The notes under the pieces were generated by a model. The model saw nothing but the letters and a program-made list of their open reading frames with translations. It was not told the DNA's origin and made no database searches. A program made the position numbers and the translations under genes. Positions 1 through 64,000 of a stretch of DNA of 64,000 bases are shown here, piece by piece. How positions within the stretch are numbered: the first letter of the stretch is position 1; each line of letters opens with the position of its first letter. The DNA lies in the NCBI GenBank assembly GCA_016840405.1, contig JAEOSK010000001.1, positions 94,820 through 158,819 on the forward strand, in the 5' to 3' direction. This stretch comes from Candidatus Hermodarchaeum yapensis (GTDB lineage: Archaea; Asgardarchaeota; Hermodarchaeia; Hermodarchaeales; Hermodarchaeaceae).

Positions 1-1020
1 TACAAAGGTGATGTGGGCTCGGCCACCGCCCAACAGATTGAACGCAAGAACAGTGAGGCCTGGCGTTCATTCTTCGCCCTCCTCTGATTAAAAACGAAGG
101 GACGACTTCCATCCCATATCAACTGCGTAGGTCCACCGGGCTACTGGAAGTATCGTCGCACCAATACACGGAAGCTCATCATTATCTTTCGCTGTGATTC
201 CTATCGATTTGACGAGGGCATATTATATCTCCCCAAAAAATTGACTGTTAAATGGCAGGGGAAGCCCAAATGGGTGGGTTGGACCAAACAGGGTCAGCTA
301 ACCATCCACTATGATAATGTTACTGGCAAGTGGTATGCCCGTCAACCAGTGGAGGTTGAACCTCCCCATCAACCGCTCTCGCATCGGAGAGCCTTTGTTG
401 GCCTGGGCGTGATTAATTTGCTGACCGTTGCCCTGGATGGTGCGTGGCAAACGTTGGTCTACAGTGGGCGTTCGGTCTTGGCGGATTGGTGGTATCTCTC
501 TCATCGGATTGATCGGTTGAAGTCTCTAGCAAAGACGATAAACCATCGGAAATCAACGCATCGGATCCGTCGGTTATTTCGTCGTCGTCTGCGGTTACGC
601 CAGTATGTGAATACGGTGGTTCGTCGGGCGGTAGCTGATTTGTGGGCGCACGGTGTGTCGCAGCTGGTGGTAGGGGATCTCACTGGGATTCTGGCGGTAA
701 AAAGTGGTGGGCGGAAGGCTCATGCGATGACACATAATTGCTGGAGTCATCGGTATCTTATGCAACGGATCACGGAGGTGGCAGAAGAATATGGTATTGT
801 GGTGGAACGGGTGGATGAGCGGGGCACTTCAAGTAAGTGTCCACGCTGTCGGTCGAAGCGAGTAACACGACTAGGTCGCCTGTTCAAATGCCAGGAGTGT
901 AGATTAGAAGCTCATCGAGATGGTGTGGGCGTAGTCAACATAGGGCTTGCTCAAGGCGCAGCGTTCCCTGGGGAAGTCGTTAACGGGGCAGTGGCATGCC
1001 CTTTGGAGGTCAGTGGATGA
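1..1020 (+). pseudogene. tnpB: IS200/IS605-family TnpB, 5'-truncated by the window edge and inactivated
   Basis: Frame 1 reads as TnpB from base 1 (SATAQQIERKNSEAWRSFF) with an in-frame TGA at 85-87. RuvC-I reads AFVGLGV (catalytic Asp appears as Gly); CPRC/CQEC zinc finger; RuvC-III HRDGVGVVNI. Confidence 0.9.
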
Positions 1021-1060
1021 CATCCAAGAATCTCCCGGCTTTAGCCGTGGAGAGTGTCAA
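971..1060 (+). mobile_element. IS200/IS605 right end / omega-RNA scaffold of the first tnpB element
   Basis: GAAT + hairpin (CTCCCGGCTTTAGCCGTGGAGAG) + terminal TCAA at 1057-1060, the IS608-type GR/CR pair. Homologous to 35277-35360. Confidence 0.85.
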
Positions 1061-1064
1061 ATTG

Positions 1065-1286
1065 TGACATCCTTTCCTTCCTTTTAGAAGGAGTTTCGGA
1101 CTGTTCCTTGCTGTTACACTCGTCGCCGAGGCCCGTTTAGCCCAAAAATTATCAGGTTCTGATGTTGCTCCGCCCCGCACCTGCCCCTTGTTCAGGGGAA
1201 TTTCTTGCACATGCCGGAGGGGGCATCATGTACGGAGATGCAGCCCTGCCACATAATGACTGGGGCAATAGTATTCCAGTCGGGCA
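1065..1286 (-). ncRNA. Unclassified structured RNA with group I intron-like core motifs
   Basis: Minus-strand TATA (TTTATA, 1317-1312) ~25 nt upstream; many helices including CUCG-GCGA-CGAG; R-like GGGCUAAACG and S-like AAGGAACAGUCC; no credible ORF. Confidence 0.5.
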
Positions 1287-1414
1287 TATTTTGAGCTGTA
1301 GCAAAAAATTCTATAAACCCCGTGATTCATCCCCAAGTACAGGTGGAGGGCTTCTCGCCGACAAGGTTAAATCAATTCTGCTTTTATTCCCTCCTTGTAA
1401 TTGGTGACTTCACC

Positions 1415-2728
1415 TTGAAAGATAAAGTGCTCAAAACGTTTGGAAAGACCCATTACGTATCAGAACTGGGTCCCTCAATGAAAGATCAATCAGTCACACT
1501 TACCGGATGGGTTCACCGTAAACGTGAACATGGCGGTGTCATTTTCATTATTGTGCGTGATTCCACAGGTATTGTTCAGGTGGCAGGGCATCGTGGGCAA
1601 ATGCCTGATGTGGTCTTTGATGCTATGCAGCAAGTGACTGTTGAATCGTCCATTGTTGTTACGGGAACTATTACAATTGATAAGCGAGCTCCAACGGGTA
1701 TTGAGTTGAAGGTCACCGATTTTCAAATCATCAATCTCGCGGATTCAGAGTGGCCTTTGGAAAAGGATGCGGGTGAAGCGTTTCTGTATGATAAGCGCCA
1801 CCTCTATCTTCGCAGTCCTAGTCAAACGTCGATAATGCAAATCAAAGCAGGGATTAGTCGCGCGGCTCATCAATTCTTTGATGGAGAGGGGTTCACAGAG
1901 ATTTTTCCTCCGGTCATGGTAGGAGCTAGTGTAGAGGGTGGAGCTACGCTTTTTCCTTTCAAGTACTTTGGAAGTACGGCTTATTTGAGTCAGAGTGCGC
2001 AGTTGTATGAAGAGGCGGCTATTTGTGGCCTAGAAAAGGTGTATTTGTTATCGCCGAGTTTTCGTGCTGAAAAACATAGGACTCGTCGGCATCTCACGGA
2101 ATATTGGCATTTAGAATCTGAGATTCTCTTTGGCACTCATGATGATATTATGGGTGTGGAAGAACGCTTAGTTCACGCGATGGTCTCCTATGTAGAAAAA
2201 CACTACCAAAGCCAATTGAAAATTCTCGATGTAAAGGTGCGAGTGCCCAAACTACCCTTCAAACGGATAACTTACGATGAGGCTGTGGAAATTGCTGGTC
2301 AGCAAGGGTTCACAGTTCGGTGGGGTGAAGATTTGGGGACCGAAGCTGAACGTGCAGTATCGAAACAATTCAAAGATCCCTTTTTCATCATGGGATATCC
2401 GACTGCAGCCCGGTCATTTTATCATATGCCTGACCCTGCACGTCCTGAGGTTACCTTAAGCAGCGACCTCGTTGCGCCAGAAGGATATGGTGAATTGACA
2501 AGCGGAGGTCAGCGTATCCACGATTTAGACCTTCTGTTAGAACGGATTAAGAATGAAAAACTGGATCCGTCTGCTTACGATTGGTATCTCGAGTTGCGGA
2601 AATTTGGATTACCCCCGCATTCAGGGTTCGGGATGGGGCTAGAACGGTTTTTAGTTTGGCTTTTGCGCCTTAAACACATTCGCGAGGCTTGCCTGTTCCC
2701 CAGGACACCCAGCCGGATACAACCTTAG
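1415..2728 (+). CDS. asnS: Asparagine--tRNA ligase (archaeal AsnRS)
   Basis: OB anticodon-binding domain, YLSQSAQLY, FRAEKHRTRRHLTEYWHLE, PPHSGFGMGLER. Start reassigned to TTG 1415 behind GGTGA (1403-1407). Confidence 0.92.
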   Translation: MKDKVLKTFGKTHYVSELGPSMKDQSVTLTGWVHRKREHGGVIFIIVRDSTGIVQVAGHRGQMPDVVFDAMQQVTVESSIVVTGTITIDKRAPTGIELKVTDFQIINLADSEWPLEKDAGEAFLYDKRHLYLRSPSQTSIMQIKAGISRAAHQFFDGEGFTEIFPPVMVGASVEGGATLFPFKYFGSTAYLSQSAQLYEEAAICGLEKVYLLSPSFRAEKHRTRRHLTEYWHLESEILFGTHDDIMGVEERLVHAMVSYVEKHYQSQLKILDVKVRVPKLPFKRITYDEAVEIAGQQGFTVRWGEDLGTEAERAVSKQFKDPFFIMGYPTAARSFYHMPDPARPEVTLSSDLVAPEGYGELTSGGQRIHDLDLLLERIKNEKLDPSAYDWYLELRKFGLPPHSGFGMGLERFLVWLLRLKHIREACLFPRTPSRIQP

Positions 2729-2821
2729 ATTGTCGTAAAGTAAAGTTTTTTCACTATCATTCTGAGGTCGGGGCAAGCTTAAAGATGAGTGTCCGTTCTA
2801 GTAACCAGCTCGGATATCTAG

Positions 2822-3517
2822 GTGCCTTGTATGGTAGTACATGCAGTGTGGATAATCGATACTAGTGGAATCCCACTTTACCATAAGGCATATTCTCCCC
2901 TCGAGTTTGATCCAACGCTATTTAGTAGTTTTTTCTCTTCTCTAGTGCATTTCCAAAGCGAAATGATGGGACGCCAATTACAGGATATCACCTTCGAAGA
3001 TCTCTCCTTTAGTTACATTGTGGATGCTGGCCTCGTATTTCTAGCAAGTGTGAAAAAAGATGCTTCTACTGGGAAGCTGCTAGAGTCCCTCCGAGACGTT
3101 TTCTTCAAGTTCTTCAAAGACGATTTAATTCTCCTTAGTACAATGCTGCGAACGAGTCCAAGGGCTCGCGAACTGCTCCAAAACTTTGAGCTGGAAGTCG
3201 ACACACTCGTCGGGTATACTCCTCAAAAGGAGCCTGTTCCTGTTCGGGTTACGGCCATTCCACGGCTTTTACATAAAGACTCACCAATTCGGCAAGATCT
3301 GTTGCGACGCTTTGGTATGAAGGCGATTTTGATAGTGATGTTAGCGGATGGAACTTATCGTATAAATGACATTTCAACGGCTTTGGATATTCCAGCAAAA
3401 GAAGTTGAAGAAATTGTAGGGCATGCACAACGACGTGGCTACTTGAAAGTCGTTTCTGCCTATCAATCTGAAGAACTTGCACAACCTGAACCCGGGGAAC
3501 AACTTCCTGAACCCTAG
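2822..3517 (+). CDS. Longin-like domain protein with C-terminal winged helix
   Basis: N-terminal VWIIDTSGIPLY...DPTLFSSFFSSL pattern typical of Asgard longin-like domains; C-terminal HTH-like segment (INDISTALDIPAKEVEEIVGHAQRRGYL). Confidence 0.65.
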   Translation: MPCMVVHAVWIIDTSGIPLYHKAYSPLEFDPTLFSSFFSSLVHFQSEMMGRQLQDITFEDLSFSYIVDAGLVFLASVKKDASTGKLLESLRDVFFKFFKDDLILLSTMLRTSPRARELLQNFELEVDTLVGYTPQKEPVPVRVTAIPRLLHKDSPIRQDLLRRFGMKAILIVMLADGTYRINDISTALDIPAKEVEEIVGHAQRRGYLKVVSAYQSEELAQPEPGEQLPEP

Positions 3518-3518
3518 T

Positions 3519-4346
3519 CTAATCGCTCTTCTCTATGCTCCGACGAGGGTCTTCAGCCTTAAATTTCGAGAGACAGGTTTTTTCAAAACATTGGGAGCAC
3601 GTTAAATCGCTTTGTTCCCAACGATTACGGAAAATGTCGAGATACAATCCGCGCACCCATTGGGATGTTGAATATTCCACCATATCATCAAGACCACCTA
3701 ATCCTCTATCCGTAAGTGGTGCGGTTCCCCGCCAAACACCACTATCATCAACTAAGATCCCATTGAAGTGGAGATGAGAGCAAAGACGAAACTCGACGCC
3801 TTCATTTTCCAAGGTTCGTAGGGCATCTGCCTGTTTCCATCGTTCGACTCCCTGAATAAGGGCGGGCGGAGTAGTGATAATGCGGATTTTCACACCAGCT
3901 TCATGTAATTCCTTCAGCAACGTGAGGAGATTCACAACTGGTTTCTGCTCTTCTGGATCAACTAAATCGATGCCATGGAGCTGGTGAGTTAAAATCAGAA
4001 CTCGATATTGTGCTGATTGCAGCATGCGCAGAAGCTGTTGAACAACCTGTGGTCCACGAAGTAACTGTACTTCGCCCCTCCCTTCTTGGTCCGCTAGAGA
4101 TTCTGCTTCTGCCTCGGGAGTAAGATGCGAACGCTTCAATTGGGTTGCATTATTGGCGTATTCTAAACTTCGTTGCATGAGTACTCCTCGTAACGAAGAA
4201 GTATTCGCTCGATCGGCTAATTCCCGTAATTCTTGAGAAAGTTGGGTAAGAAGCTCAACAGCTTCGTCGATTTTTCCCTCTTCCTCAAGGCGCTTTGCTT
4301 CACTTGTGCGAATTCCAATTTCACGAAGTTCTTTGTCCAACGCCAA
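3519..4346 (-). CDS. MIT domain + phospholipase D-like domain protein (MITD1-like architecture)
   Basis: N-terminal three-helix MIT pattern (AKRLEEEGKIDEAVELL...LMQRSLEYANNATQLK); PLD fold with degenerate HKD motif (LHFNGILVDD...GTAPLT); C-terminal CxxCxxxxC. Confidence 0.7.
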   Translation of the reverse strand: MALDKELREIGIRTSEAKRLEEEGKIDEAVELLTQLSQELRELADRANTSSLRGVLMQRSLEYANNATQLKRSHLTPEAEAESLADQEGRGEVQLLRGPQVVQQLLRMLQSAQYRVLILTHQLHGIDLVDPEEQKPVVNLLTLLKELHEAGVKIRIITTPPALIQGVERWKQADALRTLENEGVEFRLCSHLHFNGILVDDSGVWRGTAPLTDRGLGGLDDMVEYSTSQWVRGLYLDIFRNRWEQSDLTCSQCFEKTCLSKFKAEDPRRSIEKSD

Positions 4347-4464
4347 AACGGGTGCCTCCCAGCGTCAAGCCTAAGATTCGCTAGGCGCCCTTACATTTAA
4401 CGCTTTTCTTAGATGGTCTGAAGAAGTTGCCGATGAACTTTAAGCCCACTCTGTCGATAAACCC

Positions 4465-6152
4465 ATGAATGAAACGCGCATTGAAATTCAAGTCAAAGGG
4501 GGTTGCTTCCAATCTCTAAGGTTCTTCGAAAAAGCTCTCCATATTTTGAGGTCACTGAAGCAGATGACAATACCATTAAACGCCTAGGTCAAGTCGCAGA
4601 ACATCTTGCGCCTACTGAGAATACGAAGCCGACGCGGTTCAAATTTCAAATTGAAAAAGCCGTTTTACAGCCTCTGGACGATTTGAATAAACTTTTTGCT
4701 CAGGTTAATTACACTCTGTCGCCAAACCTACAGAAAACCATACTCAAGAAACAAGCAATCAGTAGATACGCTGAGCTCAGGCTCCGGAAGAGCGATCTGG
4801 TCCTAAAACCCACTGGATTTCTAGACCTTACTGGAATCAAATCCTTACTTACATATAACTCGAAAGAAAAAATCTTCCACGCACGAATAATGGACTATTA
4901 TACCATTCATCGGTTTTTAGAAAATAAAGGCTATCCGGTAATCGTCCACTTCGTCTTGGATTTCCAATTACCAGAAGAGGTTAGGAGTCAACTTGAATTA
5001 GATATGGTGCTGCGAGAATACCAAGAAGAGGCACTTCGACGCTGGGAGGGGGCACGCGGTCGTGGCGTAGTTGTTCTCCCAACAGGTGGAGGGAAGACAA
5101 TACTTGCTTTGGAAGCCATTCGGAAATTTGCTGTAAAGACGCTTATTGTTGTTCCTACGCTAGATCTTCTCAGTCAATGGAAAGAAGCTCTCGAAGTCCT
5201 GCTTCACGTTCCTGAAGTTGGTATCCTTGGTGGAGGCAAAAAGACAGTTCACCATATTACGGTTGCGACTTATGACTCTGCATCGCTGTTGGCACATCAA
5301 CTAGTCAATAAGTTTGGATTACTCGTGTTTGACGAAGTACATCATCTCCCCAGCCCTACTTACCGTTTAGCTGCTGAATTCTCATTAGCTCCTCACCGTC
5401 TAGGACTTACAGCAACCCCCAAACGATATGATGAACTCCATCACGACCTCGATCTGCTCGTAGGTCCAACAGTATATCGCATAGCACCTCGTCTTCTAGA
5501 AAAAAATGGTTATCTTGCACCCTATCAAATTCAGCGGATTCAAGTATCTCTCAAACCAGAGGAACAGACTCGTTACGAATCCCATATTCGCATTTTTCGG
5601 AATTATACGCGTCGATTGGACGATATTGAACCTGGCTGGCAGTTTGATACCATTGTGAAACGGACTGTCTTTGATCCCGATGCACGAGAAGCGCTTTCTA
5701 ATCTTGAAAAGGCTCGACGTGTGGCCCTCGAAGCCTCAGGGAAAATTGAACATATAGAAAAGCTTCTTCAACAGTATCGCGATGAAAAGGTTATCATATT
5801 TTCGCGATACACTCGAGTTGTGGAGAAAGTATCTAACCTTTTTGGTCTGCCTCTTATTACTCATAAAACCAAAGTCTCGGAACGCGAACGCATATTATCG
5901 CAGTTCAAGACAGGAGGCTTATCAAAAGTTGTGACGGGACAGGTGCTTGATGAAGGCGTGGATGTGCCTGATGCATCTATAGGAATTATTGTTTCGGGGA
6001 CAGGTAGCAAACGCGAGTTCATTCAGCGTCTTGGTCGGCTTCTCCGACCACAAAAAGAGCAGGCTATCTTGTATGAACTCGTAACTGAATCAACGTTGGA
6101 AGATGGTCTTTCACGTCGTAGGCAGTTTGATGAAGAAGACGGTGGAAGCTAG
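4465..6152 (+). CDS. xpb: XPB/Rad25-family SF2 DNA helicase (ORF track start 4503; probable true ATG at 4465 with a 1-nt frameshift in the G5 run 4498-4502)
   Basis: LREYQ Q-motif, PTGGGKT, DEVH, LGLTAT, DEGVDVP, QRLGRLLRP; Bax1-like gene nearby. Confidence 0.88.
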
Positions 6153-6174
6153 TTGATTCTTGGTGTTCGTCGAG

Positions 6175-6525
6175 TTAATAGCCTTTACTGGCACCGCCCA
6201 TGATGAAGACAAGGCCAACAAGGATTAGGAAACCAGCACCAAGAGAGAGTAGCGCGGGAATCAGGAGTGTTGAATCGATCAAGTAGAACCATCCAACAAA
6301 TCCTACTGATACAGCAATACAGATTCCACCAATTGCTAATTCAGCATAATGGGCTTGGTCGCCAAGAGTCCCTGCAAGGAATAATCCGGCAATGAAGAAG
6401 AGACCTGGAATTACAGCTAACTGCCAAGTTACGGGAGTCAGAAAGAAAATGACAAAGACTTCTAACCAAGCAGCTGCGCCAATCATGATACCGCCAAATA
6501 GGGCTGGACCTGCCATAAGCATCAC
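6175..6525 (-). CDS. Small four-TM membrane protein, unknown function
   Basis: Four hydrophobic segments; fills the gap between xpb and the PIN gene. Confidence 0.6.
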   Translation of the reverse strand: MMLMAGPALFGGIMIGAAAWLEVFVIFFLTPVTWQLAVIPGLFFIAGLFLAGTLGDQAHYAELAIGGICIAVSVGFVGWFYLIDSTLLIPALLSLGAGFLILVGLVFIMGGASKGY

Positions 6526-6618
6526 CGTTTATATTAAGTGAACTAGACACACAAATCTGACTATTTATCTTTTCAGGTATAAAGTGTAATAGTATGTAGA
6601 TATCAAGGAGTTCGGGCT

Positions 6619-8559
6619 GTGTCGAAAACTACGTCCTCTGACCGTTCATCAAAGGTTGCGAAAAAAGCTAAACCTGCACCTCTTCCAGAGGAAGGGCGTC
6701 CTGCTAAGTCTTGGTCACGTGTAGCTGTCGATGCTAATTTCTTCATTTTAGCCTTTGCTCAAGATATTCAGTCACTAAATCGGTTTAAAGAGATTGCTGA
6801 CCGAGTGGCTTTCAAACTTTATACATCTAGTCAGATTTTACAGGAATTACGGGGAAGGCTACGCCGACAAGTACGAAAAGTTGTCCAAGTTATTGATGTT
6901 ACTCAAGACGAATTGGATGCTTACATCGACAAAGCCCGGGATATTGTCGATCGGATTCCACAAGCTCCGGACCTTTCCCTACTCATTGTGCTGAACAAAT
7001 TAAATGAAAAAAGGCTAATCAGTTCCGATTTTCAGCTATTACAATCACTCCGAAATCTTGAACCAGAAATTGAAGGATTGATGGGCAGCGCCTTTCTGTT
7101 ACACCTTCTCGAGAGAAGTCACGAAAACGCTGAGGATACTGCCTTCCTTGAGACTCTCCGAGAACGAGTGTTACACACAGAAATCAAGTACAGCATTACT
7201 CGGCGGAGTGTTTATGATCCTACTACTCGAATCAAGCTAATTGAAAACCAAGCCTTCCAAGTCGTCCGTTCTTTACGAGGACCACGCATTGCTGAAGAAG
7301 ATCTTATTGGCATGACTGATCAAGAAGCGCTTGGGCTGCTTACGTTCCTCCAGGAGCTCCGTCGGAATTATGCCAGTTATGTGAATAAAATACAGGAACA
7401 AAACTATCGAGAAGCGCTCGAGGATATTGGCGTTGACCGTGAAGAACTCTACAATCACCTGGTCCTCCTCTCGTGGGAACTGTCAGCAACTGCACACCGT
7501 AGACTTCTCAGGCAGATCACGCCTGATATGGTGCTCTTAAACTATCTAACTGCGCTCTGTTACCTGTATCTTGGCGAACAAGACGATTTGGAGAAAGCCA
7601 AAGAGGCTATTGAGGAATGCAATCGAATCCTCCTGAGTGTTCGACCTGATGCGACCACCTATCGGCGTTTAATGGTAATGACTCACATGCTCCGCATTAC
7701 CATCAATCTACTCTTAGAGGATTTTGAATCAGCAACTATGTACTTCACCATATTCGCCAGGAAAACACAGGAATGGGGCTTTGTAAATGAACAGGCGACC
7801 GCTCAGGCCCTCTATCTAGCCCTCCTCGTCATCCGTGGAGAAATTACCTCGAAGGAATTCCCGTCTATAACGGATCCGGAAGAGGTGATTCGGTTTCTAA
7901 TTGACCTTTCTTCTATCTATTTTGCACTCAGGAGATTTTCTGAAGCCTGGAATCTTCTCTATCAAGTCCTGTTAATTATTCAGTATTTTGAATTGTTCGA
8001 GATTCTTGAGCCGATGGTCCAGCGATTAATCCTTGTTTATTATGCAGAGGGTCGACGAAGGACAGACGAATTTGATGTTATTTCAAAGAATTTACGCTCT
8101 TGGCTTCAAGAGTATAATCAACCAACAACTCTTGTGGACGATTTGGATGCTGAACTTGCAGAAACAGTAATGCCAACATCTGATTATTTCACAGAACAAA
8201 GCCTGCCATCTGATAAGCTCCATCCTGATTTACAAGAATGGCTGACAGTCATCGACCGAGTGGACACAGTACTCCTTCAAGGTAGCATTCTCATATGTCG
8301 AAGCCGAAAACTCATGTGGAACATCGCTCTCCTTATTCAAGGTGTACTTCAAGAAGAAAGAGCAAAAGGTGGGGAACAAGTGCGGCTTGGTGAAGGAAAA
8401 TTCAAAGTCGATGATCCCCCACCCAGCCTTAAGGACCGATATCACATTCTAGCCCTGATTCATTCCGATCCCACCGGAAGTAGCCGCATTTACGTTCGTG
8501 GAGGAGAAGGACTTCGACTTCTCCAATTGGGTACCCTCTTAGATGAACGCATCTCATAA
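6619..8559 (+). CDS. PIN-domain protein with long helical (TPR-like) region
   Basis: PIN acidic residues in VAVDANFF, ILQEL, APDLSLL and LISSDFQL, followed by ~400 aa of amphipathic helices and a beta-rich C-terminus. Confidence 0.7.
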   Translation: MSKTTSSDRSSKVAKKAKPAPLPEEGRPAKSWSRVAVDANFFILAFAQDIQSLNRFKEIADRVAFKLYTSSQILQELRGRLRRQVRKVVQVIDVTQDELDAYIDKARDIVDRIPQAPDLSLLIVLNKLNEKRLISSDFQLLQSLRNLEPEIEGLMGSAFLLHLLERSHENAEDTAFLETLRERVLHTEIKYSITRRSVYDPTTRIKLIENQAFQVVRSLRGPRIAEEDLIGMTDQEALGLLTFLQELRRNYASYVNKIQEQNYREALEDIGVDREELYNHLVLLSWELSATAHRRLLRQITPDMVLLNYLTALCYLYLGEQDDLEKAKEAIEECNRILLSVRPDATTYRRLMVMTHMLRITINLLLEDFESATMYFTIFARKTQEWGFVNEQATAQALYLALLVIRGEITSKEFPSITDPEEVIRFLIDLSSIYFALRRFSEAWNLLYQVLLIIQYFELFEILEPMVQRLILVYYAEGRRRTDEFDVISKNLRSWLQEYNQPTTLVDDLDAELAETVMPTSDYFTEQSLPSDKLHPDLQEWLTVIDRVDTVLLQGSILICRSRKLMWNIALLIQGVLQEERAKGGEQVRLGEGKFKVDDPPPSLKDRYHILALIHSDPTGSSRIYVRGGEGLRLLQLGTLLDERIS

Positions 8560-8570
8560 CAATAAAAGTA

Positions 8571-9866
8571 ATGGGGATTGCAGCAATGGTGTTGCGACTG
8601 CAATATCTCAAATATCAAATCAGAGGAAACCATCTGCTTCCCTTTTTTCTTGCGCACCCAATGGATCAAGCACTGCCTCAACGGTTGATAGATCATTTCG
8701 AAGCCCATATCGGAAAAAACCGCGGTTCCATTGATTTTGATACATCTCTTACGTGGGCTCCTGACAGTCGAGTGGTTCGCGCGTTGATAGCGACATTACT
8801 GAGTCGGTTTTACGCATTTTCACCCAACCAACTTGAGGATCTTCTTGATGCAACGGAACTCGCTGGATTACGTGGTCAAGGGATTTCGTCTCTTGAGGAT
8901 TTTCGGCTATGGTTTTGGCAATTTGTGCAAAGTGAGTCCGGAGGCTTTTTTCTACGTGACCAACGAAATGAGTTTTTCCAAAAGGTTGCCCACACTCTCC
9001 AACTCCCGCCCCAAAGTATTGAACCGTTACTCACTGCTCATCGAGAAGATGTTATGCAACTTCACCGAAAAAATCACAGTCCCTCAGCAAAAGATGTAAT
9101 CGGTGCTTATAACTACGAAGTGTTAGAAACTCTCCTTTTCAACAGTGACACTGTTGTCATTTCCATTACAGGGAGTAGCTTGGGAGCTACCGCGCGCTCT
9201 CTTCTAAAATATACGAAACGCTTTGGAGTGTTAGTAGATTTAGAATCATCCGATGAAACTCTTCGTGCCACCATTGCTGGACCACGAGTCTTTTTCGGTC
9301 GGGCCTCCTCCTTCGGATGGAATATTGCCCAAGTAATAACTAGTCTACTTGAGGAAGCACCGGGTCTTGGTATTTCGGTGGACAAGGTTTCAATTGATGT
9401 TATCCTACGAGATCGGCACTATATGGTTCAGTTGGACGCTGATTCTATCCCATTAATTATTCCACGAAAGCAAGTTCGTGAAGACGAAGCTTTTCTTGAT
9501 TCCAAGGTAGAGAAACAATTCTTTTGGAGTTGGCATAACAACAAATTTCGGGGCTGGGACATCATCCGTGAACCGGAGGCAATCATCTTAGGATCCCAGT
9601 TAATCATCCCCGATTTTGCCCTCGTGAAAGGGGACCATAGCGTTCTTCTTGAAATCATTGGGTACTGGCGAGAAGAATATACCCAAAAGAAACTCGCACA
9701 ACTTGAAATGCTCAAGCAACAAGGTTTGAAACACATGATCCTCCTTGTTGATACCAAACACCGTCGCTATTTTTCCAAATCCACCTATCCTGTGGTTTTC
9801 TACCGGTCACGAGGAAAACGTTACGAAATTCCTTATGGAAAAATCTTGAAAGTTCTCCCCGAATAA
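8571..9866 (+). CDS. bax1: DUF790 / Bax1-family endonuclease (XPB partner)
   Basis: DSKVEKQF, WDIIREPE, IIPDF, LLEIIGYWREEY..KK (PD-(D/E)xK-like DUF790 motifs); linked to xpb. Confidence 0.85.
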   Translation: MGIAAMVLRLQYLKYQIRGNHLLPFFLAHPMDQALPQRLIDHFEAHIGKNRGSIDFDTSLTWAPDSRVVRALIATLLSRFYAFSPNQLEDLLDATELAGLRGQGISSLEDFRLWFWQFVQSESGGFFLRDQRNEFFQKVAHTLQLPPQSIEPLLTAHREDVMQLHRKNHSPSAKDVIGAYNYEVLETLLFNSDTVVISITGSSLGATARSLLKYTKRFGVLVDLESSDETLRATIAGPRVFFGRASSFGWNIAQVITSLLEEAPGLGISVDKVSIDVILRDRHYMVQLDADSIPLIIPRKQVREDEAFLDSKVEKQFFWSWHNNKFRGWDIIREPEAIILGSQLIIPDFALVKGDHSVLLEIIGYWREEYTQKKLAQLEMLKQQGLKHMILLVDTKHRRYFSKSTYPVVFYRSRGKRYEIPYGKILKVLPE

Positions 9867-10042
9867 TTCGTCAAGCCGTTTAACGGATGGTTTAAATAGA
9901 TGAACCTGGAAGTTGTTGCTCCAGAGTGTACGGATGGGCTGATGCCTTGGAATTTCAACAATCATGAACAATCACTGCTCATTCTTCATCCCCCCTATTT
10001 TGTGCCATCAGTCCCTCGAGCCAATTATTCTCTTCTTAGGAC

Positions 10043-11593
10043 GTGAGTTGTGTGAAGTACAGGTTATCTGAAAAAGCTCGACAAATTCTTAACCATCTCA
10101 GTACAATGAAGAGACCCCTATCTGCTTCATCCATCGCAAAATCACTAGGGTTAAAAGATGAAACAGTTCGTAGCCTTTTGCGAAGTCTTCGCCAAAGGAA
10201 ACTCATCGAGGATAAAGAAACAACTCGTATCGAATTCTACCAATTAACGCCCGAAGGGCAACACTTCGCCACAAAGGGGCTTCCAGAAATACGGTTAGTA
10301 AAGTTACTTGCCAAACAAGGCGATGAGGGTTCTGTTGAATCCATTGCAAAGGAGAAGGTGCTTAAACCATCAGAACAAACATTAGCCCTGGGGTGGGCTC
10401 GTCAAAATAAGTGGATTTCAGTTTCAGAACGCGATGGTCACACTTGGATGAAACTGATGTCAAATGCTACAGAAGCTATCAAACAGCATCCACTCCAACT
10501 TGCCCTGGAATCGGCTGAGGAGTCAGGTTTACTTCAGCTAGATGATGTAAAATTCGAAAAGAAGGACCTTAGAAGGATTCAAAACACTTTACGTAAACGA
10601 AAGTTAGCTGAACTCGTTTCCCGCCAAACAATTACAGTATCCATCACATCAAAGGGACATCAAGCACTTAAAGCAGCACTAACTGATGAAGAACTAATCC
10701 GCGATTTATCTCCTGATTTACTGAAATCAGAATCCTGGAAAGACCAAGACTTCATGCCCTATAACCTCCGTGCCCCAACCTCACCCTTATATCCTGGGAA
10801 AAAACATCCCTTTGTAGAATTCATCGATCGATTGAAACGCGTTCTTATTGGACTTGGTTTTCAAGAGGCAAAAGGACCTCTTGTTGAGATAGAGTTCTGG
10901 AATAATGATGCACTCTTTATGCCACAAGACCATGTGGCCCGTGAGGTCCATGATGCCTATCAAATCAAAACACCAAAAGGACCTGGTCGAATAATTGATG
11001 AGTCCGCTCTAAAACGCGTTGCCAAAACGCATGAAAATGGTTGGACAACTGGCTCTACTGGTTGGCGTTATCCCTATAGCTTCGACATCGCCCGCCGGCT
11101 CGTTATGCGAAGTCAAACCACATCGGTTTCGATGCGTTTCCTGTCTAAACACAAGAAACCTCCAATAACCATGTTTAGTATTGATCGGAATTTCCGCCCC
11201 GAGAAATTTGACGCAACCCACTCTGCAGAGTTCATTCAAATTGAAGGGATTATTGGTAGTAAAGATCTAACTCTGCGCGATTTGATGGGTTATATCAAAG
11301 CAATTGCAAAAGGAGTAGGCGTTGAAAAATTAAAATTCAAACCCGGGTTCTTCCCTTTCACCGAACCATCTGTTGAAAGCTTCATATTTATTCCAGAGCT
11401 TGGATGGAGAGAATTTGGTGGTAGTGGAATTTTCCGACCAGAAGTCACCCTCCCCTTCGGTATTGACTTTCCAGTTCTAGCTTGGGGACTTGGTGCCGAT
11501 CGTTTAGCCATGGCCGCTTTGGGAATTGGTGATATTCGTGAGCTAGCAACCCGAAACCTCGGACAGCTTCGCAAAGCCTCAATGAGATTCTAA
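10043..11593 (+). CDS. pheS: Phenylalanine--tRNA ligase alpha subunit (archaeal type; start may be GTG 10052)
   Basis: N-terminal wHTH repeats, FWNNDALFMPQDHVARE, FRPEKFDATHSAEF, FFPFTEPS, AWGLGADRL. Confidence 0.96.
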   Translation: MSCVKYRLSEKARQILNHLSTMKRPLSASSIAKSLGLKDETVRSLLRSLRQRKLIEDKETTRIEFYQLTPEGQHFATKGLPEIRLVKLLAKQGDEGSVESIAKEKVLKPSEQTLALGWARQNKWISVSERDGHTWMKLMSNATEAIKQHPLQLALESAEESGLLQLDDVKFEKKDLRRIQNTLRKRKLAELVSRQTITVSITSKGHQALKAALTDEELIRDLSPDLLKSESWKDQDFMPYNLRAPTSPLYPGKKHPFVEFIDRLKRVLIGLGFQEAKGPLVEIEFWNNDALFMPQDHVAREVHDAYQIKTPKGPGRIIDESALKRVAKTHENGWTTGSTGWRYPYSFDIARRLVMRSQTTSVSMRFLSKHKKPPITMFSIDRNFRPEKFDATHSAEFIQIEGIIGSKDLTLRDLMGYIKAIAKGVGVEKLKFKPGFFPFTEPSVESFIFIPELGWREFGGSGIFRPEVTLPFGIDFPVLAWGLGADRLAMAALGIGDIRELATRNLGQLRKASMRF

Positions 11594-11597
11594 GGAA

Positions 11598-13265
11598 GTG
11601 GATGTTATGAACGTAGATGTTAGACTATCGGATCTCCTTACACTTGTTGGCCGTGACTTGTCTGAAGAAGAATTGGTAGAAAGCCTCTTCTTACTCAAGT
11701 GTGAAATTGATAGTATATCCAATGGCATCGTGACAATTGAAGTAAATCCTGATCGCGTGGATTTGCTCTCTGTAGAAGGCATTGCAAGGGCACTTCGTGG
11801 GTTCCTAGAAATTGAAACTGGAGCACCAAACTATTCAATTCGAAAATCTGATTGGCAGGCCATTGTGGACCCATCGGTCAAAGAAGTCCGACCGTTTCTA
11901 GCCTGTGGAATCGTCAAAGGTCTCCAATTAGATGACGACCTTATTGCAGAATTCATGCAACTGCAAGAACGCCTTACGGGAACCTTTGGTCGAAATCGAA
12001 AAAGAACAAGCATCGGACTGTATGTCCTGGATCTCATTACTCCCCCTGTTCATTATCGAACTGAGTCCCCGGATGATATCAAGTTTGTACCTCTTGAATA
12101 TTATACTCCACTAACTGCCAGGCAAATACTTAGCCAACATCCCAAGGGGCAAGAGTTTGGCAAAATCATCAAAGACTTTCCCAAATATCCAATTCTTGTT
12201 GATGCAGAGAACAAAGTCCTGAGCTTACCTCCTGTAATAAATAGCAATGATCTGGGACGACTTGTAGAGGATACAAAAGATGTCTTCGTTGAAGTAACAG
12301 GAACGCATAAGCTGACGACGCTTCAAACTTTGAATATAATGATAACGGCCCTAGCGGAGAGGGGCGGGATAATTGAAGATGTCGAAGTTGTGTATACCAA
12401 AGGGAGTGAACGACTCCCTGATCTTACATTCCAACAGCGTGACGTATCTCTGAATTATATTAACAAAATCGTCGGTTATGACTTTGACGATTCTGCAGTA
12501 ATGAAAGCCCTTGGTCGAATGCGAATGGATTCCTCCGTTCGTGGCGATACGGTTCAAGTAAAAATACCTGCATATCGGATGGATATTCTTCATGATGTTG
12601 ACATCGTTGAAGATGTAGCGATAGGCTATGGATATGATCGCTTCGAATCAACAACTCCTCAGTTAATGACGCTTGGCAGGGAGTTACCTCTCACAACCCT
12701 GTTGCGTACAATTCGTGACCTGATGGTAGGACTCGCTTACCAAGAAATTCACAATTATGTCTTAACTAATACCCGTGTTCTTTTCGAAAAGATGAATCGT
12801 CCCATGAAAGAGGTTGTAGAGATTGCCAATCCAAAGTCAATGGAGTATCACCTGGCGCGGAACGCCTTGCTCCCTGGATTACTAGCATTTTTGGGAGATA
12901 ACACTGCCCAAGAATTACCACATAACATCTTCGAAGTCGGTGATGTAGTCACCTTAGACGCTAATGCAGAAACCTGCACGCGCTCAACTCCCCATCTTGC
13001 TGCTGCTTCAGTAAATTCACGCGTTGATATCACTGTATTGAAGGCTAAACTTATGACATTATTAGGGAATTTAGGGCTGTCTGCTACAGTTCGCAAAACC
13101 TCCAACGTATCCTTCATCAAGGGACGGGTCGCAAACCTCTTCATTGAGGGGACCCATGTGGGCATAATGGGTGAAATTCATCCGGCAGTACTGAAGAATT
13201 ACGGCATTGAAGCACCCTGTGTTGCCTTTGAGCTGGAAATCCTTGCGGATTGGATTATCCAATAA
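11598..13265 (+). CDS. pheT: Phenylalanine--tRNA ligase beta subunit
   Basis: NPDRVDLLSVEGIAR, SLPPVINS, PAYRMDILHDVDIVEDVAIGYGY, GEIHP; directly downstream of pheS. Confidence 0.96.
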   Translation: MDVMNVDVRLSDLLTLVGRDLSEEELVESLFLLKCEIDSISNGIVTIEVNPDRVDLLSVEGIARALRGFLEIETGAPNYSIRKSDWQAIVDPSVKEVRPFLACGIVKGLQLDDDLIAEFMQLQERLTGTFGRNRKRTSIGLYVLDLITPPVHYRTESPDDIKFVPLEYYTPLTARQILSQHPKGQEFGKIIKDFPKYPILVDAENKVLSLPPVINSNDLGRLVEDTKDVFVEVTGTHKLTTLQTLNIMITALAERGGIIEDVEVVYTKGSERLPDLTFQQRDVSLNYINKIVGYDFDDSAVMKALGRMRMDSSVRGDTVQVKIPAYRMDILHDVDIVEDVAIGYGYDRFESTTPQLMTLGRELPLTTLLRTIRDLMVGLAYQEIHNYVLTNTRVLFEKMNRPMKEVVEIANPKSMEYHLARNALLPGLLAFLGDNTAQELPHNIFEVGDVVTLDANAETCTRSTPHLAAASVNSRVDITVLKAKLMTLLGNLGLSATVRKTSNVSFIKGRVANLFIEGTHVGIMGEIHPAVLKNYGIEAPCVAFELEILADWIIQ

Positions 13266-13381
13266 TACTTCTACTATGCATGCCATTAAGGTTATATTGC
13301 TTGATATCTACTGTAATCGAGGGCTTCACAGGTCCTTAGCAGATTGCCTAATGGTTACTGCTCGTACACGGTAACACATAC

Positions 13382-14209
13382 GTGGTGAAAACATTGGGTA
13401 AACACACAAATCTTCTATCTCGGCTTCTCCAACTCACTGCGTTGATTTTCTTCATCTTTGCAATATATCGGCTCTACCGGTACTTCACCGGCTGGTTAAA
13501 TTCACCTGATTACATGATTTATGCGATTTTCGCTGCTGCAATTGTCGGTGTTAGTATACTCATCTTTGATGATGTCTTCAAACCAGGAACTGATTTTGTA
13601 GGCTGGGCATTTCTCTTCGGTGTTGGTGTCTTTTCACTGCTGACTGGAGTCATTTTCACCTTCAATCCAGCTTTCATAACCAATAATCCATTTACGGGGA
13701 TTTGGCTACGCGCGTTCTTTTTCCTTATCATGGGAATAATCGTTATTATTGAATCGTTTCTCGTCCGACGTGAAGTCGTTAAAACTGATCATGGGCTGGT
13801 TGCTGATACCGTGGGACCCGTAATCCTCAAATTCGCAGCAACCTTTGGCCTTGCTTGGGGCAGTTATCAAATGGCCTGGGTTCTCGTACCATATCTACGC
13901 CTTGTACCTCTCACTAGCATGATGCCCCTTTTCCTCTCTGGACTGGGATTTATCTTTGTTAGCGTGGTACTCTTAGGTTATGTAGAATCCCAAAACCGAC
14001 AACCCCATTTCCGCTATCGCCGGTTCCCCTTACTGATGAGCTTCCTTCTCCTTCTAATGATATTTCCCGTTACAACCTTCTACATAGTAGTGTTCGTAGA
14101 ATTTACCAATTACGAGCTCTTATTCAACGCTATCATGGGTTTGGTGGTTAATCTCACCATTCTAAGCACATCATTGTACATTGTGTATCATCCGACCAAA
14201 GCGCGCTAG
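13382..14209 (+). CDS. Multi-pass membrane protein, unknown function
   Basis: About eight hydrophobic helices in 275 aa. Confidence 0.7.
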   Translation: MVKTLGKHTNLLSRLLQLTALIFFIFAIYRLYRYFTGWLNSPDYMIYAIFAAAIVGVSILIFDDVFKPGTDFVGWAFLFGVGVFSLLTGVIFTFNPAFITNNPFTGIWLRAFFFLIMGIIVIIESFLVRREVVKTDHGLVADTVGPVILKFAATFGLAWGSYQMAWVLVPYLRLVPLTSMMPLFLSGLGFIFVSVVLLGYVESQNRQPHFRYRRFPLLMSFLLLLMIFPVTTFYIVVFVEFTNYELLFNAIMGLVVNLTILSTSLYIVYHPTKAR

Positions 14210-14228
14210 CTTTGGTCTCTACCATTTT

Positions 14229-14765
14229 TTAAAGACCCAAAAGGGTACAAGCCTGCTGATAGACGGTAGTCCGTACTTCTGGGGTCAATGTTAGAATGGT
14301 AACATCATTTCGGTTCTTTATCTGATTCACAAAATGTGTTTTCAGTTTCAATCCTATTGTCCCTAACACGGGCTTAGGTGAATCGAATGCCATAATGACC
14401 ACGCGCTGAAATTCGGGAACTGCTAATTCCATTTTCCCAATTTCATCAATTACTATGAGCTCTGTTGAAGTTGTTGCATAATCTATTGCGGTGACTCCGA
14501 CTTCTCGGATGGCATTGAGATCGACTCCATAGCGACCAACTTTCACAGGACTGGAAATATCAACAGCTGCCATAACCTGTTCCGCCCCAGTAGCTATGTC
14601 ACAGATCAGAAACCCTCCTCGCCTTCCTGAATCTAACCGGAACTCAGGTGTGCTAATTCCTCCCACTTTCAAACCTTCCTGTTTTGCCCTGTCAACAACG
14701 CGGTTTACTAATGTACTTTTTCCGCAGCCTGGAAAGCCTGTAATGAGGAGGTTAACCTTAAGCAA
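14229..14765 (-). CDS. Nucleoside-triphosphatase (THEP1/NTPase_1 family)
   Basis: ITGFPGCGKST, GGISTPE, VGRYGVD, IVIDEIGKMEL. Confidence 0.9.
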   Translation of the reverse strand: MLKVNLLITGFPGCGKSTLVNRVVDRAKQEGLKVGGISTPEFRLDSGRRGGFLICDIATGAEQVMAAVDISSPVKVGRYGVDLNAIREVGVTAIDYATTSTELIVIDEIGKMELAVPEFQRVVIMAFDSPKPVLGTIGLKLKTHFVNQIKNRNDVTILTLTPEVRTTVYQQACTLLGL

Positions 14766-14767
14766 GA

Positions 14768-15268
14768 TTAGGCTTCACCCTGATAAACACCTTCATAGGG
14801 TTGAGTTTCCTGCATTAATTGGAAAAAGACAAGGTGGAGAAGTCGGGCATTTGGTTTGACAAAAAAGCCATTTGGATTATACACAGTTAGTAATCCACGA
14901 GAACGTCCTTCATATCCTGCGTCCCAAACGGCTGATTCAATTGAAACACCGGAACGGAGAAGCGATGACCTCGGACGCCCAATAGCGATTATGTTGGCTG
15001 GAATTCGAACGATTTCGTTATAGGTCACAAGGTAGGTTCCAGGTTGAAGATTGTACCATCCTTGCTTTAGTTGGACTTCTTCATAATTGGGAATATGACG
15101 CTCTTTGTTAGAGAAATCAATAGTTCCAGCTTCCTTGTAGGTATAGAGTTTTTGAAGTGTCAGTTCCACGCCATTAGGAGAGACTTGGATATTTTGGTCA
15201 ACCATTTTTGTAATTAGCTTGTGCTTAGAAATCAGCTCAAGAATGGTCTTACGATCTAATACTACCAA
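14768..15268 (-). CDS. dut: dUTPase (dCTP deaminase/dUTPase family)
   Basis: PNGVELT, RPRSSLLRSG, AVWDAGYEG, YEGVYQ. Confidence 0.88.
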   Translation of the reverse strand: MVVLDRKTILELISKHKLITKMVDQNIQVSPNGVELTLQKLYTYKEAGTIDFSNKERHIPNYEEVQLKQGWYNLQPGTYLVTYNEIVRIPANIIAIGRPRSSLLRSGVSIESAVWDAGYEGRSRGLLTVYNPNGFFVKPNARLLHLVFFQLMQETQPYEGVYQGEA

Positions 15269-15381
15269 ATTTGAAGCCCACCTAGTACATGGATGAAGTG
15301 TTGAACCCTTTAAGGTGTCTGGTGTAACTCAGGGACTGAGGTTGTTGAAAGGTCTCGGACGGAAAGCCTTTTCCTGAGGTC

Positions 15382-15915
15382 TTGATAAGATGTGGTTTTA
15401 TGGGGGAACCTGATAGGTCACCGAAAATTACTCAGAAGCAATCAATTATTTGCTGTCCAGTTTGTGGACAAGACTTGGTTGAACTTCCCTTAGAGCAAAT
15501 TGAAAAATGTCCGAACTGTGCATTCAACCTAGCTCTTGTTCAATCACCTCACGAATCTCCAACCAAACCTCCTATCCAGGTAGTTGTTCCTCGTTTTGCT
15601 TATCTGCTATTAGTAATTCAAGCAATTGTTGCAGCAATCATTGGGCTGTTGTTTCTTTTCTTTGCTAGTCCCTACTACTTTGGAATGCACTTAATATTTG
15701 CATTAATTCAGTTCCCTTCAGTTCTCATCATTGCACTTTTTCTAATTGTGCTTCGTTTCCCAAATATTGCCTTCATTGCAAGAATTGGTCTGATTATTTT
15801 CAGTATTGTCACTCTTCCTCTAGGTCTTTTTGCCTTCACTGCAGCTTTTTCCATCTCAGCTCCTCGACAACAACCCATAAAACAGCACAACAGTGGAGGG
15901 ACCAATGGTGGCTGA
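15382..15915 (+). CDS. Zinc-ribbon membrane protein
   Basis: CPVC...CPNC followed by 3-4 TM helices. Confidence 0.65.
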   Translation: MIRCGFMGEPDRSPKITQKQSIICCPVCGQDLVELPLEQIEKCPNCAFNLALVQSPHESPTKPPIQVVVPRFAYLLLVIQAIVAAIIGLLFLFFASPYYFGMHLIFALIQFPSVLIIALFLIVLRFPNIAFIARIGLIIFSIVTLPLGLFAFTAAFSISAPRQQPIKQHNSGGTNGG

Positions 15916-16738
15916 ACGAAGGTATCCCACTCGATTTTGTCCCTACTGTGCAACCGAAATAACGACGCCTACTAAATATTGTGTAACCTGCGGTGTAGAA
16001 ATTACATGGTCAATAAGAGAGGCGCAGGCCCCTCCATATCCCTGGTCACCCAGAACAACATATGTCATCACAATTATTACATATGGATTATTTTTCGTCC
16101 TGACATTCGCGCTACTTTTTTACTATCTTATCTTCTTTGGTATCCCACTCTATCTACTTGACACTATCTTAATCACAGATCCCTTCTTTACAATCATACT
16201 CACTTTAGGCGAAGTTACCTTCTTCCTGATTCCCTTTGCCATTGTAAAGAGATTGAAAGTCAGACGAGAGAAACTTGGCCTCTTTTCTGGGGGCATCAGG
16301 AACCTATCAAAAGATATTATATTGGGACTAGGCGTGGGCGTAGTTTTGGCTCCGCTAATCTTGCTCCTTGATCTGTATGAACTCCTTGCACCTGGAGCTG
16401 GTCCACCACCAACTCCCCCGACCCCCGTTGACCTGTTCTGGATGGGAATGCTGTGTCTTTCTGTGATTCTTATTATTGCACCCGCTGAAGAAGTGCTCTT
16501 TCGCGGGTTTATCCAAAACTCCCTAGATGCTCATTATGGTCGAATTGGAGGGCTCCTTGTATCCTCCATTATTTTCGGACTGGCTCATCTCAACCCGTTT
16601 ATTGGTGTCTTTCAAACAGTTGGAAGCATATTCCTCGGATTGCTATTCCAATGGCGAGGACGCCGTCTTGCCAGTCCAATTGTCGCTCATGCAACCTATG
16701 ATTGCTTGATAATAATCTTGGATGCCTTCCTTATCTAA
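15905..16738 (+). CDS. Zinc-ribbon + CPBP (Abi/CAAX, Rce1-like) intramembrane metalloprotease
   Basis: CPYC/CVTC ribbon; AEEVLFRG, FGLAH, HATYD motifs. Confidence 0.88.
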   Translation: MVAERRYPTRFCPYCATEITTPTKYCVTCGVEITWSIREAQAPPYPWSPRTTYVITIITYGLFFVLTFALLFYYLIFFGIPLYLLDTILITDPFFTIILTLGEVTFFLIPFAIVKRLKVRREKLGLFSGGIRNLSKDIILGLGVGVVLAPLILLLDLYELLAPGAGPPPTPPTPVDLFWMGMLCLSVILIIAPAEEVLFRGFIQNSLDAHYGRIGGLLVSSIIFGLAHLNPFIGVFQTVGSIFLGLLFQWRGRRLASPIVAHATYDCLIIILDAFLI

Positions 16739-16953
16739 ACCTCGAAAAGCTCCCGTTCGTCAGGCTGGGGACCACTCGCGGTGTTTAAATAAGTTTCTTG
16801 GCATCTAGATGTGAGGTCCTAGTCTGCGGTCCGAGAACCAAGGACATCTGACCGGGCAACATCGCCGGAACGGCGAGTAGAGCCTGTGGACCAGTCGGCA
16901 GGAGCCGATGGCATGAAGCAGGAAGCTCACACAATCAGATGTGGGCAGTTCAC
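16735..16953 (+). mobile_element. tnpB-less miniature IS200/IS605 element carrying an omega-RNA scaffold (family of the 44.3/46.2 kb elements)
   Basis: Left-end hairpin homologous to 44291-44330; TTTAAATA at 16784-16791; 3' part keeps GAGCCTGTGGA, GAAGCAGGAA and AGTTCAC with compensatory stem changes. Left boundary uncertain by ~8 nt. Confidence 0.85.
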
Positions 16954-16971
16954 CTAACGAAGACTCGTGCC

Positions 16972-19900
16972 TTAAAAAAGGGTGAGAAATGGGTTTCCAC
17001 ATAGACTGTAACTTAACCAGCTATGGAGAGGGGGACCTGTACTGGCTAGTTTTCGTCGTGTGTGGAGCATGGCAACAGCAATGGGATCCCCTCCATATAG
17101 CTGTCTAATCAGGTTTTGAGTAAAGGTGGGTTGTAACTTATGTTCTGGACGCCATCGTGTGAATACAATCGAGGGAGATCCAGCAGTGACGAGATGTCGT
17201 AGAAAACCAGCTAAACTCATTCCATTCTCCATGGGATCTATCCGCATCGAATCATCAAGCACAAGAATAGGTGCACCTTTGAATAGAGTTGTGACCCCGA
17301 TTTCAATCACTCGAAGACTATCCGGGTGTTGTAGTGGGATTTCGCCTTTACGATGGTGAAGGGTTGTGGGAGTTGAGAAAAAAAGAAGTGATCGGGGCTG
17401 CTCAAGGTTACTGGATAGCAAAGTCCGAGTAAAATCACTTCCAAAAAGAACAATTGGCTCAGTGATACCTTGGCGCGTGGGAACCGAGTCAAGAAATGAC
17501 TTGGCAATTGCTTCAGCCACTGCTCTACGCGAAGCCTGCTCTTCTGCACCTGAATAGACACCTAGTACAACTGAAGGCATTGTAGTCTGGGCTAATGCTT
17601 TAGTCTTTAACGTGCTTTCGAAAAATTGGAAATCCGGAGCCCATGCCATAGGATACTTGAGACCCCAGTATTCTTTTCCATCAAATACGAGTTCGAAGGG
17701 TACATTATTGAGAAATCCATCTGTGATGAATTGAAGAAATCCATAATTGTGGCTTTGGAGTTCCCGTTCAAGCCGACTCGGAATCAAACCGCGATATAGA
17801 AAGGATGCGATGTCTCTTAGATCCGCGATAGGAGGTAGTTCTTGAGTATTTTTGATTCCTTGGAGTGATTGTACAACTGAGGCTAAATCCGGTGAGATGG
17901 GTAAAGTATGGATACCGTGTCGACCGACATGGTCTAATGTAGTGACAATAATTCGTTGTTTTTCAAGTAGCACGTCATAGTTAATTAGAATCCACCGGCG
18001 GTCGGTAGGCATGAGGGTCATGAGTTTTTGTGGCATCTTATAATCTGAAGGCAACATCCCTCTTCCTGGGTCTGGACACGCTGCAGCGATTACGTTACGG
18101 TTGACATTCATTTTCTCCAATGATTCGACTAATTCAGTTCTAAGTGCCTTCCGACGGGATTTGTACTCTTCTTGGAGGAGACTTTTTGGAGGTAAATGTG
18201 CGAGTTGCTGTCGCAGACCGCTTATTTGTGTGAGAAGATTAGTTTCTTCTTGTAGTAATTTTGGTAAATCCACACAACGTTCATACCCGAGATTATCGGA
18301 TAGATAAGGATGCAATTTAGCGATTTTACGAGGGCTAGACCAATCAATCACCTTGTCTACAATCATTCGATCATTCTGTTTATGATAGTAATGTGTAGCA
18401 ATCAGGATTGCTTCTTCTAAGGCATGTTGCATTTGGTTCCACGCAAGAGGAAGATTTTCAATGTTGAAGTCAGTGGGAATATCAAGTTCTTCACCAATTG
18501 AAATTGCCTGCTCAATTAGCTTCAGGATGTCTGATATTCCAGCAGAATCAACCAGTAAATTCGCCTGTCGCAAAAGGGTTTGAAAATACTCTTCACGGTA
18601 TTCGGCTTCGCTGAAAATGCTTGCTGCCTTTTCATAATATTCCAAGGCTTTTGCTGAATCTTCTGCTTCAACTAAAGGCGCTAATTCAAAGTATAATCGA
18701 CCCTGAAATTTTTCCTCAGTGGATGGTTTAAGTGTCAAAAGAGAACCTTTGAGCGCATCTTTACGTAGGCTGGGTTTTTCGAGATTACGATAAGCCTCAG
18801 CCAATTGATAATATGCTTCACTTGTGTCAAAGCTGGGCTCAGCTTTAAACTCTTTAATCGCTTGACTTAGATACTGCGCAGCTTCCGTATACTCGGCATT
18901 TCGCATCAAAACCAATCCAAGATTAATCGCAGCCTCTGCACGAAGCTCCATTGGGAGTTGTTCATCATGAATGGCTTGTTCCAATATGCCTTTGACCTGC
19001 TCTGGTGCCTGAGCCTCTAAAGTTAGTTGTGTAAGACTGACCATCAGAGATGTGGCTAATAGAGTTCTTCCCTGAGCATTCGCTTCTTTTGCAGCTTTTT
19101 GTAAAAGCGGAAGGTCCTCTTCAAGTCGTTGGGTCCTTCGGGAAGCATTAAGCAATAAACGGTATCCCCGAATTTCCATCTTTTCTTCAGGATGATCTTT
19201 TAGCAACAAAAGAGCCATTTTGCTTTGTTCTATCGCTTCTGGATATCGTTCAAGTTGATAGAAGGTTTCACCTACTTCGATGTATATTTCTGCTTCTTCT
19301 TTCTGGCGTTTATGTTCTTGATAATAGCGAATAGCTTGTGTAAATTCCTGTTCCGATTGCTTATCTTTTCCAAGGCGTAGAAGTGCTTTTCCTTTCGAAA
19401 TGCGCGCGTGAATATTTCTAGCTTGTTCGCCTAATTGTGAGAATATCTCAATGGCTTTGTCAAATAGACGGAGTGCTCTCACATCCTGAACCAAGCGCTC
19501 TAAGATTTGAGCCACTATCAGTGCACTTTCTGCAAAGGCTATAGACGCTTTTTGGTTTTGGAAAAATTGGAGCGCTGCCTCGCCATGGGGGAGTGCCTGT
19601 TCTGGTTGATCTTTTTCCAATAAAAGACGTGCTGTGTGAAATTCGCATAAGGAGAGGCCTGTTTCATCATTGGCCTTTGAAAACACAGTTCGAGCTTGTT
19701 CGATGTGTTCTTCTGCCTTGTCCAGGTTTCCCTCAGCTTGGTAAATGCGTGCTACTCCAAGAAGTGCATGAGCCCTTGGTGTCGGTTTTCCTGCTGTTCC
19801 CCATAATTCGATTAGTTGTCTTAGGACCCTTTCTGCGTCATCGTACGCAGCAAGCTTGTGAAGGATACTAGCATATTCTGTAAGCGCTTTACCACGAAGT

Positions 19901-20391
19901 TCCACGTCATCTATTTGTTCAGTCATTTTGACTGCAGTGGCAAGATGCTCAGAGCCCTCCTGATATCTTCCAGATTTTGATAATAAACTGCCACTCTCAA
20001 TTAATAGTGATACTCGCGCTGATTTTTCTTCTCCTGGAATTTGGATTTCCAATGCTTGACTAAAAGCACGATTCGCCTCCTCATTGTAACCCAGCTGGTC
20101 CATTATTCTCCCCATTGTCAACAGGGCGGTCCGGAGGCTAGAGGGCTCTTTTACCCCTCGTAAGATTCGAATCGCTTGGGTGCTAGTGACAAGTGCTTCT
20201 TTATACTGTCCGAGGTTCACCAAAGCCTGAGTCATATAAATTGAGACAATACCCGCTTCACGTTTTTTCCCCTCCCGCTCGTATATCTCTAATGCCCGTT
20301 TCCATTCCTCTAAAGCCTTCTTAAAGGCTCTCTCCCTGTAATGGCTTTTACCCTTTGTAACTAATACATGTGCCTCGGATGAAGTCGACAC
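16972..20391 (-). CDS. TPR-repeat + CHAT-domain protein, predicted catalytically inactive
   Basis: ~650 aa of TPRs, a coiled coil, then CHAT motifs (ITDGFLNNVPFE, TAGSPSIVFTRW, WLSYSLCGNP); His and Cys catalytic positions not conserved. Confidence 0.85.
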   Translation of the reverse strand: MSTSSEAHVLVTKGKSHYRERAFKKALEEWKRALEIYEREGKKREAGIVSIYMTQALVNLGQYKEALVTSTQAIRILRGVKEPSSLRTALLTMGRIMDQLGYNEEANRAFSQALEIQIPGEEKSARVSLLIESGSLLSKSGRYQEGSEHLATAVKMTEQIDDVELRGKALTEYASILHKLAAYDDAERVLRQLIELWGTAGKPTPRAHALLGVARIYQAEGNLDKAEEHIEQARTVFSKANDETGLSLCEFHTARLLLEKDQPEQALPHGEAALQFFQNQKASIAFAESALIVAQILERLVQDVRALRLFDKAIEIFSQLGEQARNIHARISKGKALLRLGKDKQSEQEFTQAIRYYQEHKRQKEEAEIYIEVGETFYQLERYPEAIEQSKMALLLLKDHPEEKMEIRGYRLLLNASRRTQRLEEDLPLLQKAAKEANAQGRTLLATSLMVSLTQLTLEAQAPEQVKGILEQAIHDEQLPMELRAEAAINLGLVLMRNAEYTEAAQYLSQAIKEFKAEPSFDTSEAYYQLAEAYRNLEKPSLRKDALKGSLLTLKPSTEEKFQGRLYFELAPLVEAEDSAKALEYYEKAASIFSEAEYREEYFQTLLRQANLLVDSAGISDILKLIEQAISIGEELDIPTDFNIENLPLAWNQMQHALEEAILIATHYYHKQNDRMIVDKVIDWSSPRKIAKLHPYLSDNLGYERCVDLPKLLQEETNLLTQISGLRQQLAHLPPKSLLQEEYKSRRKALRTELVESLEKMNVNRNVIAAACPDPGRGMLPSDYKMPQKLMTLMPTDRRWILINYDVLLEKQRIIVTTLDHVGRHGIHTLPISPDLASVVQSLQGIKNTQELPPIADLRDIASFLYRGLIPSRLERELQSHNYGFLQFITDGFLNNVPFELVFDGKEYWGLKYPMAWAPDFQFFESTLKTKALAQTTMPSVVLGVYSGAEEQASRRAVAEAIAKSFLDSVPTRQGITEPIVLFGSDFTRTLLSSNLEQPRSLLFFSTPTTLHHRKGEIPLQHPDSLRVIEIGVTTLFKGAPILVLDDSMRIDPMENGMSLAGFLRHLVTAGSPSIVFTRWRPEHKLQPTFTQNLIRQLYGGDPIAVAMLHTRRKLASTGPPLHSWLSYSLCGNPFLTLF

Positions 20392-20436
20392 TTGGTAAGG
20401 TCCTCCATGGTATGTTATCTTCGTAATCTATTCTTT

Positions 20437-21270
20437 TTACTCTTTTATTGCTTCCATATGCAATGACCAAGCTGGACGGGTGTCAAACCGCGAACCTTGC
20501 ATCTGTGGAAATCTACTTTGGTAAGCATTCGTCCTATACACTTTTTGAAAACCCGCTTTTTTCAATGAGAGGACGAGTTTCTCTTCATTCCACCAATTAA
20601 CATGAATTCCTCCATAACGGTGCTGAATATCAGGGGTCAACCATTCACCAATCCTTTTGGAATAATGGTTAAGGAAATTCTGTTTAGTCATGGTTCGAAA
20701 ATTGCGTTGGATGGACTCTGGGGACTCATTGATATCGAGATCATGATCTGATCGTACGAAGTAACCTGCAAACATATGCAAAAGACACTGTTCAATTACA
20801 GTATATTGGCGATATTCTTCATCAATCCGATAGAAGAAGTCGAAATCATGATTCTTCGTGGCTTCGTAGGCTAAATCGATATCAGGAACAACAAACCGTA
20901 CCGCTCCGTTATTTTCGAGACACCGATAGCATTCCCCTATCACATGTTCACTTTGCTGATCAGGTAAATGCTCAAGTACGTGCTCGGAATAAAACAACTG
21001 AACCGAATTATCAGGAAAGGGAAAAGAATCACTACTCATTAAATCCAAGCTGTAATCAATATACTGTCGGGGAATCCGATACCAAGGTGTCCGAAAATCC
21101 AAAACTTTCCAACCACGTTTGTAAAAATGTCCTCCTCCAATGTTAACCTGCATCACCTTCGGCTTGAACAAGACCTTATCGACACTCACTCGTAGAACCC
21201 ACACCTTAAGCCAGAACCTCTGGAATAATGGGACATGACTGCGTAGGAATGAGAGAACAGGCTTATACAC
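20437..21270 (-). CDS. Class I SAM-dependent methyltransferase (glycan-cluster type)
   Basis: VNIGGG, FPFPDNSVQLFYSEHVLEHL, ECYRCLENNGAVRFVVPD. Confidence 0.8.
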   Translation of the reverse strand: MYKPVLSFLRSHVPLFQRFWLKVWVLRVSVDKVLFKPKVMQVNIGGGHFYKRGWKVLDFRTPWYRIPRQYIDYSLDLMSSDSFPFPDNSVQLFYSEHVLEHLPDQQSEHVIGECYRCLENNGAVRFVVPDIDLAYEATKNHDFDFFYRIDEEYRQYTVIEQCLLHMFAGYFVRSDHDLDINESPESIQRNFRTMTKQNFLNHYSKRIGEWLTPDIQHRYGGIHVNWWNEEKLVLSLKKAGFQKVYRTNAYQSRFPQMQGSRFDTRPAWSLHMEAIKE

Positions 21271-21362
21271 TCACTCAATTCCTCCTATGCAAGGATCGAC
21301 AATGCATTTTTCCCATACCCTCTTAACTCTCTTTAGCTTTTGTTCTGCCTGACCAAGAAGAT

Positions 21363-22925
21363 TTACTCCTCCTTCAAGGGTTCAGCTGTTTCCTTCTTAC
21401 GACTCATGATTCGATAAAATTTGATAATTGGGTTTAGCCATCGTTTCGAGGCTCTCGAGAGGATATCCAGATCTTCATTAGTGAATACTGAAAACAATGC
21501 GGATACAATCAGGATTAGTAGAAACGATATCCCAGTTATAATAAGCGTGTCTATGATATCTAGGGGCGAAAGAAGGACCGCTAACATATACACGACGAAG
21601 AATTGGATTGGAATTAAAGCGAGTAATCGGAGCAGGCTTCCTCGAGGTACTAGTGCTAGTTCCTTGGTTTGCCATGTCAATAGGGCGAATGTTAAGGCAT
21701 AGCCAAAAGTTACACACATGGCTATCCCGATGGTGCCCCAAATCCCAAAGAGTCCGAAGGCAAAGAAGAGCGCCAGAAAGATAGCTATGTTGACCACGAA
21801 GAGGATGGAGAAGATCATCATCTTGTAGGTCTCTCCTTTAGCTCCCCGCATTCGGAGGAAGAGAGCGGAGAGAGCGAAAAACATCATTGTCAGTGTTGCA
21901 AATGAGAGAATCAGCCCACTTTCTGGAAGAATATACTGCGGACCAAGAACAATGTGGATTATCGGTATTCCTGCGAAGATGAAAATACATCCACTGAAAA
22001 GAACGGCTATGAATAGCATTTTGAGAGTAATCCCAAACGCTATGCCTTCCCGTTCAGGACGAGAAGCAAGAACTTTGGTCATAATTGGCAGAAAGGCAAT
22101 CAGAAGGGTCAAGATTGCTTCTTCAGCAATCGAGGGGAGACGGCTAATGGTCCGATAAACTGCTAAATCTCCATAACCAAAGAACAGGATTATGATGTAT
22201 TGATCAATAAAACCTCGAAATTGGTTGAAAATGAAAATAATGATCATGGGCAAAGCAAAGATCAGTAGGGCTTTGGTTGGACGAACTAGCTTGTAAAGGT
22301 TGAGTTTCCGTTTTAGTCCACTTGTGGGAATTAGAAAAATGAGGGTTATCAGATCAGCGATTATCCACCCCCAAAAAATCATCATGATATTTGCAGTGAA
22401 GAACAAGAAGACAAGAGGGAGGATGAAGTTAAGTACACTTCTTAGGGCTCCAAAGAGCACATTCTGCTCGATTTTCAAATATGACAGTTGTACACCCTGC
22501 AATAGAAGAAAGAGAGATACTTGGGCTGCTGAAATTAAAACAACAACTCCAAGATCAGACACTATGCTAAGCCCGATTCCAGACAAGTATAGGGCTGTTA
22601 GAATGGGAACGAGAATAATCGTTTCAATAATACCATATATAAACATCTGGTGAACTAGCTTATCAGCTCGACTGGGATCTGTTTCTGATAAAGCTCGCTG
22701 ATGCATCGTCCAAGCAATCCATGGGATAAGGACTCCACTGACAAGGGTAATGCCCAATGTTATGGCTTGAACGAATCCTAATTCATCGGGACTTATCCAG
22801 CGGGCGATAATAAAGATGTAAACGAGCTGAACACCACGGACTATCCCCACTCGAAGCCACGCTAGCCCCGTTGATCGAACATACCTAACTGCATAGCCGG
22901 TTTTCTCGCCTTCGGCTTCAGTCAA
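21363..22925 (-). CDS. Oligosaccharide flippase (Wzx/MOP superfamily)
   Basis: ~14 TM helices; IARWISPDELG and IDQYIIILFFGYGDLAVY motifs; located in the glycan cluster. Confidence 0.85.
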   Translation of the reverse strand: MTEAEGEKTGYAVRYVRSTGLAWLRVGIVRGVQLVYIFIIARWISPDELGFVQAITLGITLVSGVLIPWIAWTMHQRALSETDPSRADKLVHQMFIYGIIETIILVPILTALYLSGIGLSIVSDLGVVVLISAAQVSLFLLLQGVQLSYLKIEQNVLFGALRSVLNFILPLVFLFFTANIMMIFWGWIIADLITLIFLIPTSGLKRKLNLYKLVRPTKALLIFALPMIIIFIFNQFRGFIDQYIIILFFGYGDLAVYRTISRLPSIAEEAILTLLIAFLPIMTKVLASRPEREGIAFGITLKMLFIAVLFSGCIFIFAGIPIIHIVLGPQYILPESGLILSFATLTMMFFALSALFLRMRGAKGETYKMMIFSILFVVNIAIFLALFFAFGLFGIWGTIGIAMCVTFGYALTFALLTWQTKELALVPRGSLLRLLALIPIQFFVVYMLAVLLSPLDIIDTLIITGISFLLILIVSALFSVFTNEDLDILSRASKRWLNPIIKFYRIMSRKKETAEPLKEE

Positions 22926-22948
22926 AGCTACACACCAAATGGATAACT

Positions 22949-23482
22949 CTAATCAGAAACGAGGAGCTGGCCAATATACCGTTCAATTGTATCTTTGAGT
23001 ATCCCTCGTGTTTCAAGGATGAATTCAGCTGCTTCCCGTACAGCTCCTTCTCCACCCTTTCGGGTAGTAACCCAATCGGAATGCTCTTTCACTTGAGGTG
23101 CAGCGTCTGCAACTGCAATTCCTAACCCTACTTGCTGTAGAACAGGGATATCATTCAAGTCATCACCAATATAGGCTGTTTCGTCAAGCTGCAGCCCTAA
23201 TTGATCCAGCAGGGATTGGAGTGCTTTGTGCTTGTTATGGATGTCTTGGAGAAGATGGGTAATTTTGAGTTTTTTGGCTCGCCGAGTCATAATTTCTGTT
23301 TTTTCTTGGGTGATTATTGCTATTTGGATGCCAGCGGTTCGTAACAGATTGAGTCCAACTGCGTCGCGTGTGTTGAATTTTTTGAGCTCGTTCTTCTGGT
23401 TGTCATAGTACATCCCTGCGTCCGTTAAGACTCCATCGACATCCATAACGAATAACTTGATTTTCTCTGCCTTTTGCTTCAC
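22949..23482 (-). CDS. kdsC: KdsC-like HAD phosphatase (3-deoxy-ulosonate phosphate phosphatase)
   Basis: MDVDGVLTD, KKFNTRD, YIGDDLND, GGEGAVRE. Confidence 0.88.
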   Translation of the reverse strand: MKQKAEKIKLFVMDVDGVLTDAGMYYDNQKNELKKFNTRDAVGLNLLRTAGIQIAIITQEKTEIMTRRAKKLKITHLLQDIHNKHKALQSLLDQLGLQLDETAYIGDDLNDIPVLQQVGLGIAVADAAPQVKEHSDWVTTRKGGEGAVREAAEFILETRGILKDTIERYIGQLLVSD

Positions 23483-23695
23483 ACTAGCACCTCATCGGAA
23501 GAGTTCAGCAATCCTAATTTCAGCAGTATTTTGATGCTGATTTAAAGATGATGTTATGACACCTGTTAGCAGTACAATACTAAGGTGCAATTTCCTAATC
23601 AAGAGAATTGGACTGTGCATATAAGAAGACTATGTTAGCTACCATGGTACACAGTACTGGAAGCAAGGGAACCAGGGAGGCGAGAATTGGTGTAA

Positions 23696-24739
23696 TTATT
23701 GGAGATTATTGGCTCCCAACTGTTCATCTTCTTTGATGTCCACTTTGGCTGTTTTGCCAATGACTTCATGCAGCCGATATGGTGAAAGACCAGTTCCTGG
23801 GCTCTTTGCAATGACCATTGATTCGTCAATCTTCGTTCCGCGTGGAATAGCTTTTCGAGCAACAAGACTTTTTCCGAGTTTATGTCGAATCGGCACCTCT
23901 TCATCGATAATGATGAGTTCGCCAGTCCCTCTAGCTTGTTCTAAAGCTCGAATGTCTCGAACCAGTTTGATGATCCCTTGTGGTTCCAATGAGGCAGCAT
24001 GATCACCACCTTTCATGGTTCGATCAAGTGTAATGTGGCGTTCCACAAGGTCAGCTCCCATAGCCACTGCGGCCAAAGAGATTGCTATTCCCCGTTCATG
24101 TCCCGAATAGCCAACCGGCACACCATAACGTTTCTTCAGTTTCTCAATACCACGGAGATTGATTTGCTCAAATTCGCTCGGATAGGTTGAGACGCAATGC
24201 ATCAATGCGATTTGATCATTATGTTTCTGAATGCTTTTCATGGCGAGATCAATTTCCTCTTGCGTTGACATACCGGTCGATACAATCATGGGTTTCCCTT
24301 TCTTCGCGACATGCTCGAGAAGCGGTCGATTAGTTAAATCCGCTGATGCGATTTTATAAACTGGAATCTTGAATTGTTCCATGAAATCTGCACTTACTTC
24401 ATCCCAAACCGACGCAAAGAAGATGATTTTCTTTTCTTGACAATATTTTGAAATCTCTGAATATTCTTTCTCAGAAAACTCCAGTACTGCACGATGCTCG
24501 CCATAAGTTCTTCCAAAACTGTGGGGGCTCTCATAAGGGCGGTTAAGTGCCTCCTTTGTTAAGATAAGATCGGCAGTCCGTTTCTGAAATTTCACTGCAT
24601 TGGCATTAGCCAGAGAAGCCACATCAATGAGCTTCTTTGCAATCTCAACACTTCCTTGGTGGTTGATACCAATTTCAGCTACAACGAAAGCTGGTTGTCC
24701 TTCTCCAATGGTCTTGTTACCAATCTTAATGGTCTTCAT
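23696..24739 (-). CDS. neuB: N-acylneuraminate(-9-phosphate) synthase with C-terminal SAF domain
   Basis: AEIGINHQG, VKFQKR, KIASADL, HCVSTYP, GYSGHE, ERHITLDR. Confidence 0.92.
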   Translation of the reverse strand: MKTIKIGNKTIGEGQPAFVVAEIGINHQGSVEIAKKLIDVASLANANAVKFQKRTADLILTKEALNRPYESPHSFGRTYGEHRAVLEFSEKEYSEISKYCQEKKIIFFASVWDEVSADFMEQFKIPVYKIASADLTNRPLLEHVAKKGKPMIVSTGMSTQEEIDLAMKSIQKHNDQIALMHCVSTYPSEFEQINLRGIEKLKKRYGVPVGYSGHERGIAISLAAVAMGADLVERHITLDRTMKGGDHAASLEPQGIIKLVRDIRALEQARGTGELIIIDEEVPIRHKLGKSLVARKAIPRGTKIDESMVIAKSPGTGLSPYRLHEVIGKTAKVDIKEDEQLGANNLQ

Positions 24740-25461
24740 TTTCCTTTCACCTGAGTTTTCCCTTCACTCCTTTTGATTCTTTTGAATGCAGCGATTTTTT
24801 CTGCAAGCCAAAAATCAAACTCTGTATCGATTTCTATCGAATCGATTTCTTCCATTATGACATAAGCAATTTTGCCACCAAGGCGATTGTGCAGTTTCAT
24901 CAGAATTTCCCGTTTCGTAATATAGAGTGCCCCATTTTCCCGGAATTTTGGAGTGAGTTCCTGACGTCGTTTTCGTTCAGTGTACTCTGGCTGAATCTGT
25001 TCGTCCTTTAATTTCCAATAGAAGTGGCGGTCTTCAACTACCGAAAGGAGCGAATCAGCTGTTTCCTTTTGTATAATTTCAATACCCTGATCGATGACAG
25101 CCGAATCTAAAAATGGGGAGGTCGGCTGCAGGAGAACCACATACTCCGGACAATATCCTTCCTTTTCGTTCAGCCATTCCACTACGTGCTGAAGCACAGG
25201 TTCTGTTGCAGTTTCATCCCGGGCTAATTCTTCAGGACGCATAAACGGAACTTCAGCACTACACTCTATCGATATCTTTGCAATCTCTTTATCATCCGTC
25301 GAAACAATAATCCGATCGAGATATTGGGAACCGAGAGCTGTTTGGATTGTGTGACAGACTAAGGGTTTGTCAGCGAGCATTCGGATGTTCTTTCGGGGAA
25401 CACCTTTTGAGCCTCCTCGGGCTGGAATGATTGCTAGAAACTGTGGTTTTTTCTTACTCAT
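24736..25461 (-). CDS. neuA: Acylneuraminate cytidylyltransferase
   Basis: IPARGGSKGVPRKN, LQPTSPF, RRQE, ENGALY, EIDTEFD; overlaps neuB by 4 nt. Confidence 0.92.
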   Translation of the reverse strand: MSKKKPQFLAIIPARGGSKGVPRKNIRMLADKPLVCHTIQTALGSQYLDRIIVSTDDKEIAKISIECSAEVPFMRPEELARDETATEPVLQHVVEWLNEKEGYCPEYVVLLQPTSPFLDSAVIDQGIEIIQKETADSLLSVVEDRHFYWKLKDEQIQPEYTERKRRQELTPKFRENGALYITKREILMKLHNRLGGKIAYVIMEEIDSIEIDTEFDFWLAEKIAAFKRIKRSEGKTQVKGK

Positions 25462-25673
25462 CTTCACCGCTCCAGTCATTCTGACACGTCAATTCGTTAG
25501 TGTGTTTTTTCTCCGAATCTGTATTATTTAACTCATAGGGCTTTAGTATTCTACTAACAAACCAGCACTCTGCTCTCCGGGAACTGCAAAGGTCCTGATA
25601 ATCTAAAGATTTTTCAGAACCCTTTAAGTTGCTTTGAGGCATAATCACAACTCGCTTCGTAGTAGGTGGCTAA

Positions 25674-27323
25674 ATGAAACAATTATTTCGTTGGCTTGAT
25701 GAAGTAAAGTCAGCCAAAGTAATAGAAGACAAGCCACTAATTGAAACAACGAAGTACAAGGATTTTGCTTTTTGGTGGATTCTACGGAATCGAATCTACA
25801 CTGACCTGCTTATCTTTTTCACATCAGGACTAAGGCTCTATCGACCCTCATCACGACAGCGAATTATTGGACGGTTTACCTTTCTCTATTTACTGGTCAT
25901 CCTAGTCCAATCAATCATTAGTAAACTCATTAGCGTGGGTCAAAAACGAAATGAAGCTTCTCACCCAGTTCTGCTCACAGCCCAATTTGAATCTTGGAAA
26001 CCTATTAGAGATATTCCGACCGGTCAACTGGAGAAAGCACACGTGATTTTCGAGCCTGTCCTAAAGCAACTGCGACAGACTCGCCCCCAACTATGCTATG
26101 TCTCGTTAGCACATCTGGGATTTTCTGGGGTGAGTAAACTTAAGCAAGCCCTGGAGATGAAACAAGCTGCAAACTTGGGACATTTTCGAATACTCGAATC
26201 GTATCTGGGCATTAACACCCTTGCACGGTTCCTCTATGCCCGACGCCATTTCAGCCGGGTTTCTAAGAAACTACAACAAAGCCAAAACACAAAGAACGTT
26301 CCCCGGTTAAACGGCATTGATGTGTTTACTGCATTTTCTGATTACTTCGACTACTATTACACGACATATCTACCATTATTAGTCCTACTTTACGAATTAG
26401 ATCTTCAAGTCTGTAAACAAGAGGAACCAGCCCTTGTTTTGCTAAGTAACGAATATGGGGGATATGAGAGAGCGCTTATCATGGCAGCCCATGCCCAACA
26501 TATTCCAAGTCTAGCCATCCAACATGGCATTATTGATGAATACAAAGCCGGTTACATGTTTGCAGCTAATGATGTATCAACTACCGGATCAGCACATTAT
26601 CCCTTTGTCCCGATACCGACCAATACTACTGTCTATGGTTCATTCACAAAAGATCTGTTGACGCGAAGCAGTTCTTTTCCTGATAATGCAGTCGTGGTTA
26701 CCGGACAACCTCGTTATGATTCACTGCTACATGTTGAACGGCTCTATGATAAAACCAGGTTTTGTAATCGGTTTCAAATTGACCAACAGAAGAAACTGGT
26801 TCTAATCACAACACAACCTTTTCCGATGGAGAGTGTTCGAGAAAAATTCATCCTCAGCACAATCAAAGCCCTCAACCAAATTCAAGGTATACAAATTATC
26901 GTCAAACCCCATCATAACGAGACACAAGAATGGTACGAAAACCGAGTGAAAACACAGAATATCATAATTCTTCCACCCCGATACGACACCTATGAAGCAC
27001 TATATGCTTGCGACCTCTTGATTGCTCAAACTTCAACAACTATCCTTGAAGCCATGATTCTGGAAAAAGAAGTGGTTGTCGTAAATCTGTCCAACTTGCC
27101 AGAGGTGCTCCCCTGGGTTGAAGAAAAGGCAGTTTTTGGTGTCTATAATGAAGCCGATCTAGTCAAGAATTTTCAAAGCGCGCTCTTCGACAAGAAGGCT
27201 CAGATGGCGACACAGAAAGATCGAAGGACATTTCTGACAAAGCATATTTTCAAAACCGATGGAAAATCATCGGAACGAGTAGCTGCACGCATTCTTTCTC
27301 TACTACAGGAAAAAGAATCCTAA
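25674..27323 (+). CDS. GT-B fold surface-glycan biosynthesis protein (possible nonulosonate transferase)
   Basis: AIQHG, VTGQPRYD, VKPHHNE, STTILEAMIL, DGKSSERV; divergent from neuA. Confidence 0.7.
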   Translation: MKQLFRWLDEVKSAKVIEDKPLIETTKYKDFAFWWILRNRIYTDLLIFFTSGLRLYRPSSRQRIIGRFTFLYLLVILVQSIISKLISVGQKRNEASHPVLLTAQFESWKPIRDIPTGQLEKAHVIFEPVLKQLRQTRPQLCYVSLAHLGFSGVSKLKQALEMKQAANLGHFRILESYLGINTLARFLYARRHFSRVSKKLQQSQNTKNVPRLNGIDVFTAFSDYFDYYYTTYLPLLVLLYELDLQVCKQEEPALVLLSNEYGGYERALIMAAHAQHIPSLAIQHGIIDEYKAGYMFAANDVSTTGSAHYPFVPIPTNTTVYGSFTKDLLTRSSSFPDNAVVVTGQPRYDSLLHVERLYDKTRFCNRFQIDQQKKLVLITTQPFPMESVREKFILSTIKALNQIQGIQIIVKPHHNETQEWYENRVKTQNIIILPPRYDTYEALYACDLLIAQTSTTILEAMILEKEVVVVNLSNLPEVLPWVEEKAVFGVYNEADLVKNFQSALFDKKAQMATQKDRRTFLTKHIFKTDGKSSERVAARILSLLQEKES

Positions 27324-27416
27324 AAATTCTCAATAAAGGATATCAATTTCCTCACTAGTGAGATTCTTATAATTTGAAGAGTATTTTCGCCAAGTAATAA
27401 CGGATAGTGCGAGATA

Positions 27417-28445
27417 GTGCTGAATGCAATTCGCTCAAACGCATCGCTTTGGGACCTTTACGCCAAAGTTGAAGAATACAACCCTCAGCACTTAGATGAG
27501 CATGACCGATTTCTCTACAAATACTCAAACCAAAATAACATCCTTGAACCCACAGTCTCTGAATTCTTAGTTCAACAGGGTATGAACATTGATTACCCGG
27601 ATAACTATGAATTCGGAATTTGTCTAACCCATGATGTTGACACAGTCTTCTTGTCAAAGAAGCGTGCGCTCTACGAAGCGGCACGCCGGGGAATCCGTTT
27701 CAGAATAAAACAAGCCACGAAAATGCTTATGGGTGGTGTCAGTAAGCATTACAACCCCCGATGGAACTTCAATCAAATAATGGATCTTGAAGATTCCTTT
27801 GGAGCGAAGTCGACATTTTTCTTTATGGCATTAAAACCTAGAGAGCCTGCTTACAATTATCGATTGGATCTTCTCCAACACGAATTGGACACCATTATCG
27901 AAAAAGGTTGGGAAGTTGGACTCCATGGAGGGTATTATGCATACAATGATCTCGAACGAATCACAACCCAACGGGACCGGTTGGAAGCGATTTCAGGTAA
28001 GACGGCGAAAGGGTATCGAAATCATTTCCTACGATTTGCCGTCCCGACAACGTGGGAATTACTGACAACTGCAAACTTTAGTTATGACGCAACTTTCGGT
28101 TATTCGGAGACATTTGGGTTCCGAAACGGGATGTGCCACCCCTTTCGACCTTACAATATCACAACCGATACGCCAATTAAGATCATCGAAATTCCCCTGA
28201 TGCTCATGGATGTTTCATTAATTCGGATGCAAATTCCCCCCAATCAAGCCTGGCCGAAATTACGCTCACTACTCGATTCAGTGCGAAAAAACAAAGGAAC
28301 CGTCTCAATTCTTTGGCACAACAACCGGATGGATGGTGATTGGCTCAAACTGTATACGAAGATCCTACAATATGGAAAGGAGAAGCATGCCTGGATGACT
28401 ACTGGTGAGGAACTTAGTCAATGGTGGGAAAAACGAGTTATTTAG
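27417..28445 (+). CDS. Polysaccharide deacetylase family protein
   Basis: LTHDVD, STFFF, EVGLHG, GYRNHFLRF, GFRNG, ILWHN. Confidence 0.85.
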   Translation: MLNAIRSNASLWDLYAKVEEYNPQHLDEHDRFLYKYSNQNNILEPTVSEFLVQQGMNIDYPDNYEFGICLTHDVDTVFLSKKRALYEAARRGIRFRIKQATKMLMGGVSKHYNPRWNFNQIMDLEDSFGAKSTFFFMALKPREPAYNYRLDLLQHELDTIIEKGWEVGLHGGYYAYNDLERITTQRDRLEAISGKTAKGYRNHFLRFAVPTTWELLTTANFSYDATFGYSETFGFRNGMCHPFRPYNITTDTPIKIIEIPLMLMDVSLIRMQIPPNQAWPKLRSLLDSVRKNKGTVSILWHNNRMDGDWLKLYTKILQYGKEKHAWMTTGEELSQWWEKRVI

Positions 28446-28449
28446 CGTC

Positions 28450-29592
28450 ATGGTGAGGAAAATTAAGGTCTTTGTTACTGATGCAAGTTACAAACATACA
28501 CTAGCAGCAGTACGAAGTCTAGGCCGAAAACAAATCGAAGTAATTGCTGGCTCCTCCTCACGCTATGCGCAGGCCTTCTATTCGAAATATTGCAAGAAAA
28601 AATTGATTTATCCCCCATTGGAGGAGGAAACCCGGTTCATCAGGGTAATGGACAGATTACTGAAAACCGAAAAGGTAGACGTGTTACTACCCATTGGATA
28701 CCAAGCCACCGCGGTCCTATCCAAGTATCAGGAGCAGTTTTCTAAACGTGTCCAGATGCCGATAGCTCAACAAGACTCACTGCGAATTGCTGGTAACAAA
28801 AATGAAACCCTAGAATTCGCGGAACAACTGGGCCTTCGTATACCCCGGTTTTACCGAAAAATCGACGAAATCAACCAATTCCCAGTGGTCATAAAGGGAA
28901 GTGAAGGCGCCGGACAAGTTTGGTATGCGACATCCAAAAAGGATCTCGCCAAACAACACTTTGATGGCCAGATAATCCAAGAATACATTCCAGGAGAGGG
29001 CTACGGCTTCTTTGCCTTATACAATCATGGGAAGCTTCGAGCCTTTTTCATGCACCGCCGAATCCGTGAGTATCCCATAACCGGAGGTCCGAGTACCGCC
29101 GCAGAAAGCACCTATGATCCCAATCTCAAACAACTGGGAATGAAATTATTAGAGGGACTAAACTGGCATGGCGTGGCCATGGTTGAGTTCAAGAAAGATA
29201 GACGAGATGGAAAATACACACTCATGGAAGTGAACCCCAAATTCTGGGGTTCTCTCGACCTTGCTATCTCCTCAGGAGTTGATTTCCCATATCTTACTGC
29301 TAAAATGGCCATGGACGGCGATATTCAACCCGTTTACTCATATCAAGTCGGAAACCGGTTCCAATGGCTTTTCCCAGATGAACTGCTGCACCTCGCAGCA
29401 CGTCCCCAATCCGTTGGAAGTGTCCTCGCAGACTTTGCCAATTATCACACAAAGAGCAATGTGACTTTGCGAGACATTAAACCTACAATGTTCCAACTTT
29501 TCTACACGGCTTGGGAATTCCTCACCCGGATTCGCAAAGGTGAATTACGCTATCCACATGGAATTCCTAGTATAGGACAGAAACGAAAGTGA
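28450..29592 (+). CDS. ATP-grasp (carboxylate-amine ligase) protein
   Basis: FPVVIK, IIQEYIPG, HRRIREYP, GVAMVEFK, MEVNPKFWGSL, GVDFP. Confidence 0.88.
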   Translation: MVRKIKVFVTDASYKHTLAAVRSLGRKQIEVIAGSSSRYAQAFYSKYCKKKLIYPPLEEETRFIRVMDRLLKTEKVDVLLPIGYQATAVLSKYQEQFSKRVQMPIAQQDSLRIAGNKNETLEFAEQLGLRIPRFYRKIDEINQFPVVIKGSEGAGQVWYATSKKDLAKQHFDGQIIQEYIPGEGYGFFALYNHGKLRAFFMHRRIREYPITGGPSTAAESTYDPNLKQLGMKLLEGLNWHGVAMVEFKKDRRDGKYTLMEVNPKFWGSLDLAISSGVDFPYLTAKMAMDGDIQPVYSYQVGNRFQWLFPDELLHLAARPQSVGSVLADFANYHTKSNVTLRDIKPTMFQLFYTAWEFLTRIRKGELRYPHGIPSIGQKRK

Positions 29593-29634
29593 TTGGTTTC
29601 ATTTCAATGATATCAAACTATGAGGTGAAAAAGC

Positions 29635-30402
29635 CTGGAATTTGACCTCCACATCCATTCGAAATATTCCTTTGACTCGTTAACAGAGCCCAAGACAATT
29701 TTGAAAATGGCTAGGAAACGGAGGCTAGATATCATTGGAGTGACGGACCATGGAACGATCCGAGGAGGGTTAGAAACCCAAAAAATGAGTAGAAAGCTTG
29801 CTAGTGATGTTGTTGTGGTAGTGGGAGCTGAAATTCATACGAATGCCGGTGACCTTGTTGGTCTGTTCCTCAATGAAGAAATTCAAGGTCACAACATCGA
29901 AGTGGTAATAGATGAAATCCGCACACAAGATGGGCTCGTATTTTTACCGCATCCTTTCAAAGGTCATGATATTGCACAAATACAAAGTGTTCTTGATCGA
30001 ATTGATTTAGTGGAATTCTTGAACGCTCGTGCACCATTGACTCCAGACGAATCGCAAATTGTTGCTTCTTGGAATATTCCGTTCGTGAGTAGTAGTGATG
30101 CCCACTTAGCCCGTGAAATAGGACTTTGTCGGACCGAAATTCAGTCACTCCAAGTAAAAGATGATCTTGAGACAGTTAAGAAATCCCTCACAAATCTAAG
30201 TAAACAAATTTTGAAAGGCTCCTTTTCTCCTCCTTACTTTGAAACCATGTCCCAACTCATTAAATCAATTAAAACGAAACGATATCAACGCATACCTCTT
30301 TTTGCGTTGATCCACCTCAGAGAAATCCTAAAATCCGTACAGAAGCGTCGTTTCCAGCTCCCAGATTATTCAAATCCCACGTATTATCTCCAGATGAAAT
30401 GA
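29635..30402 (+). CDS. PHP-domain metal-dependent phosphoesterase; probable CTG start
   Basis: DLHIHSKYSFD lies upstream of the ORF-track start; VTDH, GAEI, PHPF, SSDAH; GAGGTGA RBS 6 nt before an in-frame CTG. Confidence 0.85.
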   Translation: MEFDLHIHSKYSFDSLTEPKTILKMARKRRLDIIGVTDHGTIRGGLETQKMSRKLASDVVVVVGAEIHTNAGDLVGLFLNEEIQGHNIEVVIDEIRTQDGLVFLPHPFKGHDIAQIQSVLDRIDLVEFLNARAPLTPDESQIVASWNIPFVSSSDAHLAREIGLCRTEIQSLQVKDDLETVKKSLTNLSKQILKGSFSPPYFETMSQLIKSIKTKRYQRIPLFALIHLREILKSVQKRRFQLPDYSNPTYYLQMK

Positions 30403-30445
30403 TGTCCTGAAAATACCTTATATTCCCTTAGTTGCACCTTTACAA

Positions 30446-31576
30446 TTGGTGACGGTCTTGACAGCTTCCGACGAAATCATAAGCATCCTCAAAGAGGAAG
30501 GAATCAACTTCTTCACAACATATCCCTGTGCAAAATTCCAAAACCTCTACAACTTAGTTCATTCACAATTCATGAGTCTAGGCGTTACAAAAGAGGAAGA
30601 TGGCGTTGGAATCTGTGCTGGAGCAAGCCTTGCTGGTGCCAAAGCAGCAATGCTGATTCAAAGCACAGGTCTTGGAAATATGATCAATGCCCTTTGCTCA
30701 CTCACACTTACCTACGAATTACCTCTACTAGTTCTTGCAAGTTGGCGTGGTGTCTATAAAGAAAACATTTCAGCACAAATCAAGTTGGGAAAAAGTCTAC
30801 CCAAAATCCTCGAAGCGATTGGGGCCCAATATTGCATTGTAACTTCAAACAAAGATTTACCGAAACTACAACAAGCTGCAAAAGACGCCTATCGCCTCAA
30901 TTCACTCCAAATAGTTCTACTCAGTCCTGAATTATTTGAAAACGAGCCATTGGCAGAATCTGGACCGAATATCTCCCATATCATGGTGCCGACAGAAGAG
31001 AAGGCATTCCCTGGAGCTGAAGCAACACTTACCCGCTACGAAATCCTTCAAGCACTGGAAACATATTTTGAAAACAAACTCGTCATCTCAAATATTGGGT
31101 TTCCATCACGAGAATTACATGATATCAAACCTCAACGCACTAATTTCTATATGCTTGGAAGCCTTGGACTCGTCTCATCCGTCGGCCTTGGGATTGCCCT
31201 TTTTTCAAAACATGAAGTTGTTGTAATAGATGGAGATGGAAGTCTATTGGCTAATCTTGGGATCCTCGCTTCTATTGCTCAAGCTGAACCACCAAATCTT
31301 ACAATCCTTGCCATCGACAACGGTGCTCATGGTTCAACTGGAAACCAAGCCACACCAACTGCAACCTGTGTCGATTTAGCTCAAGTTACAAGAGGTCTTG
31401 GGTTCACCAATGTTTTCCGAGCCACTAATCCAAAAGAGATCACTGATACATTATCCAAGCTAGAAGAAGGACCTAATTTTGTTCACGTGATTGCAGAAGC
31501 CGGTAACGCAGATGTACCCATTATCCCTCTTTCACCAATAGAAATCAAAAAGCAATTCATGCGAGCAATCCAGTAG
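30446..31576 (+). CDS. comDE: Fused sulfopyruvate decarboxylase alpha/beta (ThDP-dependent)
   Basis: YPCA, KEEDGVGICAG, QSTGLGNMINAL (ComD half); NFYMLGSLG, IDGDGSLL, DNGAHGSTG (ComE half). Confidence 0.82.
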   Translation: MVTVLTASDEIISILKEEGINFFTTYPCAKFQNLYNLVHSQFMSLGVTKEEDGVGICAGASLAGAKAAMLIQSTGLGNMINALCSLTLTYELPLLVLASWRGVYKENISAQIKLGKSLPKILEAIGAQYCIVTSNKDLPKLQQAAKDAYRLNSLQIVLLSPELFENEPLAESGPNISHIMVPTEEKAFPGAEATLTRYEILQALETYFENKLVISNIGFPSRELHDIKPQRTNFYMLGSLGLVSSVGLGIALFSKHEVVVIDGDGSLLANLGILASIAQAEPPNLTILAIDNGAHGSTGNQATPTATCVDLAQVTRGLGFTNVFRATNPKEITDTLSKLEEGPNFVHVIAEAGNADVPIIPLSPIEIKKQFMRAIQ

Positions 31577-31690
31577 AGGGTTCTTGTCGTACTTGAGTCC
31601 AATCGATTTATAACATCCGAGATGATATGATGCTCCGCGACGAAACTGGACTCTGAATACTTTCAGCTCGAAGGATTGGAGCATTGTTCC

Positions 31691-32809
31691 ATGAAAATAC
31701 TCCATTTATCAGATGTTGGGCTCCCTGATACACGGGTTGAGCGTGCAGCGCTCCATGCCACTAAAAAAGGCTGGGAAGTGGTGTTTGCCGGTGGAAGACC
31801 TGTAGAAGATCAACTTTTCAACGTGTTCCAAAAAATCCATTACCGTCCATGGCGCCCCTCCGAAAAAACAGGATTTCCTACTACTTTGCGGAAACTGAAA
31901 CAATGGCTAAAACGCCTTGTTAGCGAAGAGGAACCTGATCTAATTCATGCTCATGACCTATTTGCCGGGAAAGTTGCTTACGAGGTTGGTCATCCCTTTG
32001 TTTATGATGATCACGAAATCTGGGCATCACGAATTTCCTATCAGGGTTCCCAAGCGCTAAAACAGGATCGCACTTTACCTCGTCGATTAGCAACGTGGTT
32101 TGCCTTGAAAACTTGGCGTAAATGGGAACCAAAGATAATTCGAAGTTCTCCGGTTATCACTGTAAGTCAAGAAATTGCTAATCTCTACAGTCGAATCCAA
32201 CCTCAGAGTTTTGTCGTTCCAAATCTTCCAACCCAGCAGGAAGTAGAGATGATTCCTCCCAATCAAAACAATGATGATGTTTTTCGAATTGCCATGGTTT
32301 CCAGAGACGATTGGCCTCTTAGTGAACGTCCTGATCGAGAAGCGCTTCAACTTTGGTTGGATAATCGGTTTGGAGCCTCCTTAGTATTCATTGGTCCAAA
32401 AGCAATTGAAACAGATGAGGTTGAAAATCACGGGTTTGTCAGTCATGAAGAAATGCTTCGAATTTTCAGTACGTGCGATGCTGCTTTGCTTGGACAGTGG
32501 ACAAATCTTCCGGTTTACTCCTTTCAAAACCGGTTTCCACTTTTTCTACACGCGGGTCTCAAAGCTATTGTCCCAATCAAGGATGTCAGTGAAGCGAATT
32601 TCTGTCGAGAACACAATGTGGGCTGGTCCTGGAGTTCAGCTGAAGAATTGAAAACAATCATTCAGAGGCTAGTTCGCAACTACTTTGCTGATGTAAATCG
32701 TTGGAATTCTGAAAAACCAAAAGTTCGTGAAGTGGCTAAACACTATCTTTTATGGTCACATTATGCCAATCAATTGGAAAAAGCCTATGAAGCGGCTTTA
32801 TCGAACTAG
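31691..32809 (+). CDS. Glycosyltransferase, GT4-like
   Basis: PDTRVER, PDLIHAHD, VYDDHE, VITVS, VVPN, GFVSHEE. Confidence 0.8.
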   Translation: MKILHLSDVGLPDTRVERAALHATKKGWEVVFAGGRPVEDQLFNVFQKIHYRPWRPSEKTGFPTTLRKLKQWLKRLVSEEEPDLIHAHDLFAGKVAYEVGHPFVYDDHEIWASRISYQGSQALKQDRTLPRRLATWFALKTWRKWEPKIIRSSPVITVSQEIANLYSRIQPQSFVVPNLPTQQEVEMIPPNQNNDDVFRIAMVSRDDWPLSERPDREALQLWLDNRFGASLVFIGPKAIETDEVENHGFVSHEEMLRIFSTCDAALLGQWTNLPVYSFQNRFPLFLHAGLKAIVPIKDVSEANFCREHNVGWSWSSAEELKTIIQRLVRNYFADVNRWNSEKPKVREVAKHYLLWSHYANQLEKAYEAALSN

Positions 32810-32826
32810 TAAGCTGAAAAGCTTCC

Positions 32827-33957
32827 TTATTGTCCTTTTTCAAGAATATCTACTAATATCGGTATTGAAGCTAATCGTGCAATAATCCATAAATTCGAAC
32901 GTCCACCTAGAGCTCCGCCTCTTCGCCTCAACACTTGTCGAGCAAATTTCGTTAGTTTGGAGGAACGACGAACTAGGGTTTCTAATTGGATTGTTGTTCT
33001 GCTTCCCATTTTAATTGGATTATCTGGAAGATTCTCATCCAACAATCGTTGCCCTTCTTTGGCATTGGGGAATGCCCATTTTTTGTATCCCTGATTCCAC
33101 CAGGTTAGGATATTGGGTAAAAATCCACCTTTCGTTCCTGCCGTTTTTCCTAGTTCAATTGTTGATGCAGGAAGAAGAGTAGTGCTTCTAAGTTCCTTCC
33201 GAATCATGACTTTCGTTTCTTCGCCTTTTGTCTTCGATTCCCTGGGAAAAGACCTGAATTTTCCGATTACCTCTGCATCGAGGTAAGGATAATGAAGCCT
33301 AAATCGAGCGTGCTTGGTTTCTTCCGCATTAATCCAGACAAAATTGTAATTTGCTTCCTCAAACTTTTGACGTTCAATTTCTGCAAACTCATCATCAGAA
33401 GCCCACACATGAGCCGGATACCCTCCACACAGCTCATCAAGCCCCAGAGCAGAAAACACGTGATCCTCGTTATTACTAACCTGTGCAATGCGGAGCTTAT
33501 GAGTTGTAAAACCAACAGGAGCCATAGCATTATAGATCGTAGTTCTAAGCAGGCTGCAATGATGCTCAAGGGTCATGTCTTCCATAACCCAATTGCATCC
33601 TACATGATCAACCACAGTTTTCGCATATGACGTTTCGTCACTCCCTTCAAATCGGAGAGTGTATGCAGTGACATTTTCTGGTCCAAGCAACTCAGCGGTT
33701 AAAGCTGTGAGAAGACTGCTATCAATACCACCACTAAGCCACACTCCTACCTTCTTGATTTTGTGCTTCGTAATCAGCCGTTTAATAGATTCTCGAATTA
33801 TGTCAAATGGGTGCTCAGTTGTAGGAACTGGCTCTGGAACCTCATCCCACTCTAAGGTACTTTTCCGAATTTGCCCTTTAACACAAGAGTTAGGAAAGGG
33901 TAATTGTCCATCGCGTACGAAAATTGCGATGTTTTCCCAATCAGGCTGCATTGACAT
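32827..33957 (-). CDS. Asparagine synthase C-terminal (ATP pyrophosphatase) domain protein lacking a glutaminase domain
   Basis: LSGGIDSS, GLDELCGGY, YPYLD; no N-terminal Cys Ntn domain. Confidence 0.8.
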   Translation of the reverse strand: MSMQPDWENIAIFVRDGQLPFPNSCVKGQIRKSTLEWDEVPEPVPTTEHPFDIIRESIKRLITKHKIKKVGVWLSGGIDSSLLTALTAELLGPENVTAYTLRFEGSDETSYAKTVVDHVGCNWVMEDMTLEHHCSLLRTTIYNAMAPVGFTTHKLRIAQVSNNEDHVFSALGLDELCGGYPAHVWASDDEFAEIERQKFEEANYNFVWINAEETKHARFRLHYPYLDAEVIGKFRSFPRESKTKGEETKVMIRKELRSTTLLPASTIELGKTAGTKGGFLPNILTWWNQGYKKWAFPNAKEGQRLLDENLPDNPIKMGSRTTIQLETLVRRSSKLTKFARQVLRRRGGALGGRSNLWIIARLASIPILVDILEKGQ

Positions 33958-34043
33958 AAAAATCGAGCTTAGAGTGACAAGCTACTCTTCTTGAACTTTT
34001 CTATATCGTAAACCATCGCGTTCTTCCTTCTGAAAATAACTGA

Positions 34044-34958
34044 TTAGAATTCACTTATTTTTTCCGCGCTCTTTGCAGTGAATTCTGCAGTGTTGCCAAA
34101 TATATAGGCTACAGGTTCAATGCCGAAATAGCCTTTGTCAATGATGACATCAAACGAGACCTTACTGGCAAGTGCTTCAGTGATTGCTGTCAACAGAGCC
34201 TGATCTGAATCCGCTTCGGTTTCCACTCGTTCTCGAACAACTTCGATATGACGAAGCTTCAGTTGGTCGAATTTTGTTTCCATTCCTTTTGTATATTTTA
34301 TAACGATGGCTACTCGTTTTTCTGGATACTGCTGTTGTACTAGAAGGAGGATTTCTCCTAGGTGCTTCGAGGCTCCAAATTCTGGTCCGGTGAATGTGTG
34401 GGCACGGGTTTTATGAACACTAATTCGACTAGGGAAACCTGCGATGTCGTCAACGGTTACTGCATCAGGTAAGCTCATAACAAGTTGGGATTGAACTTGG
34501 GGAATTAGGTTTGGAAAGGTTGAAGACGCGCGTAAAATCTCCATACTTTTTAAGAGATTCTCTAATATGTCTGAACGAGGATCTGGGGCGACACCTCTAA
34601 TGCAGACCTCACAAGTTTCTAATTCCGGGTTTTCGATGCGGTGCAACCGACATAATAGACCTCCAATTTTCTGGCTTTGACAGAAAATACAAAGTTGTTC
34701 GATACTTTCGTCTAGTGGTTGCCTTTCCTTTGACATTTTTTCAGCAAAGTCTCTTGCTGCCTTTCTTACATCTGGAGTGTAGTATTGTTCAAATCGATCG
34801 ATTTGTTTTAGTCCTCTTGACACGCTGGCCTGTGTGACCCCAAGAGCCTTAGCAATTTGATTTTGAGTGAATCCATAATCGGTAGCTAGATGTTGACTAA
34901 TTAAGGCTCGAAGCGCAGGCAATAATTGATTAGCCATAATTTCGCAGGGTGGACGCAC
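34044..34958 (-). CDS. ThiR-like regulator: HTH fused to ThiN (thiamine-phosphate synthase) domain
   Basis: MRPPCE...LPALRA, TQNQIAKALGVTQASVS, LIPQV, AGFPSRI, PEFGASKH, GYFGIEP. Confidence 0.8.
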   Translation of the reverse strand: MRPPCEIMANQLLPALRALISQHLATDYGFTQNQIAKALGVTQASVSRGLKQIDRFEQYYTPDVRKAARDFAEKMSKERQPLDESIEQLCIFCQSQKIGGLLCRLHRIENPELETCEVCIRGVAPDPRSDILENLLKSMEILRASSTFPNLIPQVQSQLVMSLPDAVTVDDIAGFPSRISVHKTRAHTFTGPEFGASKHLGEILLLVQQQYPEKRVAIVIKYTKGMETKFDQLKLRHIEVVRERVETEADSDQALLTAITEALASKVSFDVIIDKGYFGIEPVAYIFGNTAEFTAKSAEKISEF

Positions 34959-34987
34959 AGACTAGCACCTCCTCCAATTCTGTTTAC

Positions 34988-35360
34988 AAAGAATTGTGGT
35001 GAGAAAGTCCCCGATTTCAAGCGCGGGGATGAATCATGGAGTTTTTATAGATTTCCACCGAAAAACCATTGCGGTCAGCCGCTGACGGATCGTAATCCCC
35101 AGAACACCACGCTCCAAACCGCTCTCGGGGAGACCATCAGCAACATGGCATCCAGAATCAACGGGCACCAGACCCGTTCCCAACCGCATCCAACATCGAA
35201 CCCCTCATAGGGCTTGCACCAGTGATGACGGCGACCAAAGACGCGGTGACGCGTCTGCGGGCTCAGTTGTGAGGTGGAAGTCGGTAACGGGGTGGTGGCA
35301 CCCCCCGTGGAGGACCAAAGCCTCCACGAATCTCCCGACATCGGTCGTGGAGAGTGTCAA
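34988..35360 (+). mobile_element. tnpB-less miniature IS200/IS605 element (family of the element ending at 1060) with structured RNA interior and omega-RNA scaffold
   Basis: TTAC target at 34984-34987; AAAG guide at +17..+20 followed by the left hairpin; TATA 35042-35049; right end GAAT-hairpin-TCAA homologous to 971-1060. Confidence 0.88.
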
Positions 35361-35399
35361 GTCTTCACCACAATAGGGCTGACTAAAAGAGTTTCCATC

Positions 35400-35963
35400 T
35401 CAAGTAGCTCGGAGATAACGTGTCAGAGCATCAGTAGGTTCGGGGAGGTTTTGTTGAATGGTAGTACATAAAGTTTCAAACACTAAATCGACACGCGTAT
35501 CCGTTTTGGCTGAACAACTAACAAATCCCGCAATCTCATGTGTTTTACAAAAGCTCTGAATTTCCTGACGTGACACACACGATGAAAGATCCGCTTTGTT
35601 TCCGGCTAGAATAATGGCGTGACGATGAGAAGGATGGGCATATCGTTGAAGAAGGTTGAGCCAGGAGGTTCCTTCTGCCAATGAATTAGGTCTTGTTTGA
35701 TCAAACACTAAAATTACGGCACTTGCGCCAGAACAAAATTGTGGCATGAGAAATCGGAAACGATCTTCACCGCTAAGATCCCAAATGCTCAGATTTAGTG
35801 GCCCTTCTTCCCCATATACGATTTTCTGAGCAAAATTAACGCCAATAGTAGGCGAGACATCGATGAAGTCTTTGAAGACATATTTGTGAACCAAACTAGT
35901 TTTTCCAACCTGGCTAGCACCTGCAACCAGTATTTTGACTAGCGGTGCGTGGATTCTTGCCAC
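35400..35963 (-). CDS. Rab/Ras-like small GTPase
   Basis: GASQVGKTS, PTIGVNF, WDLSGEDRF, GNKAD, CSAK; no C-terminal prenylation motif. Confidence 0.92.
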   Translation of the reverse strand: MARIHAPLVKILVAGASQVGKTSLVHKYVFKDFIDVSPTIGVNFAQKIVYGEEGPLNLSIWDLSGEDRFRFLMPQFCSGASAVILVFDQTRPNSLAEGTSWLNLLQRYAHPSHRHAIILAGNKADLSSCVSRQEIQSFCKTHEIAGFVSCSAKTDTRVDLVFETLCTTIQQNLPEPTDALTRYLRAT

Positions 35964-36168
35964 AACACTTTACCTCCTCTTTGTAGTTGCATAAACCCTT
36001 ATAGCCTCCACATCACTGGTGTGGTACTCGTAATGAAGAAACTATGACACACCTGTCTATTCTTCCGAGATTTGGAAGTTGAAGATTAACAGTAATTTTA
36101 ATCACGAGGGATGGTTACTATAACGTGAACCAACAACGAAGGGCTAGTTCATATTAATTGGTGGTTGC

Positions 36169-36867
36169 GTGAAAGCTTACATCGCAGGAAAACCGATTCT
36201 AAGCACAACGGATTGGCCATCTTCCGTTTGTTGTGTGGTGTTTTTCACAGGCTGCAACCTGCGGTGTAAATTTTGTTTTAATGGACCACTACTTGAGTTT
36301 GATGAACAATACCTAGTTGATTTAGAAAGAGTGTATAAAGAATTAGACGAGCACCGGTATCTCATTGATGGAATATTAGTAACGGGTGGCGAACCAACGT
36401 TACAACCTGATGCGCTCCACGCAATTGGCGAATGGACACATCAACATAATCTGAAATTTGGCACTATGACCAATGGGACAAAACCTGCTGTTCTCCTGCA
36501 ATTGCTTGATGCAAACCTTTTGGATTATGTAGCAGTAGACATCAAAACAATTCCCAATGAAAAGGAATACGCTCACATCACTCAAACCAAACATGAAATT
36601 CTTCCAGCAATTAACGAAACAATAGCCCTTCTCAAATCCTCAAAGATTAACTATGAATTCCGAACCACACTCGTTCCTTCGCTCATTGATAAGATCCCAC
36701 AACTAGAAAAGATTCTGAAATGGATTGGTAAGAAAAACTATGTGCTACAAAATTTCCGGCCAACAGATACAGTCCTTGACCCTAGCTTGAAGACCGCCTT
36801 TTCAGTGGAGGAACTTGATCAGTTCCGACAATTCGCGAAAAAGAAGCGCCTCATCACAAGATTCTAA
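36169..36867 (+). CDS. nrdG: Anaerobic ribonucleotide reductase activating enzyme (radical SAM)
   Basis: STTDWP, GCNLRCKFCFN, TGGEPTLQ, TNG, YEFRTT, LQNFRP; nrdD 3 kb away. Confidence 0.88.
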   Translation: MKAYIAGKPILSTTDWPSSVCCVVFFTGCNLRCKFCFNGPLLEFDEQYLVDLERVYKELDEHRYLIDGILVTGGEPTLQPDALHAIGEWTHQHNLKFGTMTNGTKPAVLLQLLDANLLDYVAVDIKTIPNEKEYAHITQTKHEILPAINETIALLKSSKINYEFRTTLVPSLIDKIPQLEKILKWIGKKNYVLQNFRPTDTVLDPSLKTAFSVEELDQFRQFAKKKRLITRF

Positions 36868-36885
36868 CTCTTCTTTTTACTGCTG

Positions 36886-37359
36886 ATGTTGGCTGTTTTT
36901 TCACTAAAAGTTAAACGAAGGATCTTTAGATATCCTATTAGGGTGAACTCTTTGGCTTCTTGGAAGGTCTCTCTAATTGAAGGTCCTGAACGAGTACTAT
37001 ATGATATCCAACAGGCTCTTGGGCAATATTATGAACTCCAGTCAGGTTGGATTCAGAAATTACAATCTCAGATTAAGAACCATCAAACCTATCAGGTCCA
37101 TCTTAACTTGATCAAATCAGTTCAAGGGCCTCAAAATGCAACACTGTTTGCCCCTTTCCTCCTCATGTTAGTCACAAAGACCCAACTTACCGTCACATTC
37201 CTTGGTGAATTAACGGAAAACGATACCGGGGTTATTATCGGAATCTGGCCAAAGAAATTCCAAAAAATCCTAGCTGATGACAAACAGGCTATCTTGAATT
37301 TACTTTATATCATTGTTGAACAGCCTCATCTGGTTCAGCAGGTTGATCTTTTCTTTTAA
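36886..37359 (+). CDS. Hypothetical protein
   Basis: Unopposed ORF between genes; start uncertain. Confidence 0.5.
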   Translation: MLAVFSLKVKRRIFRYPIRVNSLASWKVSLIEGPERVLYDIQQALGQYYELQSGWIQKLQSQIKNHQTYQVHLNLIKSVQGPQNATLFAPFLLMLVTKTQLTVTFLGELTENDTGVIIGIWPKKFQKILADDKQAILNLLYIIVEQPHLVQQVDLFF

Positions 37360-37485
37360 CAGAATTCAGCGTTTTGCTGAAATCAGACTATAGGACTTAC
37401 ACTTCCGGTTCAATTGAAAATTTGACGGGAAAAGAAACCTATTTATGAGTGGATTCAGGGGTGTTGCGCTGGAGACTTCTTACCC

Positions 37486-38136
37486 GTGCTTGCAAAGCCG
37501 CTTTCTTCAATAGACGATGAGACCTCCTACGGAACGTTCCGCATTATTAGTGTTGAACAACGGCATGAACGCAGTGGTCGTTCCGTGATGTTAGTTGACG
37601 GTGAAAGTATGGGTGAAACTCACACCAAACTCCGGAAACGTCAATTTACTTACCTCATCCAAGGATTCACTGAAGAAAAAGTGAAGGTGGGGTCTTGGAT
37701 TCTGAGTCCCCGAGACGATCTCGGTGTCATATTAGAAATTAATGAACTCAGTAAAAGAACATCGAAGAAAAAAACAATGAATCGTCTCGCACTGCGTGTG
37801 CAGTTTGAGGATTCAGGTACCATTTGGTTGAATGAAATCTGGACATTTTACAAAGAACGACCTCTTACTCGTCCGATGATAGAAAGATGGCAGAAACGCA
37901 TGAGTGAGGGTGCGACCCAATACTTCCGCCATGTTCTTCCTGGCGTCATCGATTCCTTGTTATTCAAGCCAACAGATTCGATAAATGGAGAACAGGTAAA
38001 ACAAATTCGTCAAGTTCAAGACCTCATTTTACGTCGTGCAATAAAAATCGCAATTGCTCAAGAGAAGGTGAATTTAACGAGCACTCAGCTTGTGCGGGCA
38101 ACACAAGAGATTCTCGCGCTTTTTGACGAAGGCTAG
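37486..38136 (+). CDS. Hypothetical protein, beta-rich N-terminus with possible C-terminal histone fold
   Basis: RMSEGATQYFRHVL and ILRRAIKIAIAQEKVNLTSTQLVRA resemble archaeal histone alpha2/alpha3 segments. Confidence 0.55.
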   Translation: MLAKPLSSIDDETSYGTFRIISVEQRHERSGRSVMLVDGESMGETHTKLRKRQFTYLIQGFTEEKVKVGSWILSPRDDLGVILEINELSKRTSKKKTMNRLALRVQFEDSGTIWLNEIWTFYKERPLTRPMIERWQKRMSEGATQYFRHVLPGVIDSLLFKPTDSINGEQVKQIRQVQDLILRRAIKIAIAQEKVNLTSTQLVRATQEILALFDEG

Positions 38137-38204
38137 AGCACATTACGAAAGGTTTAAGAGTTAAGTACTCACGGCATCCCACGCAATGATACTTTCGGGG
38201 GGTA

Positions 38205-38480
38205 ATGAATATACAATTCTGCCCGAAGTGCGGTAGCTTATTGCGTCCCGGGAAAACCAAGGATGGAAAACCTCAACTTAAATGTTCGTGCGGATACAAA
38301 TCTTCTGCTAAACAAACTGAGGGATACAAAGTCAAGTTCCCGATTCGACACACCGAAAGAGACTATATCGTCGTCGTCGAAGAAGATGAAGAAGAAAAGA
38401 AGAAAAAGAAGCGCGAGATCGATGAGGATGAGCGTCAGGAAATGCTCGAACTAATGCTTGACCATTTCCCTGAAGATTAA
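38205..38480 (+). CDS. TFS/RpoM-like protein with N-terminal zinc ribbon only
   Basis: FCPKCGSLLRP...LKCSCGY, then a charged tail in place of the second zinc ribbon. Confidence 0.75.
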   Translation: MNIQFCPKCGSLLRPGKTKDGKPQLKCSCGYKSSAKQTEGYKVKFPIRHTERDYIVVVEEDEEEKKKKKREIDEDERQEMLELMLDHFPED

Positions 38481-38574
38481 CAATCTGACAGTATTCCCTT
38501 ACCTTTCTTTATATCCACACTACAATTTCTATTCTGCTAGTGTGTCCGATCTAAGAATATTCAACCAGCCACAA

Positions 38575-39360
38575 TTATACGTAGAATGGAAGGGGACGGT
38601 AGCCGTGTTCTTGTGAGGCTTGTTCTTGGGTGCGTGCTTCTTTTGCCAAATCGTTTAGTTGGGCTTGAATTATTGATCGATTATTGATTAATGGTTGGAT
38701 GCTCACATCCACATCAAGGAACCGATTAACAGTTGAAAGCATGCTAGCTGCGGCTTCTGGGTCAGGATTTTCAGCTGTTGCTGTGACTAGCAAACAATAT
38801 CCATCTAGATGCCGGATTAGGCATTCATTTAGAATCGCTCCTGCAATGCCTGCAACCAGTCCCTTTTGCAAACGAGGAACAGCATACTTTTCCAACTCAA
38901 CTAATAGGTGGGGTTCAGCAGCTCCAAAGACTTCAGGAGTCTCTGTCCTCTTTTGGACCGCGACACCCTCCAAGCAGACGACCTTCTTGACTCCCTTCGC
39001 GGTTGCCCAATCTAGGACTCGGGTGGCAACAAAGAAAATGGTCTCCATTGGAAGCGGGACTTCAGAAATTACAGCTAGTAATTCCCCCTCCTTGCTAGCG
39101 TGGATTCGAATAGGGAGTCGTAATACACCGCCAAAAAACGGAGTGACTGGAGGTATTAGAGGTGAGCGAATTGCCGCAATCAATTTCATATCAAGGCTTT
39201 CAATCATGCGCCCAGCAGCAATCATTCCAACGAGACCCGGTCCTGGGAATCCAATTACAAGAGTTGGTTGTTTCGCTAGTTCGACCTTTTCACCAGTTGG
39301 AACAATCTGAATAAAGGGCTCATCAGTTGAGGTTTCTTTTTTAGGCTGTGATTTTGTCAT
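38575..39360 (-). CDS. PAC2-family proteasome assembly chaperone
   Basis: GFPGPGLVGMIA, PIRIH, ISE, GIAGAIL, PDPEAA. Confidence 0.88.
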   Translation of the reverse strand: MTKSQPKKETSTDEPFIQIVPTGEKVELAKQPTLVIGFPGPGLVGMIAAGRMIESLDMKLIAAIRSPLIPPVTPFFGGVLRLPIRIHASKEGELLAVISEVPLPMETIFFVATRVLDWATAKGVKKVVCLEGVAVQKRTETPEVFGAAEPHLLVELEKYAVPRLQKGLVAGIAGAILNECLIRHLDGYCLLVTATAENPDPEAAASMLSTVNRFLDVDVSIQPLINNRSIIQAQLNDLAKEARTQEQASQEHGYRPLPFYV

Positions 39361-39427
39361 ATTTTTCTACTCCTTTTTCAGTCTCAAATGAACTTTATTT
39401 TTTCTCTCAATTCCGTTTGTTCAGCTT

Positions 39428-39700
39428 TCACCCTCGTTGTTCTTGGAGCCAAGCTTGAATATTGGGATGTTGATATCCACAATTTGGGCAAGTGCTTTTC
39501 ATTACTCGAACATTGGTGATATTCACACGGGTCAGCAAATTGAAGCATTTTGGGCAAGTAAAGTGTTTTTCCCCACATTTTTCACATTGGCGCATTGCTC
39601 CTTCGGCTGTCCATGGGATGGATCGACGCATCCATTCATCGGTTACTCGACGGAAATTTGTTCCGCCACATTTCTGACATTTCATCTCATCGGTTGCCAT
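39428..39700 (-). CDS. Small double zinc-finger protein
   Basis: Four CxxC pairs in 90 aa. Confidence 0.7.
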   Translation of the reverse strand: MATDEMKCQKCGGTNFRRVTDEWMRRSIPWTAEGAMRQCEKCGEKHFTCPKCFNLLTRVNITNVRVMKSTCPNCGYQHPNIQAWLQEQRG

Positions 39701-39796
39701 CTACACTCCACCACTTGCTCGTTAAATTTTCCTTCTCTGATAGAGAATAAAAGAGTCGCCCTTGTCCTTATATCACTGAAGTGGTGTTGCAGATTA

Positions 39797-42136
39797 CTAA
39801 GAAGATTGAACTTCATTTGCTCGGACAGATGGTTGGCGGATACTCGACGGAGCCGTGTAAGAGCCGTTCCAAAGAGATCCTCCAATTTGTCGATGCCGGC
39901 GTCGTAACTCCTCTCTTTTGCCCGCATTCCAACCAGATACATTTTGATAGTAACCAGTAATCCGACTAAACCAGTCAATATCGGTTTCTCCACACCGTGG
40001 ACAGGATTCTAGCAGTCCACCTGCAGTGTGACGGCAGCGTTTACACACTGATAAATCACGAGTATAACTATAGTATCCGAGTTGAGTGTTCAACGCAATT
40101 CGTCGATTCAACTTGTCTAAGGCTTCAGCATCAGGGGCTTCCTCTCCCAGAAAAATGTGAAAAATATTCCCGCCGGTTAGCAATGGAAATGCTTTTTCTT
40201 CAATGGCAATTTTTTGAGCTAATGAAATTCGAGAGTCGTATCCAACCATGAAGCCGTTTGTGTAATATGCTGGAACCGCGGTACGACCACTAGTTTCGAG
40301 TAGGTGTTGCCAATTAGTAGTATCTCCCTTGACAACCTTAATTGCTTCACCATTGTAATGAAGCAGATCTAAAATCGCCAGTCGTGTTGAACACGATTCA
40401 GCAGGTGTTCGTGCCACAGCAAGAGGGAGGCCTGTTTCATTAGCGTATTCTGCTCGAATACGTTCCATTTCAGCCAGGACTCGAAGTCCGAATCGAACTG
40501 AGTCTTGGCTCTCATGTAACTGGTTGTTAGTATGGTATTGAACCATCTCATTAATGCCAACGAATCCAAACACCGGTGACATGTTCATAACATCAAAGAG
40601 TGGCGGAGCTTCATTGCCATTCCATCGTGGCTGTTGCATCAAGAACGGTAACATTCCGTTTTTCATTTGGCGCTCCATAAATCGTCGCTTGATCAACAAC
40701 ACTTGTTTTGCCAGCAACATTTGACTCCGTAATTGCTCGAATAATAAGTTGTCATCACCGTTAGCCAAATAGGCTAGCCGCGGAAGATTGATTGTAACAA
40801 CTTGAAGACCACCCATAGCAAAATGGGCCCCGTCTTCAAACATCACCTTCCGCATTAACTCCTCATCATCTATATCCTCAGTTAATCTGAAAGCGCAACA
40901 TTGGTAACAGTCCACGCCATCTTCACCACGCCAAGGAGGTATGACATTATCAAAGTAGCTGCTACCAAATTTTGCAGCGAGTTGAGAAGCAAGAAACATG
41001 ACCTCATCGTATTCGCTTTTAGTAAGATATTCACGACGAAGACGAATTTCGGGCTTGGGGAAGGTAAACATTTTGCCCCAAGCGTCACCCTCAAGATAAA
41101 TTTCTAAAAGGGCTTTCATGAAGGTTCGTGCTTCGTCCTCATAGTCTCCGTAGGTATCAGGACCAACTTTGCCTCGATAGACAACTGGGGCATCTCTCCA
41201 GATTTTCGGAATTCCTGCCTCAAGTTGAATACTAGAAAAGACTAGCTGTCCTCCTCTGGAGACATATGTTTCGTTTGCTTCGAAGAGGAGTGTTTGAGCA
41301 AGCTGTTCAATCTCTCGAGCAGTTTTTCCGCGGAGGTATGGCGCCAGGAATACATTAAAATTGAAGAGTCCTTGGCCACCGGCGCTGTTTGTTTGCCCGG
41401 CTGCAAGAACTTTGATGAGGTGCAAGATAGCCACCGTGGGGTAACTCGCTGGTTTCGCAACTGCTGTCCTTTCACCAAGCCCATCACACATCAACCCATA
41501 TTTGAAGAAATATCGTGCATCGTAGTCAGCACAGAATGGACGGGTACCAAAGTATTCGAGGTCATGTATATGTATATCCCCTACCAGGTGAGCATCGGCA
41601 ATTTCAGGTGGAAGCGTCAAGAGATAGGCTTCTTTGCAGAGTCGATCAGCAACTTTCTTGTGTATTGTTTCGGGATTTGGTTGCATATTGGCATTTTCTT
41701 GTGCTTCGTATCCATTTCCACCGATGATGTGACTAAAGTCCCACATGGGAACGCCAACGCGTGTTAAGGCGTTGCGGTAGACTGCAAATCGGGGATCTTG
41801 TTTTGCCTTTTCGAGGAGGACCTGATTCTGAATTTCTCGGATAAGAGGTGCGCTCACAAAAGGGAGTTGCATTTGTTGAATGCGTTTCTCGACTTCTTCG
41901 GCTACAGCCCTGGCTTCGGCTTGATTGATTGAAGGGATGTTGAAGTTTTCCTGGACCAACATGGTTTCCCGAACGAGTGCGTCGACAATTCGCTGGCGAT
42001 TCCAACTTCGGATTAACGCATCGCTGGTCCGCACCATGGGCATTCCGGCTGCTTCCTTTCGCACTGCCTGAATCCATCGATCTAGTGGTACGGTTTTTCG
42101 TCTCCGGTCTTTGGGTCTCCTCCTATGCCGTGCCAT
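39797..42136 (-). CDS. nrdD: Class III anaerobic ribonucleoside-triphosphate reductase
   Basis: ATP-cone-like N-terminus, GDIHIHDL, RPFC, FTFPKP, YQCC finger loop, TPAES, YYTN, two CxxC pairs, RITGY glycyl-radical motif. Confidence 0.95.
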   Translation of the reverse strand: MARHRRRPKDRRRKTVPLDRWIQAVRKEAAGMPMVRTSDALIRSWNRQRIVDALVRETMLVQENFNIPSINQAEARAVAEEVEKRIQQMQLPFVSAPLIREIQNQVLLEKAKQDPRFAVYRNALTRVGVPMWDFSHIIGGNGYEAQENANMQPNPETIHKKVADRLCKEAYLLTLPPEIADAHLVGDIHIHDLEYFGTRPFCADYDARYFFKYGLMCDGLGERTAVAKPASYPTVAILHLIKVLAAGQTNSAGGQGLFNFNVFLAPYLRGKTAREIEQLAQTLLFEANETYVSRGGQLVFSSIQLEAGIPKIWRDAPVVYRGKVGPDTYGDYEDEARTFMKALLEIYLEGDAWGKMFTFPKPEIRLRREYLTKSEYDEVMFLASQLAAKFGSSYFDNVIPPWRGEDGVDCYQCCAFRLTEDIDDEELMRKVMFEDGAHFAMGGLQVVTINLPRLAYLANGDDNLLFEQLRSQMLLAKQVLLIKRRFMERQMKNGMLPFLMQQPRWNGNEAPPLFDVMNMSPVFGFVGINEMVQYHTNNQLHESQDSVRFGLRVLAEMERIRAEYANETGLPLAVARTPAESCSTRLAILDLLHYNGEAIKVVKGDTTNWQHLLETSGRTAVPAYYTNGFMVGYDSRISLAQKIAIEEKAFPLLTGGNIFHIFLGEEAPDAEALDKLNRRIALNTQLGYYSYTRDLSVCKRCRHTAGGLLESCPRCGETDIDWFSRITGYYQNVSGWNAGKREELRRRHRQIGGSLWNGSYTAPSSIRQPSVRANEVQSS

Positions 42137-42389
42137 GACTGTTACTCCTCAGAAATGTTGTTAGCGTATCCTCGTTGAGAAGATTATTGGCAAAGAGGTC
42201 AGTATGATAAAGAACATTATTGCCAATGACCAGAGCAGGGGTGCTGTAAATGTTAAGCATGAGTGCGTCTACTTGGGCCTCAGGTTCCTCTACCATACGT
42301 ACTGCATGCTTAATCTTGTTGTCTTGGAGATATTGTTTCAATACCTCACACCGAGGGCAATTGTTGCTCGAAAAGACAACACAAACCAA
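42123..42389 (-). CDS. nrdH: Glutaredoxin/NrdH-like redoxin
   Basis: CPRC motif and STPAL cis-Pro loop; overlaps the nrdD start. Confidence 0.8.
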   Translation of the reverse strand: MVCVVFSSNNCPRCEVLKQYLQDNKIKHAVRMVEEPEAQVDALMLNIYSTPALVIGNNVLYHTDLFANNLLNEDTLTTFLRSNSHGTA

Positions 42390-42682
42390 GAAGTACCCGC
42401 CTCCTATCCTATTTCACGTCATTCCATAAAAATCCTATTTTAAGTCGGCACCGAATTATTCACCCTTTCTTCTTCACAGTTAATCTTTGATTTCAGGAAT
42501 TCCATTCATCGAAGGATTCTGAACGCCATCTCGCTGCACTCAAGTTTATTTTCAGAGCATCTTTCGTTGAAGAGTTAAAAAACTCAACACCTCTTGGGCA
42601 CTAGTGACATTCGAGTAATGAATTGAACATCGCACTCAAAGAATGTGTAGAAGTATTGCGCGCGCAAAATCAGAGTGTGCCT

Positions 42683-42768
42683 AGCCGCTCACTCGCTCTA
42701 GGTAACTATGATAGTTCATCCCGCAAGTGCGGTCACACAAATGCCTTCCTGTCATCGCGTGAGCGACC
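42683..42768 (-). ncRNA. Dual-guide C/D box sRNA predicted to target LSU rRNA helix 69 and the segment just downstream
   Basis: 10-bp terminal stem; boxes C GCGAUGA, D' GUGA, C' GGGAUGA, D UAGA; guides complementary to conserved rRNA CAAAUGCCUU and GGUAACUAUGA; TATA-like TTTATTT ~25 nt upstream. Confidence 0.82.
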
Positions 42769-42842
42769 AATGGATTTTCAGCTTATCGATGCAAATAAAC
42801 CTGCCGATGCACAGTGGTCTTGATATTAAGACGTGTGCTATC

Positions 42843-43724
42843 ATGACCAAAGAAACACTAACTGATTACACTCAACAATTGAAAACGTTGCTTACAGATG
42901 CCATCAGCTCATCGCTGAAATCTCAAGATAATTTTGGAGTGCTCTTTTCTGGAGGATTGGATAGCAGTATACTCGCGGCACTCCTAGCATCCCTTTACTC
43001 TGAGCCCTTCCCTCTTTTTGTCACGGGTATAACCGCTGCAAAAGATATTCCTCAAGCCCGACTATCAGCCTCTCATCTTAATCTTCCTCTCACAATACGA
43101 ATTTTCACACACGATGATGTGAAAGAAAAACTTCGCCAGATTCTCTCAATCTGTGGAGTAGTTGATCTCCTGCACGCAGAACTAGCGATTTCTTTTTTCT
43201 TTGCCACAGAGTGTGCGAGCCAGAATAATGTAACAACTGTTTTTAGCGGTCAAGGAGCCGACGAACTCTTTGGAGGTTATGCGAGACATGAAAGGCATTT
43301 CATCGAATCGGGAAGCGAGAAGGCATCAGTCGAAATGCGTTCCGATCTTAAGAAGCTTCAAGAAGTAACATTCCCTTGTCTACAAGCCGTCGTCAATCAT
43401 TTTGGATTAAAACTAACCACACCCTATTCAGATACATCTCTTATCGAGTATTCTCGTAATTTGCCTTTTTCGTGTAAATTGAACCTGTCTTCCGGTGAAG
43501 TTGTCAGAAAACAATTGCTACGTCAGTTGGCGCAAGAACTGGGGTTGCCTTCTCAAGTAGTGAATGCTCCGAAGCGTGCGGTCCAATATGGTTCGGGAGT
43601 CCACCGTATCCTAACTGATTTGGCCACTGAATACTGGTCTGAAAAAGAACCTACATTATCTGCTCGGAAAGCAAGGAGTCATACACGCATTAATCAATTC
43701 TTAGCTCGAATAAACGATGAATAA
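42843..43724 (+). CDS. Asparagine synthase C-terminal domain protein
   Basis: FSGGLDSS, SGQGADELFGGY, RKQLLR, PKRAVQYGSG; start moved to ATG 42843. Confidence 0.85.
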   Translation: MTKETLTDYTQQLKTLLTDAISSSLKSQDNFGVLFSGGLDSSILAALLASLYSEPFPLFVTGITAAKDIPQARLSASHLNLPLTIRIFTHDDVKEKLRQILSICGVVDLLHAELAISFFFATECASQNNVTTVFSGQGADELFGGYARHERHFIESGSEKASVEMRSDLKKLQEVTFPCLQAVVNHFGLKLTTPYSDTSLIEYSRNLPFSCKLNLSSGEVVRKQLLRQLAQELGLPSQVVNAPKRAVQYGSGVHRILTDLATEYWSEKEPTLSARKARSHTRINQFLARINDE

Positions 43725-43761
43725 TTACGAAGATACCTATGAGCCATTTGTTCTTAGAAGC

Positions 43762-44160
43762 TCATCTGAGTAAGCGTTGTACTCGTTTAGCTACAGAGTC
43801 GATGATCAAAGATATTACTCCCAAAGGAGTACTCTTGTCACTAATTATGGCTAGCACATTTGCGGTTCCAACACGACGAATAAATAAATGTCCCTTTCGA
43901 CACCGCATCATCAAATCCATATGCTTTCCTATTCCTAATTGTATAGCCGTTTGCTCAGACAGAGAACCCAGCGAAGCAATCGCGGCTGCAAGCTGAAGTT
44001 TCTCGACTTCTTCCTTTCCCATTAACACGACAAGGGGTAATCCATCCGCTGTCATTACAGCCGCACTAAAAATTGAAGGCTGGCTACTCACAACATTCTC
44101 CAAATAGTCCTCCACTTTAGACAACGCGGATACATTGGTAGGCGACTGCATACATCTCAC
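43762..44160 (-). CDS. Roadblock/LC7 (MglB-like) domain protein
   Basis: SAAVMTADGLPL, LAAAIASL, GHLFIRRVG, LAII, LGVI. Confidence 0.9.
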   Translation of the reverse strand: MRCMQSPTNVSALSKVEDYLENVVSSQPSIFSAAVMTADGLPLVVLMGKEEVEKLQLAAAIASLGSLSEQTAIQLGIGKHMDLMMRCRKGHLFIRRVGTANVLAIISDKSTPLGVISLIIDSVAKRVQRLLR

Positions 44161-44267
44161 CTGCCAAAAGAAGACTTTTTAGTGTTTCCAGAGCTAACTC
44201 AAACAACCATTCTTCTATCTAGAATAAAAACAGTATTAACTGTTCAGGATTGTCGATTTGCCAATAC

Positions 44268-45565
44268 TTTTATTAAAAAATTGGGAGATGATCCCGTCCT
44301 TCAAGGTGGGGAGGGAACGCGGAGTTCAAATACCCTATTGCCAACTTTAGAGATATGCTCAGAACCTTCCGGTATCGCCTCTACCCCAATCAAACGCAAC
44401 GTGCGCGAATCCGGAAGAACATCGACGCCTGTCGGTTCGTCTACAACTGGGCTCTGGAAATTACAAAGACTGCCTATGAGAAAGATGGGTCCAACCTGCG
44501 TTGGTTCGACTTGAACAACCGCCTTATCGAACTGAAGCAAGGCTACCCCTTTCTCAAAGATGCTTACTCCCAATCCCTACAACAAGCGGTTAAGCGGCTC
44601 AACCTAGCTTTCCAATATTTCATGCGCCACGTCTCGCAGGGTAAGGAACAGCCGGGCTATCCGAAGTTCAAGCGACGCAAGGCGCACCGACAGTCCTTTG
44701 ATGTTCCCCAGTTTTTCACCATCGACATTAACACTCAGCGCGTTTAGCTTCCAAAGATTGGAGCGGTTAAGGCAGTCTTCCATCGGCGGTTCTCTGGTAC
44801 ACCAAGAATGTGTACGGTTGTTTCGACCCTTACGGGTAAATTCTTCATCTCGATTGTAGTCGACGATGGAAATCCTCCTCCCCCTAAACCACAGGCGACG
44901 AACCAGACGTCGATCGGGATTGATGTGGGTCTGACGACCTATGTTACCATGTCCACCGGTGAAAAGGTAGAAAATCCTCGCCATCTACAAAACACACTGA
45001 AGCGTCTCCAGTGCCTGCATCGAAGGTTGAGCAAAAAAGTAAAGAGGAGTCGAAACCGGGAAAAAGCGAGACTGCGACTGGCCCGCTGTTACGAACGGGT
45101 TACCAATCAACGAGCTGATTTTCAGCAGAAGCTTTCGACGCGGTTGATTCGCGAGAACCAAGCGATTATAGTCGAGAGCCTTAACGTCAAGGGCTTGATG
45201 CGTAACCAGCGTCTGTCCAGGGCGATTGCCGATGTAGCTTGGTCGCGGTTTCTGGCGATGTTACGGTATAAGACCGAGTGGTATGGGGTAACGTTGATTG
45301 AGGTAGGGCAATTTGCACCCACGTCGAAGCGCTGTCATGCCTGTGGGTACCTCAATGAAGGGCTCACGTTATCGGACAGGGAGTGGACCTGTCCCTCCTG
45401 TCTTTTACCACTGGATCGGGATGTCAACGCCGCAAGAAATATTAAGATGATAGGACTTGGGTCCATCATTACACCGAGGGAACCTCGGGAAGAGCCTGTG
45501 GAGCTGTCAGCACTGGCTGAAGCGTCGAAGCAGGAAACTCCAACCATCAGGGCGGAGTAGTTCAC
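44268..45565 (+). mobile_element. IS200/IS605 (IS1341-like, tnpB-only) element, copy A
   Basis: Left hairpin CCCGTCCTTCAAGGTGGGG, tnpB, right end ending TTCAC at 45565; closely similar to copy B. Confidence 0.9.
44355..45560 (+). pseudogene. tnpB: TnpB with premature TAG at 44745-44747
   Basis: MLRTFRYRLYP N-terminus; GIDVGL, VESL, DRDVNAA intact; the TAG aligns with TGG in copy B. Confidence 0.92.
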
Positions 45566-45607
45566 TAACCACTCTTAATTGTCCTTGATCATCCTCAAGG
45601 CTCGGTG

Positions 45608-46144
45608 ATGACGGTGTCTGAAAAAGCATCCAAAACGAAAACGAAGACCACATCAAAAAAAGATGCTAGCAAGCCAAAGTCCAAATCTACCAGTAAACCA
45701 AAAGCAAAGGCAAAGGCGAAAACCACGAAAAAGCCTACGACGAAGAAGGCTCCGAAAAAGCCTACGACGAAGAAGGCTCCTAAAAAGACCACGCCGAAGA
45801 AACCTAAGAAAAGGCGCAAAACCAAAACCACCGTTGAGGCAAAACCAAAAAGAACACGTCCACGAAGGTTGCCATTGGAAACTCCAGTCAAAGGCGTTTT
45901 AATGAACTATCAACGAGGATCCGTTCGACAAAGAAACCAATACGGTTTGATCCAGCTTCAAGGTGTTTCTTCAATTTCTACAGCGGCCTCCTATATCGGT
46001 CGATCAGTCATACTCCATTTCAATGAACGAACCCAAAACCAAGGTCAAATCGTTTCAGTACATGGTAAGAAGGGCGTGCTCAGAGTGCGATTTCGCCGAA
46101 GGCTAGCCCCAGAAGCTTTGGCAAAAGAGGTTGTTGTCTTCTAA
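45608..46144 (+). CDS. rpl35ae: 50S ribosomal protein L35Ae (eL33) with long Lys/Thr/Pro-rich N-terminal extension
   Basis: KGVLMNYQRG, AASYIGR, GQIVSVHGKKGVLRVRF. Confidence 0.88.
   Translation: MTVSEKASKTKTKTTSKKDASKPKSKSTSKPKAKAKAKTTKKPTTKKAPKKPTTKKAPKKTTPKKPKKRRKTKTTVEAKPKRTRPRRLPLETPVKGVLMNYQRGSVRQRNQYGLIQLQGVSSISTAASYIGRSVILHFNERTQNQGQIVSVHGKKGVLRVRFRRRLAPEALAKEVVVF
45728..45781 (+). repeat. 27-bp tandem repeat x2 encoding KKPTTKKAP
   Basis: AAAAAGCCTACGACGAAGAAGGCTCC(G/T) occurs twice in tandem. Confidence 0.9.
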
Positions 46145-46222
46145 ATCAGGGAAGATCCCACCAAAACCCCTCTTTCTAACAATTATCTCATTATACAAGG
46201 CCAATTCAAGCTAGAATACTAC

Positions 46223-47514
46223 TTTTTGTTTTAAACTGCGAGAAGACCCCGTCCTTCAAGATGGGGAGAAATCGCGGACTTCAAATACCATAGTAAAGAA
46301 CCTATAGACATGCTCAGAACCTTCCGGTATCGCCTCTACCCCAATCAAGCACAACGTACGCGAATCCGGAAGAATATCGACGCCTGTCGGTTCGTCTACA
46401 ACTGAGCTTTGGAAATCACAAAGACTACCTTGGAGACAGATGGATTCAAACTAAGTTGGTTCGACCTGAACAACCGCCTTATCAAACTGAAACAGAATCA
46501 TCCCTTTCTCAAAGAGGCCTACTCCCAATCACTTCAACAGGCTGCTAAGCGGCTCCACCTGGCCTTCCAACATTTCTTTCAGTACCTCTCGCAGGGCAAG
46601 GAACAGCCAGGTTATCCGAAGTTTAAGTGACGTAAGGCACATCGGCAGTCATTTGACGTACCCCAGTTTTTTACTATCGATTTTGTCGCTCAACGCGTAT
46701 GGCTTCCTAAGATTGGTGCGGTTAAGGCAGTCTTCCATCGGCGGTTCTTTGGTTCGCCAAGAATGTGTACGGTTGTTTCAACCCTCATGGGTAAATTCTT
46801 CATCTCGATTGTAGTCGAGGATGGAAATTCTCCTCCACCGAAGGTTACGGACCAGAAGTCGGTGGGAATCGATGTGGGTCTGGCGACCTATATCACCTTG
46901 TCCACCGGTGAGAAAGTGGAGAACCCTCGACATCTCCAAAATGCACTGAAGCGCCTTCGATGTCTACATCGAAGGCTGAGTAAAAAAGAACGAGGTAGTC
47001 GGAATCGGGAAAAAGCACGGCAGCGACTAGCCAGCTGCTATGAACGGATCGGTAACCAACGGGCTGTTTTTCAGCATAAGCTCTCGATGAGATTGATTCG
47101 CGAGAACCAAGCGATCATGGTCGAGAGTCTTAACATCGGTGGCTTGATTCGTAACCGGCGTCTAGCTCAATTGATCGCCGATGCAGCCTGGTCTCAGTTT
47201 TTAGCGATGCTACGGTATAAAGCCAAGTGGTATGGAGTAACATTGATTGAAATAGGGCGGTTTGCACCTATGTCGAAGCGTTGTCATGGCTGTGGGCACC
47301 TCAATGAGAGACTCACCATGTCAGATCGAACTTGGACTTGTCCAGCCTGTCTTTTACCACTGGATCGGGATGTCAATGCCGCAATAAACATTAAGATGAT
47401 GGGACTTGGGTCCATCATTACACCGAGGGAACCTCGGGCAGGGCCTGTGGAGCTGTCAGCACTGGCTGAAGCGTCGAAGCAGGAAACTTCGCCAATCAGA
47501 GCGGAGTAGTTCAC
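46223..47514 (+). mobile_element. IS200/IS605 (IS1341-like, tnpB-only) element, copy B
   Basis: Same left hairpin and TTCAC right end as copy A; direct orientation. Confidence 0.9.
46310..47509 (+). pseudogene. tnpB: TnpB with premature TGA at 46403-46405 and 46628-46630
   Basis: Single frame throughout; the stops align with TGG and CGA in copy A; RuvC motifs intact. Confidence 0.92.
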
Positions 47515-47585
47515 CTTACTTTAGCTGTAATTTTATTGAAATACTGACAGTAATAAGCCAGTACTGCTCAGTGGTTATCAAATGA

Positions 47586-47978
47586 GTGATGTCGTGGGTG
47601 CGTGATGTGATCAAGAATGAGAACAAGGTAAAACGCAAGGTTCAGCTAAAACGTGTGAACATAAAACCGCGAGAAGTAAAAGTACCAAAGGAGATATTGG
47701 AAAAGGTTGAGGAACTGGTGGCACAAAAGCAAGAACCTGACCTATCGGCTGATCAACAAGCCATTCTTTTTATTTGTGGGCGTGGACACCAATCGTTTGT
47801 TAGTATTCTCCAAGGTGTTAACAGCACACGGATTCCAATCGGAAAACCTCCGCTCGATGAAAAGACTGTGCGTTCTCTACTTCAAGAGTTGGAAAAAGAA
47901 GGTTATCTCACAAAAGCTGAAATCCAAGACCAACCCACATGGACAGCAACTGAAAAAGCTAGAGCTTTAGAAACTTAG
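47586..47978 (+). CDS. Hypothetical protein with C-terminal winged helix
   Basis: LDEKTVRSLLQELEKEGYL...WTATEKA wHTH pattern. Confidence 0.6.
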   Translation: MMSWVRDVIKNENKVKRKVQLKRVNIKPREVKVPKEILEKVEELVAQKQEPDLSADQQAILFICGRGHQSFVSILQGVNSTRIPIGKPPLDEKTVRSLLQELEKEGYLTKAEIQDQPTWTATEKARALET

Positions 47979-48053
47979 GCGGGTAGTCCGCTTTTGAAAC
48001 GGTCAATCCGGTTAGCTTCTAATGAAAAGCTAAAACGCGGAAAATCTTTTTTT

Positions 48054-48302
48054 TTAAAATTCTGCCGCAATTCGTTCGCCGTGTTCAGTCAAGAAATAGA
48101 AGGAATGATATACTCCTCGACGTTGCTCGACGAGCCCAGCGGAAAGCAGCCGTTTAAGATGATAGGCCGCTGTACTGGGGGGAATATCTAATGCCCGTGC
48201 AATATCGCGCAGGAATGTTCGTTGCCCATTAAGGGTTTGTAAAATTTGACGACGCGTACGATGACGCAACACTTTCTCAGTTAAAGGTGTCATACTTCTC
48301 AA
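48054..48302 (-). CDS. ArsR-like winged-helix transcriptional regulator
   Basis: TRRQILQTL, DIARALDIPPSTAAYHLKRLLSAGLV, YFLTEHG. Confidence 0.8.
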   Translation of the reverse strand: MRSMTPLTEKVLRHRTRRQILQTLNGQRTFLRDIARALDIPPSTAAYHLKRLLSAGLVEQRRGVYHSFYFLTEHGERIAAEF

Positions 48303-48399
48303 CCGTCCAGTATTACTAGCAACTCGGGTAGCAATTTAATCTATCCCCTTAAATATATACTTTGCGGCACAAATACGTACATGAATTAATTAACAATAA

Positions 48400-49866
48400 T
48401 CTTAATAAAAGAATCCGAAAATATTGGGAGTATCTGATATCTTGTAGGGTAAGTGTATGTAAAGGTTACAAATGAGTGGCCTATACTAAGCGTTCATTCC
48501 CTACAACTACTTATCCCCCTCTCTCCCATTCCTTAAATTACATGTCTGTGAATTGCCTAGTATACACAGGCTATCATCACCACGCGGCTTAGGTCTCCAT
48601 TCAACACATAGGAGGATATTCCACGCACTTCACAGAACGCATCCAACTACGACCCTCTCCTTACCTTTCCCATCTCTGTCACCTAGCGAAGAATCTGTAT
48701 AACTTGGCAAATTATTACATCCGCCAAAAGTTCATCCGTGAAGGTAGCTGGATACGTTACCGGGAGATAGATGTTCTTTTTTAAACCACCCCGGTGTACA
48801 AGCGCCTTCCTGCGCAGACTGCTCAACAGGTACTTCGATTACTTGATCAGAACTGGAAGGCATATTTCACAGCCATCAAGGACTGGCGAAAAAATCCTAA
48901 CAAGTATCTGGGTCGTCCAAGAATACCACGATATAAACCGAAAAATGGTGAGATCCTCGCGATATTTACAAACCAGCAGTGCCGAATCAAAAGGGGCTTC
49001 TTGTGCTTTCCTAAAAAAACCAAGTTAACGCCAATCAAAACACGAATCACCGAACTGTTTCATCAGGTCCGTCTTATACCGCGGGGTAATCATTACATTC
49101 TAGAAATCGTTTATGAAAGGGAACCTATTACTCTCCGATTAAAGAGACGACGTGTCATTAGTGTTGATATTGGATTGAATAATCTCGTAACTGTTGTCAA
49201 CAACGCGGGGCTGGCTCCCTGGCGCGTGAAAGGCGGGGGTGTGAAATCCATCAATCAGTACTATAACAAGGAGAGGGGACGACTGTGTTCTTGTAGAGAC
49301 AAACAAGGCCTCACAGGTCAAACACATCGACTCCAGCGACTACGATTGAAAAGAACTAACAAAATTACCGATGTCTTTCACAAGGTGTCACGGCGCATCA
49401 TCAAATATTGCATTTCCAATAATTTCGGACGTATCGTGATTGGGTATAATAAGACGTGGAAACAACAAGTGACATTGGGTCGAAAAAACAACCAGAATTT
49501 CGTGAGTGTGCCATTTCTAAAGCTTGTGAAGAAAATCCAATACAAAGCAGCAATAGTGGGAATTGAGGTGATTATGGTGGACGAAGGACACACATCGAAG
49601 GTGAGTTTTATAGATGGAGAAGAAATCAAGCCTCATCAAACCTATGTGGGCAAACGTGTGGGACGGGGATTGTTCCGAACCTCGAAAGGACTCATCATTA
49701 ATGCGGATGTAAATGGCGGATATAATATCGGCCGAAAAGCAGTCCCGGAAGCCTTTATGGTGGACGGGATAGAGGGTGTGGGGTTACACCCATATTCGGT
49801 GACCGTTTGATGCAAATCGGTAACAGAATAAAATAAGAATGGTTGAAATTTACTACTCTCGATAAC
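48400..49866 (+). mobile_element. Approximate extent of the third tnpB element
   Basis: Upstream inverted repeats (TTGTAGGG/CCCTACAA; AATGAGTG/CGTTCATT); 3' hairpins overlap the tnpB end and finish near GATAAC; boundaries estimated. Confidence 0.5.
48623..49810 (+). pseudogene. tnpB: Third-family TnpB (no zinc finger) with mutated start (ACG) and premature TAA at 48782-48784
   Basis: GGAGG (48611-48615), then ACG CAC TTC ACA GAA...CHLAKNLYN in frame with ORF 48794; SVDIGLNN, IVIGYNK, DEGHTSK, NADVNGGYNI. Confidence 0.88.
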
Positions 49867-49996
49867 CTAGACGATTAATGCATCCAAAACCTACAGAGCC
49901 ACAAATCAATGAAGTATATCCTTATGCAAACTCATAAGAAGATGTAGTCAGTCTTACTGTATCGTTACATCAACTGTCTATGCTCGATGATAGCTA

Positions 49997-50383
49997 ATGG
50001 TTGGGCGAGGCGTGTCAATAGACCGCAGTAAAGACTCATATGATTTAATCATGTCACTCCTTTCCCTTAGTGAGATTCAACGTCGGGTACTCATTTCACT
50101 CGCCCACATCTACCCTAAAGCTGCGTCTGGCAAACAACTCATTACCCTCATTGGGTACAGTGGAAAAGCCAAGTCCCTGTATCGTGGACCTCTTGAACGG
50201 CTTGAAATGGAAGAGCTGATCCTTGTTGATCGGTTAACTCCTCGACTCCACTCAATTCGTGTCAATCATCTTCATCCCTTAATCGAATTTCTACTGGAAC
50301 TCATTCAAGCCCATGGAAATGCCACCATGGAGTTATACACCCAAGCCCTGGAGGATGGAAAATCCGTTGACGAGGAGGAATGA
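49997..50383 (+). CDS. Winged-helix protein
   Basis: LSEIQRRVLISL...LERLEMEELI...VNHLHPLI. Confidence 0.6.
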   Translation: MVGRGVSIDRSKDSYDLIMSLLSLSEIQRRVLISLAHIYPKAASGKQLITLIGYSGKAKSLYRGPLERLEMEELILVDRLTPRLHSIRVNHLHPLIEFLLELIQAHGNATMELYTQALEDGKSVDEEE

Positions 50384-50984
50384 GCAAGTCCTTACAGAGA
50401 TCATACGAGAACAATATCTCCTCGAGTGGTTCTTCCTAGGGGTGTTATGGACAGTGTGTGCTCTCTGTGCCTACATACTCATCACGAACATTCTTTGGTT
50501 ACCCTCATTGGGTCCTCCATGGACGCCCCAACCAGATGTTCCCTGGTGGCAATGGCTCGCCCTTGCATTCACTCATCCATTCATTTGGCCCGCTGCAATT
50601 GCGACTCTGGTAGCCTTGATTCTGGCATTTACCGTGACACTATATTTTGCTGCGTGGATGCCCTCGCCTGTTGATTCTATCCTTCGACTTGAACTCAATC
50701 GAATCGGACCTACAACGAAACTACGATTACGGCGACAGTACGTAACAAAAATCAATACTAAGGGTCTCCTCCTAACTCGGGTTCTATCACGAACCACTAC
50801 CTCAGGAGAGTATGGTCTGGTTGTATTACGGGCAACCTTCCCTGATGCTTCACCTGAACAATTAGAATCAATAGCCCAACGGAATTTTCTTTCTAGGGAT
50901 AAAATGTCAATTGCTACTGTATCTTCAGTGGACGAGCTTCACTTCAAGGTTACTCAGCTTGCTCGTGCCTTTGCAGAATTCTAA
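50355..50984 (+). CDS. Membrane protein (2 TM plus soluble C-terminal domain)
   Basis: GGAGG-preceded ATG overlapping the upstream gene; two hydrophobic helices. Confidence 0.6.
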   Translation: MENPLTRRNEQVLTEIIREQYLLEWFFLGVLWTVCALCAYILITNILWLPSLGPPWTPQPDVPWWQWLALAFTHPFIWPAAIATLVALILAFTVTLYFAAWMPSPVDSILRLELNRIGPTTKLRLRRQYVTKINTKGLLLTRVLSRTTTSGEYGLVVLRATFPDASPEQLESIAQRNFLSRDKMSIATVSSVDELHFKVTQLARAFAEF

Positions 50985-51001
50985 TTTCTTCTAGTCGTTA
51001 G

Positions 51002-52660
51002 TTACCGTACCAGAGTATTTACTGTTCCGATGCAGCGTGTATTCGCTTCTCGTGTGACTACTCGGTCACCTACACGAAGCATTTCCGGACCCTTCTTGAA
51101 CGTCATGCGAACGCGTGCGACATCTCCGACCACGAGGTATTCTTTGTCATAGATTTCTTCAAAGATTATAGGCTGTTGAATTGTTGAACTGTGAAATACT
51201 GGTTCATAACCTGGTCGGATCCGAGTGGGATGTCTGGTAACAATGATAGTTGCATCGAAGGCTCGAACTGCTTTAGTGTCAGCGTCTTCGTCGCTAATGA
51301 TTTGTCCGCGACGTACTTTTTCGGGGTCAATGCGTTTGATATCAAAACCAAACACGTCACCTGCTTTGACTCGTTCAACTCGTTTTTTGAAGACTTCAAT
51401 GGATCCAATTCGTCCCCGCATGAATCGCCCCTCTTTATCGGGACCACAAAGGACTCTTTGACCTGGTTTGAAGATGCCTTCTTGGACAGTTCCTGTAAGC
51501 ACTACGTTGGTACCTCGAATTCCTCGGTACACCTTATCGATGTAAGCCAAAGCGGGTTTTTCCACTCGCTCATCCGGTATCCGAGTGGGTAGGCTTACAA
51601 GCGTGCTGCGAAGAAGGTCAAGACCTTCTCCTGTCACACAACTCACTTCAAATACAGGGACAATGACCCGATTACCAATTTCACGATGAATAATGGTTAG
51701 ATCATCTTCAGACGTGATACGAAGGGGAACGTGTCCGATTTCCTTAATGGTTTCAAAAACAAGATTTCGCACATAGTCCCGCTGAGTTTCGTCACAATCA
51801 TCAACTTTGTTAATTACAACTAGGAAGGGGAGTTCTTGGTTAGATACCAATAGCAAGTGTTCACGGGTGATATCATCTAGACGAAGGATACCACTGCGCT
51901 GTTCTTCAGCAATGGCGAGTTTGTATTCATCTTGACAGGGAACTAACACCATACTATACTGGGCAGAAGCTCCAAGGACACTGCGTATCATGGTTTTTGC
52001 ATATTCTTTGTGACCTGGGGCATCAAAGATGGTAATAATCCGGTGGGCCTGATCAAGAATCCTTGCACGTTTGGCCTTGTCTAATGGCGCTTGCATAGGT
52101 ATGAATTCGCCTTGCTTATCTATTGCTGCAAATGTGACGTGCAAATCAGCAGTTTGACCTCGCCGGAGTTCTTGAGGATAGGTTAGGAGTACTGCTCTAG
52201 CTTGTCCACTTCCGTTGTCTAACTGGCATTGAATGAACACGCCAGCTAAGGTTGTTTTTCCGCTGTTTACCCGACCAACTAGGTTGACCCCTAAGGTTTC
52301 AGGGACCATTGGGGTGATTTCCCGAGCAAGTGTAAAACTAACTACCATGCCTTTGTCGGTGTTATAGAATGTTTGTTCAAGGATTTCGATACCGGCTTCT
52401 TTACAAAGTAAACTGAGGGCTTCTTCACTGGTTTCGACTTCTTCTTGAGTAAGTCCATAGATTTCCCATTTCTTGCCGTGGATATCTTCAATTCCAACAA
52501 CGAAACGGCCTTCACCTTCACTAGTTATCAACTTCAGTTGGGCAATCAATTTCCCTTTACGATCGCCCTTCACATCACGTTCGGTTAGAACGCGTTTGAA
52601 TTCGGTGTTTCGCGTTTCCCCGCTGTCTAGAATTTGGTTGAGGTTGAAATCTATTGGCAC
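51002..52660 (-). CDS. GTPBP1/2-like translational GTPase with N-terminal AlbA_2-like domain
   Basis: ETRNTEFK, GRVNSGKTT, ELRRGQTAD, DAPGH, NKVD, EF-Tu-like domains II/III. Confidence 0.88.
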   Translation of the reverse strand: MPIDFNLNQILDSGETRNTEFKRVLTERDVKGDRKGKLIAQLKLITSEGEGRFVVGIEDIHGKKWEIYGLTQEEVETSEEALSLLCKEAGIEILEQTFYNTDKGMVVSFTLAREITPMVPETLGVNLVGRVNSGKTTLAGVFIQCQLDNGSGQARAVLLTYPQELRRGQTADLHVTFAAIDKQGEFIPMQAPLDKAKRARILDQAHRIITIFDAPGHKEYAKTMIRSVLGASAQYSMVLVPCQDEYKLAIAEEQRSGILRLDDITREHLLLVSNQELPFLVVINKVDDCDETQRDYVRNLVFETIKEIGHVPLRITSEDDLTIIHREIGNRVIVPVFEVSCVTGEGLDLLRSTLVSLPTRIPDERVEKPALAYIDKVYRGIRGTNVVLTGTVQEGIFKPGQRVLCGPDKEGRFMRGRIGSIEVFKKRVERVKAGDVFGFDIKRIDPEKVRRGQIISDEDADTKAVRAFDATIIVTRHPTRIRPGYEPVFHSSTIQQPIIFEEIYDKEYLVVGDVARVRMTFKKGPEMLRVGDRVVTREANTRCIGTVNTLVR

Positions 52661-52715
52661 TCAGGTTCCACACACATTCAGTTTCTTACAACCACATAGA
52701 AAGTATGTGTGAATA

Positions 52716-53426
52716 TCAGCCTTTTGTTTTCGTATTTTCAGTTGGGAGTGGTAACCAACCTTGTTCGTCTAAGTATTGTATTACGGGTTCTAGAGTCGGA
52801 AATACCTCAATTGCTCCCTCTTCGTGAAGTTCCTTTTCTGTTCGCACCTTTGATAGTCTTGCAATACACGGAATGCGTAGCTTTTTCGCTGTCATGATAT
52901 CAATCGTCGAATCACCGATAAAGATGGTTTGACTGGATGTTACTCCGAAGTGTTTGAGAATAAGTTCTAATCCTTCTGTCGAGGGTTTCATGTGTGGTGC
53001 CTCATCTCGACTGACGAGGAGATCGACGAGTGCATCCATTTCAAATTTCGCTAAAAGAAAATCTGCTACCTCTCGATTATCATTTGTAAGGACAGCAACA
53101 TTTACGCCGCGATTACGCAGTTCCTGAAGTGTTTCTCTAGCGCCAAGTACTAGTTGGGCTTTTTTTGCCCCTTCCCATTCAATCTCAACGGCAACGGCAT
53201 AAACTTTGTCTCGGAGCTCACTAATCTCAACCGGTGAGTTCCCCTGGCTTTGTGCATAAGCAAATGCGCTTCGAAGAAGATCTTGAGTGCTGTTCATAGG
53301 AAGGACTTCGAGAGGAAATCCATTAGAAATGAGTAGATCTCGAATTGCCTGACGCATGGCATGAAAATCAATTTCTGCAGTCACGAGTGTTCCATCTAAG
53401 TCGAAAACGACAAGCTGAAGAACCAT
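52716..53426 (-). CDS. HAD-superfamily hydrolase (phosphoglycolate phosphatase-like)
   Basis: FDLDGTLV, LTN, KP, IGDSTID. Confidence 0.88.
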   Translation of the reverse strand: MVLQLVVFDLDGTLVTAEIDFHAMRQAIRDLLISNGFPLEVLPMNSTQDLLRSAFAYAQSQGNSPVEISELRDKVYAVAVEIEWEGAKKAQLVLGARETLQELRNRGVNVAVLTNDNREVADFLLAKFEMDALVDLLVSRDEAPHMKPSTEGLELILKHFGVTSSQTIFIGDSTIDIMTAKKLRIPCIARLSKVRTEKELHEEGAIEVFPTLEPVIQYLDEQGWLPLPTENTKTKG

Positions 53427-53467
53427 ACCGCTTGCTCCGTTGATTCTCACATCTAAGGCAATTGATT

Positions 53468-54556
53468 CTAAAGGTCAGTGAAGCTTTTGACAGTTTTACT
53501 GTCCAAGCCCTTGACTACTGCCACTAGAAGGTCTATAGTTTTTTCAATGTCATCGAGGTTGAGGATTCCCACATGGCTGTGGATGTGTCGTGTTGGCACT
53601 CCAATCACTAGGCTCGGGCAGCCTGCACGATCTATGTGAATGACACCTGCATCAGTTCCCCCGCCGTACATCTGACTGAGTTGATAGGGAATTTTTTCCT
53701 TCTTTGCAGTTTTCATTACAAAGTTGAGTAAGGGTTGGTTGGGAATCATTGAACGATCCATTGTAGAGATTGCAGGTCCTTTACCCAGTTTTGCTGCCGC
53801 TTCTTCAGGTTTAATTCCAGGCATATCACCCGCAAGATCGACTTCTAAGGCAAATCCTAGATCTGGTTCAATGATGTGTGCGGTTGTTCTTGCTCCGCGA
53901 AGGCCAACTTCTTCTTGAACTGTAGCAGCACCAACCACAGTATTGGGGTGGCTGATTTTTTCTTCCTTTAATTTGTAGACGATTTCCATGGCAATGAATG
54001 CCCCAAGTCGATCGTCAAAGGCTTTTGCCGCCGCAAGTTTTCCATTTCGAATAAGTTGGAACGAGGAATCAGGGACTATCGGGTCGCCGATCTGAATTCC
54101 CATTTCCTTGATATCGTCTTCTGACGAAGCACCTACATCAATGAACATATCTTTCAGTTCAACAACTTTCTTTCGTTCCTCGGGTGAGAGAACATGTGGG
54201 GGCTTTGCTCCAAAAACTCCAAAGTGACGATCATTTTTTCGTGTTCGAATTATCACTTTCTGACCAAGAACGACTTGACTCCACCATCCACCAAGGGGAT
54301 TCACTTTGAGGAATCCTTCTTTAGTTATCCCTGAGACAATAAATCCTACTTCATCAACATGACCAGCGAAGAGAATTCGAGGGCGTTCAGCTGATCCCTT
54401 CTTGATGAATTGTACGCTTCCCAATTTATCTATGGAAATTTCATCAGCTATTGGGCGCATTTTCTTCGCAACAATGGCGGTTGCCTCTCGTTCGAAGCCA
54501 CTGGGACCAAATGAATCAACCAGAGTTTGTAGTAATTTAATTCGTCTTGAATCCAT
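53468..54556 (-). CDS. M42 family aminopeptidase (TET-like)
   Basis: GPSGFE, GHVDEVG, KAFDDRLG, VQEEVGLRGA, GGTDAG, TRHIHS. Confidence 0.93.
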   Translation of the reverse strand: MDSRRIKLLQTLVDSFGPSGFEREATAIVAKKMRPIADEISIDKLGSVQFIKKGSAERPRILFAGHVDEVGFIVSGITKEGFLKVNPLGGWWSQVVLGQKVIIRTRKNDRHFGVFGAKPPHVLSPEERKKVVELKDMFIDVGASSEDDIKEMGIQIGDPIVPDSSFQLIRNGKLAAAKAFDDRLGAFIAMEIVYKLKEEKISHPNTVVGAATVQEEVGLRGARTTAHIIEPDLGFALEVDLAGDMPGIKPEEAAAKLGKGPAISTMDRSMIPNQPLLNFVMKTAKKEKIPYQLSQMYGGGTDAGVIHIDRAGCPSLVIGVPTRHIHSHVGILNLDDIEKTIDLLVAVVKGLDSKTVKSFTDL

Positions 54557-54704
54557 AATGTGGCACCTGCAACGAATTCCCCTGATTAGTTAGATAAGCT
54601 TTTTTCAGGCACAGATACTTGGATAATACTTGTTTTCCCATATGATGAACAGGTTTTTTCAATATGAAAAGCCTATTCGAGCATAAAGGAGCGTTTGAGA
54701 AACA

Positions 54705-55526
54705 ATGCCTGTGACAGTTGAAGCGCTTGCAAAATTAATAGATCATACTCGTCTTAAACCGGAAACGAAACGAGCGAAAATCCAAGAACTCTGTGAAGAA
54801 GCCCTAGCATACGAATTCGCCTCGGTATGTATTAATCCAGTCCATGTTGAATATGCCGCAGAACTCCTGAAGGGCTCTTCAGTTGATGTGTGTTGTGTGG
54901 TAGGCTTTCCCTTAGGTGCCACTATGAGCGAAGTCAAAGCCTTCGAAACTAAAGAATCCATCAGAAAAGGAGCAACCGAAGTTGATATGGTAATCAATGT
55001 AGGTGCCCTCCGTGACGAAAATTATGATTTGGTCCGTTCAGACATCGAAGCTGTTGTTGAAGCTGCGGATGGTAAGATTGTCAAAGTAATATTAGAAACT
55101 GGGTTGCTAATTGACGACCAGAAACGCAAGGGATGTATCCTGAGCAAAGAGGCAGGAGCTCATTTTGTCAAAACTTCAACCGGATTTGGTCCTATGGGGG
55201 CGACCCCTGATGATGTCCGATTGATGCGGAAAACTGTTGGCAGTAAAATGGGAGTTAAAGCAGCCGGGGGTATTCGAAGTTTCAAGGATGCTCTCCGTTT
55301 GATTGATGCTGGGGCAACTCGCCTGGGCACGAGTTCCGGTGTTGCTATTGTGGAAGGGTATCGCTGGGCTGGTTATAGTGATGCCTGGCTTGAACCAGAT
55401 AAACCCTGTTGGACGTGCCCTAGCCGCCAAGCAAGTCTCGGAAAACAACCCAAAGAAGTCTATCTTTGGTATAAGGAGCGCTGTGTCACCTGTCCACACC
55501 GAGAGCAAAACATCTTCAATGACTAG
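54705..55526 (+). CDS. deoC: Deoxyribose-phosphate aldolase with C-terminal Cys-rich extension
   Basis: [45 protein letters not shown]; tail CWTC...CVTC. Confidence 0.95.
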
Positions 55527-55537
55527 GAGGGCTAACA

Positions 55538-57328
55538 ATGACAGCAACTAATCAACATCTTTTTGCCGACACTAAATTGCTCAAGGTTTCACTTACTAGC
55601 CAAACCTCAAAGGAACTTCCCCTTTCTTCCACTGATTTCACTCATTTCCTTGGTGGACGGGGATTGGGAGTAAAGCTGGTGTATGATGCAGTAACGCCTG
55701 AGATTGCTCCTCTTTCTTCTGACAACCTGTTGGTTTTCGCTATTGGTCCGTTAACTGCGACAATCGCTCCAACCGCTGGACGAACCGCTATAATTACAAA
55801 ATCACCACTAACCGGGACAATCTTCGATTCTAATGTAGGCGGGTATTTTGGACCTCAACTTCGTCGTGCTGGTTATGCTGCACTCATCATCGAGGGTCGT
55901 GCATCTTCACCAGTATACCTATGGATCAATGATGGTAAAATCGAATTTCGATCTGCCAAGGGAATCTGGGGTAAAGAGGTTAGTCCGTCTACTGATTTGA
56001 TTCTCGAAAAGACCGATAGTAAAGCACAAGTGGCATGTATTGGCCCAGCTGGTGAAAATCAGGTTAAATTAGCCGCGATTATGACTGACAAACATCGTGC
56101 TGCTGGTAGAGGAGGAGTAGGCGCCGTTATGGGTTCAAAGAACCTGAAAGGCGTGGTTGTTAAGGGAACTCAGAAGGTGGCTGTTGCAAATACTGAGCAA
56201 TTAGACAAAGTGATTACTCGCGTTCGCAGACTAATCAAGAAGGACTCGATAACCAACAAATCACTTCCTGTTTACGGGACCCCCGTACTAGTAAATCTTG
56301 CAAATGAATATGGGCTGTTACCAACTCACAACTTCCAAGAAGGAACATTTAATGACGCTGAAGGAGTTTCAGGTGAAAAACTCTTAGAACGACTGTTTGT
56401 GAAAAGATACCACTGCTTTGGCTGTCCTATTGGATGTGGACGAATTAGCCGTGCTTATGATGAAGAAGGTGGGGGACCTGAATATGAAACACTTTGGGCG
56501 TTGGGTCCCCAATGTGGAATAAACGACTTGGAATGGATCGCCGCAGCCAACTTTCGCTGCAACGAACTTGGTCTGGATACAATCTCTCTCGGAAGTACTC
56601 TTGGCTGTGCCATGGAGTTAGTTCAAAAAGGAAAACTCAAAGCCCCATTAAAGTTTGGTGAAACAGAGGGATTAATGGAACTCATTGATGACGTTGCCCT
56701 GTCCCACGGACTTGGGGCTGAACTGGGAGAAGGATCTAAAGCCTTTTCGACTCGTTATAATGCTCCTGAATTAAGTATGAATGTGAAAGGCTTAGAGCTT
56801 CCTGCTTATGATCCGCGAGGGGTTCAAGGACATGCACTATCTTATGCGACTTCAAATCGGGGCGGGTGTCATCTGCGAGCCTATTTGATTGGTCCAGAAA
56901 TTCTGGGTTCGCCTGTTTTGGTGGACCGTGACCGAACAGAAGGGAAAGCAGGACTCGTCGTTCTCTTCCAGAATCTTTCTGCCGCAATGGATTCCCTTGT
57001 TCTTTGTCGATTTACTACGTTTGCCTTTACTGTTGAAGACTATGCTGACTTATTAGCTGCAGCTACAGGTTTGCCCATTGGCGGACAGGAATTACTTCGG
57101 ATAGGAGAAAGAATCTGGAACTTAGAACGCCTCTTTAATCTCCGTGAGGGCTTTTCTTCAAAGGATGATAGCCTACCCCCACGCTTCTCCACCCCTCTTC
57201 CAGAAGGTGGATCTCGGAATCGAATAGCACATCTTGATGAAATGCTCCCCGAATATTACCAACTCCGTGGCTGGGATAAGAAAGGGCAGCCAACACAAAC
57301 TCGGTTAAAAAAGCTTAATCTAGCATAA
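55538..57328 (+). CDS. aor: Tungsten-type aldehyde:ferredoxin oxidoreductase
   Basis: LGGRGLG, KSPLTG, GRGGVGAVMGSKNLK, CFGCPIGC, PEYET, GLDTIS, DPRG, RGGCH. Confidence 0.93.
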   Translation: MTATNQHLFADTKLLKVSLTSQTSKELPLSSTDFTHFLGGRGLGVKLVYDAVTPEIAPLSSDNLLVFAIGPLTATIAPTAGRTAIITKSPLTGTIFDSNVGGYFGPQLRRAGYAALIIEGRASSPVYLWINDGKIEFRSAKGIWGKEVSPSTDLILEKTDSKAQVACIGPAGENQVKLAAIMTDKHRAAGRGGVGAVMGSKNLKGVVVKGTQKVAVANTEQLDKVITRVRRLIKKDSITNKSLPVYGTPVLVNLANEYGLLPTHNFQEGTFNDAEGVSGEKLLERLFVKRYHCFGCPIGCGRISRAYDEEGGGPEYETLWALGPQCGINDLEWIAAANFRCNELGLDTISLGSTLGCAMELVQKGKLKAPLKFGETEGLMELIDDVALSHGLGAELGEGSKAFSTRYNAPELSMNVKGLELPAYDPRGVQGHALSYATSNRGGCHLRAYLIGPEILGSPVLVDRDRTEGKAGLVVLFQNLSAAMDSLVLCRFTTFAFTVEDYADLLAAATGLPIGGQELLRIGERIWNLERLFNLREGFSSKDDSLPPRFSTPLPEGGSRNRIAHLDEMLPEYYQLRGWDKKGQPTQTRLKKLNLA

Positions 57329-57422
57329 TACATGAACCTTTGAGTGTGTTTTGTTTGTCGGGGCAGAAGGCTTTTCTTAATTCAGAAGGGTAGCAGACAA
57401 TATTTGACTTGAGGCTGATCGA

Positions 57423-58046
57423 ATGACAGAAACTCAGGAACCTCCATCTCCAAGTCATCGTTCAATGCGAATTATCTCTGCCATATTATCTCCTCCTGCA
57501 ATAGCACTCGGAACGGTTACAGTGTTTTCCTTCTTTTCCCCAATAGGAACGGGATTACTTCAGCCCTGGCATTCGTTTCTTCTTGGATTATTTTTCATTG
57601 TTATCGGCCCCATTCTCCCACTTATGACCATGGTTGCACTTGGAAAACTAACCTTTGATGTTCGAAATCGACGAGATCGTCCGCTTCTTTACCTTGCAGC
57701 TATCCTTGTTTACAGCGCTGGTGCAGTCGTGGCTTGGTTTTTTCAAAACCACACCATGGCTGTACTTGCAGTTGCTTATGCGGCAGTAACCTCAGCAATC
57801 GCTATTGTGAGCCTTTTCTGGAAAGTATCCGCCCATGCGGCGGGTGTTGCCGGTCCCATTACAGGTTTAATCTGGATTTATGGACTCATACCTGTTCCAT
57901 TTCTATTACTCGCCGTTCTCGTTGCATGGGCACGTTGGCGTCAAGGGCTTCATACAATTACCCAATTAATCAGTGGCATACTTATTGCCATGATAGTAAC
58001 AGCAGGCGTTTATTTGTTGTATTGGAGTGTTCCATTTATTACCTAG
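57423..58046 (+). CDS. PAP2-like integral membrane protein
   Basis: RRDR, WKVSAHAAG, WAR...HTITQLISG. Confidence 0.75.
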   Translation: MTETQEPPSPSHRSMRIISAILSPPAIALGTVTVFSFFSPIGTGLLQPWHSFLLGLFFIVIGPILPLMTMVALGKLTFDVRNRRDRPLLYLAAILVYSAGAVVAWFFQNHTMAVLAVAYAAVTSAIAIVSLFWKVSAHAAGVAGPITGLIWIYGLIPVPFLLLAVLVAWARWRQGLHTITQLISGILIAMIVTAGVYLLYWSVPFIT

Positions 58047-58056
58047 ATAATGCAGG

Positions 58057-61000
58057 TTAAGCTATCTGAATGTTGATTTGGAGTGTTTCTGGATAGCCCG
58101 GCTTGAGAGCGAGTTCGTAGAGAAGTACTCCTTTAGTTTCACGCCGTTCTGCGACCACTGGCTGTTTAGGCAAATGAACTTGCGCCCCTGCCAATTGAAT
58201 TGCGACGCCCTCAGAATCTTGTGACAAAGCTTCAACCGCGAGTATATGGAAAGTCACGGTTGCAGTCAGTTCTTCGGCAGCAACAAGCCATAGTTCGATT
58301 GCGATGTTGTTTTCACTAGGATCCCGAAGAGTTAGACAAGTGTATATTCCTTCATTAGAGTAGGTGCTACAAAGAATTGGGGTTTCATCATACCATATTA
58401 TGTCATTTGGTTGTGGTGATATTCGGAGGAATGGAAAGCTCCGAAGTTTTTGTGTGCTTTGACCATTAATATCAAGTTGCAGTTCGAATTGGAGATTGAA
58501 GCGGAAATGTTCATCAGCAAGGGTGATGTTAGTTTCAGCATCTTCTAGCCGGAATCCCGCGGTGAGTAAGGAATCTTCGCCTAGTTGAAAAGCCCAACGG
58601 CGTTCTAGTTGTTGGGCAAGTTTGGCTTGGTCTGGGGATCCAATTTGGCCCGCTTCTTGGAGTAATTCGGTCAGTTTCCGTCGTGCAGTGTCGATGTTCA
58701 TTTTTCCTTCGCTTAGAAAGCTAAATGTAAGGGGAACTTGGGCGTTGAGAATTCGATAGGCTAGCAATCGATTTACTGAATCCGAAGCATCGGTGGTTTC
58801 TAAGGCTTTGATGGCTTCAATGTAGGTTTGATTCCATTCTTCGAATATAGGTAATTGTGCAGGAATACTAGTGGCCATGGTTAATCGTGCGCGCATGAGT
58901 TGGTCATATTGGGATAAGGCTGCTTCAATGTCATGGGGATCTCCTTGGGTTGAAGCTGTTTGGAGTGCCTTCTGAATTTGTGTTGTCGCTCTACGAAGAA
59001 GTCGTAACCGTTGAGGGACAGAGGGAGTAATCGTGGCTAGTTTTGCGGTTGCTGTGCCAGCCGCGCTCAAGGCGAGTATCTGACTTGTTGTGTCGCCACG
59101 TGAGGAAGCGGCTTTAGCTAATCTCTGAGCGAATTGCTCACTTTGTGTCAGAAGCTGTTCCCATTGTGAATCCTCTTCTGGGCGTTCATCGTGGACTAGT
59201 TCGTTAATATCGCGTAATAGTAAGAATCCAAAAGGAAACGTCTCGTCGGTCAACTCGGACGATGAAGGTGTGAAGGTGAATGTCTTTTCGGCAAAATCAC
59301 GTGCATCTTCTTTTAGTTTTGATATTTTTTTGGCTTCTTGGGTTTCACGGAGTCGCTGAATAACAATCCATACTAGTACAGAACCTGCCTTCAGTGTTTC
59401 ATTACGTTTTTTGGCTTTAACATGGGTAACAAGTGCTGTTGAAGCAAACTCTTCTAGTTTATCAAGTTCCTTTGATGGGAAGGTTGCTAGGATTTTCCCT
59501 GAGGAATCCGGGATTGTTTTGGTAAGTAGGAGTTGAAGGGCGAGCTGTGCGCGAATTTGTGGATCCTTTGTTTGGAAGTAAAGCTGTTCATTGAGTTGAT
59601 GGCTTTGTTCCAAGAGATGCTTTGCTGATTCACTTAATGTTTCAGCTGGATATTGAGCTAAATGGAAGGCTACAGCTGAAATAACCTCCAAATCATGTTC
59701 GCTAATTTTTGCAATCTTTTTACTTTTGGCAATAATTCGATTCGTATGTTCTGTTGCTGTTTTGAGAAGTTCTTGTTTTTCTTCATCAGGAGCCGTATCT
59801 GCTAAGCGAAGCAGCGCTTGGATAAATTCCCGATTCAGGACTTTGTATTTCGCAGGTTCGGTGCCAAGTTGTTGTAGTTGCTTGATGATAGTTTGTTGGA
59901 ATTGTACATGTAATTGGGCTATTTGATACCGTGATTCACGGCTAGAAAGTTGCGGAATTAGTCTACTGATGATTGTGTCAATCCGTTTTGAAGTACGCAA
60001 GAGGAACGTTTCATCCGCTGGACGATCAAGGAGTGGCGTAGTACTAACAAAGGTTTGTAAGACACCCGTTACTGCTTCTTCAAGCGCTTCAATTGGGTCG
60101 GAGGGAATCTCTCCAATTAAATGAACTAGGTGCTCCAGTTGTTTAACCGCACCACTTAGACTATCATTAGCCCGGTAGTGAAAAGTTGCAGTTCTTGAAA
60201 AACGGAGACTGCGCAGTAAGTCATCTCCAAATGCCTTTCCTGGTTTTCCTTGAGCAAGTTCAAACCATATTTGACTAGCTCGTGTGGCTAGTTTTGCTGT
60301 TAAATACGCATCACGTAGTTCTACGGCTGCGTTCATTGCAGTCGTGATTTGGGTTAACTGAGATTGACGAAGCTTTGCGGTGGTCATGGTTTGTTCGATT
60401 CTGTCCTTCAAATGGTGTTCACTTAGATCTAGAATCTCGAGGCTATCCATGGCTTGAAGGGCGGTAAGAATTGTCATTCCTTGAGTGTCACCACGTTGTT
60501 TTATTGCTTGAAACAAGCTCTTCCAACATTTTTGTAATTTCCGTAATTGGACAATTAGTTTCGTCGGTTCTGTTTCTTCAATTAATGTTAAAAGAACTGG
60601 TTTGGCTTTGGTGATTTGATATGCGAGTAGTGAACGCCTTTGATACTTTTCAGTAAAATCAATGAGTTGCTGATATTCCGCTTTCAATGTCGTTTCAGGC
60701 ACTACAAGAAGACGATGAAGGAAGACCATGAGGATTCTGTCTATGGTTTGTGCTTGGGTTGTTTCTAGGGTCTCAAAAAGGGTTGAAATCGCAGATCCTT
60801 CGAGAGCAAGGAGTTCAAGACGATGATCTCCTTCTGGAGCGGTGCCTATCAACCAATGGATTTTCCATAACAATTCGAGGGGTTCAACTTTTCTTTTTGC
60901 AGTAATATTTGCCAAAATACGTTCCATGTGTCGTCGACCCGCTTGCCGAGCTTCGAGGGCTTCTCGGATTGAAATCTCCGTTAATTTGGCTAACTTAACT

Positions 61001-61140
61001 GCATCAATTAGCTTATTCTCAGCTAAAAATAACTGAGCCAATTCACTAACACCATTGGCTTCTATTTGCTTACGAATCTTTGCAGGAAAATTAGCAATAT
61101 CTGCAATCGGAATGGAGGGTTGACCTACCATATTTAGCAC
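58057..61140 (-). CDS. Large alpha-helical protein with HhH-like N-terminus and beta-rich C-terminus
   Basis: 1027-aa ORF; ~800 aa of amphipathic helices. Confidence 0.7.
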   Translation of the reverse strand: MLNMVGQPSIPIADIANFPAKIRKQIEANGVSELAQLFLAENKLIDAVKLAKLTEISIREALEARQAGRRHMERILANITAKRKVEPLELLWKIHWLIGTAPEGDHRLELLALEGSAISTLFETLETTQAQTIDRILMVFLHRLLVVPETTLKAEYQQLIDFTEKYQRRSLLAYQITKAKPVLLTLIEETEPTKLIVQLRKLQKCWKSLFQAIKQRGDTQGMTILTALQAMDSLEILDLSEHHLKDRIEQTMTTAKLRQSQLTQITTAMNAAVELRDAYLTAKLATRASQIWFELAQGKPGKAFGDDLLRSLRFSRTATFHYRANDSLSGAVKQLEHLVHLIGEIPSDPIEALEEAVTGVLQTFVSTTPLLDRPADETFLLRTSKRIDTIISRLIPQLSSRESRYQIAQLHVQFQQTIIKQLQQLGTEPAKYKVLNREFIQALLRLADTAPDEEKQELLKTATEHTNRIIAKSKKIAKISEHDLEVISAVAFHLAQYPAETLSESAKHLLEQSHQLNEQLYFQTKDPQIRAQLALQLLLTKTIPDSSGKILATFPSKELDKLEEFASTALVTHVKAKKRNETLKAGSVLVWIVIQRLRETQEAKKISKLKEDARDFAEKTFTFTPSSSELTDETFPFGFLLLRDINELVHDERPEEDSQWEQLLTQSEQFAQRLAKAASSRGDTTSQILALSAAGTATAKLATITPSVPQRLRLLRRATTQIQKALQTASTQGDPHDIEAALSQYDQLMRARLTMATSIPAQLPIFEEWNQTYIEAIKALETTDASDSVNRLLAYRILNAQVPLTFSFLSEGKMNIDTARRKLTELLQEAGQIGSPDQAKLAQQLERRWAFQLGEDSLLTAGFRLEDAETNITLADEHFRFNLQFELQLDINGQSTQKLRSFPFLRISPQPNDIIWYDETPILCSTYSNEGIYTCLTLRDPSENNIAIELWLVAAEELTATVTFHILAVEALSQDSEGVAIQLAGAQVHLPKQPVVAERRETKGVLLYELALKPGYPETLQINIQIA

Positions 61141-61529
61141 CGCCTATTCACTAGGAAGGGAAGGAATACAAGGATAAGAAATTTTGCTGAACGGCGTTAC
61201 TTGGCTTTTGCTCTCGCAGATTCAATACGTTGGTTAAGACCTGTTCCAAGTTCCTCAACTACCTCATCTAGATAAAGTGATCATAACGCTTTTTGTACAA
61301 ATACAGCATTTATCGCAAAGTTGCTAGCAACAACTAGTAGCTTATCCCAGAATGCCCTTTTTCTTTCACACAAATATAAAAGACACGTAGCAAATTCCCC
61401 TGTGCGAGTAATTTTTTTAAATAGGCTGATATGAGGTTCAGAATGGCGATGTTAAAAGCGCTCTTAAAACTTCATCAAGAAATACTATGATTCGACTTAA
61501 AGAGCCGAGGATCGCCTAAAAAATTAACA

Positions 61530-62369
61530 GTGTCAAACATGGTTGGAATACTTATTGCAGCGGCCCTCACCACTGGGATAGCGTTTCCACTTATCTATCT
61601 ATTTTGGCGTGCTTCCAAGACATCCGCCTTTACAATCCTTCCTTTCTTGCTCCAATTACCCATGAGTTTGGTGCTCAACTTGACGGTCAAGCCGTGGCTG
61701 AACACTGTAATTGTTGGGCTTGGATTGCCAATACAAGCAATGCTTCTCCTACTCCTTTTTGTGGCACCTTTCACGGAGGAGGCGGTCAAGCTATTAGGTC
61801 TTTCCCTACTCTTTCTTCGCTGCTTTACTCGCCACGATGTTGGAGAAAACCAAGGGATACCTGCCTGGCGTTGGCTTCGAACGGTGGGTGTTATGAGCGG
61901 AATGGGCTTTGGCGTTGGTGAAATCTGGGCTGTTGCAGTATTAGTAGTTTTATATGAACCTCTTCTGGCGGTCTACCCTTGGTTCTTTTATCAGGGATTC
62001 ATAATTGAACGCTTCGAAGTCGTCTTCATCCACGGCCTATTCGGTTTGGTGAGTTACTGGGGGTATCGCCGATGGTTACCTGCCACCTATCTTGCTGCCG
62101 TGGGACTACATGCCACACTTAACGCGCCGATTATCCTATATCAATTGGGACTCCTTCCAGCGATGCACTTGTCCCTCTACGTCACACTCTTCTGCGTCAT
62201 CAGTTTGGCTGTGATGATTACTACTCTGACAGCCAAGGACCACCGCAAACGGCGCCGTTCTCAATTAGAAACGACTGATAAGCCGGTCACGACTGAAAAG
62301 GTTAAGAGACAACCGGAAGACCGCATAGTCCGCAATGCCAAGGATAACAGCGACGAGGCTCAGGATTAG
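61530..62369 (+). CDS. PrsW/YhfC-like intramembrane glutamic/metalloprotease
   Basis: APFTEEAVK, GMGFGVGE, ER...H, HATLN. Confidence 0.75.
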   Translation: MSNMVGILIAAALTTGIAFPLIYLFWRASKTSAFTILPFLLQLPMSLVLNLTVKPWLNTVIVGLGLPIQAMLLLLLFVAPFTEEAVKLLGLSLLFLRCFTRHDVGENQGIPAWRWLRTVGVMSGMGFGVGEIWAVAVLVVLYEPLLAVYPWFFYQGFIIERFEVVFIHGLFGLVSYWGYRRWLPATYLAAVGLHATLNAPIILYQLGLLPAMHLSLYVTLFCVISLAVMITTLTAKDHRKRRRSQLETTDKPVTTEKVKRQPEDRIVRNAKDNSDEAQD

Positions 62370-63005
62370 CCAATCGAATCCTGAACCTTGAAGGAGTCCA
62401 ATGTAGGGAACGAGCATTGCGGGAAGAACTATTAACGTACTGATTTGATATGCTTCATAGACCGTACTGACCCGACCCGAGATGATGACAGTAAATCCGA
62501 CAGCCAGAGCCGAGAAGAGGGGGGGCATAATCAACGCTTGGACGACATCCAGTAGAGTGGGCCACACCCACAGCAAGAAGGGTGCCATAAAGAGGAGCAT
62601 CCCGTTCATTATGCCAATGGCCAAGATGAAGTTAGCATAAGCGACTACCAAACCCGGCACAATGGCGGTGAGGCTCTTGCCAAGTAACAGCTCTGAATCG
62701 GTAAGCGGCGTAGCCAGTAAGGGGACTAGGGTGTGGCGCTCTTTCTCGCCTACAATGGAATCAGCAGCAATCATTACGGGTAATATCACCGGCATCATGA
62801 CGACGACCAGACCCATTGTGGAGGCCATCATTAAACGGTAGAGGAAAGGATCCGGGAGTGCAGGCATGGCAATGGTAAACCACGCCATAAACATAGAAAA
62901 CATGACAGAGAATATGATAACCATCACAGGGATGGATTTAACTTGGCGACTCTTGAAGACCATACGGATTTCAGTACGAGCCATTACCCACGCTTTTTTC
63001 AGCAT
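62265..63005 (-). CDS. ABC-2 type transporter permease
   Basis: AADSIVGEKERHTLVPLLATPL...ELLLGK; six TM helices. Confidence 0.9.
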   Translation of the reverse strand: MLKKAWVMARTEIRMVFKSRQVKSIPVMVIIFSVMFSMFMAWFTIAMPALPDPFLYRLMMASTMGLVVVMMPVILPVMIAADSIVGEKERHTLVPLLATPLTDSELLLGKSLTAIVPGLVVAYANFILAIGIMNGMLLFMAPFLLWVWPTLLDVVQALIMPPLFSALAVGFTVIISGRVSTVYEAYQISTLIVLPAMLVPYIGLLQGSGFDWLILSLVAVILGIADYAVFRLSLNLFSRDRLISRF

Positions 63006-63029
63006 ACGTTCATCGACCTCCGATGACTT

Positions 63030-63311
63030 TCAGTAGATATCTTCGAGACTGAGCATACATTTCCGGAGTTCCACGATATGCAGACTAGCTTCAATGAGTG
63101 AACGATTGATAGGGGGATTGGTGCGGTCGGCTTCCTCTACTCCAAAGACGACGTGTCCGTCTTCCATCTTTACTTTCGTAGATTTTCCTGCAGCATTCGG
63201 ACCTAAAAAGCCAAAGATTTCTCCCTTTTGGACTTCCAAGCTAACATTGTTAACGACCATAATATCACCAAACTGCTTGGTTAAATCGTGGATTTCAATT
63301 TATATTATCAT
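63030..63311 (-). pseudogene. ABC transporter ATP-binding protein remnant (nonsense codon plus large internal deletion)
   Basis: ATG ATA ATA TAA, then IEIHDLTKQFG...GPNAAGKST joined in frame to a C-terminal SLEDIY segment; no signature motif or Walker B. Confidence 0.85.
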
Positions 63312-63762
63312 ATCTTTTCTTGAAGTGATGTATTCTCATATTTCCTAATAGCGCCTTTAGAATATAACAATAAGTGATTATTCCACTTGCAGATGCAATA
63401 GTTATTTGGTATTGGAATCCAGATGAGCCTCAAGATATGCTGCCAAACAGAGGAGACTCAGTGCCAAACCTAGTTTTTACAATGTGCATATAGTTACAAC
63501 TTGTGACCTCGGAAAGTGAGCCCAAATGGTGAGTCCGCCTTTTATAAGACGCTGACCATGGCATTCTTCGGTGATTAACAAAATGCACACCTATAATAAT
63601 TATGAAGGCACGGACAAAGAACAGCGGGCACGAATCATTAAGGATATCTACACATTTGCTTGCCGTCGCTAAGCAACTTGCTTGGATTCTTGGACGTGCC
63701 CTGGAACTGCTGGGGCTCGGGCAAATGGGTACGGGTCCCCTTTTCTCTTTCTATCTTCAGTT

Positions 63763-64000
63763 TTAGATGCCAAAGATGCGTTTGTATTTGGTTTCAAGGT
63801 ATTCAATGAAAGGCTTGGCGTTTAAGCCTTCACCGGTAACTTGCTTGACTAAGTCTTGGGGATAGTAAATGTTCCCTTTGCTGTGCACGTGGTCGATCAT
63901 CCATTGCAGGATGTTCTTGAATTTGCCTTTCGCGATCTGGTCCAGCCAATCGGGGATGTCTTTCACCATCATAGCGAGGAATTGGCCACCGTAGATGTTG
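63763..64000 (-). CDS. M32 carboxypeptidase, C-terminal part (runs off the window)
   Basis: NIYGGQF...GKFKNILQWMIDHVHSKG...VTGEGLNAKPFIEYL. Confidence 0.85.
   Translation of the reverse strand, partial: NIYGGQFLAMMVKDIPDWLDQIAKGKFKNILQWMIDHVHSKGNIYYPQDLVKQVTGEGLNAKPFIEYLETKYKRIFGI

Follow-up and report, generated by a model that had tools for sequence, protein, structure and literature searches.

Identity, copies, and spread of the conserved element

Between a tnpB gene and asnS in the window (the 64,000-nt stretch of the Candidatus Hermodarchaeum yapensis genome analyzed here) lies a densely paired block, positions 1065 to 1286 on the minus strand. What kind of sequence is it? The original prediction was a noncoding structured RNA derived from a group I intron or, alternatively, an RNA of a class absent from the catalogs. 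We conclude with high confidence that positions 1064 to 1366 (minus strand) constitute a 303-nt gene-less IS200/IS605-type mini-transposon (PATE) of an Asgard archaeon. The fuller statement, that this PATE carries an RNA with a TnpB-type guide role, is one that we favor with moderate confidence. The dispersed repeat, the extent to position 1366, a closing helix, and the status of the RNA as mobile-element cargo, all described below, go beyond that prediction.

Window positions 1063 to 1372 recurred five more times in the same genome (G000), giving six copies of the 303-nt element with 79 to 84% identity, and these copies recurred separately from the neighboring tnpB part. A covariance model identified 23 element copies in eight of the 15 genomes of the genus, and covariance models placed the RNA body at ~50 sites in several Asgard families. 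Distant relatives of the RNA (E values of 1e-17 to 1e-7) were detected in other families of the phylum, and all five Borrarchaeum genomes carried them, with up to 10 copies each. Metagenome contigs supplied further copies, many at contig ends, which is where repeats tend to fall. Scanning all species genomes with a 15-base pattern lacked the specificity to add to this distribution, the matches being mostly due to chance and in bacteria.

The best-conserved block extended from 1064 to ~1288, almost the same limits as those predicted, and had a mean column identity of 83% across 20 aligned copies (1064-1288); a less conserved 77-nt tail continued to 1366. Open reading frames inside the element matched no Pfam family, one-base insertions or deletions between copies break the reading frames, and 303 nt is too short for a transposase. 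All copies examined were intergenic, in either orientation relative to the adjacent genes, and no conserved neighboring gene was found beside them. Six pairs of copies share a genomic site across species. Copies within one genome were often more similar to each other (92 to 96%, for example L022/L030 in G005 and L034/L007/L037 in G000, with a maximum within-genome identity of 95.6%) than were same-site copies of different species (76 to 91%). These similarities between sequences point to recent movement or gene conversion, in a genus that yielded hardly any tnpA gene.

Insertion site and element ends

The boundaries of the element were read from an empty site. In the sister species G002 the region upstream of asnS is uninterrupted (...ACATT|TTAAAT...), whereas in G005 and G000 the site is occupied, with the element exactly between the two halves. 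This comparison indicates that the element, read on the minus strand, follows TTTAA and that it has neither a target duplication nor terminal inverted repeats. The target motif (TAM) TTTAA at 1367-1371 (minus strand) adjoins the left end and is host DNA rather than part of the element. It precedes the left end in 14 of the 20 aligned copies, in the Borrarchaeum relatives, and in autonomous IS605 elements.

The left end (LE; 1290-1366, minus strand) comprises 77 nt and is less conserved than the RNA body. An nhmmer profile of the LE also matched the left ends of resident tnpB elements (E values of 6e-5 to 0.05), and the PATE and these elements share the same order of features, namely a conserved start, a hairpin, a conserved spacer, and a TATA box, with the tnpB start codon of the resident elements lying ~25-30 nt after the TATA box. 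The subterminal LE hairpin (1331-1348, minus strand) has a 5-bp stem in the window copy; individual folds placed it at the same position in nearly all of 14 folded copies, with differing stem sequences. Elsewhere in G000, for example at C57:9313, C3:55692, and C9:483, the same LE and TATA box are followed by a different RNA start (GAGGUCC-type body), so that several unrelated RNA bodies seem to ride on one family of ends.

At the other end, the subterminal right-end (RE) hairpin at 1075-1092 (minus strand) is also the last stem-loop of the RNA. It is supported by covariation, with double changes in five of its six pairs, and its stem is nearly identical to that of the RE hairpin of the Borrarchaeum autonomous IS605. 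The terminal ...TCAC is likewise the right-end terminus of tnpB elements in the same genome and of the autonomous IS605. The latter, which encodes TnpA (156 aa) and TnpB (428-437 aa), was present in G056 and G071. The flank immediately after the right end of two autonomous copies, L242 (~2600) and L241 (reverse strand), repeats approximately the first 10 bases of the LE, and this repeat may be a relic of an earlier insertion into that target.

The same two genomes, G056 and G071, contain terminal-only mini-elements of ~46 nt (L213-L219), in which TTTAA is followed by the LE start fused directly to the RE hairpin and tip. The existence of such copies indicates that the 225-nt interior is dispensable for movement. 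Terminal-only versions with the core deleted are known for Haloquadratum PATEs (PMC3119063). Movement of the element would require a Y1 TnpA supplied in trans. No Y1 TnpA gene was found in the G000 assembly, which is 86% complete, and one was found in a single genome among the 15 of the genus; all four of the other RNA-bearing Asgard genomes have a tnpA gene. Each PATE feature that could be tested was present: no inverted repeats or target duplication, a target motif, two hairpins, a noncoding interior, and ends related to those of other elements.

Promoter and fold of the RNA

An archaeal TATA box (TTTATA; 1312-1317, minus strand) lies inside the LE at a fixed spacing. Of 20 aligned copies, 12 had the exact hexamer and the others differed from it by one or two letters, and in all 20 it preceded the conserved RNA start by ~30 nt, the spacing expected of an archaeal promoter. 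The Borrarchaeum copies have the same layout, and in relatives bearing tnpB or tnpA the TATA box precedes the gene start. The conserved structured RNA body thus delimited comprises ~225 nt (1064-1288, minus strand), with a start predicted from the TATA box and an end at the RE boundary. Short T runs occur 3-6 nt past the right end in many copies and could cause an early stop of transcription, which would count against a guide read from the flank.

The minus strand is the functional one, since the G-U pairs fit this strand only. Folding of the single sequence was marginal (z = -2.0 for the minus strand and -1.1 for the plus strand), and the support for the structure is comparison with homologs rather than single-sequence folding. 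Six helices were backed by covariation among 39 sequences from several families. In this alignment 93.5% of cells were paired, and 20 of 35 pairs showed changes on both sides; five of the six helices had been part of the model that made the alignment, and the closing helix had not. None of 500 shuffles reached this level, and slid controls scored 0.05-0.08, against 0.23 for the actual pairing. A naive all-against-all count of helices within the genus was too noisy for use.

Helix P1 (1281-1276 with 1263-1258, minus strand) was paired in 95% of cases among the 39 sequences, with double changes in five of six pairs, and its loop contains an extra nested hairpin in relatives. Several of the helices in the original prediction were borne out. 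Its first hairpin, GACUGG/CCAGUC, was 93-95% paired with compensatory changes in sets of 20 to 39 homologs; the conserved hairpin CCCCU/AGGGG (1184-1198, minus strand) was 95-96% paired; CUCG-GCGA-CGAG, with its GNRA loop, was 98% paired and covaried across families; and the terminal hairpin UCCUUC/GAAGGA was 86-88% paired, with double changes in four to five pairs. The TATA box proposed at 1317-1312 was likewise retained in all 20 copies. Three other helices fared less well. The proposed outer "closing" helix, GCCCG/CGGGC, was only 66% paired, with one pair formed in just two of 20 sequences, and AUUAU/AUAAU reached 58%; neither is conserved. The helix CUGCAUCU/AGGUGCGG was 84% paired and had no double change. 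In some copies (L061 from G009 C43, and L069, L075, and L077 from Borrarchaeum) insertions of 57-75 nt sit in the CCCCU/AGGGG loop, where the RNA seems to tolerate expansion.

The pairing originally called "P7" is real as a helix. It joins 1147-1140 to 1101-1094 (1094-1147, minus strand), was 90-94% paired, showed a G-C to C-G swap in 14 sequences, and encloses the GNRA hairpin at 1130-1119 together with an A-rich strand. RNAalifold had instead paired the 5' GCCCGA with 1145-1140; this was replaced by the 1147-1140/1101-1094 model, which scores distant relatives 10-18 bits higher.

The helix that closes the RNA lay outside the original prediction. Its 5' strand, GUGGCA (1247-1252, minus strand), pairs with UGUCAC (1064-1069, minus strand), the last six bases of the element, which end in the presumed right-end cleavage motif TCAC. 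This helix (1252-1247/1069-1064) was 92% paired, its second pair being U-A in 24 sequences and C-G in 12, and it joins the last six bases to a segment 185 nt upstream. The scaffold is thereby shut right up to the transposon boundary. One resident tnpB family follows the same principle of tip pairing with its own tip sequence in six of seven copies, which is weak support because these copies are related.

Group I introns and cataloged RNA families

The leading idea of the original prediction was a ribozyme of group I descent that stands alone, a degenerate IStron being the related variant considered here, and parts of its argument were sound. The P7-like helix, its enclosed hairpin, and the A-rich joining strand exist, and the local succession of a helix, a hairpin, the A-rich strand, a second helix, and a second hairpin is real, but pseudoknotted cores are also found in TnpB and Cas12 guide RNAs. 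A weak P3-like pseudoknot of 4 bp could form; one compensatory case speaks for it and several breaks speak against it. Group I introns can also ride on IS200/IS605 elements, as IStrons show, and IStron introns match Rfam group I models (PMC10690162), whereas none of these models matched the six family members searched, even at E values up to 1-10. Across the 39 sequences the element mostly terminates in C and in no case in G. The proposed outer helix is not conserved, the P7-like helix runs uninterrupted for 8 bp without the conserved bulge of the guanosine-binding site, and no P4-P6 domain was recognized in the RNA. The TATA box is inside the element, downstream of the left boundary; an internal promoter leaves no 5' exon and excludes the left boundary as a 5' splice site. 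The copies, moreover, lie between genes, in either orientation to their neighbors. We regard a group I origin as extremely improbable, and the original statement that the locus is not an IStron agrees with the lack of a group I model match, the internal promoter, and the intergenic copies.

The fallback proposal of an uncataloged RNA fared better. No Rfam model matched anywhere in the window at the gathering threshold, and E-value searches of positions 850-1450 (E ≤ 10) and of the six family members (E ≤ 1) returned only chance matches to lncRNA models. The strong match to RNase P or SRP RNA that was to count against a new RNA was absent from both the window and the six family members, and the proposed search for homologs and covariation returned relatives in which six helices covary. 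The RNA contains a GGAAAAGUCC-like word, which we take to recall CR-I of RNase P; an RNase P-like reading was rejected, given the absence of a model match, the multiple copies, and a different pairing register. With the stand-alone Asgard group I ribozyme an attractive false lead falls away, and in its place stands a tested anatomy of boundaries, target motif, promoter, and six-helix fold.

A putative guide RNA and competing roles

We propose that the TATA box drives transcription of the scaffold, and that the transcript would continue past the right end into the adjoining DNA. Such a product would be a TnpB-type (omega-RNA) guide RNA with the neighboring host sequence as its guide, and a TnpB from another element would load it in trans. 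After excision of the element, TnpB would cut the vacated TTTAA site, and recombination would restore the copy. The genome contains ~28 tnpB loci, some of them beside TTTAA and several with full-length open frames, which could supply such a protein. Conservation stops at 1064, the right boundary, and the last 6 nt lie within a covarying helix. The 3' flanks differ between paralogs, which implies that there is no fixed target. PATEs "often encode omega-RNAs", which need TnpB in trans (PMC10055086), and the stem-loops of omega-RNAs coincide with RE hairpins (PMC10690162). In the omega-RNA of ISDra2, nucleotides -6 to -2 form a pseudoknot, the bases before the guide pairing with a distant segment (PMC10097598).

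Other results bear on the partner of the RNA. An upstream tnpB in cis was found for none of the ~50 copies examined, including all seven in a 100%-complete genome, and this counts against a guide role in its simple form. The scaffold body showed no resemblance to the 28 tnpB 3' regions of the same genome, either by nhmmer or by Smith-Waterman alignment with shuffled controls, and similarity to tnpB 3' ends was restricted to the last ~35 nt (E value of 0.06 in a small database). No parent tnpB element with the scaffold was recovered by nhmmer searches of the genome, by the covariance model over 151 Asgard genomes, by tblastn around metagenomic and distant copies, or by applying the covariance model to autonomous IS605 loci. 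A regular-expression search for LEs upstream of intact tnpB genes proved overly strict and was abandoned. Since the body resembles none of the 28 tnpB 3' regions, the cognate TnpB cannot be named.

This orphan body, with no matching tnpB 3' end in either its own genome or the complete Borrarchaeum genome, also leaves room for a PATE whose RNA cargo has some other role, as a decoy or regulator of tnpB elements, as the partner of another protein, or as a processing ribozyme of a new type. The conservation of the body across several Asgard families, with ends that follow the local IS family, fits such a role as well. We think it unlikely on balance, though deserving of serious weight, because the scaffold ends in a helix exactly at the transposon boundary, as guide scaffolds do, and because the guide-proximal stem-loop is common to the PATE RNA and tnpB-bearing elements; no conserved neighboring gene accompanies the copies and no known ribozyme family matches the RNA. 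Quite improbable, in our view, is a host-kept family of stand-alone small RNA genes of mobile-element ancestry that has lost its mobility. It would account for the six same-site pairs of copies across species, for the better conservation of the RNA body than of the LE in four of the five syntenic pairs having both values, and for the near absence of TnpA from the genus. Against it, presence or absence varies between close species, with a clean empty site and the element in only eight of the 15 genomes of the genus; the nearest relative of a copy is often another copy of its own genome, with identity reaching 95.6%, and not the copy at the matching site of another species; the flanks, and hence any guide, vary from copy to copy; and many metagenome copies lie at contig ends in the manner of repeats.

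Conservation and pairing could also reflect needs at the DNA level of single-strand transposition, or recent spread, with no functional RNA at all. IS200/IS605 elements do move single-stranded with folded ends, and DNA accommodates G-T pairs, which means that strand asymmetry by itself is no proof of an RNA. TnpA needs only the subterminal hairpins, however, and in the interior, which the ~46-nt copies do without, compensatory changes preserve six helices among families with only ~50-60% of their sequence in common. The TATA box at its fixed distance argues in the same direction, and we consider a DNA-only explanation very improbable.

The guide-RNA reading, which we prefer, admits an extension that we offer as speculation and judge unlikely to hold in full: a free-living family of guide RNAs may have spread through several Asgard lineages on gene-less transposon shells, borrowing local IS ends, promoter, and TTTAA while bringing a scaffold of its own that is encoded in cis by no tnpB gene. 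Such a family, if it exists, would either be a hyperparasite that reprograms the TnpB of other elements or form the RNA part of a split system, the nuclease gene of which lacks a guide of its own or encodes something other than TnpB. An archaeal, promoter-bearing PATE family whose scaffold is linked to no nuclease gene offers a clean case for studying the sharing of TnpB-type nucleases in trans.

The window copy and its surroundings

The prediction that the RNA abuts the end of a TnpB element holds as far as adjacency goes, and the adjacency is secondary. The neighbor is a tnpB-only IS of 1370 nt that begins 309 nt before the window, occupies positions 1-1060 (plus strand), and is not part of the PATE. 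It encodes the Pfam OrfB_IS605 domain and a Cas12f1-like TNB domain, with an in-frame TGA at 85-87. Its absence from the same site in the sister species G005 marks it as a later, unrelated insertion. Its insertion point was 3 nt past the PATE boundary, with the right ends of the two elements facing each other, and comparison with the G005 site lacking the IS identifies positions 1061-1063 as three leftover bases of the original flank between the two mobile elements. The presumed guide position of this IS is the reverse complement of the PATE right end. Its only close paralog in the genome (G000 C27, 61% identity) also has an internal stop, and on account of these stops the tnpB family looks dead.

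Of the six copies in the genome, the window copy of the PATE has diverged most (nearest relative, 86.6%). It has the lowest G+C content (0.52, compared with 0.58-0.61) and carries G-to-A changes in the terminal stem, and the tip of the inserted IS now stands where its guide would have been. This copy is probably spent and no longer useful to the element.

The mechanically called asnS open reading frame starts at a GTG (1322) inside the mobile element, and homologs in the genus align only from ~1400. From the sequence, the true start is likely the conserved in-frame TTG at 1415 (or the GTG at 1427), ~30 nt behind a TATA-like run, and the annotated start should be shifted downstream of 1322.

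The rest of the window is dense in IS200/IS605 relatives. Further LE-like matches or tnpB genes occur at ~16742, 35001-35360, 44283-47400, and 49520; they include two tnpB elements at ~44.3-47.5 kb and, at ~35.0-35.4 kb, a gene-less element of ~360 nt with a right end like that of the neighboring tnpB IS. Elsewhere in the genome, at C71:619-4212 (L039), the archaeal SSU rRNA model of 1478 positions spans 3594 nt, from which the 16S gene seems to carry ~2.1 kb of insertions (introns). The archaeal SSU model scored 1061 bits and the bacterial one 358 bits, identifying the genome as archaeal.

Comparison with known systems

One close counterpart is the Borrarchaeum autonomous IS605 (L241 and L242), which shares with the PATE the TTTAA motif, a nearly identical arrangement of LE hairpin and TATA box, and a nearly identical RE hairpin ending in TCAC. 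It differs in carrying tnpA and tnpB and in its tip (...GTTCAC versus ...TGTCAC in the PATE), and its 3' region, which holds its own omega-RNA, did not match the PATE-RNA covariance model. IStrons, in which a group I intron is fused to an IS200/IS605 or IS607 element, likewise place a structured RNA within IS200/IS605 ends in tnpB-rich genomes, and their splice sites are the LE and RE, their introns matching the Rfam group I model (PMC10690162). The PATE RNA, by contrast, matches no model, lacks a terminal G, has its promoter inside the element, and occupies intergenic sites.

The omega-RNA of ISDra2 (PMC8612924 and PMC10097598) resembles the PATE RNA in several respects: a location at the right end, a scaffold that stops at the boundary, a last stem-loop that is the RE hairpin, pre-boundary bases that pair with a distant upstream segment, and a putative guide taken from flanking DNA, beside a 5' TAM at the vacated site. 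The PATE RNA differs in having no overlapping or preceding tnpB and in being approximately twice the size of the 116-nt ISDra2 scaffold. Beyond the terminal stem, it has no sequence similarity to known or resident omega-RNAs.

The PATEs described from Haloquadratum walsbyi (PMC3119063) and Geobacillus stearothermophilus (PMC10055086) have in common with this element the lack of inverted terminal repeats and of target duplication, hairpins close to the termini that are akin to those of IS605-type elements, insertion beside a short fixed motif, and terminal-only derivatives of ~50 nt, and they often carry an omega-RNA for a TnpB encoded elsewhere. Here the host is an Asgard archaeon, the LE provides an archaeal TATA promoter for the RNA, and several Asgard families share the large (~225 nt), conserved RNA body. 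Because this body is untraceable to any searched tnpB 3' end, simple internal deletion of a resident element does not seem to have produced the PATE. PATEs, and also PATEs with omega-RNAs, were already known; what is new is an Asgard archaeal family of them.

Follow-up and report, generated by a model that had tools for sequence, protein, structure and literature searches.

A miniature IS200/IS605 element without tnpB and with a covarying omega-RNA scaffold in an Asgard archaeon

The miniature element and its family

The window, i.e., the whole stretch of 64,000 nucleotides that was analysed, carries at positions 16735-16953 a 219-bp non-autonomous derivative of the IS200/IS605 (IS1341-type) transposons, a PATE/MITE that contains no protein-coding gene. 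The locus was confirmed as real at these coordinates, far above chance. On the + strand it is preceded by the transposon-adjacent motif TTAT (16731..16734), which represents the end of the upstream Rce1-like protease gene ahead of the TAA stop. The conserved right-end terminus is followed by the predicted guide (16954..16971, + strand), which consists of flanking DNA and extends as far as the stop codon of the convergent TPR-CHAT gene. The element has kept the left end as far as the place where the tnpB start codon once stood, a TTTAAATA box and an omega-RNA scaffold of 143 nt whose last bases are AGTTCAC. The exact empty site occurs in the congener G002, where it reads TTAT|CTAACG (in context ..CTTAT|CTAACGG..), and target duplication is absent; it is this empty site that defines the limits of the element and its insertion after TTAT. 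The orthologous site of the congener G005 is filled with a mini element. TTTAT, YTTAT or TCTAT was found 5' of most of the 15 mini copies of the source genome and of the full-length A/B copies.

Copies A and B, two full-length tnpB copies of the window, are both on the + strand and both are pseudogenes. Copy A (44274..45565) is a full-length A-type tnpB element that is interrupted in frame by TAG at codon 131 and has an omega-RNA scaffold at 45441-45565, and copy B (46232..47514, the left boundary being approximate) has TGA at codons 32 and 107 and a scaffold at 47390-47514. The ends of the mini element are asymmetric, and both the left and the right end are homologous to those of copies A and B. 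The left part (16735..16810) aligns with the left ends of eight A/B-type elements as far as their ATG, so that, compared with the full-length elements, the deletion junction falls at the tnpB ATG. An ancestral tnpB element lost the stretch between the tnpB start codon and the omega-RNA start, which fused the promoter-bearing left end to a complete scaffold. This fused unit then spread, each time inserting 3' of a TTAT-like motif and causing no target duplication.

A covariance model of the family and a genome-wide count, both proposed by the initial annotation, gave 15 tnpB-less copies in the source genome and 34 across 7 genomes of the genus. The internal junction is identical in the 15 copies, which lie at unrelated loci. 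Origin by deletion of a full-length copy in situ was considered and rejected, because many dispersed copies have this common junction. The locus had been taken for a dedicated guide locus; it is an ordinary transposon copy, one of 15. None of the 34 mini-type scaffolds of the 7 genomes was accompanied by tnpB coding sequence (tblastn, about 1.5 kb of flank examined). A full-length parent of the mini-type scaffold was found neither in the own genome nor at 20 loci of six congeners, nor among 151 sampled genomes of the phylum, in which scaffolds above 110 bits were confined to the genus. A tnpB-linked scaffold of the congener G004, whose length had seemed sufficient for such a parent, was actually of the A/B type.

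Promoter, omega-RNA scaffold and guide

The left end (16735..16810, + strand) starts with CTAAA and is composed of an imperfect hairpin region, the TATA box and a 5' leader up to the former position of the tnpB start codon. From its start to the TATA box the 15 paralogues share 53% identity; by eye a hairpin can be seen in most of the copies, and a consensus fold search across copies recovered none. The archaeal TATA-box-like motif reported by the initial annotation is indeed present at 16784..16791 (+ strand), and the full-length copies have TTCAAATA at the equivalent place. Mean pairwise identity across copies is 76% in this box and 32% in the 20-nt spacer 3' of it, the length of which is constant, so gene-less copies have conserved the box as well as its distance from the scaffold. 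This spacing would put the transcription start at about 16814 in the mini element and at the tnpB ATG in the full-length copies. The scaffold is 74% identical among paralogues, close to the value of the TATA box, and the flank 20%. In two orthologous pairs, which constitute a weak test of in-situ constraint, the scaffold had changed at 19 of 284 positions versus 19 of 152 in the left end (p about 0.05).

The omega-RNA scaffold (16811..16953, + strand) scored 156.8 bits with covariance model R1. Helix P1 (16818-24/16850-56) pairs CCUAGUC with GACCGGG and carries the apical arm 16829-45, in which helix P1b (16829-32/16842-45) closes the loop GAGAACCAA. They are followed by P2 (16862-67/16871-76), a long-range helix (16883-87/16918-22) that encloses P3 (16891-99/16904-11), the right-end hairpin P4 (16925-32/16939-46), which covaries, and the terminal AGUUCAC (16947-53). 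All six helices, the long-range one included, covary over the 143 nt. In the 15 mini copies 89.6% of the cells were paired, versus at most 46% when the partner was slid, and 15 pairs had changed on both sides. With 32 sequences of both families 91.5% were paired and 27 of 38 pairs showed such compensatory changes, which bears out the description of the locus as a tnpB-less miniature element with a covarying omega-RNA. G-U pairs are frequent, one pair being U-G in 28 of the 32 sequences, and therefore folding on the + strand is indicated. The claimed match to the 3' ends of tnpB copies A and B was also recovered, since both right ends align over their full length with the family model at 81-96 bits. 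P1 is the homologue of stem 1 in the A/B scaffold, and the mini scaffold is about 70% identical to the tnpB-linked one, plus the extra apical arm.

The three stem swaps named previously, with pairing kept, are real in the covariance-model alignment. A further hairpin, AGAUGU../..ACAUCU, had been regarded as a new structure replacing tnpB; it was rejected because the family does not conserve it, and the supported stem is P1, i.e., an extended omega-RNA stem 1. As to the loops and junctions described as invariant, the AGTTCAC terminus is conserved, whereas CCUGU forms a helix with GCAGG and the ATCAG loop varies. In both local families the loop GAAC and the terminal GUUC do not vary, and they may form a pseudoknot, for which compensatory-looking changes occur in L142, L051 and L047 and two pairs are broken. 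An alternative in which the P1b loop would pair with the 5' strand of P1 was considered, and in the alignment, checked by eye, it was not conserved across copies. No Rfam family reached its gathering score in the window, and a relaxed threshold gave only a 13-bit chance match.

The guide had been predicted to follow TTCAC at 16953, and this agrees with our results: it starts at 16954, and TTAT plus the guide equals the empty donor site of G002. Its predicted target is TTAT followed by CTAACGAAGACTCGTG, and the guide is unique in the source genome. Protection of its own site, one of the two roles suggested for it, fits this identity with the donor site of a congener. The other suggested role, action on another target, found no support, as none of the 15 guides had a second genomic match beside a TTAT-type motif. 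The proposed host search thus returned the own flank only, the best other matches being 14-19 nt long, mismatched and with no TTAT upstream. That each guide matches its own flank only fits homing and retention of the element.

TnpB and transposase candidates

Because the element has no nuclease gene of its own, TnpB would have to be supplied by a full-length relative at another place in the genome, as the initial annotation had already supposed. Eight A/B-type tnpB copies are present in the genome, of which six are broken, one has lost its ATG and one, on contig 59, is clearly intact. The contig-59 protein, encoded at L026:1035-2237 on the minus strand, has 401 aa with all three Pfam domains, keeps the D/E/D motifs and matches ISDra2 TnpB with an E value of 2e-67. 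It is the best candidate because the A/B family has the same TAM (TTTAT-type), the same AGTTCAC right-end terminus and the same invariant unpaired nucleotides. Loading of the mini scaffold by this protein is assumed here, and it counts against this reading that the scaffold is only about 70% identical to that of the candidate's own element and has the extra arm. The two genomes with at least 10 well-kept mini copies, G000 and G010, both have intact A/B-type TnpB genes. On the other hand, G012 holds three well-kept mini copies and no A/B-type TnpB, which counts against loading in trans.

Y1 TnpA, serine recombinase and Cas1 were not found in the 86%-complete source assembly, and among 19 genomes of the taxonomic family Y1 TnpA occurs in one. 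This sole gene, at L142:400-933 on the minus strand, belongs to an IS605 that has a TTTAT-like motif and whose end reads GTAGTTGAC.

Interpretation and relation to known systems

The mini element is probably a tnpB-less transposon whose omega-RNA is loaded in trans by an A/B-type TnpB and which is retained by homing. Transcription would start from the TTTAAATA box at the 5' edge of the scaffold and extend into the flank, which would yield an RNA of scaffold plus guide. An A/B-family TnpB, most plausibly the intact contig-59 gene product, would load this RNA. A Y1 transposase may excise the element and leave the scarless empty site TTAT + CTAACGAAG..., which the TnpB-RNA complex would cut, and therefore recombination with the occupied chromosome copy would restore the element. 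The mini element would thus be a hyperparasite of TnpA as well as of TnpB. A further-reaching version, in which the mini family consists of long-lived, genus-wide guide-RNA-only transposons with a scaffold variant of their own, in which all stems are recoded and an arm with an invariant GAGAACCAA loop is added, and which use the TnpB of a diverged full-length family, is unlikely, though not far-fetched. If true, it would represent natural cross-family omega-RNA loading and a hyperparasite whose persistence rests on RNA function alone.

The most serious alternative, unlikely in our judgement and still to be reckoned with, is an inert relic: a PATE/MITE once spread by borrowed TnpA and TnpB that is now a neutral fossil, its conserved fold reflecting past selection in the source lineage. 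This is favoured by the lack of any transposase of known type in the assembly, by the state of the A/B-type copies with a single clearly intact TnpB, and by the mini copies of G012. Visibly decayed mini copies in G004, G007, G012 and G014 and four altered family-invariant positions in the G005 orthologue point in the same direction. However, the window copy has the second-best score among all copies and retains every family-invariant position, the orthologous pairs keep the scaffold somewhat better than the left end, and an intact candidate TnpB exists in the genome. The missing transposase weighs less at an assembly completeness of 86%, and repeats frequently fail to assemble.

It is very improbable that the right end is only a DNA-level signal, i.e., ssDNA hairpins for a Y1 transposase with no functional RNA, even though P4 adjoins the cleavage site and is of the subterminal hairpin type bound by IS200/IS605 transposases, which recognise such hairpins in ssDNA (PMC10055086). 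The frequent G-U pairs speak against it, and so do the conservation, in gene-less copies, of the TATA box and of its distance from the scaffold, and the fact that the equivalent region of full-length relatives is where TnpB omega-RNAs are encoded. TnpA requires short subterminal hairpins only, and six covarying helices over 143 nt exceed this need. Less probable still is a domesticated trans-acting guide with a regulatory or defensive role, whose RNA would send TnpB or a dead derivative of it to a different target in the genome or in a virus. For stand-alone omega-RNAs it has been suggested that they "provide for targeting additional sites" (PMC10691335), and TnpB-derived repressors exist (10.64898/2026.09.22.753285), but in the genome all 15 guides match their own flank only, each guide is whatever DNA adjoins the insertion, and the candidate TnpB retains its catalytic residues, unlike a nuclease-dead TldR-like partner. 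The trans-loaded, homing-retained element remains our preferred reading, and the interpretation of the initial annotation is partly supported.

The name PATEs, for palindrome-associated transposable elements of IS200/IS605, was first given in Haloquadratum (PMC3119063). Meers et al. described PATE-like elements in Geobacillus stearothermophilus and noted that PATEs often encode omega-RNAs needing TnpB in trans (PMC10055086). The mini element resembles them in being gene-less, multicopy and TAM-adjacent without duplication, with IS200/IS605-type ends and an omega-RNA in the right end. It differs in its Asgard host, in a scaffold subtype that is exclusively gene-less in the genus (34/34) and carries the added apical arm, and in its conserved archaeal TATA box positioned for a start at the scaffold edge. 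The stand-alone mobilised omega-RNAs of Altae-Tran et al. (2021), which according to the summary in PMC10691335 worked experimentally in trans with compatible effectors, likewise lack effector and transposase and share their genome with effector-bearing loci. As in ISDra2 and IS1341-type TnpB with omega-RNA (structures 8exa and 8h1j), the RNA stops at the right-end boundary, the flank supplies the guide and the scaffold has multiple helices with a possible pseudoknot between hairpin loop and terminus. In contrast to these, tnpB is absent in cis and the 5' end of the mini RNA is probably set by the promoter rather than by processing of tnpB mRNA.

Gene-less omega-RNA elements served in trans have thus already been published (PMC10055086, PMC10691335), and the novelty was overrated by the initial annotation. 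The locus provides a clean natural Asgard example, for which the exact empty site, a filled orthologous site and 34 members of the family are available. It shows that an omega-RNA gene on its own is able to persist and to spread as a transposon, in agreement with the published view of TnpA, TnpB and guide RNA as separable modules. No new class of system is opened by it, and the comparison of the mini with the tnpB-linked scaffold, in which stems are recoded and unpaired nucleotides kept, serves as a map of the nucleotides possibly needed for TnpB recognition and could aid the design of minimal guide scaffolds.

Boundaries and insertion site of the gene-less element

The 239-bp intergenic stretch that carries the tnpB-less mini element is bounded by the stop codons of two convergent genes, an Rce1-like CAAX protease gene on the left (15893-16738, + strand) and a TPR-CHAT gene on the right (16972-20391, - strand). 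Its left part could be aligned to the left ends, and its right part to the last 125 nt, of the two tandem tnpB elements of the window, copy A (about 44274-45565) and copy B (about 46232-47514). When the mini element was compared with the genome's eight A/B-type elements together, its left end proved to be retained exactly up to where the tnpB start codon would lie, and to be joined there to the start of the RNA scaffold. The element's flanks, searched against the genus, located the orthologous site filled in one relative (G005) and exactly empty in another (G002, ..CTTAT/CTAACGG..), so the element is the 219 bp at 16735-16953, inserted after TTAT with no duplicated target. Every copy keeps AGTTCAC as its right-end terminus, with unrelated sequence beyond it, which settles a 4-nt CTAA ambiguity in favor of TTAT as the adjacent motif. 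Insertion 3' of TTAT without duplication is the signature of IS200/IS605 elements (PMC10055086). The homologous ends, the empty site and a multicopy family confirm and extend the initial annotation, which had noticed a tnpB-less element with an omega-RNA at this locus; the interpretation given there is supported in part. The element belongs to an already known kind, the PATEs, a name given to those of archaea in 2011 (PMC3119063).

The flanks of the present genome (G000) are slightly more similar to those of G002 than to those of G005, so the empty site in G002 may reflect scarless loss of the element, although the margin of flank similarity is small. A second mini copy (contig 60, 13607-13823) has an ortholog in G002 (C104, L148) that is 93-95% identical, and G002 thus shares that insertion yet lacks the one in the window.

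Structure and conservation of the omega-RNA scaffold

Six helices were agreed on by RNAalifold, a hand-refined structure and the covariance model: P1 (16818-24/16850-56), its apical arm P1b (16829-32/16842-45, loop GAGAACCAA), P2 (16862-67/16871-76), a long-range helix of CCUGU (16883-87) with GCAGG (16918-22), P3 (16891-99/16904-11) and P4 (16925-32/16939-46), which AGUUCAC follows directly. In the 15 mini copies of the genome 89.6% of cells were paired, as against 26-46% when the partners were slid, and fifteen pairs had changed on both sides. A model-fitted alignment in which the mini copies were joined by the A/B family and by relatives' copies, 32 sequences in all, gave 91.5% pairing and both-side changes in 27 of 38 pairs. 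G-U pairs are frequent, so folding of the + strand is favored. The A/B scaffolds fit the covariance model end to end with all stems recoded, and the unpaired nucleotides (ACA.CG, GGAAC, AGAGCCUGUGGA, UGAAGCAGGAA and AGUUCAC) are largely retained between the two types. With both-side changes, kept pairing and recoded A/B stems, the earlier claim that the scaffold stems covary was right; the "new hairpin" described with it is the extended first scaffold stem and no novelty, and two supposed junctions, CCUGU and GCAGG, form a helix. The P1b arm (16829-16845) recurs on stem 1 of the remaining 14 copies, and its loop hardly varies. It is a feature of the gene-less family alone, missing from every tnpB-linked scaffold seen. 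A pseudoknot between GAAC of the P2 loop and the terminal GUUC is possible: both are invariant locally, and distant relatives have three compensatory-looking changes and two broken pairs.

Identity among paralogues was 74% in the scaffold, 53% between the start of the left end and the TATA box, and 20% in the flanks. In the two orthologous pairs (G000/G005 at the window site, G000/G002 at the contig-60 copy), 19 of 284 scaffold positions had changed versus 19 of 152 in the left end (p about 0.05), which hints at selection in place on the scaffold. Four family-invariant positions were changed in the G005 ortholog, and all are kept in the window copy.

The putative promoter motif, the TATA-like box TTTAAATA at 16784-16791, was exact or had one change in 12 of 15 copies, judged by eye on the alignment, with a mean pairwise identity of 76%. 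The spacer after it is unconserved (32% identity), yet its length is constant at about 20 nt. The corresponding box of full-length copies, TTCAAATA, lies 22 nt upstream of the tnpB ATG, a spacing suggestive of a leaderless mRNA; with the same geometry, transcription of the mini element would start at about 16814, the 5' edge of the scaffold.

Family distribution, guides and the candidate TnpB partner

BLAST and a covariance model (R1, derived from the 15 copies) found 15 mini copies in the 2.7-Mb, 86% complete assembly, all with common architecture and junction, and eight tnpB-attached A/B-type right ends. No tnpB-like coding sequence was found by tblastn at the 15 copies, and tnpB was likewise missing from about 1.5 kb of flanking DNA around the 20 congener copies. 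Among 151 sampled phylum genomes, mini-type scaffolds above 110 bits (34 copies) occurred only in seven of the 15 genomes of the genus, this one included, and no full-length parent with the mini scaffold subtype was found in the genome, the congener loci or the sampled phylum genomes. A scaffold subtype that is exclusively gene-less throughout a genus is modestly new, as is the added conserved apical arm, found in no tnpB-linked scaffold of the genus.

Each of the 15 guides matched only its own flank, which gives no support to the proposal that the cassette acts on another target in trans. The other half of that proposal, protection of its own site, fits better: TTAT plus the window guide equals the empty site as present in G002, as the homing and retention model predicts (PMC10055086).

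As for a protein partner, copy A (TAG at codon 131) and copy B (two TGA stops) are pseudogenes; the A/B-type genes on contig 36 and the second on contig 40 have in-frame stops, the first on contig 40 a frameshift, and that of the second element on contig 14 an internal deletion. The contig-67 gene is open with an ATA start codon, and the contig-59 gene is intact (401 aa). Its product has HTH_OrfB_IS605, OrfB_IS605 and TNB domains, can be aligned along its length to ISDra2 TnpB (E 2e-67) and carries the D/E/D motifs. The A/B elements and the mini family have the same terminus, AGTTCAC, and adjacent motifs of the TTTAT type, so the same transposase specificity and TAM would apply. G000 and G010, the two genomes rich in well-kept mini copies, both have intact A/B-type TnpB genes; in genomes without A/B-type TnpB the copies are mostly few or decayed, G012 being the exception.

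Transposase and other elements

Searches of the 86% complete assembly turned up neither a Y1 TnpA nor a serine recombinase nor Cas1. Just one Y1 TnpA was found among 19 genomes of the taxonomic family, in an IS605 element of a relative (L142, G013:C208:1-2307) with a TTTAT-like motif and the end GTAGTTGAC, in which tnpA (400-933, -) and tnpB (873-2012, +) are divergent. Its right end terminates in GGTAGTTGAC, to which the internal hairpin loop GUCAAC is complementary. In the present genome (G000), right ends of unrelated TnpB families on contig 40 (~17145-17295) and contig 9 (~14200-14296) also end in (G/T)AGTTCAC. The shared termini suggest that several IS families have one transposase cleavage motif in common.

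Both tandem elements at 44274-47514 became pseudogenes through point nonsense mutations. The product of the gene between them (45605-46144) has a long lysine-rich N-terminal stretch and a C-terminal part that may resemble ribosomal protein L35Ae. A third, shorter TnpB family is represented at 48794-49810. Its open frame encodes 338 aa, in which the domain search detected OrfB_IS605 and TNB but no N-terminal HTH; contigs 1, 40 and 60 hold further copies with 71-74% identity. A 38-nt repeat with 84% identity (1023-1060 and 35323-35360), ending in ..GTGGAGAGTGTCAA, is probably the right-end mark of another IS family.

Follow-up and report, generated by a model that had tools for sequence, protein, structure and literature searches.

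What is the compact segment that begins at position 34988 of a 64,000-nucleotide stretch of Candidatus Hermodarchaeum yapensis DNA? Throughout, we call this whole stretch the window, and positions refer to it unless a contig is named. A preliminary description read the segment as a miniature insertion sequence in which tnpB had been replaced by about 230 nt of highly structured RNA fused to an omega-RNA, and proposed a class of mobile non-coding elements whose extended RNA may carry some added function. The observation as a whole is confirmed. We find that the segment is very probably a PATE (palindrome-associated transposable element) or standalone omega-RNA element: a non-autonomous member of the IS200/IS605 family whose ends resemble those of IS608. 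The evidence supports a miniature, protein-free element with a TATA box resembling a promoter, an omega-RNA scaffold, and RNA in addition to the scaffold of its full-length relatives.

The element is discrete, 373 bp long, and its extent is exact by alignment with empty sites in two congeners. In these sites (G002, locus L017; G005, locus L018) ...TATAC is joined to GCCTTCACCACAAT; immediately 5' of the junction, G002 and G005 read TATAC and TATTC, respectively, versus TTTAC in the window. The G002 sequence is ...CCATTGTTGTATAC|GCCTTCACCACAATAGCCC..., and that of the window is ...CCAATTCTGTTTAC|(373 bp)|GTCTTCACCACAATAGGGC.... Since the G002 empty site joins the flanks directly, the element spans exactly 34988-35360. 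Thus the left boundary of the originally proposed span, 34988-35380, stands, but the right boundary lies at 35360, and the remaining 20 positions are flank, where the guide of the omega-RNA is expected. Insertion 3' of TTTAC without target duplication, as seen by comparing the window with the congeners, is the signature of the IS200/IS605 family. The flanks of the window locus are 91-93% identical to those of the two congeners. Filled sites were found in DNA contigs from estuary and sediment sequencing runs, and no empty-site contig at the window locus was seen among the DNA contigs from such samples. The main parts of the element and its borders are as follows.

34983-34987, + strand: TTTAC, the target site and TAM, in the host flank and outside the element (from the empty sites and the paralogue positions)
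34988-35360, + strand: the entire element, non-autonomous and of IS200/IS605 type (present here and precisely missing from two congeners; no conserved ORF; no Pfam match)
34988-35041, + strand: left end (from DNA folding; its motif recurs in the left ends of further IS copies in the genome)
35004-35007, + strand: AAAG, the left guide tetranucleotide, paired with TTAC at 34984-34987 (read directly)
35008-35013 with 35024-35029, + strand: left imperfect-palindrome hairpin TCCCCG/CGGGGA, 6 bp, starting 20 nt from the cleavage site and followed by GATGAATC (from DNA folding)
35042-35049, + strand: TATA box TTTTTATA, a candidate archaeal promoter, aligned in all three paralogues
35066-35204, + strand: 5' leader domain, about 140 nt, rich in C and A and predicted to form a three-way junction, of which the hairpin AACGGG..CCCGUU (35161-35178) is one part
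35207-35360, + strand: omega-RNA scaffold, with homology to the 3' end of tnpB and the adjoining right end (by BLAST to two full-length copies and relatives)
35328-35360, + strand: right end, consisting of GAAT (35328-35331), a 9-bp hairpin (35331-35353), then GTG, then the TCAA cleavage site (35357-35360) (from DNA folding)
35361-35380, + strand: guide position of the omega-RNA, in host flank GTCTTCACCACAATAGGGCT (assigned by its position 3' of the right end; the letters are present in the empty sites)

Direct reading of 34700-35700 showed the IS608-type ends and the other features at the positions originally given for them. The window copy has AAAG with TTAC on the left and TCAA on the right, and DNA folding places subterminal hairpins at both ends, without terminal inverted repeats. 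The GAAT at 35328-35331 is presumably the IS608-type right guide for TCAA. The right end is kept in 10 related ends, with compensatory changes among them. On the left, an arrangement of G.GAGAAAG, hairpin, GATGAATC and TATA is common to the left ends of other IS copies in the genome. The TATA box, noticed from the start at 35042-35049, is indeed present there and directly follows the hairpin and GATGAATC in several of these other left ends as well. Since it is aligned in all three copies of the element and stands in the same place in other IS left ends, we conclude that the left end probably carries the element's promoter. Transcription would then start at about 35070-35076, going by the usual TATA spacing. 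The only RNA run found was one whose metatranscriptome contig spans 34750-34941, in the neighbouring gene and outside the element.

These ends invite comparison with IS608 of Helicobacter pylori, in which the left cleavage site is TTAC, the guide AAAG and the right cleavage site TCAA (PMC3201880). The likeness extends to TTAC as left cleavage and target site, to AAAG just 5' of the left hairpin and some 19-20 nt from the cleavage site, to TCAA on the right, and to subterminal imperfect palindromes in place of inverted terminal repeats. The element differs from IS608 in that it lacks both tnpA and tnpB and resides in an archaeon; moreover, TCAA lies 3 nt from the foot of the right hairpin here, versus 10 nt in IS608.

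One peculiarity of the window copy should be mentioned separately. A perfect 10-nt inverted repeat connects the left end (34993-35002, ATTGTGGTGA) with the host flank past the right end (35365-35374, TCACCACAAT). The flank half is already present in the empty sites of the congeners, nothing like the repeat occurs in either paralogue, and a post hoc estimate puts its chance occurrence at about 3.5e-4. The repeat may be a coincidence, or it may reflect pairing between single-stranded transposon and target that favoured this insertion site. Engineered IS608 can be steered through extra pairing between end and target, in a geometry different from the one seen here (PMC5934647).

The element is not alone in its genome. 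Two diverged paralogues, at C67:52040-52420 and C65:73499-73879 (minus strand, 381 bp each), align to the window copy from the left end through TCAA, the three copies being 63-76% identical. A single-copy segment without covariation, which according to the preliminary description would speak against its reading, is therefore not what we find: there are three copies, and they covary. Specific target, absence of duplication and exact empty site are found for all three (TATAC|GCC..., TTTAC|TGC..., TTAC|TAC...). One paralogue site, TTTAC|TGCTCAACG, is empty in G002, G010 and G011; the other, (A)TTAC|TACTTAGTCC, is empty in G002 and now reads TTAG in the genome under study (the C67 copy). Common to the three copies are the leader of about 140 nt and an extra hairpin of about 40 nt with a K-turn-like loop.

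How old is this protein-free lineage? Pairwise identity among the three copies is 35-49% in the left end, about 53% in the leader, 64-73% in the scaffold expansion described below and 73-78% in the 3' scaffold. Across the three sites the flanks are 91-94% identical between species. Flanks that differ by about 8%, set against copies that differ by 25-37%, indicate old paralogues that were relocated or separately acquired, and not a recent burst. Relocation would be allowed by non-replicative, single-strand transposition. Since the three copies share one junction, at CATAGGGC, they descend from a single protein-free ancestor, and since they share this deletion junction and yet are only 63-76% identical, the protein-free lineage must be old.

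Other reduced relatives were encountered along the way. A different deletion derivative of the tnpB family occupies an orthologous site in two congeners (L015:1501-1850(-), G010:C20; L008:1501-1850(-), G014:C40); it keeps the tnpB leader, which is rich in C, and its break lies within the codons HRD...VNIG. Because its junction is different, protein-free derivatives of this tnpB family arose more than once. There are also solo right-end fragments of 30-75 nt that end in GGAGA(G/A)TGTCAA without tnpB or left end (L007:1501-1580(-), G010:C44; L014:1500-1533, G030:C1), and one such fragment sits in the genome of another family of the phylum. Within the window itself, 16735-16973 holds a second, unrelated protein-free mini-element, the one that the preliminary description places at 16.7 kb, with TTTAAATA and a different scaffold, and no sequence similarity was found between it and the element at 34988-35360.

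Does the RNA part of the element replace tnpB, as first proposed, or derive from it? The scaffold starts at ATAGGGCTTGC (35207), which corresponds to the tnpB codons NIGLA and equals window 941-951, just past the last RuvC motif of TnpB. In a search of the element's own genome, 35276-35360 matches the termini of two complete tnpB elements; one is C14:94652-95879, which is window 1-1060, and the other is C27:22163-23387. From ATAGGGCTTGC to TCAA, the mini-element tracks the full-length scaffold apart from an insertion of about 40 nt. The claim that no tnpB coding remnant exists thus holds for 35050-35205 but fails from 35207 onward, where homology to the tnpB 3' end begins with the NIGLA codons. 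Likewise, the supposed 230 nt of highly structured RNA is better described as an ordinary scaffold of about 155 nt, built from tnpB 3' end and right end and carrying an expansion of about 40 nt, with a leader of about 140 nt making up the rest.

The scaffold has the properties expected of an omega-RNA, namely homology to a tnpB 3' end plus right end and a conserved structure. The covariation first reported against the element ending at 1060 (TTGGAGG..TCCAA to GTGGAGG..CCTCCAC, and CGGC/GCCG to CGAC/GTCG) consists of real compensatory changes. Of the 23 predicted pairs in an alignment of 10 related ends, drawn from this genome and its congeners, 8 are compensated. The 3' domain folds well beyond shuffled sequences in all three copies (z-scores -4.2, -2.2 and -2.8). 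As for coding capacity, the three copies have no conserved reading frame in common, and no Pfam match was found. An open frame of 169 codons runs through the whole C65 paralogue (L003:1428-1937(-), G000:C65); stop codons close it in the two remaining copies, it has no Pfam match, and it probably arose by chance, though gene callers may annotate it.

An RNAalifold consensus, derived from the same three sequences on which it was tested, has 84 pairs, of which 17 show compensatory double changes, versus 3-5 in controls with partners shifted by 1-3 columns, and 90% of its cells are paired. In its 3' domain, outer helices GGCUU/AAGUC and CACC/GGUG lead through an internal loop to an inner helix and a capping hairpin, followed by three 3' hairpins that full-length elements also have. 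The features of interest in this domain are as follows.

35217-35276, + strand: scaffold expansion, absent from full-length scaffolds, comprising a K-turn-like internal loop, an inner helix and a capping hairpin
35217-35225 opposite 35271-35276, + strand: K-turn-like loop, CACC-AGU-GA opposite GA-GGUG, present in all three copies
35239-35256, + strand: capping hairpin AGACGCG-GUGA-CGCGUCU, with three of six pairs compensated across the three copies
35307-35327, + strand: helix GTGGAGG/CCTCCAC (read directly)

The consensus treats the helices of the preliminary description unequally. The capping hairpin is upheld, with loops GUGA, GUGG and GCGA in the three copies, and the box C-like GTGATGA is present at 35222-35228. 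The GUCAGC/GCUGAC hairpin, in turn, is not retained in the two paralogues, and the long G-U-rich helix, which the paralogues do not conserve either, gives way to GGCUU/AAGUC, CACC/GGUG and the inner helix.

The internal loop of the expansion has the geometry of a K-turn, with a C-stem, a 3-nt bulge and tandem G.A pairs, and its letters, (A/C)GUGA opposite (U)GA, are invariant in the three copies. This brings us to the suggestion that the extended omega-RNA has an added function: the K-turn-like expansion would bind L7Ae and so stabilise or assemble the ribonucleoprotein, and the 5' domain would be a functional module, whether a ribozyme, a signal for processing or a cargo RNA. The loop letters lend it some weight, as (A/C)GUGA and the UGA between CACC and GGUG are unchanged though the copies are only 64-73% identical in this region. 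So do the three compensatory pairs that maintain the capping hairpin, and the C65 copy, in which the K-turn register is perfect and fully fits the following helix. In the window and C67 copies, however, a Watson-Crick register that uses the A of GA competes with the K-turn (AUGAC/GUUGU and AUGAC/GUCAU, respectively). We therefore regard a true K-turn as plausible from the sequence. The extended scaffold is a modest novelty, the K-turn-like expansion being absent from full-length relatives.

The 5' domain bears on the same suggestion. Helices 4-6 of this domain speak for it, with 5 of 16 pairs compensated. On the other hand, every conserved hairpin of the domain is lost in one of the three copies, and folding z-scores of -2.2, -1.6 and -0.7 describe a weakly structured RNA that is, as noted, about 53% identical among copies. 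A covariance model of the leader (R1) matches only the three known copies, both in the class (19 genomes) and in the phylum (150 genomes sampled). Scans of public genome, viral and metagenome contigs for the motifs of the expansion returned only the organism's own contigs (Ga0209427) or chance matches. Smith-Waterman comparison with shuffles found no similarity between the leader and the first 200-450 nt of full-length elements, nor between it and the leader kept in the deletion derivative of G010 and G014. The leader thus aligns to neither tnpA nor tnpB, so that an alignment to decayed coding sequence, which had been named as one finding that would overturn the original reading, is not seen. 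It may nonetheless derive from the leader or the N-terminus of tnpB. As no homologue turned up in these searches beyond the three copies and conservation is weak, we conclude that the leader is lineage-specific and weakly constrained.

Searches for known RNA families were made across the whole window, where no Rfam model matched at gathering thresholds. Two candidates were considered and rejected. A C/D-box sRNA was suggested by the sole match at E up to 10, sR14 over 35218-35274, which scores 9.3 bits against a threshold of 38 bits (E about 7, chance level), and the interior of this interval forms a stable hairpin. For a group I intron, IStron or self-cleaving ribozyme, Rfam gave no hit, whether with its gathering threshold or with E values as high as 10. 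A tRNA scan found none, a scan for bacterial promoters and terminators gave nothing useful, and BLAST against a plasmid collection gave no match. The chance-level sR14 match and the lack of a ribozyme family weigh against an added function, as does the small sample of three copies in one organism. Altogether, we consider this suggestion unlikely. Whether by L7Ae binding, a processing signal or cargo RNA, an added role for the extra RNA is not supported, and the K-turn-like loop is compatible with the sequence.

Having neither tnpA nor tnpB, the element would depend on both in trans, and here we support the original proposal. Are these partners available? A Y1 TnpA (PF01797) was not found in the assembly, which is 86% complete, and among the 19 genomes of the class one (G013, on C208) encodes it. 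Both cognate tnpB copies are interrupted, C14:94652-95854 by two TGA codons and C27:22188-23387 by two TAG codons; an intact tnpB frame, of 395 aa, was seen only in the congener G013 (C91). The lesions in both full-length copies (C14:94652-95879; C27:22163-23387) are in-frame stops alone, with no frameshifts, and their omega-RNA ends are still conserved; the tnpB of one congener copy (G010:C46) has a single TAG. With both cognate tnpB genes stopped and no tnpA in the assembly, the copies are probably orphaned at present.

One might go further and regard the element as an inert relic, a dead mini-transposon, its transcription and mobilisation at an end and its RNA conservation a record of past selection. 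The disrupted tnpB genes, the tnpA gene missing from this genome and the rarity of TnpA in the class would fit, and so would the decay of the other two copies: their left ends are degenerate, the hairpins being weak or absent when the C65 and C67 DNA is folded, and the C67 cleavage site has mutated to TTAG. Yet the window copy retains its left-end hairpin, AAAG, TTAC, TATA box and right end intact. Furthermore, all three copies are missing at the orthologous sites in every congener examined, so they moved or arrived after the split of species whose flanks are still about 92% identical. The incompleteness of the assembly also counts against this explanation, which we judge to be possible but rather unlikely.

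The neighbourhood raises a different alternative. The element lies between an HTH-ThiN gene (34044-34958, minus strand) and a gene for a Ras-family GTPase (35400-35963, minus strand), both assigned by Pfam. An archaeal source agrees with the Ras/Roc GTPases, the ThiN gene and the promoters of TATA type. The predicted transcript of the mini-element would be antisense to this GTPase-ThiN gene pair. The insertion splits a GTATAC motif, which in relatives may be the TATA box of the HTH-ThiN gene, and the element lies upstream of that gene's Shine-Dalgarno-like GGAGGAGGTG, at a distance of about 10 nt (window 34959-34990). So close an insertion could affect the HTH-ThiN gene, and one may ask whether the RNA has become a domesticated host guide or regulator, similar to TldR, or whether the locus is a host non-coding RNA gene that merely resembles a transposon end. 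Guides of this sort are known to serve nuclease-dead relatives of TnpB (PMC10705468). Nevertheless, the element is absent from the orthologous sites in all congeners examined and is not conserved across species. In addition, the guides of the three copies match their own flanks alone, and no second target with a TAM was found for them in their own genome. For lack of second-site targets we reject a domesticated guide acting in trans. We see no sign of domestication, and this alternative as a whole, including a host non-coding RNA gene, is highly improbable.

We return, then, to a non-autonomous IS200/IS605 element and to the question of whether its kind is new. PATEs were named in Haloquadratum (PMC3119063). 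According to Meers et al., who reported elements of PATE type from Geobacillus, PATEs "often encode omega-RNAs", and these require TnpB in trans (PMC10055086). Standalone mobilised omega-RNAs act in trans (PMC10691335, crediting earlier work). Thus the proposed class of mobile non-coding elements had already been described. Like PATEs, the present element is protein-free, retains the left and right ends of IS200/IS605, uses the target tetranucleotide of the family without duplication, and carries an omega-RNA scaffold that needs TnpA and TnpB in trans. It differs from them in being archaeal with a putative TATA-box promoter inside its left end, in the greater length of its copies (373-381 bp) with their leader of about 140 nt, in a K-turn-like scaffold expansion of about 40 nt that full-length relatives lack, and in occurring as three old paralogues, 63-76% identical, with no recent burst. 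With the standalone omega-RNAs it shares a mobilised omega-RNA locus that lacks effector and transposase, in a genome where effector-containing loci of the same family exist; here, however, stop codons interrupt both of the matching effector genes in the assembly, so that action in trans is currently not supported. IStrons, which combine a group I intron with IS605 or IS607 ends and of which PATE forms exist (bioRxiv 10.1101/2023.11.20.567912), are alike in fusing a structured RNA to an omega-RNA within IS200/IS605-type ends. The difference is that no group I intron or ribozyme family is detected here and the 5' domain is small and weakly structured. We conclude that this kind of element is already known, and that what sets the present one apart is its size, its lineage-specific leader, its K-turn-like expansion and the age of its protein-free lineage.

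How might such an element work? It would move as single-stranded DNA through a Y1 TnpA supplied in trans, inserting 3' of TTTAC without duplication, the pattern of insertion being the one observed. From the TATA box in the left end, an RNA of about 290 nt plus flank would be made, consisting of the weakly constrained leader, which may be trimmed off, the omega-RNA scaffold and a guide taken from the host flank. The candidate target of this guide is TTTAC-GTCTTCACCACAAT. By homology with known TnpB systems, a cognate TnpB in trans, together with this RNA, would cut the empty site (TTTAC followed by GTCTTCACC...), and recombination would restore the element. The protein-free lineage has evolved a scaffold expansion of its own, the hairpin with the K-turn-like loop.

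A bolder version holds that an old protein-free lineage, freed from the coding constraint of tnpB, enlarged its omega-RNA with a leader and an archaeal K-turn hairpin that binds L7Ae, and that it persists and relocates even though its cognate tnpB genes are all dead. We think this quite unlikely. If it were true, the element would either use a non-cognate or unassembled TnpB and TnpA or have an RNA role beyond homing.

What the locus provides is an archaeal standalone omega-RNA mini-transposon with resolved boundaries, supported by three empty sites, with IS608-like ends, a probable promoter in the left end and a structure backed by covariation. Its interest lies in the fact that it belongs to an old protein-free lineage rather than being a fresh deletion product, that its scaffold gained a hairpin without an overlying tnpB frame, and that the matching nuclease genes are broken. 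As things stand, the element is an addition to the catalogue and opens no new question. Should the K-turn prove genuine, it would tie an RNA-binding protein of archaea to the guide RNAs of OMEGA systems, and it would offer a natural example of how a guide-RNA scaffold grows.

Follow-up and report, generated by a model that had tools for sequence, protein, structure and literature searches.

Box C/D sRNAs of archaea typically follow a compact plan, RUGAUGA - 12 nt - CUGA - linker - RUGAUGA - 12 nt - CUGA, contained in 50-70 nt. Helices 68, 69, and 71 are hotspots of archaeal 2′-O-methylation, and convergent evolution of the guides has been reported (Dennis et al., 2015; PMC4644070). The yeast modification table places Am2256 (snR63), Am2280/2281 (snR13), Psi2258/2260/2264/2266, m5C2278, and Gm2288 in the equivalent region (PMC5699541). 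The closest described archaeal guides are the crenarchaeal sRNAs IHOsR91 and IHOsR109 and Sac-sR125; our literature searches found no published catalogue of box C/D guide RNAs from Asgard archaea.

Multiple lines of evidence from rRNA complementarity, comparative sequence analysis, and gene neighborhoods suggest that the window (the whole stretch of 64,000 nucleotides of Hermodarchaeum DNA that was analysed) contains an autonomous gene for a dual-guide box C/D sRNA, predicted to direct 2′-O-methylation of A1938 and A1913 of the 23S rRNA; we put the probability of this reading at about 0.88. The gene lies on the minus strand and spans 42682-42769, i.e., ~88 nt including a closing U-A pair, with 42683-42768 as its core. 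The 86-nt string at 42683-42768 matches exactly the sequence quoted in the preliminary description of this locus, and the elements named there (a 10-bp terminal pairing, two GAUGA motifs, GUGA, CCGC-ACUU-GCGG, and UAGA) are all present on the minus strand. The features are collected in the table below.

Table. Features of the predicted sRNA gene and its flanks, in window coordinates.
Feature	Position	Strand	Details
TATA-like box TTTATTT	42793..42799	-	centred ~28 nt before the RNA's first G
Terminal helix, 5′ strand GGUCGCUCA, with K-turn C-stem CGC (42757-42759)	42757..42768	-	pairs with 42683-42696
Box C K-turn	42749..42756	-	loop GAU 42754-42756, sheared GA 42752-42753, non-canonical-stem CAG 42749-42751
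D′ spacer/guide GAAGGCAUUUGU, 12 nt	42737..42748	-	pairing core AAGGCAUUUG 42738-42747; N+5 guide nucleotide 42741
Box D′ GUGA	42733..42736	-	family-f1 homologs: NUGA throughout; sister genus: CUGA or AUGA
Internal hairpin CCGC-ACUU-GCGG	42721..42732	-	C-stem of the C′/D′ K-turn
Box C′ K-turn	42713..42720	-	loop GAU 42718-42720, sheared GA 42716-42717, ACU 42713-42715
D spacer/guide AUCAUAGUUACC, 12 nt	42701..42712	-	pairing core UCAUAGUUAC 42702-42711; N+5 guide nucleotide 42705
Box D UAGA	42697..42700	-	same position in homologs: CUGA (f4, f6, f18, f21), CAGA (g3), UUGA (f9), CCGA (f20)
Terminal helix, 3′ strand	42683..42696	-	GCG (C-stem), AG bulge, UGAGCGGCU
Oligo-T run	42666..42669	-	14-17 nt past the helix

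The anatomy of the RNA depends on the correct placement of the sheared GA pairs of its two K-turns. The preliminary description took GCGAUGA as box C and GGGAUGA as box C′, both degenerate and followed by 15-nt guides; comparison with homologs indicates that this reading is 3 nt out of register and that the spacers of both arms are 12 nt long once the K-turn GA is properly positioned. Most homologs have a GA whose end lies 15 nt before D′; in sequences of the present type it is the second GA of GAUGA. On the C′ side, NAUGA is placed such that its GA ends exactly 15 nt before D in 27 of the 28 homologs that have a recognisable D box, the sole exception (G017a) carrying a 2-nt insertion. In nearly all homologs, the 15 nt between GA and D or D′ thus comprise 3 box nucleotides plus a 12-nt spacer. 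The box C region of the homologs reads AAUGA, UAUGA, or canonical AUGAUGA; given that AT-rich lineages carry AAUGA or UAUGA, only the second GA is conserved, and in the lineages with canonical AUGAUGA it is the first GA that sits at the equivalent point. The equivalent of RUGAUGA in box C of the present RNA is accordingly AUGACAG (42749-42755).

In this register the terminal K-turn reads CGC-GAU-GA ... UA-GA-GCG, with the GA of both strands invariant in all family-f1 'a' copies, and the internal C′/D′ motif reads GU-GA-CCGC-loop-GCGG-GAU-GA. Moreover, the 4b-4n position covaries in both motifs (A-U, G-U, and G-C at C/D; C-G, U-G, G-C, and U-A at C′/D′). The alternative register, in which the first GA of GAUGA would be sheared, was rejected: it places G.G at 4b-4n of C′/D′ in 10 of 14 rows and requires 15-nt spacers. 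Both K-turns are accordingly predicted to be regular, in the stem-GAU-GA register and with canonical archaeal geometry. The departures from consensus are D (UAGA), D′ (GUGA), the 3′ halves of C and C′, which are not UGA, and a C.A at 3b.3n of the C/D motif; homologs have canonical AUGAUGA and CUGA where the present RNA departs from consensus in the 3′ half of box C and in the opening UA of box D. Unusual in the predicted structure are the length of the terminal helix (12-13 bp) and the C′/D′ motif, which forms a true K-turn and not a K-loop. The minimum free energy fold of the single sequence (z = -2.4) includes spurious pairing of the guides and is uninformative on the K-turns.

The 23S rRNA of this genome is represented by two partial, divergent copies, on contigs C17 and C60, both of which read GGGAGUAACUAUGACUCU ... 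GCCAAAUGCCUUGUCGG in the region of interest. The D guide core UCAUAGUUAC forms 10/10 Watson-Crick pairs with the helix 69 (H69) loop GUAACUAUGA and the D′ guide core AAGGCAUUUG forms 10/10 with CAAAUGCCUU, on the strand just after, so that the complementarity anticipated in the preliminary description is present in the organism's own rRNA. The first paired nucleotide of either arm is at position 2 upstream of D or D′; each complementary stretch, abutting its box, exceeds 9 nt and has its predicted target at N+5: the second A of GUAAC for the D arm (G000:C60:443, C17:651) and the third A of CAAA for the D′ arm (G000:C60:1164, C17:304), 25 nt apart in the mature rRNA. We take these to be A1913 and A1938, respectively, of Escherichia coli, in agreement with the published alignment ruler. 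The same region maps base-for-base onto the yeast modification series 2256-2288, and the yeast numbering proposed earlier (A2256, A2281) therefore holds. The numbering ruler in Additional file 3 of PMC4644070 is consistent with the A1913/A1938 assignment, and the two adenosines are those listed as Am2256 (snR63) and Am2281 (snR13) in yeast (PMC5699541), at the positions given in the preliminary description. Its choice of box D register is likewise borne out, the homologs carrying canonical CUGA at the same spacing (GUUAC-N-CUGA).

A genome-wide scan for the two-box layout returned 54 pattern hits; two rRNA matches of at least 10 nt were seen at the present locus alone, the next best having 8+8. 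Half-motifs alone (GAUGA-N-NNGA plus one 10-nt rRNA match) occur at chance level, with 68 real against 61 decoy hits; the signal thus resides in the two-arm pairing plus conservation. Taken together, the two-arm layout, the 10+10 nt of rRNA pairing, and the conserved structure uphold the original identification of a dual-guide C/D sRNA. Two other sequences came up in the genome. The first, G000:C75:1643, with an 11-nt guide to the G1945 site, was rejected as a second sRNA candidate: an ORF overlaps it, and only 1 of 12 same-genus genomes has it. The other comes from a search of the genome with the snoPyro_CD model (RF00095), which gave sub-threshold matches only: the segment G000:C16:10377-10418 (L083:1501-1542, minus strand) scores 25.8 bits and reads AUGACGA-12 nt-CUGA-AAUGG-UGAUGG-12 nt, with a 9-nt 23S match in the second spacer (GGACUGGAG) and no clear box D. 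This segment may be another C/D sRNA.

A blastn search recovered the locus from 13 of 14 genomes of the same genus and from 3 of 4 of the sister genus. Covariance model R1, which gives the present sRNA 108 bits, extends the family to 36 of the 151 sampled genomes of the phylum, in at least eight families, so that the Asgard homologs that the preliminary description proposed to look for do exist. Among close relatives the boxes, both guide cores, and the hairpin stem are invariant, whereas sequence differences occur in the hairpin loop and midway along the terminal helix. Changes on both sides are seen at 20 of 21 pairs and none of 500 shuffles reaches the observed covariation score, although the underlying alignment (A3) was fitted to model R1 and its pair counts lean towards structure; in slid controls the paired fraction drops from 83% to 32-47%. 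The long terminal stem and the internal hairpin pointed out earlier are thus real and covarying. The exchanges are nonetheless visible by inspection: variants of the hairpin stem include CCGC/GCGG, CCUA/UAGG, GGAC/GUCC, and GAGC/GCUC, and those of the C-stem across families CGC/GCG, CUC/GAG, UUC/GGA, and UCC/GGA; the sister genus has canonical GUGAUGA at C and CUGA at D′.

Furthermore, the guides change together with their targets in the two distant genomes in which the 23S rRNA is assembled (the 23S of G073, G077, G092, G134, G142, and G150 is not assembled). In G019, the H69 loop reads GUAACUAUAA and the sRNA guide UUAUAGUUAC, compared with GUAACUAUGA and UCAUAGUUAC in the present genome, such that a G to A change in the rRNA is matched by a C to U change in the D guide. 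In G053, the D′ guide CCGGCAAG complements that genome's own rRNA CUUGCCGG, the corresponding rRNA segment of the present genome being CUUGUCGG.

In two genomes of the sister genus, a tandem second copy lies directly upstream of the first (L021:1586-1689 in G015; L022:1578-1682 in G017). This copy has its own TATA box and keeps the D′ arm, with box D lost and, in one case, also C or C′; its features suggest either a duplicate in decay or a variant reduced to one arm.

With respect to genomic context, the sRNA lies in a divergent intergenic region, with a minus-strand glutaredoxin-like ORF followed by nrdD on one side and a plus-strand gene of the Asn-synthase family on the other. The ORF-finder start of the latter at 42708, which yields a 338-aa ORF overlapping the sRNA, was rejected and its first 45 codons (42708-42842) are spurious: relatives align from ATG 42843, the true start of a 293-aa protein. 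The sRNA differs from its close relatives by a 2-nt indel, which excludes a coding function on either strand. In other families the homologs adjoin unrelated genes, namely MtrH/HisG and Arf-like GTPases, and this variation of the neighborhood argues for an autonomous gene rather than an nrdD leader. A TATA box is found ~28 nt upstream in all lineages, as TTTAT(T/G)T at constant distance in every same-genus homolog and as a TTTTATAT-type box in other families; the oligo-T run is likely an archaeal termination signal, and the two elements together favor transcription of the locus. The GC-only, T/A-flanked palindrome GCGCGCGC lies 18-25 nt downstream of the sRNA, at window positions 42658-42665. 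It is kept at that distance in 6 of the 7 same-genus genomes shown and is not found in other families; it may belong to a terminator or serve as a site for the grx-nrdD promoter.

The position of the sequence between divergent genes, on the grx-nrdD strand, could also be accounted for if it were to regulate the flanking genes (glutaredoxin-NrdD or AsnB-like) in cis, as a conserved leader, operator, or attenuator, and encoded no guide RNA, and the palindrome ACUAU-C-AUAGU within guide 2 along with the conserved GCGCGCGC just downstream would fit such a role. Nevertheless, we consider this extremely improbable: besides the unrelated neighbors of the homologs, conservation of the palindrome extends to its rRNA-pairing part but not to its left arm, a TATA box and an oligo-T run belong to the RNA itself, and the guide covaries with the rRNA.

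An origin as a repeat or mobile-element end was rejected because blastn finds no second copy of the locus in the 2.7-Mb genome, despite near-matches to the guides in the vicinity of TnpB genes. These near-matches to the rRNA-sense complements of the guides (1-2 mismatches, at ~48798, 51236, and 56256) lie within or downstream of the TnpB region; they are due to chance and are not sRNA repeats. The TnpB-like ORFs occupy window positions 44355-49810 and comprise a split copy (44355-45560), a C-terminal copy (46763-47509), and a 338-aa copy (48794-49810).

The two arms of the guide RNA have had different histories. The D arm, directed at A1913, is present in every homolog, all of which keep AUAGUUA. 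The D′ arm, in contrast, differs in its target between lineages. In families f9, f18, f20, and f21 it reads ..ACAAG-N-AUGA or ..GCAAG-N-AUGA, with G1945 at N+5; in f4 it aims at G1940; in genus g3 the spacer is shortened and the guide is an orphan, the 23S stretch examined for G019 having no complement to it; and the f6 sequences are without GA in D′. Among the sampled Asgard homologs, the A1938-directed D′ arm is limited to family f1, to which the present genome belongs. By parsimony, the A1938 arm represents a family-specific re-aiming. The family shows one guide arm sliding along its target strand in the course of evolution (G1945, G1940, A1938), while the other stays fixed.

This asymmetry, together with the non-consensus GUGA of the present D′ box and the defects of D′ in g3 and f6, could indicate that only the D arm directs methylation, at A1913, and that the D′ arm serves as an rRNA tether or chaperone or is inactive. 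We regard such a division of labor as unlikely, given that the D′ guide core GGCAUUUG and the following NUGA are invariant over 16 family-f1 genomes, that the D′ spacer is exactly 12 nt with pairing from position 2, that the non-canonical-stem pair beside D′ covaries, and that Sac-sR125 and IHOsR109 place the same guide beside a D box.

The genome, an Asgard MAG, also encodes the core proteins that such an RNA would require, namely a Nop-domain protein (C18:6122-6793) and fibrillarin (C18:6955-7626), whose genes adjoin each other, and L7Ae (C30:36406-36678). Under the dual-guide model, a TATA promoter belonging to the gene itself would drive minus-strand transcription, and the RNA would fold such that the 12-bp terminal helix runs straight into a K-turn (C-stem CGC/GCG, loop GAU), where GA 42752-42753 and the GA of box D (UAGA) would form tandem sheared G.A pairs. 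A second K-turn would be built on the internal hairpin (C-stem CCGC/GCGG, loop GAU), GA 42716-42717 pairing with the GA of D′ (GUGA). L7Ae would be expected to bind both K-turns, with a Nop5 dimer and two fibrillarins completing the RNP. Each 12-nt spacer would then form 10 bp with the 23S rRNA, and the nucleotide opposite the fifth position upstream of D′ or D would be 2′-O-methylated, i.e., A1938 (yeast A2281) by the D′ arm and A1913 in the H69 loop (yeast A2256) by the D arm. Given that the targets are only 25 nt apart in the mature rRNA, the RNA may in addition hold this region together during folding.

The rRNA genes themselves show several peculiarities. In both 23S copies an intron lies inside the 25-nt linker between the two targets, at different points: that of C60 (G000:C60:458-1146, L002; ~696 nt) follows GACUCU and contains an ORF of 158 aa of the LAGLIDADG type (LLGIIDAEG, L002:576-1052), and that of C17 (minus strand, ~322 nt) follows CUUAAGGU. 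A 30-nt insert occupies the same linker in G019 (L074). Apart from their introns, the overlapping fragments C17:1-2838 and C60:1-2305 are set apart by several substitutions within a 50-nt stretch around H68/H69; they may be two diverged operons, or one of the contigs may derive from a related organism, the contamination of the bin being 4.4%. The 16S match G000:C71:619-4212 spans 3.6 kb against a model of 1478 positions, which implies large insertions or introns.

The present analysis thus delineates a well-supported Asgard sRNA family, with a covariance model and representatives in at least eight families, and leads to the prediction that A1913, a decoding-centre contact in H69, is 2′-O-methylated throughout this group, as it is in eukaryotes. 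A bolder extension, distinctly unlikely in our estimate, would hold that an H69-A1913 guide with an H70/71 partner arm is among the oldest traceable C/D guide RNAs, common to Asgard and TACK archaea and continuous with snR63/SNORD46, and that the RNA might also be an exon-bridging chaperone for the folding or splicing of intron-containing pre-23S rRNA. The chaperone role might apply because the arms bracket the 25-nt linker, a repeated site of rRNA intron insertion.

With regard to eukaryotes, the nucleotides modified with SNORD15/U15 or yeast snR13 (Am2280/2281) and snR63 (Am2256) are those predicted to be targeted here, and the SNORD15 consensus GGCAUUUGU-CUGA and the present GGCAUUUGU-GUGA share the same register. 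The preliminary description went further and saw in this RNA an archaeal antecedent of eukaryotic H69-region methylation guides; read as common descent, this would make it ancestral to snR63/SNORD46 and snR13/SNORD15. The identity of the targets, the alignment of guide and box with SNORD15, and the pan-Asgard distribution of the A1913 arm are all compatible with this proposal, but several observations render it quite improbable. The A1938 arm is confined to f1, whereas most other Asgard families and IHOsR91 aim at G1945; Crenarchaeota share the guides and the layout; and both the methylation hotspots in archaeal helices 68, 69, and 71 and the convergent evolution of guides are on record (Dennis et al., 2015). 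Furthermore, in Rfam searches at E up to 10, the sole match at the locus is SNORD15, at 9.7 bits (gathering score 75; E 4.4), covering box and guide only; no similarity to SNORD15 was found outside these elements, the SNORD46 and snR63 models gave no match at the locus, and the whole 64-kb window yielded no Rfam match at gathering score. Judged by its extent, the SNORD15 match confirms the eukaryotic register of the guide and is no evidence of common descent. Structurally, the eukaryotic counterparts are two separate, longer snoRNAs, in contrast to the single dual-guide RNA found here. On present sequence evidence, the locus therefore appears to encode a genuine, conserved dual-guide box C/D sRNA of an established RNA class, not a demonstrable ancestor of eukaryotic guides, and the picture of snoRNA origins is unchanged since crenarchaeal sRNAs already show the same sites and layout.

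The closest of these, IHOsR91 of Ignicoccus hospitalis (PMC4644070, Additional files 1 and 3), has the same layout and order of the arms as the Asgard RNA. Its D′ arm, ..CGGCAAGC followed by CCGA, pairs with the 5′ strand of H71, and its D arm, ..AGAGUUACG followed by CUGA (..GUUACG-CUGA), lies on the H69 loop with the second A of GUAAC at N+5; the sequence is nearly identical to the Asgard homologs of family f18 (AAACCGGCAAGA followed by AUGA, AUUAUAGUUACG followed by CUGA). Compared with IHOsR91, the present RNA has its D′ arm moved 7 nt upstream, to A1938, a much longer terminal helix, and a true C′/D′ K-turn on a 4-bp hairpin in place of a short linker. Because the shared sequence is the guide itself, this likeness fits homology as well as convergence. 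Sac-sR125 of Sulfolobus acidocaldarius and IHOsR109 (PMC4644070) carry the guide AAGGCAUUUGU directly before the D box (CAGA and CUGA, respectively) and hit A1938 in the same register as the present RNA. They differ from it in being compact (57-65 nt), in the swapped order of the guides, with that for A1938 on the D arm, and in the other arm, which pairs with the 5′ side of H69 and addresses a different nucleotide from the D arm described here. Relative to the generic archaeal box C/D sRNA, the present RNA retains only the RUGA half of C/C′ and the GA of D, and it is set apart by the terminal helix of 12-13 bp, the C′/D′ K-turn instead of a K-loop, and the length of ~88 nt; it conforms to that class in the two K-turn motifs, the 12-nt spacers, the N+5 rule, and the closely set rRNA targets.
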